From the IMG/VR virus record IMGVR_UViG_2711768072_000013, positions 1-4,106 of that record: a stretch of DNA of 4,106 nt; one strand, written 5' to 3'. Positions within the stretch are counted from its first letter, which is position 1. The number at the start of each line of letters is the position of its first letter. The translations under genes and the position numbers were made by a program. The notes beneath the pieces were generated by a model. That model was not told the DNA's origin and did not search any database. It saw nothing but the letters and a program-made list of their open reading frames with translations. Shown here one piece after another: positions 1 through 4,106 of the stretch. This DNA is from a virus. Lineage: Duplodnaviria > Heunggongvirae > Uroviricota > Caudoviricetes.

Positions 1-1842
1 CACTATGATGTTGTCAGGGCGGCGTCGCCGTCAGACCTTGCGGAAAAGCTGACACACAAACTGAAAGAGGGCTGGCAGCCATATGGCGGACCGGTTGCCA
101 TTACGCCGTACACACTGATGCAGGCGGTGGCTATTGAAGGAGATCCACAGGTCGGCCCTTCATCTGAGCCGGACTGGTTCTACGTGGTTGTGCTTGCCGG
201 ACAGTCCAACGGCATGGCCTACGGTGAAGGGCTTCCGTTACCGGATTCTTACGATGCTCCGGATCCGCGCATTAAACAGCTGGCGCGCCGCAGCACGGTA
301 ACTCCGGGTGGAGAGAGTTGTACGTATAACGACATCATCCCGGCTGACCACTGTCTGCATGATGTGCAGGATATGAGTACGCTGAATCATCCGAAGGCAG
401 ACCTGAGCAAAGGGCAGTACGGCTGTGTCGGCCAGGGCTTACATATTGCCAAAAAACTGCTTCCGTATATCCCGAATAACGCGGGGATCCTGCTGGTACC
501 ATGCTGTCGTGGTGGTTCTGCATTCACCCAGGGCGCTGAGGGGACATTCAGTGCGGACACGGGGGCCAGCCAGGATTCGGCACGCTGGGGTGTGGGTAAA
601 CCGTTATATCAGGACCTGATTGCGCGCACTAAAGCTGCATTACAGAAGAACCCGAAAAATGTGTTGCTGGCGGTGTGCTGGATGCAGGGAGAGTTTGACA
701 TGAGCGCCGCCACCTACGCACAGCAACCTGCGCTGTTTACAGCCATGCTGAAGCAGTTTCGTGCTGACCTCACTGTGTTTAACGCGCAGTGTCATGGTGG
801 CAGTGCTGTAAATGTGCCGTGGATTTGTGGTGACACGACGTATTACTGGAAAAATACATACGCTACCCAGTACGACACCGTGTACGGCGGGTATAAAAAC
901 AGGGAGAGTGAGGGCGTTTATTTTGTGCCCTTCATGACAGACGGTAACGGCGTCAATACCGCCACTAACGCGCCGGCAGAAGATCCGGATATTCCGGCAT
1001 CAGGATATTACGGTGCGGCATCGAGAACGAATGGAAACCAGGTATCATCAAACCGCCCGACACATTTCAGTTCATGGGCGCGCAGGAGCATTATTCCGGA
1101 TCGTCTGGCAACTGCTATTCTGAACGTAGCCGGGCGCACCTCAGCCTTCATCAGTGGTAAGGCACCGGAAATCAAACCCTCGCCCGGCGGCGACACGCCA
1201 TCGGGTCCGTCTGCAGATACGTCCGTTCGCACAATCTCCCTGCTGCCGACAGCCGGAGAGGCTGCTGCGCAGGGCTGGACCATTAAGGACGGCGGAATTC
1301 AGTTGTCGGGTGGTGTATTTAAGATCGCCAAGCAGAGCAATAAAACCTGGGCCCTGACGCGCCCGGTGGATGACGCAGTCTCCCTGCTGACACGGGGTGG
1401 CAGACTGAGCTGTAAGTTTCGACTGTCAGGCGCACTGACCAACAATCAGTTCGGTCTGGGAATTTATCTGTATACCGATGTAGCGTTACCTGACGTCGTG
1501 GCGATGACCGGGACTGGTAACCCGTTCCTGATGTCGTTCTTCACCCAGACCACAGACGGCAAACTGAATCTGATGCATCACAAGAAAGCAGGAAACACAA
1601 AGTTGGGCGAGTTCGGGAATTACAGTAACGACTGGCAGACGCTGGAGCTGGTGTTCACCGCCGGCAGTGCCACGGTTACTCCGAAACTGAATGGAGTGGC
1701 TGGCCCGGCATTCCAGGTCATAAAAGACAGTCTGACACTGGGGCTGAATGCGCTGACGCTGACGGATATTACCAAAAATGCAGCGTATGGCGTTGAGATA
1801 GAAAGTCTGGTGCTGGAGATAAATGCACCGGCATCATCATAA
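1..1842 (+). CDS. nanS-p: NanS-p-like prophage sialate 9-O-acetylesterase, 5'-partial. Esterase domain followed by a Pro/Ser/Gly-rich linker and a C-terminal putative carbohydrate-binding domain.
   Basis: Frame 1 is open from base 1 with no stop, so the ATG at 118 is internal and the true start lies upstream of the window. GQSN motif (VVVLAGQSNGMAYGEG; Ser codon at 205-207) matches the catalytic serine block of SASA/SGNH-type sialate O-acetylesterases. A linker (KAPEIKPSPGGDTPSGPSADTS, ~1160-1220) separates it from a ~200-aa C-terminal domain. Large esterase ORF directly upstream of the holin matches the arrangement recalled for EHEC lambdoid/Stx prophages. Stop TAA at 1840-1842. Confidence 0.75.
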   Translation, partial: HYDVVRAASPSDLAEKLTHKLKEGWQPYGGPVAITPYTLMQAVAIEGDPQVGPSSEPDWFYVVVLAGQSNGMAYGEGLPLPDSYDAPDPRIKQLARRSTVTPGGESCTYNDIIPADHCLHDVQDMSTLNHPKADLSKGQYGCVGQGLHIAKKLLPYIPNNAGILLVPCCRGGSAFTQGAEGTFSADTGASQDSARWGVGKPLYQDLIARTKAALQKNPKNVLLAVCWMQGEFDMSAATYAQQPALFTAMLKQFRADLTVFNAQCHGGSAVNVPWICGDTTYYWKNTYATQYDTVYGGYKNRESEGVYFVPFMTDGNGVNTATNAPAEDPDIPASGYYGAASRTNGNQVSSNRPTHFSSWARRSIIPDRLATAILNVAGRTSAFISGKAPEIKPSPGGDTPSGPSADTSVRTISLLPTAGEAAAQGWTIKDGGIQLSGGVFKIAKQSNKTWALTRPVDDAVSLLTRGGRLSCKFRLSGALTNNQFGLGIYLYTDVALPDVVAMTGTGNPFLMSFFTQTTDGKLNLMHHKKAGNTKLGEFGNYSNDWQTLELVFTAGSATVTPKLNGVAGPAFQVIKDSLTLGLNALTLTDITKNAAYGVEIESLVLEINAPASS

Positions 1843-1927
1843 AAAGTGAGCCAGTCAAATGGAAGGTATCGTTAAACTCACCGGTAGTGTCAGTGGGTCG
1901 TCTGAGATGCCTGCATGAGTTATCAGA

Positions 1928-1957
1928 GCCATCAGTACTTAACTGGTGGCTTTTTTT
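1928..1957 (+). terminator. Rho-independent terminator-like hairpin between the esterase gene and the holin
   Basis: GCCATCAG (1928-1935) pairs with CTGGTGGC (1943-1950) as an 8-bp stem with one G-U wobble and a 7-nt loop, followed immediately by TTTTTTT (1951-1957). It sits in the 150-bp intergenic gap ahead of the holin RBS. Confidence 0.45.
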
Positions 1958-1992
1958 ATTGTTGTCAGCTTCCGGATAACGGGAGACGGGGT

Positions 1993-2208
1993 ATGTACCA
2001 GATGGAAAAAATCACAACAGGTGTGTCATACACCACGTCAGCGGTGGGAACGGGCTACTGGTTCCTGCAGTTGCTGGACAGGGTTTCCCCGTCTCAGTGG
2101 GCGGCAATAGGCGTGCTGGGGAGTCTGCTGTTTGGGCTGCTGACATATCTGACTAACCTGTATTTCAAAATCAGAGAGGACCGTCGTAAGGCTGCACGGG
2201 GAGAGTAA
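1993..2208 (+). CDS. S: Class II holin (phage 21 S-type pinholin), 71 aa, with dual-start antiholin/holin motif
   Basis: Translation [71 protein letters not shown] closely resembles recalled S21 / 933W S holins: two TM segments and a charged C-terminus. GGAGA at 1982-1986 lies 6 nt upstream of ATG 1993, with a second in-frame ATG at 2002 (M-Y-Q-M). The ORF-track start at 1915 would make the terminator hairpin coding and is rejected. Confidence 0.9.
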
Positions 2209-2212
2209 TTCA

Positions 2213-2563
2213 ATGACTCAAAACTATGAACTGATTGTGAAAGGGATCCGCAATTTTGAGAATAAAGTTACGGTAACTTTAGCGTTACGGGACAAAAAAC
2301 GCTTTGACGGTGAAATTTTAGACCTGGACATCTCGCTGGACCGTGTTGAAGGTGCCGCGCTGGAGTTTTATGAGGCAGCAGCCAGAAGGAGCATCAGACA
2401 GGTCTTCCTGGATGTTGCTGCCGGGTTATGTGAAGGGGATGAGCAGTCGCCGGAAAAGCGCCCCGTAATTTTAGAGGCGCAGAATGTATGGATAACCTAC
2501 AAAGGAAAGCTACCAGGAAGAATTACTGGTTCTCTGAAGACTCCTCCGGAATCACAACCTTAA
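2213..2563 (+). CDS. Hypothetical soluble 116-aa protein inserted between holin and endolysin; likely DUF1327 (YdfR-like) family; function unknown
   Basis: ATG at 2213 lies 4 nt after the holin stop (TAA 2206-2208), with GGGGAGAG at 2194-2201 serving as SD, so it is translationally coupled to the holin. No hydrophobic segment. Codon usage looks AT-richer than the flanking genes by eye. Position between holin and lysozyme matches what I recall for ydfR in the E. coli K-12 Qin prophage; the family assignment is from memory, not a search. Confidence 0.65.
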   Translation: MTQNYELIVKGIRNFENKVTVTLALRDKKRFDGEILDLDISLDRVEGAALEFYEAAARRSIRQVFLDVAAGLCEGDEQSPEKRPVILEAQNVWITYKGKLPGRITGSLKTPPESQP

Positions 2564-2626
2564 GTCACTGACCGGAACAGATAAACCTGTCCGTGGGCAG
2601 AAACCGATAAATCCTGATAAATATCC

Positions 2627-3160
2627 ATGAACGCAAAAATCAGATACGGCCTGTCGGCTGCCGTTCTGGCGCTGATTGCCGCTGGTGCGCCTGCGCCTGA
2701 CATTCTCGACCAGTTTCTGGATGAAAAGGAAGGTAACCACACCACGGCATACCGTGATGGCGCGGGTATCTGGACCATCTGCCGCGGTGCCATCCTGGTG
2801 GATGGCAAACCTGTCGTTCCGGGCATGAAGTTGTCGAAGGAAAAATGCGACCGGGTTAACGCCATTGAGCGTGATAAGGCGCTGGCATGGGTGGAGAAAA
2901 ACATCAGAGTGCCATTGAGTGAACCCCAGAAAGCGGGGATCGCGTCATTCTGTCCGTACAACATTGGTCCCGGTAAGTGTTTCCCGTCGACGTTTTACAG
3001 ACGAATTAATGCTGGCGATCGCAGGGGAGCATGTGAGGCGATTCGCTGGTGGATTAAGGACGGTGGCAGAGACTGCCGTATTCGTTCAAATAACTGCTAT
3101 GGACAGGTCTCACGGCGTGACCAGGAGAGCGCGCTGGCGTGCTGGGGTATCGACAGATAA
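2627..3160 (+). CDS. R: SAR endolysin (signal-anchor-release lysozyme, T4-lysozyme/GH24 family), 177 aa
   Basis: N-terminal Gly/Ala-rich weakly hydrophobic segment (GLSAAVLALIAAGAPAP, residues ~8-24) is typical of a SAR domain. Catalytic spacing E35-(8)-D44-(5)-T50 in DEKEGNHTTAYRDGAGIWT matches the T4 lysozyme E-8-D-5-T triad. Near-identical to the recalled 933W/phage 21-type R. A pinholin paired with a SAR endolysin is the expected combination. Confidence 0.9.
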   Translation: MNAKIRYGLSAAVLALIAAGAPAPDILDQFLDEKEGNHTTAYRDGAGIWTICRGAILVDGKPVVPGMKLSKEKCDRVNAIERDKALAWVEKNIRVPLSEPQKAGIASFCPYNIGPGKCFPSTFYRRINAGDRRGACEAIRWWIKDGGRDCRIRSNNCYGQVSRRDQESALACWGIDR

Positions 3161-3248
3161 GCAGAATATTTTGCTGAAAATAAGGCATGGCCACGCGGGC
3201 GGATAACATGAAATCCTGCGAAGTGGCGAAACGTAAGTGAATAAAAGT

Positions 3249-3290
3249 AAAAACCCCGTTTGTTGGCAGCAAGCGGGGTTTTGTTTTTAT
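3249..3290 (+). terminator. Strong hairpin with 3' T-run (rho-independent terminator-like, possibly bidirectional) in the R-Rz spacer
   Basis: AAAACCCCG (3250-3258) pairs with CGGGGTTTT (3274-3282). The stem can extend inward (TTG 3260-3262 with CAA 3270-3272) around a 7-nt loop. It is followed by TTTTGTTTTT (3279-3288) and preceded by an A-run, so it could act on either strand. Confidence 0.5.
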
Positions 3291-3353
3291 GGCAGTAAGC
3301 TATGGGAGGCTGCCTTGATTGATTTTAGCAAACTGATTCGGGAGATTCGAGTG

Positions 3354-3452
3354 ATGGCTGAAAAATTATCCACCTGGAAGTTCATTCTTATCTGGCTGGT
3401 GTTTGTGATTATGGCCTCCGGTTATTTCATCGGTCAGATACGCTGGTGGTGA
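3354..3452 (+). CDS. Candidate 32-aa single-TM membrane peptide upstream of and translationally coupled to Rz (hypothetical)
   Basis: ATG at 3354 is preceded by GGGAGA (3341-3346) at 7-nt spacing. Product MAEKLSTWKFILIWLVFVIMASGYFIGQIRWW is one hydrophobic helix. Stop TGA (3450-3452) is 1 nt before the Rz ATG (3454). The longer ORF-track version starting at GTG 3237 would run through the terminator hairpin and is rejected. Confidence 0.35.
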   Translation: MAEKLSTWKFILIWLVFVIMASGYFIGQIRWW

Positions 3453-3453
3453 A

Positions 3454-3921
3454 ATGAACCGCGTACTGTGCGTGGTCATCATTGCCCTGCTGGTGGCCTG
3501 TGGTGCGCTTAGTCTGGGGCTGAATCATTACCGTGATAACGCCATAACCTACAAAGAGCAGCGCGATAAAAAAGTCAGTGAGCTGGAGCAGGCAAATGCA
3601 ACCATTACTGATATGCAGCAGCGCCAGCGTGATGTTGCTGCACTTGATGCCAGATACTCGAGGGAATTAGCCGATGCGAGAGCTGAAAATGAAACTCTGC
3701 GCGCTGACGTTGCCGCTGGTCGTAAGCGCCTGCGGATCAACGCCACCTGCCCCGGTACCGTGCGTGAAGCCCCCACCACCTCCGGCGTGGATAATGCAAC
3801 CGGCCCCCGACTGGCAGACACCGCTGAACGGGATTATTTCACTCTCAGAGAGCGGTTGATGCTGATGCAGAAGCAGCTGGAAGTGGCGCAGGAATATATC
3901 CGCACTCAGTGCCTGAAATAA
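3454..3921 (+). CDS. Rz: Rz i-spanin (inner-membrane spanin subunit), 155 aa
   Basis: N-terminal TM (VLCVVIIALLVACGALSLGL) followed by a coiled-coil-rich periplasmic domain. Blocks such as NHYRDNAITYK, ITDMQQRQRDVAALDA, VAAGRKRL, SGVDNA, PRLADTAERDYFTLRERL and MQKQLE closely match recalled lambda Rz. Confidence 0.9.
   Translation: MNRVLCVVIIALLVACGALSLGLNHYRDNAITYKEQRDKKVSELEQANATITDMQQRQRDVAALDARYSRELADARAENETLRADVAAGRKRLRINATCPGTVREAPTTSGVDNATGPRLADTAERDYFTLRERLMLMQKQLEVAQEYIRTQCLK
3674..3859 (+). CDS. Rz1: Rz1 o-spanin (outer-membrane lipoprotein spanin subunit), embedded in the +1 frame of Rz
   Basis: Lies entirely within Rz in another frame. Lipoprotein signal with lipobox LVVSAC|GS, and the proline-rich core CVKPPPPPAWIMQPAPDWQTPLNGIIS is near-identical to recalled lambda Rz1. 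True start may be ATG 3674 (GAGGGA upstream) or ATG 3689 (GAGAG 6 nt upstream). Confidence 0.85.
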   Translation: MRELKMKLCALTLPLVVSACGSTPPAPVPCVKPPPPPAWIMQPAPDWQTPLNGIISLSESG

Positions 3922-3949
3922 GTTTTGCTGATGCGCGGTATTGTCGCCG

Positions 3950-4014
3950 TATCCCCGCATTAACAGAGACCGCAGCCCGACCGGGAGACTCCTCTGCGCG
4001 AGTGTGCGGGGATA
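3950..4014. repeat. 10-bp perfect inverted repeat (TATCCCCGCA / TGCGGGGATA) flanking a 45-bp spacer with nested complementarity, in non-coding DNA after Rz
   Basis: TATCCCCGCA at 3950-3959 and its reverse complement TGCGGGGATA at 4005-4014. Nested CAGAG (3964-3968) / CTCTG (3992-3996). No ORF covers this region on either strand; all three minus-strand frames entering from the window end hit stops within ~90 nt. Confidence 0.3.
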
Positions 4015-4106
4015 ATCAAAAACGATACACACCGGGGTTTACCGCGTTAACGGAGCGCGGCGTTGTCCCCTCATAGTCGCCTGTCCGGTGCGATGGTGGA
4101 AGAAAC

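Follow-up and report, generated by a model that had tools for sequence, protein, structure and literature searches.

The window, the whole 4106-bp stretch of phage DNA analysed here, begins inside a gene for what is very probably a prophage NanS-p: a three-domain, 617-aa sialate 9-O-acetylesterase that is expressed from the late operon and released on lysis. Domain searches confirmed, at the level of sequence, that positions 1–1842 encode a three-domain esterase of the NanS-p type. The domain and lysis-gene matches in the window lie far beyond chance. NanS-p esterases, their place beside stx and their three-domain build are already known from the literature, and the esterase is in this sense a correct but ordinary finding; roughly one in four complete E. 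coli genomes carries an annotated copy. Its features are:

1–1842, + strand: NanS-p-type sialate O-acetylesterase gene, codons 5–617 and the stop (Pfam and PDB matches; phrog_143 over its full length).
1–135, + strand (aa 1–45 of the window translation): DUF1737 (PF08410, E 2.2e-14), with the loop allele ITPYTLMQ.
166–1125, + strand (aa 56–375): SGNH/SASA catalytic domain (3PT5 NanS, E 1.2e-120; SASA, PF03629).
1126–1251, + strand (aa 376–417): Pro/Ser/Gly-rich interdomain linker, VAGRTSAFISGKAPEIKPSPGGDTPSGPSADTSVRTISLLPTAGE, with no domain match in the Pfam search.
1252–1827, + strand (aa 418–609): C-terminal DUF6645, a ConA-like lectin jelly roll (6YP6, E 1.9e-29; PF20350).

The PDB match to the catalytic domain is chromosomal E. 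coli NanS (YjhS, 3PT5), which aligns over aa 56–375 with the Ser and His in register. NanS is homologous along the whole catalytic domain (E 1e-120) but is a single-domain, 337-residue chain that is not phage-borne and has neither DUF1737 nor a C-terminal lectin-like domain. In the window protein, Pfam placed SASA (PF03629) at aa 62–258 (E 2e-12), around the GQSN motif of block I (aa 67–70, nt 199–210; Ser codon 205–207), which agrees with the SASA-type esterase domain that the first-pass annotation had proposed around this serine. The block IV His lies inside RPTHFSS (nt 1054–1074; RPTH at aa 352–355, His codon 1063–1065). The RPTH variant of block IV has been reported for Stx2 phage 86 (Pascal et al. 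2023, PMC10462455). A Pro/Ser/Gly stretch, EIKPSPGGDTPSGPS (about aa 386–404), falls within the linker that follows.

All three domains of the esterase are under purifying selection, with dN/dS values of 0.11–0.25 (0.11 for the catalytic domain against the Stx1-phage allele, 0.13 for DUF1737 and 0.25 for the C-terminal domain). Fragmentary and frameshifted copies of the gene are numerous in public data, which would fit a functionless, decaying remnant of a cryptic prophage. For the window copy this is exceedingly improbable: it reads through without a break and is collinear with full-length homologues, its catalytic residues are intact, its dN/dS is about 0.2 and the related loci (siblings) are complete lambda-like prophages.

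The true gene extends past the 5′ end of the window. On the + strand, frame 1 runs uninterrupted from the first base to its stop codon at 1840–1842 (613 codons). The window is the entire draft contig CYGB01000085.1, whose end cuts the gene at codon 5, so that four codons (MAFK) of an otherwise intact copy fall beyond it. In the sibling L007 (99.88% identical), the complete gene spans 7777–9630, encodes 617 aa, begins with MAFK 12 nt further 5′ and is preceded by a GGAGG Shine-Dalgarno sequence. The ATG at 118, which opens a listed 574-aa ORF, is not taken as the true start: the same frame already reads through from the first base, and DUF1737 is encoded upstream of 118. That shorter ORF arises only from the truncation at the 5′ end. 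At this boundary the assembly was probably broken by a prophage repeat, and the stx status of the source is therefore readable only from other contigs or long reads. An exact 49-nt pattern spanning two window-specific SNPs had no match in species-representative genomes, and an Rfam search of the whole window gave nothing at E <= 1.

For the window allele, we infer substrate, late expression, carbohydrate binding and mode of release from homologues and the literature. The SGNH-type domain would cleave the 9-O-acetyl ester of Neu5,9Ac2 on mucin glycans, with the GQSN serine and the RPTH histidine as its catalytic residues. The ConA-like C-terminal jelly roll would most likely dock the enzyme on carbohydrate, and the N-terminal DUF1737 would be a small module like the one that binds the capsid in phage phi24B. 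In the account given by one review, every NanS-p allele of EDL933 and O104:H4 that had been assayed was an active Neu5,9Ac2 esterase, cleaving O-acetylated sialic acids and mucin glycans, and z1466/nanS-p ranked among the most induced late genes (PMC8065619). Mitomycin C raises nanS-p expression by 1–2.4 logs (PMC10462455). The window esterase would be the first protein-coding gene past the tRNA cluster in the Q-dependent late operon of a lambda-like prophage, a position from which it would be made on induction. Lacking a signal peptide, the protein would get out only when the cell lyses, as free enzyme or attached to virions.

The same review raises a different target, bacterial surface polysaccharide, in which case the esterase would de-O-acetylate O-antigen or capsule, aiding adsorption or altering the lysogen surface. 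Association with the virion, as in phi24B, would bring the enzyme to cell surfaces. We regard this target as quite unlikely, given that the catalytic domain is very near NanS, with its substrate Neu5,9Ac2, that the tested alleles described in the review act on O-acetylated sialic acids and mucin glycans, and that the fold of the C-terminal domain resembles, among others, sialic-acid-binding modules.

The first-pass annotation described the C-terminal ~200-aa domain as less well characterised, but the phi24B homologue has been crystallised (6YP6; Franke 2020, as presented in PMC8065619) and shows a lectin-like jelly roll with a putative carbohydrate site. The lectin-like fold suggested for these residues was recovered. 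The PDB sequence search matched aa 418–609 to 6YP6, the NanS-p C-terminal domain, at 35% identity, and Pfam found DUF6645 (PF20350) at aa 463–573 (E 2e-19). An AF2 model of the domain has moderate confidence (pLDDT 70, pTM 0.73) and was built on an alignment of 6 sequences, which was shallow because the homologue search returned mainly fragments and frameshifted copies. In a Foldseek search, this model matched 6YP6 best (TM 0.72); sialic-acid-binding and lectin domains came next. At the proposed sugar site of the 933W/phi24B protein, three of the four aromatic residues are still aromatic in the window (Y510F, Y515Y, Y540F); the fourth, F611, is Leu. A whole-library HMMER search found only 57 representatives. 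Among these, DUF6645 had no partners other than SASA and/or DUF1737, bar unannotated flanks, so the architecture offers no independent clue to its function.

The esterase gene, with the window starting inside it, occupies the same place as in Stx phages, as the first-pass annotation had stated. In Stx1_EH1995 (LC567831; H-19B type), the order is stx1A, stx1B, ~500 bp, yjhS, holin. Its yjhS shares the three-domain build and the pre-holin place and is 92% identical in amino acids to the window esterase (DUF1737 87%, catalytic domain 96%, C-terminal domain 88%). In 933W, the order is stxA2, stxB2, ~490 bp, esterase, one more ORF, S. The NanS-p proteins of 933W (z1466) and phi24B (vb_24B_21 = gp84) have DUF1737, SASA, the lectin-like jelly roll and the SGNH block residues in common with the window; their genes lie between the stx region and S and are expressed late. 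Identity to them is only 56% overall and 35% in the C-terminal domain, and the window's first linker is shorter and lacks their SISSP motif; the SGNH block residues are invariant across the Stx1a-phage, 933W and window proteins. The esterase of Stx2 phage 86 (NC_008464, gp03) has the same three domains, pre-holin place and RPTH block IV, and its last ~190 residues are identical to those of the window protein. Stx1a phages and phage 86 carry stx1AB or stx2AB ~0.5 kb upstream of the esterase, whereas the siblings of the window do not.

In the nearest sibling (99.88%), the upstream order is Q, a terminator-like hairpin, a 65-aa ORF, a methyltransferase, tRNA-Met(CAT)/Arg/Arg, 489 bp and the esterase. 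Q lies ~2.4 kb upstream of the esterase in siblings at 99.88% and 98.7% identity, in keeping with the Q-antiterminated context that had been expected there. Terminator-like hairpins are enriched in the sibling upstream region (10 versus 3.1 +/- 1.8 expected). A simple consensus scan for the pR′ late promoter gave no + strand candidate in the sibling; in the window, promoter scanning turned up nothing of note.

The stx slot itself, between the tRNAs and the esterase, is most probably empty in the window's lineage, judging from the sequences of its relatives. The nearest sibling is collinear with 933W on either side of stxA2B2 and lacks 933W locus positions 2413–3744, which makes a clean empty stx site. 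The first-pass annotation had allowed for upstream DNA with or without stx; the siblings at 99.88% and 98.7% are stx-negative, while the window contig itself starts at codon 5. It could be that the window is the right flank of an stx operon, with stxAB directly upstream of base 1 in the source genome. The position is the same as in Stx1 and Stx2 phages, the isolated phages that best match the whole window are Stx1a phages (~90%), and stx1A lies ~1.7 kb upstream in 2 of the 62 IMG/VR loci with the window esterase type. Such a flank is nonetheless very unlikely: Stx phages are only ~90% identical, while the close relatives at 99.88%, 98.7% and 96.6% (EPEC E2348/69) lack stx at the site, as do 60 of the 62 loci. 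An esterase and lysis-cassette contig of the window type is thus no indicator of an Stx phage, because its nearest relatives and ~97% of related loci lack stx in this slot.

Nor is the esterase gene a pathotype marker. Of 5426 complete E. coli genomes, 1392 cover 80% or more of its length; UPEC, EPEC and wastewater isolates are among them. The earlier suggestion that sharing a locus with EHEC prophages bears on host pathotype is right about the locus, but the locus is a poor guide to pathotype.

Separately, the DUF1737 allele goes together with the type of head module that the phage carries, in line with a preprint from 2026 that identifies DUF1737 as a capsid-binding domain (bioRxiv 10.64898/2026.04.10.717836). 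The window DUF1737 is 64% identical to that of 933W and 87% identical to the Stx1-phage allele. In IMG/VR, all six loci with a 933W-type large terminase (TerL) have the 933W loop allele, with varied C-terminal types, and the podovirus phi296 likewise carries the 933W allele. The window-type loop occurred with a 933W-type TerL in 0/53 loci. The esterase of phage 86 is a chimera, joining a DUF1737 of 933W type, unlike the window's, to a window-type catalytic and C-terminal part. Siblings of the window have lambda-type head genes (Nu1, gpA, gpW, portal_2, S49 protease, gpD, gpE), in contrast to the T=9 podovirus head of 933W/phi24B. The window-type allele is found indiscriminately with two different long-tail-type packaging modules, and within this type we found no association between sub-allele and terminase type. 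The window loop ITPYTLMQ holds a Tyr (compare the Tyr42 ‘tooth’) but is three residues shorter, and the local alignment is ambiguous. The linkers of the window esterase, which read GPSSEP and KPSPGG...PSGPS, lack the SSP cleavage motif.

According to the preprint, phi24B gp84 is an abundant virion protein whose DUF1737 hexamers plug the central hexons of the T=9 capsid, and a virion component is suggested over a free enzyme (bioRxiv 10.64898/2026.04.10.717836). The window protein, too, might primarily be a virion component: DUF1737 would anchor the esterase and lectin on the capsid, the particle would bind or traverse O-acetylated sialomucin, and later proteolysis would free the enzyme. This is a real possibility, if not a probable one, and it overlaps with a lysis-released NanS-p; the two are not mutually exclusive. 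The pairing of allele with head and packaging module (the six 933W-type TerL loci and phi296), the phage 86 chimera and the purifying selection on DUF1737 argue for it. Against it, sibling heads are lambda-type, while binding in phi24B is limited to flat hexons at the face centres of the T=9 shell (bioRxiv 10.64898/2026.04.10.717836). The anchor loop is also three residues shorter (ITPYTLMQ versus STAGYGAEFIQ), and the window allele pairs with both long-tail-type packaging modules without a sub-allele link. Simple linkage, in a sample of few and non-independent loci, could also explain the allele–head association, which has one exception (L176).

A more specific proposal, which we hold to be doubtful, is that DUF1737 acts as a head-type-specific capsid adaptor, its allele matched to the capsid while catalytic and lectin domains are freely swapped. 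The ITPYTLMQ allele would then dock the esterase on lambda-like or Stx1-type long-tailed heads. The 933W packaging–DUF1737 pairing, the phage 86 chimera and the selection on DUF1737 are compatible with such an adaptor, as they are with linkage in the same sample. If it were true, very many E. coli lambdoid prophages would release particles displaying a mucin-modifying enzyme. The function of NanS-p may need re-reading after the phi24B capsid-decoration result, and the pattern of allele against head type is a cheap test.

Expression with the late genes and release on lysis, as we favour for the window NanS-p, would go with the lysis cassette that lies directly 3′ of the gene and comprises a P21-type holin, YdfR, a lysozyme and Rz/Rz1:

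1925–1963, + strand: terminator-like hairpin and T-run in the esterase–holin spacer, from a consensus scan only.
1993–2208, + strand: P21-type class II holin, 71 aa, MYQMEKI... (PF04971, E 9e-33; annotated as class II holin in siblings).
2213–2563, + strand: YdfR/DUF1327, 116 aa, in the holin–endolysin interval (PF07041, E 3e-42; phrog_406/2091, function unassigned).
2627–3160, + strand: phage lysozyme, 177 aa (PF00959, E 1.4e-23).
3237–3452, + strand: small ORF in the R–Rz spacer, 71 aa when read from a GTG, 32 aa when read from the ATG at 3354 (phrog_6632, function unassigned).
3454–3921, + strand: Rz i-spanin (PF03245, E 8e-49).
3674–3859, + strand: Rz1 o-spanin lipoprotein, within Rz in a different frame (PF06085, E 7.6e-21).

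The count of terminator-like sites in the window is not above that in shuffled sequences. Read from its sequence, the lysozyme has a hydrophobic N-terminus and an E-x8-D-x5-T motif. The small ORF at 3237–3452 has a single hydrophobic segment, and a hairpin with a T-run lies at 3250–3292. Between R and Rz, Stx phages such as the Stx1 phage and 933W carry ant, whereas the window has a 293-bp spacer with this small ORF.

The esterase is read in frame 1 of the plus strand, without interruption from base 1 to a TAA at 1840–1842 (613 codons). An ORF finder lists the gene only from an ATG at 118 because the gene actually begins to the left of the window. Pfam and PDB sequence searches and motif coordinates place the following features, with amino acids numbered on the window translation.

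Domains and catalytic codons of the esterase
aa 1–45, plus strand: DUF1737 (Pfam, E = 2e-14)
aa 62–258, plus strand: SASA, sialic-acid-specific acetylesterase domain (Pfam, E = 2e-12)
aa 463–573, plus strand: DUF6645 (Pfam, E = 2e-19)
aa 56–375, plus strand: catalytic domain (PDB match to E. coli NanS/YjhS, 3PT5, E = 1.2e-120)
aa 418–609, plus strand: C-terminal domain (PDB match to a chain named NanS-p, 6YP6, E = 1.9e-29)
205–207, plus strand: Ser codon of GQSN
1063–1065, plus strand: His codon of RPTHFSS

The GQSN serine and the block IV histidine both align with their 3PT5 counterparts, and a membership comparison places the gene in the NanS-p family by every sequence-level measure. The first-pass annotation had expected a SASA domain around the GQSN serine, which the search found, and its structural description of the esterase and lysis genes proved right in every detail (open frame, Pfam and PDB matches). 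Purifying selection acts on all three domains; measured against the Stx1-phage allele, dN/dS is 0.13 in DUF1737, 0.11 in the catalytic domain and 0.25 in the C-terminal domain. As a finding, the esterase is already known.

The window is the whole of the 4106-bp contig CYGB01000085.1 (draft assembly GCA_001285165.1), which begins at esterase codon 5 and ends ~260 bp short of the position of Nu1 in sibling loci. The 5' ends of nanS-p are nearly invariant across alleles, and in E. coli genomes with the gene the number of matching places has a median of two and reaches 15. The contig probably stops on the left because the assembly broke at a repeat shared by lambdoid prophages. Two siblings supply the upstream context: L007 (GCA_049861655.1), 99.88% identical, which differs at 5 of 4106 bases and at a single amino acid of the esterase, and L001/L008 (CP148357), at 98.7% identity. 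The two share one gene order, running from replication genes and a DUF968 gene through Q, a terminator-like hairpin, a 65-aa ORF and an N6/N4 DNA methyltransferase to tRNA-Met/Ile(CAT), tRNA-Arg(TCG) and tRNA-Arg(TCT); after 489 non-coding bases come the 617-aa esterase (MAFKHYDVV...), the lysis cassette, and lambda-type Nu1, gpA, gpW, portal, S49 protease, gpD, gpE and tail genes.

This is the Stx-phage position named in the first-pass annotation, and the Q context is present upstream of the esterase in both siblings. The slot is the same in the Stx1a phage LC567831 (stx1A, stx1B, ~500 bp, yjhS, holin) and in 933W (ileZ, argN, argO, terminator, stxA2, stxB2, ~490 bp, esterase, one more ORF, S). 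The reading as a NanS-p esterase at the Stx-phage position is supported. Neither sibling has stx. Three segments of L007 align with the 933W locus (L023).

Alignment of L007 with 933W around the stx slot
L007 6989–7328, 933W 2072–2412, 93%: tRNAs and terminator ahead of stxA2
L007 7331–7501, 933W 3745–3926, 72%: spacer directly after stxB2
L007 7652–7874, 933W 4065–4287, 91%: esterase leader and start

What L007 lacks is exactly 2413–3744 of the 933W locus, a segment made up of stxA2B2 and some tens of bases to each side. With the flanks collinear, L007 7288–7776 thus reads, by alignment, as a clean empty stx site. Among 80 IMG/VR loci with this esterase type (89–97% amino acid identity), 62 have at least 2.5 kb of upstream sequence; no stx occurs there in 60, and stx1A lies ~1.7 kb upstream in the other two. 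The earlier annotation had allowed for either stx or a stx-negative sibling type. The siblings and the 60 of 62 loci resolve this towards the latter, the source genome's own upstream sequence lying beyond the contig end; judged from these relatives, that genome is very probably stx-negative at the esterase locus.

In the sibling, the stretch from Q to the esterase is enriched in terminator-like hairpins (10, against 3.1 +/- 1.8 in shuffled sequences), which fits a Q-antiterminated late transcript. pR' did not emerge from a simple promoter scan of the sibling. The 489-bp spacer of L007 (7288–7776) contains several terminator-like hairpins.

Downstream of the esterase, Pfam identifies a P21/Qin-type lysis cassette.

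Lysis genes
1993–2208, plus strand: holin, P21-type
2213–2563, plus strand: YdfR/DUF1327, 116 aa, no assigned function
2627–3160, plus strand: lysozyme
3454–3921, plus strand: Rz
3674–3859, plus strand: Rz1, embedded in Rz

The P21-type holin and the lysozyme look like a pinholin/SAR-endolysin pair. The lysozyme N-terminus is hydrophobic and Ala/Leu-rich (YGLSAAVLALIAAGAPAP), and an E-x8-D-x5-T motif is present. The YdfR/DUF1327 gene is wedged between holin and endolysin and starts 4 nt past the holin stop; phage 86 has a longer YdfR-family protein in this place, whereas 933W lacks the gene. The R–Rz spacer (3161–3453), which holds ant in 933W and Stx1 phages, is 293 bp in the window. This part of the lysis operon contains a strong terminator-like hairpin (3250–3282) plus a T-run, and a small hydrophobic ORF (71 aa from GTG 3237, or 32 aa from ATG 3354). 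This ORF stops one base ahead of Rz and matches phrog_6632 (unknown function); its exact sequence occurs on only 22 contigs. By reading, the esterase N-terminus (MAFKHYDVVRAASPSDLAEKL...) has no hydrophobic signal sequence, so its release would depend on lysis.

The gene is widespread. UPEC, wastewater and clinical isolates with complete genomes carry genes that are 98.4–98.8% identical in DNA and annotated as 'SASA family carbohydrate esterase' or 'DUF6645 domain-containing protein', and EPEC E2348/69 has a copy of the window at 96.6%. Among 5426 complete E. coli genomes, matches spanning at least 80% of the gene turn up in 1392; some part of the whole window has a match in 5031 genomes. The gene is therefore no pathotype marker, and the relevance to host pathotype proposed at first was not borne out.

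In its catalytic domain the esterase shares 96% identity with the Stx1-phage enzyme and 70% with 933W NanS-p. A review (PMC8065619) states that all NanS-p alleles tested from EDL933 and O104:H4 are active Neu5,9Ac2 esterases and that these enzymes de-O-acetylate mucin glycans, allowing lysogen growth on them. Block IV reads RPTH in the window, a form seen among Stx2a phages only in Stx2 phage 86 (Pascal et al., 2023, PMC10462455), and the last ~190 residues are identical to the phage 86 protein.

The C-terminal domain had been called less well characterised. This is partly outdated, since the fold of a homologue is solved. The crystal structure 6YP6 shows the corresponding domain of vb_24B_21, reported to be a lectin-like jelly roll in which Y510, Y515, Y540 and F611 make up a proposed carbohydrate site (Franke et al., 2020, as presented in PMC8065619); the same review regards carbohydrate binding by the NanS-p C-terminal domain as without experimental evidence. 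The window domain is 35% identical to 6YP6, with F, Y, F and L at the four positions. Its AlphaFold model (shallow alignment; pLDDT 70, pTM 0.73) is an all-beta sandwich. A lectin-like fold, which the first-pass annotation had proposed to look for, emerges here too: the closest PDB neighbour is 6YP6 (TM 0.72, E = 3e-15), followed by the sialic-acid-binding lectin domain of Vibrio cholerae sialidase and then by botulinum-toxin receptor-binding domains, Emp47p/ERGIC-53 and legume lectins. At fold level, a putative carbohydrate-docking role is well supported by the model.

The DUF6645 family is narrow (57 representatives among 1.84 billion proteins), and in its distant full-length members the partners are SASA and/or DUF1737, or flanks with no annotation. 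A few lack SASA (P0070, P0057, P0063, P0080), one being DUF1737 plus DUF6645 only and others having unannotated flanks, so the lectin-like module sometimes occurs apart from the esterase. Of the 55 codon differences between the window and the 98.7% sibling L001, 43 lie in the C-terminal domain (window 1252–1842, L001 13252–13842), where dS reaches 0.19, compared with 0.014 in the catalytic domain. Such an excess suggests that a patch within the gene was exchanged by recombination.

Of wider interest is a single lead, the co-variation of the DUF1737 allele with the head module. In phage phi24B, the NanS-p gp84 is reported to be an abundant virion protein whose DUF1737 forms hexamers that plug, by way of a Tyr42 loop, into central hexons of its T=9 capsid, and which is processed after release (preprint, bioRxiv 10.64898/2026.04.10.717836). 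The window's siblings have a lambda-type head module rather than the 933W type, and DUF1737 differs from that of 933W mainly in the anchor loop (ITPYTLMQ vs STAGYGAEFIQ). We surveyed 160 IMG/VR loci and found three loop alleles, tabulated where the large terminase (TerL) could be typed.

DUF1737 loop alleles by TerL type (lambda-gpA-like; Stx1-type; 933W-type)
ITPYTLMQ (window): 36; 17; 0
AGYGAEFIQ (933W): 0; 1; 6
TDDGAALIQ (third): 6; 0; 0

All six 933W-type TerL loci have the AGYGAEFIQ allele but three different C-terminal types, and the 933W-type C-terminal domain is found with every terminase class. The N-terminal domain is therefore the better predictor of the head module, although the C-terminal domain lies physically nearer to it. 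The pattern fits a role of DUF1737 in capsid matching, in a sample that is small, non-independent and has one exception (L176). Sub-alleles within the window-type DUF1737 do not track terminase type. That the window protein itself rides on a lambda-like capsid seems to us rather doubtful.

The stx-negative podovirus phi296 (L185 3830–5767) has the 933W allele of DUF1737. The Stx2 phage 86 esterase (L186 1689–3584) is a natural chimera: its DUF1737 and linker are of the 933W type, its catalytic and C-terminal part of the window type. Across these loci (L024–L184, L185, L186), the catalytic and C-terminal domains are freely shuffled while the DUF1737 loop allele tracks the head/packaging module.

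Follow-up and report, generated by a model that had tools for sequence, protein, structure and literature searches.

What is a gene for a small soluble protein doing between the two genes that phage 21-like cassettes use to open the host cell, and does it belong to lysis at all? The locus that raises this question lies in a 4,106-nucleotide stretch of DNA (positions 1 to 4,106 of IMG/VR virus record IMGVR_UViG_2711768072_000013), which we analyzed as a whole and refer to as the window. The window is a late-region piece of an E. coli lambdoid prophage, and all of its listed genes are on the plus strand. It opens with the 3' part of a NanS-p-type sialate O-acetylesterase gene (1-1842; Pfam DUF1737, SASA and DUF6645), whose product is annotated in matching E. 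coli genomes as 'SASA family carbohydrate esterase'; a NanS-p-type esterase upstream of the lysis genes is a typical context in Stx and other lambdoid late regions. A terminator-like hairpin (1925-1953, plus strand), recognized in a consensus scan by a 12-bp stem followed by a T-run, lies upstream of the start of the S21-type class II holin (pinholin) gene (1993-2208, 71 aa; PF04971, E=9e-33; PHROG holin). By tblastn, the encoded holin is 79% identical to K-12 EssQ. Its dual-start motif (1993-2004) reads MYQM-EK and is without the lysine of the MKSM-DK present in S21-type database entries.

The open reading frame (ORF) in question, read from the sequence as an ATG-initiated frame of 116 codons (2213-2563), is separated by a 63-nt spacer (2564-2626) from the gene for a SAR-type endolysin, a T4-lysozyme-like muramidase of 177 aa (R; 2627-3160; PF00959). 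This lysozyme matches the phage 21 endolysin structures 3HDE and 3HDF and RrrD 4ZPU in the PDB, and its N-terminus contains a Gly/Ala-rich, SAR-like segment, RYGLSAAVLALIAAGAPAP, with an E-x8-D-x5-T motif also readable in the sequence. Between R and Rz the consensus scan places a second, strong terminator-like hairpin (3250-3282, plus strand; 15-bp stem and T-run), and beyond it a small ORF for a predicted transmembrane peptide (3315-3452; phrog_6632, E=5.5e-20, profile positions 14-45). The latter could encode 45 aa from a TTG at 3315 or 32 aa from an ATG at 3354, and probably starts at the TTG, judging from the GGGAGG at 3304-3309 in front of it; it ends 1 nt ahead of the ATG of Rz. The Rz (i-spanin) gene (3454-3921; PF03245, E=8e-49) contains, in its +1 frame, the Rz1 (o-spanin lipoprotein) gene (3674-3859; PF06085, E=7.6e-21). 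An Rfam scan of the whole window gave no match at E<=1.

The 116-aa ORF is almost certainly a genuine accessory late gene of the YdfR family. Its product scores 143 bits against Pfam DUF1327 (PF07041; cutoff 25, E=3.3e-42) over profile positions 1-92 of 93, and contains the N-domain signature YELxVKG…V.VT…DR.EGA.LEFYE.A… of alignments A1 and A2. Purifying selection acts on both modules of the gene, with dN/dS of 0.26-0.47 over the N-domain (codons 1-72, pairs with dS > 0.3) and 0.11-0.39 over the C-module (codons 73-112). A spurious ORF arising by chance was rejected because of the DUF1327 score, these dN/dS values and a junction geometry that is the same in 98 of 98 related cassettes. The protein matches PHROGs 406 and 2091, each labelled 'unknown function', NCBIfam holds no model for it, and coverage of DUF1327/YdfR in the literature search was almost nil. 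The ORF has a GC content of 0.470 (GC3 0.462), compared with 0.532 (0.639) for the holin gene, 0.554 (0.607) for R, 0.556 (0.590) for Rz and 0.552 (0.601) for the esterase gene. Its product, with a mass of 13.0 kDa, a pI of 5.55 and a maximum Kyte-Doolittle value of 0.69 in a 19-residue window, has no transmembrane segment, signal peptide or N-terminal hydrophobic segment by Kyte-Doolittle and sequence inspection, and is therefore predicted to be soluble and cytoplasmic. A first-pass annotation of this DNA had described a soluble 116-aa ORF between pinholin and SAR endolysin, richer in AT than its neighbors (here, GC of 0.470 against 0.53-0.56), and had assigned it to DUF1327/YdfR, a family with no assigned function; the HMM search and the analyses above agree with that description in each respect, down to the exact coordinates 2213-2563.

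The protein is predicted to consist of two parts. Modeling with AlphaFold2 and a divergent alignment gives the N-terminal domain (residues 1-75, 2213-2437) a mean pLDDT of 90.0 and a pTM of 0.75, with three antiparallel strands (E5-14, E18-27 and E34-43) and a long helix (H50-71), a confidently predicted beta-beta-beta-alpha fold. The remainder (2438-2563) encodes a linker, the C-module PVILEAQNVWITYKGKLPGRITGSLKTPP and a short ESQP tail ahead of the stop codon; it is conserved in alignment A1, and the C-terminal 45 residues of the full-length model are of low confidence (pLDDT below 50). The structure prediction and fold search proposed in the first-pass annotation thus yielded a confident N-domain but no specific structural relative, and a search of PDB sequences with the family profile returned no match. 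We also considered a dsRBD, defined by an alpha-beta-beta-beta-alpha fold together with a significant sequence or structure match, and the window protein did not qualify as one.

Building the family revealed the same division, with a conserved N-domain of ~72-75 aa followed by shuffled C-terminal parts. The 116-aa form, comprising the linker and the ILEAQNVWITYKGKLPGRITGSLKTPP module, accounts for 71 of the 80 IMG/VR loci; K-12 YdfR has 103 aa, and other proteins of the family have 72, 104, 114, 169, 176/183, 263 or 268 aa. Pfam gave no match above threshold for the C-terminal extensions. Truncated or frameshifted forms are common, and mosaicism is extreme at the junction and extends into the N-domain: sheet alleles of the …RNFENKVTVTLALRDKKRFDGEI… and …NNYPDKITVTVALEIGGYPSLLL… types (alignment A1; L021-L023, L025 and L026) are combined variously with the helix alleles AAARRSIRQVF and AEAKKQAKQFF.

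The position of the gene relative to the holin is uniform. In the window, a Shine-Dalgarno (SD)-like GGGGAGAG (2198-2205) lies within the last holin codons, so that its GGAG core (2200-2203) is 9 nt before the DUF1327 ATG, and the holin stop codon TAA (2206-2208) is followed by a 4-nt spacer, ttca (2209-2212). Across 98 cassettes (18 curated and 80 IMG/VR loci), the DUF1327 ATG is 3-4 nt past an S21-type holin stop in every case. GGAG or AGGAG is found in the last codons of the holin in 17 of the 18 curated cassettes, two near-identical junction strings cover all 80 IMG/VR loci, and the paired holins are 76 to 100% identical to that of the window. Where DUF1327 is missing, the holin-coupled slot belongs to the lysozyme gene, which starts after a 4-nt gap or overlaps the holin by 1 nt, in all seven cassettes compared (Stx2_EH1846, POCJ13, P27, PhiR12_3, ev207, DLP12 essD-rrrD and Pectobacterium phage ZF40); one of these, the Stx2a phage Stx2_EH1846, encodes a holin 100% identical to the window's. 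A consensus scan found neither a sigma-70-like promoter nor an intrinsic-terminator-like site beside 2213-2563. Given this junction geometry, the occupation of the slot by R when DUF1327 is absent, and the lack of transcription signals of its own in that scan, DUF1327 is an insert of the late operon that takes over the slot of R and is translationally coupled to the holin. To what the first-pass annotation had already stated correctly, namely a start 4 nt after the holin stop served by an SD in the holin 3' end, and an endolysin directly following the holin in the canonical cassette, we add a slot rule: the holin-coupled start is taken by either DUF1327 or R. It is reasonable to infer from the geometry that DUF1327 would be made at the same time and dose as the holin.

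Several database proteins (P0013, P0032, P0039, P0084, P0093, P0111 and P0232) present holin and DUF1327 as a single fused chain (PF04971 + PF07041), with at least P0032 reading through as …AARESNSMTQ…. Loss of one nucleotide from the G-run of CGGGGAGAGTAA would produce such a read-through, so a homopolymer sequencing error is a more probable source than a real fusion.

The sequence in front of the endolysin gene also differs with the presence of DUF1327. The regions upstream of R were compared for the window (2564-2626) and for L001-L003, L007, L010, L021 and L023-L027. No SD-like motif is present at -22 to -4 of R in any of the 17 DUF1327-bearing cassettes that retain R, whereas R in DUF1327-less cassettes uses the holin-embedded GGAG. 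Instead, the 3' ~30 nt of the spacer (...CCGATAAATCCTGATAAATATCC) constitute a conserved SD-less leader, which ends in a ATAAATAT core whatever the distance between DUF1327 and R (-83 to +511 nt in the 17 cassettes) and which, read as …CCGATAAATCCTGATAAATATCC-ATG, contains GATAAAT twice. The gap is an identical 63 nt in 68 of the 80 IMG/VR loci. About 60 nt ahead of R, several relatives, though not the window, show a GC-rich hairpin (GCCAGTG…CACTGGCGGG). As DUF1327 shifts the start of R from a holin-embedded SD to an SD-less leader, its presence probably uncouples or lowers endolysin translation relative to that of the holin, judging solely from the absence of the motif.

The gene is very common within E. 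coli and has a very narrow taxonomic range. DNA homologous to DUF1327 occurs in 4349 of 5426 complete E. coli genomes (~80%), at 8617 places and up to 10 per genome, where it is annotated as 'YdfR family protein'. The same 5426 genomes hold S21-type holin DNA at 14924 places in 5010 genomes; about 58% of these places have DUF1327 and about 40% are without it. In a phage collection, 101 records have a DUF1327 homologue and 434 an S21-type holin (23%, leaving ~77% without the gene). The phages with DUF1327 are mostly Stx1a and Stx2c converting phages, and also include H-19B, BP-4795, phage 86 and mEp460. We consider the taxonomic range narrow because Escherichia and Shigella loci, together with two MAG contigs, were all that turned up when one genome per species (185,579 species) was scanned, and because 1.84 billion representative proteins, searched exhaustively with the profile, gave only 90 matches; a second protein search with a divergent alignment recovered mostly E. 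coli sequences. DUF1327 is, then, facultative cargo of Escherichia lambdoid prophages, including Stx prophages. Homologues assigned to a Veillonella parvula MAG, a Bacillota MAG and an Enterococcus faecalis record (L005, L007; P0070) lie in typical E. coli lysis cassettes, and these attributions most likely result from binning or assembly contamination. In the classic H-19B GenBank record (L021, AF034975.3) the DUF1327 ORF between S and R (1501-1845) is unannotated, and many Stx1a and Stx2c phage records are likewise without annotation at this ORF.

Clues to what the protein does come mainly from the K-12 homologue, as the N-domain of the window protein is 81% identical to residues 1-72 of K-12 YdfR, the region sufficient for interaction in the two-hybrid experiments. 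When RNase G served as bait in a bacterial two-hybrid screen, a ydfR fragment comprising the first 72 codons was recovered three times (Gopel et al. 2026, PMC13232886). The fragment of residues 1-72 interacted with Rne and with Rne 1-597, full-length YdfR interacted only with Rne 1-597, and Rne 1-598-FLAG co-purified with Strep-YdfR (PMC13232886). The YdfR eluate contained large amounts of DNase-resistant nucleic acid, although the authors could not exclude a contaminant as its source, and overexpression of ydfR produced few transcriptome changes and no growth defect (PMC13232886). These overexpression, two-hybrid and pull-down results offer a weak hint as to function and concern K-12 YdfR, whose C-module differs from that of the 116-aa form. 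Reports on a role of YdfR in lysis were not found in the literature search.

Taken with the genomic context, we would give about an even chance to the overall explanation that DUF1327 is a promoter-less, facultative accessory late gene whose product probably interacts with the RNA-decay machinery of the host. The gene would have no transcript other than the late one antiterminated by Q, on which it and the holin would be translated together. By homology to K-12 YdfR, the host partner of its beta-beta-beta-alpha N-domain would be the N-terminal, catalytic half of RNase E, with RNA as a possible further contact. The protein, expressed late, would then modulate host RNA decay or be its client, and would form no part of the lysis machinery. 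That last step, a role through RNase E or RNA in place of lysis control, we propose only tentatively, at somewhat less than an even chance.

The closest competitor is a dedicated lysis regulator, made with the pinholin and modulating lysis timing, for instance if it bound the pinholin's charged C-tail in the cytoplasm, or delayed the SAR endolysin in its release or activation. The adjacency to an S21-type holin and the translational coupling in 98 of 98 Escherichia cassettes speak for such a regulator, as does phiSTEC1575-Stx2k (L022, 1281-3299), in which the S21-type holin and DUF1327 are followed by two further holins and an M15 metallopeptidase that replace the SAR lysozyme. From this cassette, where holin and DUF1327 are kept and the SAR lysozyme is replaced, we conclude that DUF1327 within Escherichia stays linked to the holin, not to R, and the invariant adjacency, kept even here, could reflect a functional tie to the holin. 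The L022 arrangement amounts to a hybrid or double lysis cassette downstream of stx2k. As for the co-location of the gene with both pinholin and SAR endolysin, which the first-pass annotation had proposed to check, the S21-type holin is present in 98 of 98 cassettes, but L022 is without the SAR lysozyme and distant homologues are found elsewhere.

Those distant homologues, stand-alone proteins of 72-76 aa with 25-40% identity, occupy other positions in late operons: directly after a lambda tail-I-like gene (L011), in a tail cluster 28 nt upstream of tail gene L (L014), and ahead of unrelated holins, with a gene on the opposite strand intervening (L016), while a tandem two-domain homologue lies between the Q antiterminator and a different holin (L019). 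The common denominator of these sites is the late operon of lambdoid prophages, not the holin-endolysin junction, which argues against a dedicated role in lysis. A small convergent gene recurs after the stand-alone 72-76-aa DUF1327 genes. One family of such partners, of ~99 aa and 59-75% identical, is represented at L027 1744-2040, L012 693-992, L016 768-1070 and L017 937-1239 (all minus strand) and is common to the distant homologue contexts and E. coli phage Evi (L027); a second family, of 93 aa and 47% identical, is found at L011 1879-2160 and L013 335-616 (both minus strand). Pfam and PADLOC searches with these partner genes gave nothing above threshold. The stand-alone DUF1327 gene and its convergent neighbor may form a two-gene module; the window has no such partner.

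Further points weigh on a lysis regulator from both sides. Deletion of ydfR in K-12 was among the matches of a CPRG envelope-permeability screen (Paradis-Bleau et al. 2014), but in K-12 the end of ydfR and the start of rrrQ, the SAR lysozyme gene, overlap, and the phenotype is likely a polar effect on rrrQ of a kanamycin cassette that lies directly upstream of it and overlaps its start. The gene is also absent at the ~40% of E. coli S21-holin places and ~77% of phage records noted above, identical-holin phages among them, the protein has neither transmembrane segment nor signal peptide, and K-12 ydfR overexpression caused no growth defect. The speculation in the first-pass annotation that the protein could modulate lysis timing is weakened, by the homologues outside lysis cassettes, by identical-holin cassettes without the gene and by the K-12 overexpression result, and we consider a dedicated lysis regulator unlikely.

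A host-benefit or exclusion function, in which moron-like cargo would make the lysogen fitter or better defended, for example through tolerance of stress or antibiotics or through superinfection exclusion, is in our estimation a little less probable again. The gene has a deviant GC content, is polymorphic for presence and absence, and has been kept in the cryptic Qin prophage of K-12. In addition, ydfR overexpression is listed in an overexpression screen as raising the streptomycin MIC 3-fold (PMC12924614), and the Qin cluster is reported to be cold-induced (PMC13232886). Against this, ydfR reads were almost nil under standard growth (PMC13232886), none of the PADLOC defence models matched the window's protein (0 families at E<=0.1), and the protein is predicted to be cytoplasmic with no membrane anchor. 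The first-pass annotation had suggested a separately acquired moron. Composition and polymorphism fit that label, but the consensus scan found no promoter-like or terminator-like site belonging to the gene, so that expression in the lysogen is not obvious.

That the gene is a functionless passenger, recombination filler at a hypervariable junction kept only as a coupled start and spacer between S and R, would account for the mosaic junction and for proteins of 72 to 268 aa with shuffled C-terminal modules and common truncations and frameshifts, but is very improbable given the purifying selection on both modules, an N-domain conserved down to about 25% identity in distant stand-alone homologues, and its confidently predicted fold.

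A more far-reaching version of the preferred RNA-decay reading treats the post-pinholin slot as a dedicated cargo-expression site. Here a holin-coupled RNase E- or RNA-binding adaptor, the conserved beta-beta-beta-alpha domain, with interchangeable C-terminal effectors (giving the range of 72 to 268 aa) and often paired with a small convergent partner gene, would retune host RNA decay and endolysin translation during the final minutes preceding lysis. We regard this as a doubtful proposition that, if true, would mean that late genes of Stx and other lambdoid phages are controlled at a level not recognized before.

The gene, its family and its position are already known: because YdfR/DUF1327 has long been annotated, in thousands of genomes, and is optional cargo in most E. 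coli lambdoid prophages, the find itself is an ordinary one. What the present analysis adds is the slot-replacement rule, the SD-less R leader, the homologues outside lysis cassettes and the link to the 2026 RNase E data. DUF1327 is among the commonest uncharacterized genes of E. coli prophages, is present in Stx1a and Stx2c converting phages, and is located in the operon through which lysis, and with it the release of toxin, is controlled. Any real effect of the protein on RNase E, or on the ratio of holin to endolysin, would alter the timing of the burst and the release of Stx, and the slot-replacement rule and the RNase E lead together make its physiological role directly testable.

Compared with known systems, the window is closest to the Qin cryptic prophage of K-12, where YdfR (P76160), also a DUF1327 protein, is likewise encoded 4 nt after the stop of an S21-type holin and before a SAR lysozyme. 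The order in Qin is essQ, a 4-nt gap, ydfR, an ATGA overlap, rrrQ, a second ATGA overlap and rzpQ. The two genes differ at their 3' ends: K-12 YdfR has 103 aa with an unrelated C-terminus (…EKLSEKVESYLQHQYSFKIENPANKHERPHHKYL) and a stop codon that overlaps the rrrQ start (ATGA), whereas the window protein has 116 aa, ends in the ILEAQNVWITYKGKLPGRITGSLKTPP module that is absent from K-12 YdfR, and is followed by 63 nt before R. The cassettes of phage 21, DLP12 and Stx2a phages contain homologous holin, lysozyme and spanin genes in the same order as the window. In the canonical arrangement, however, a holin-embedded SD serves R, whose start lies 4 nt past the holin stop or overlaps it by 1 nt, while in the window that slot holds DUF1327 and R has an SD-less leader.

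The remaining comparisons concern the kind of gene that DUF1327 may be. Antiholins and other regulators of lysis timing, such as S107, S21-71 and T4 RI, are membrane or periplasmic proteins, and so able to contact the holin, by virtue of a transmembrane segment, a SAR segment or a signal sequence, and no such feature is found in the window protein, with its Kyte-Doolittle maximum of 0.69 over 19 residues. Lambdoid morons in the sense of Hendrix and Juhala are autonomous accessory genes with their own promoter and terminator. Like them, the window gene is an extra gene between conserved ones, deviates in composition and is present or absent among close relatives; unlike them, it lies within the late operon with its translation coupled to the gene upstream, and neither a promoter nor a terminator belonging to it could be detected. 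Phages also encode proteins that bind RNase E, among them phiKZ Dip, T4 Srd and T7 gp0.7. The likeness to these is that of a small phage or prophage protein binding host RNase E, as reported for the K-12 homologue of the window protein.
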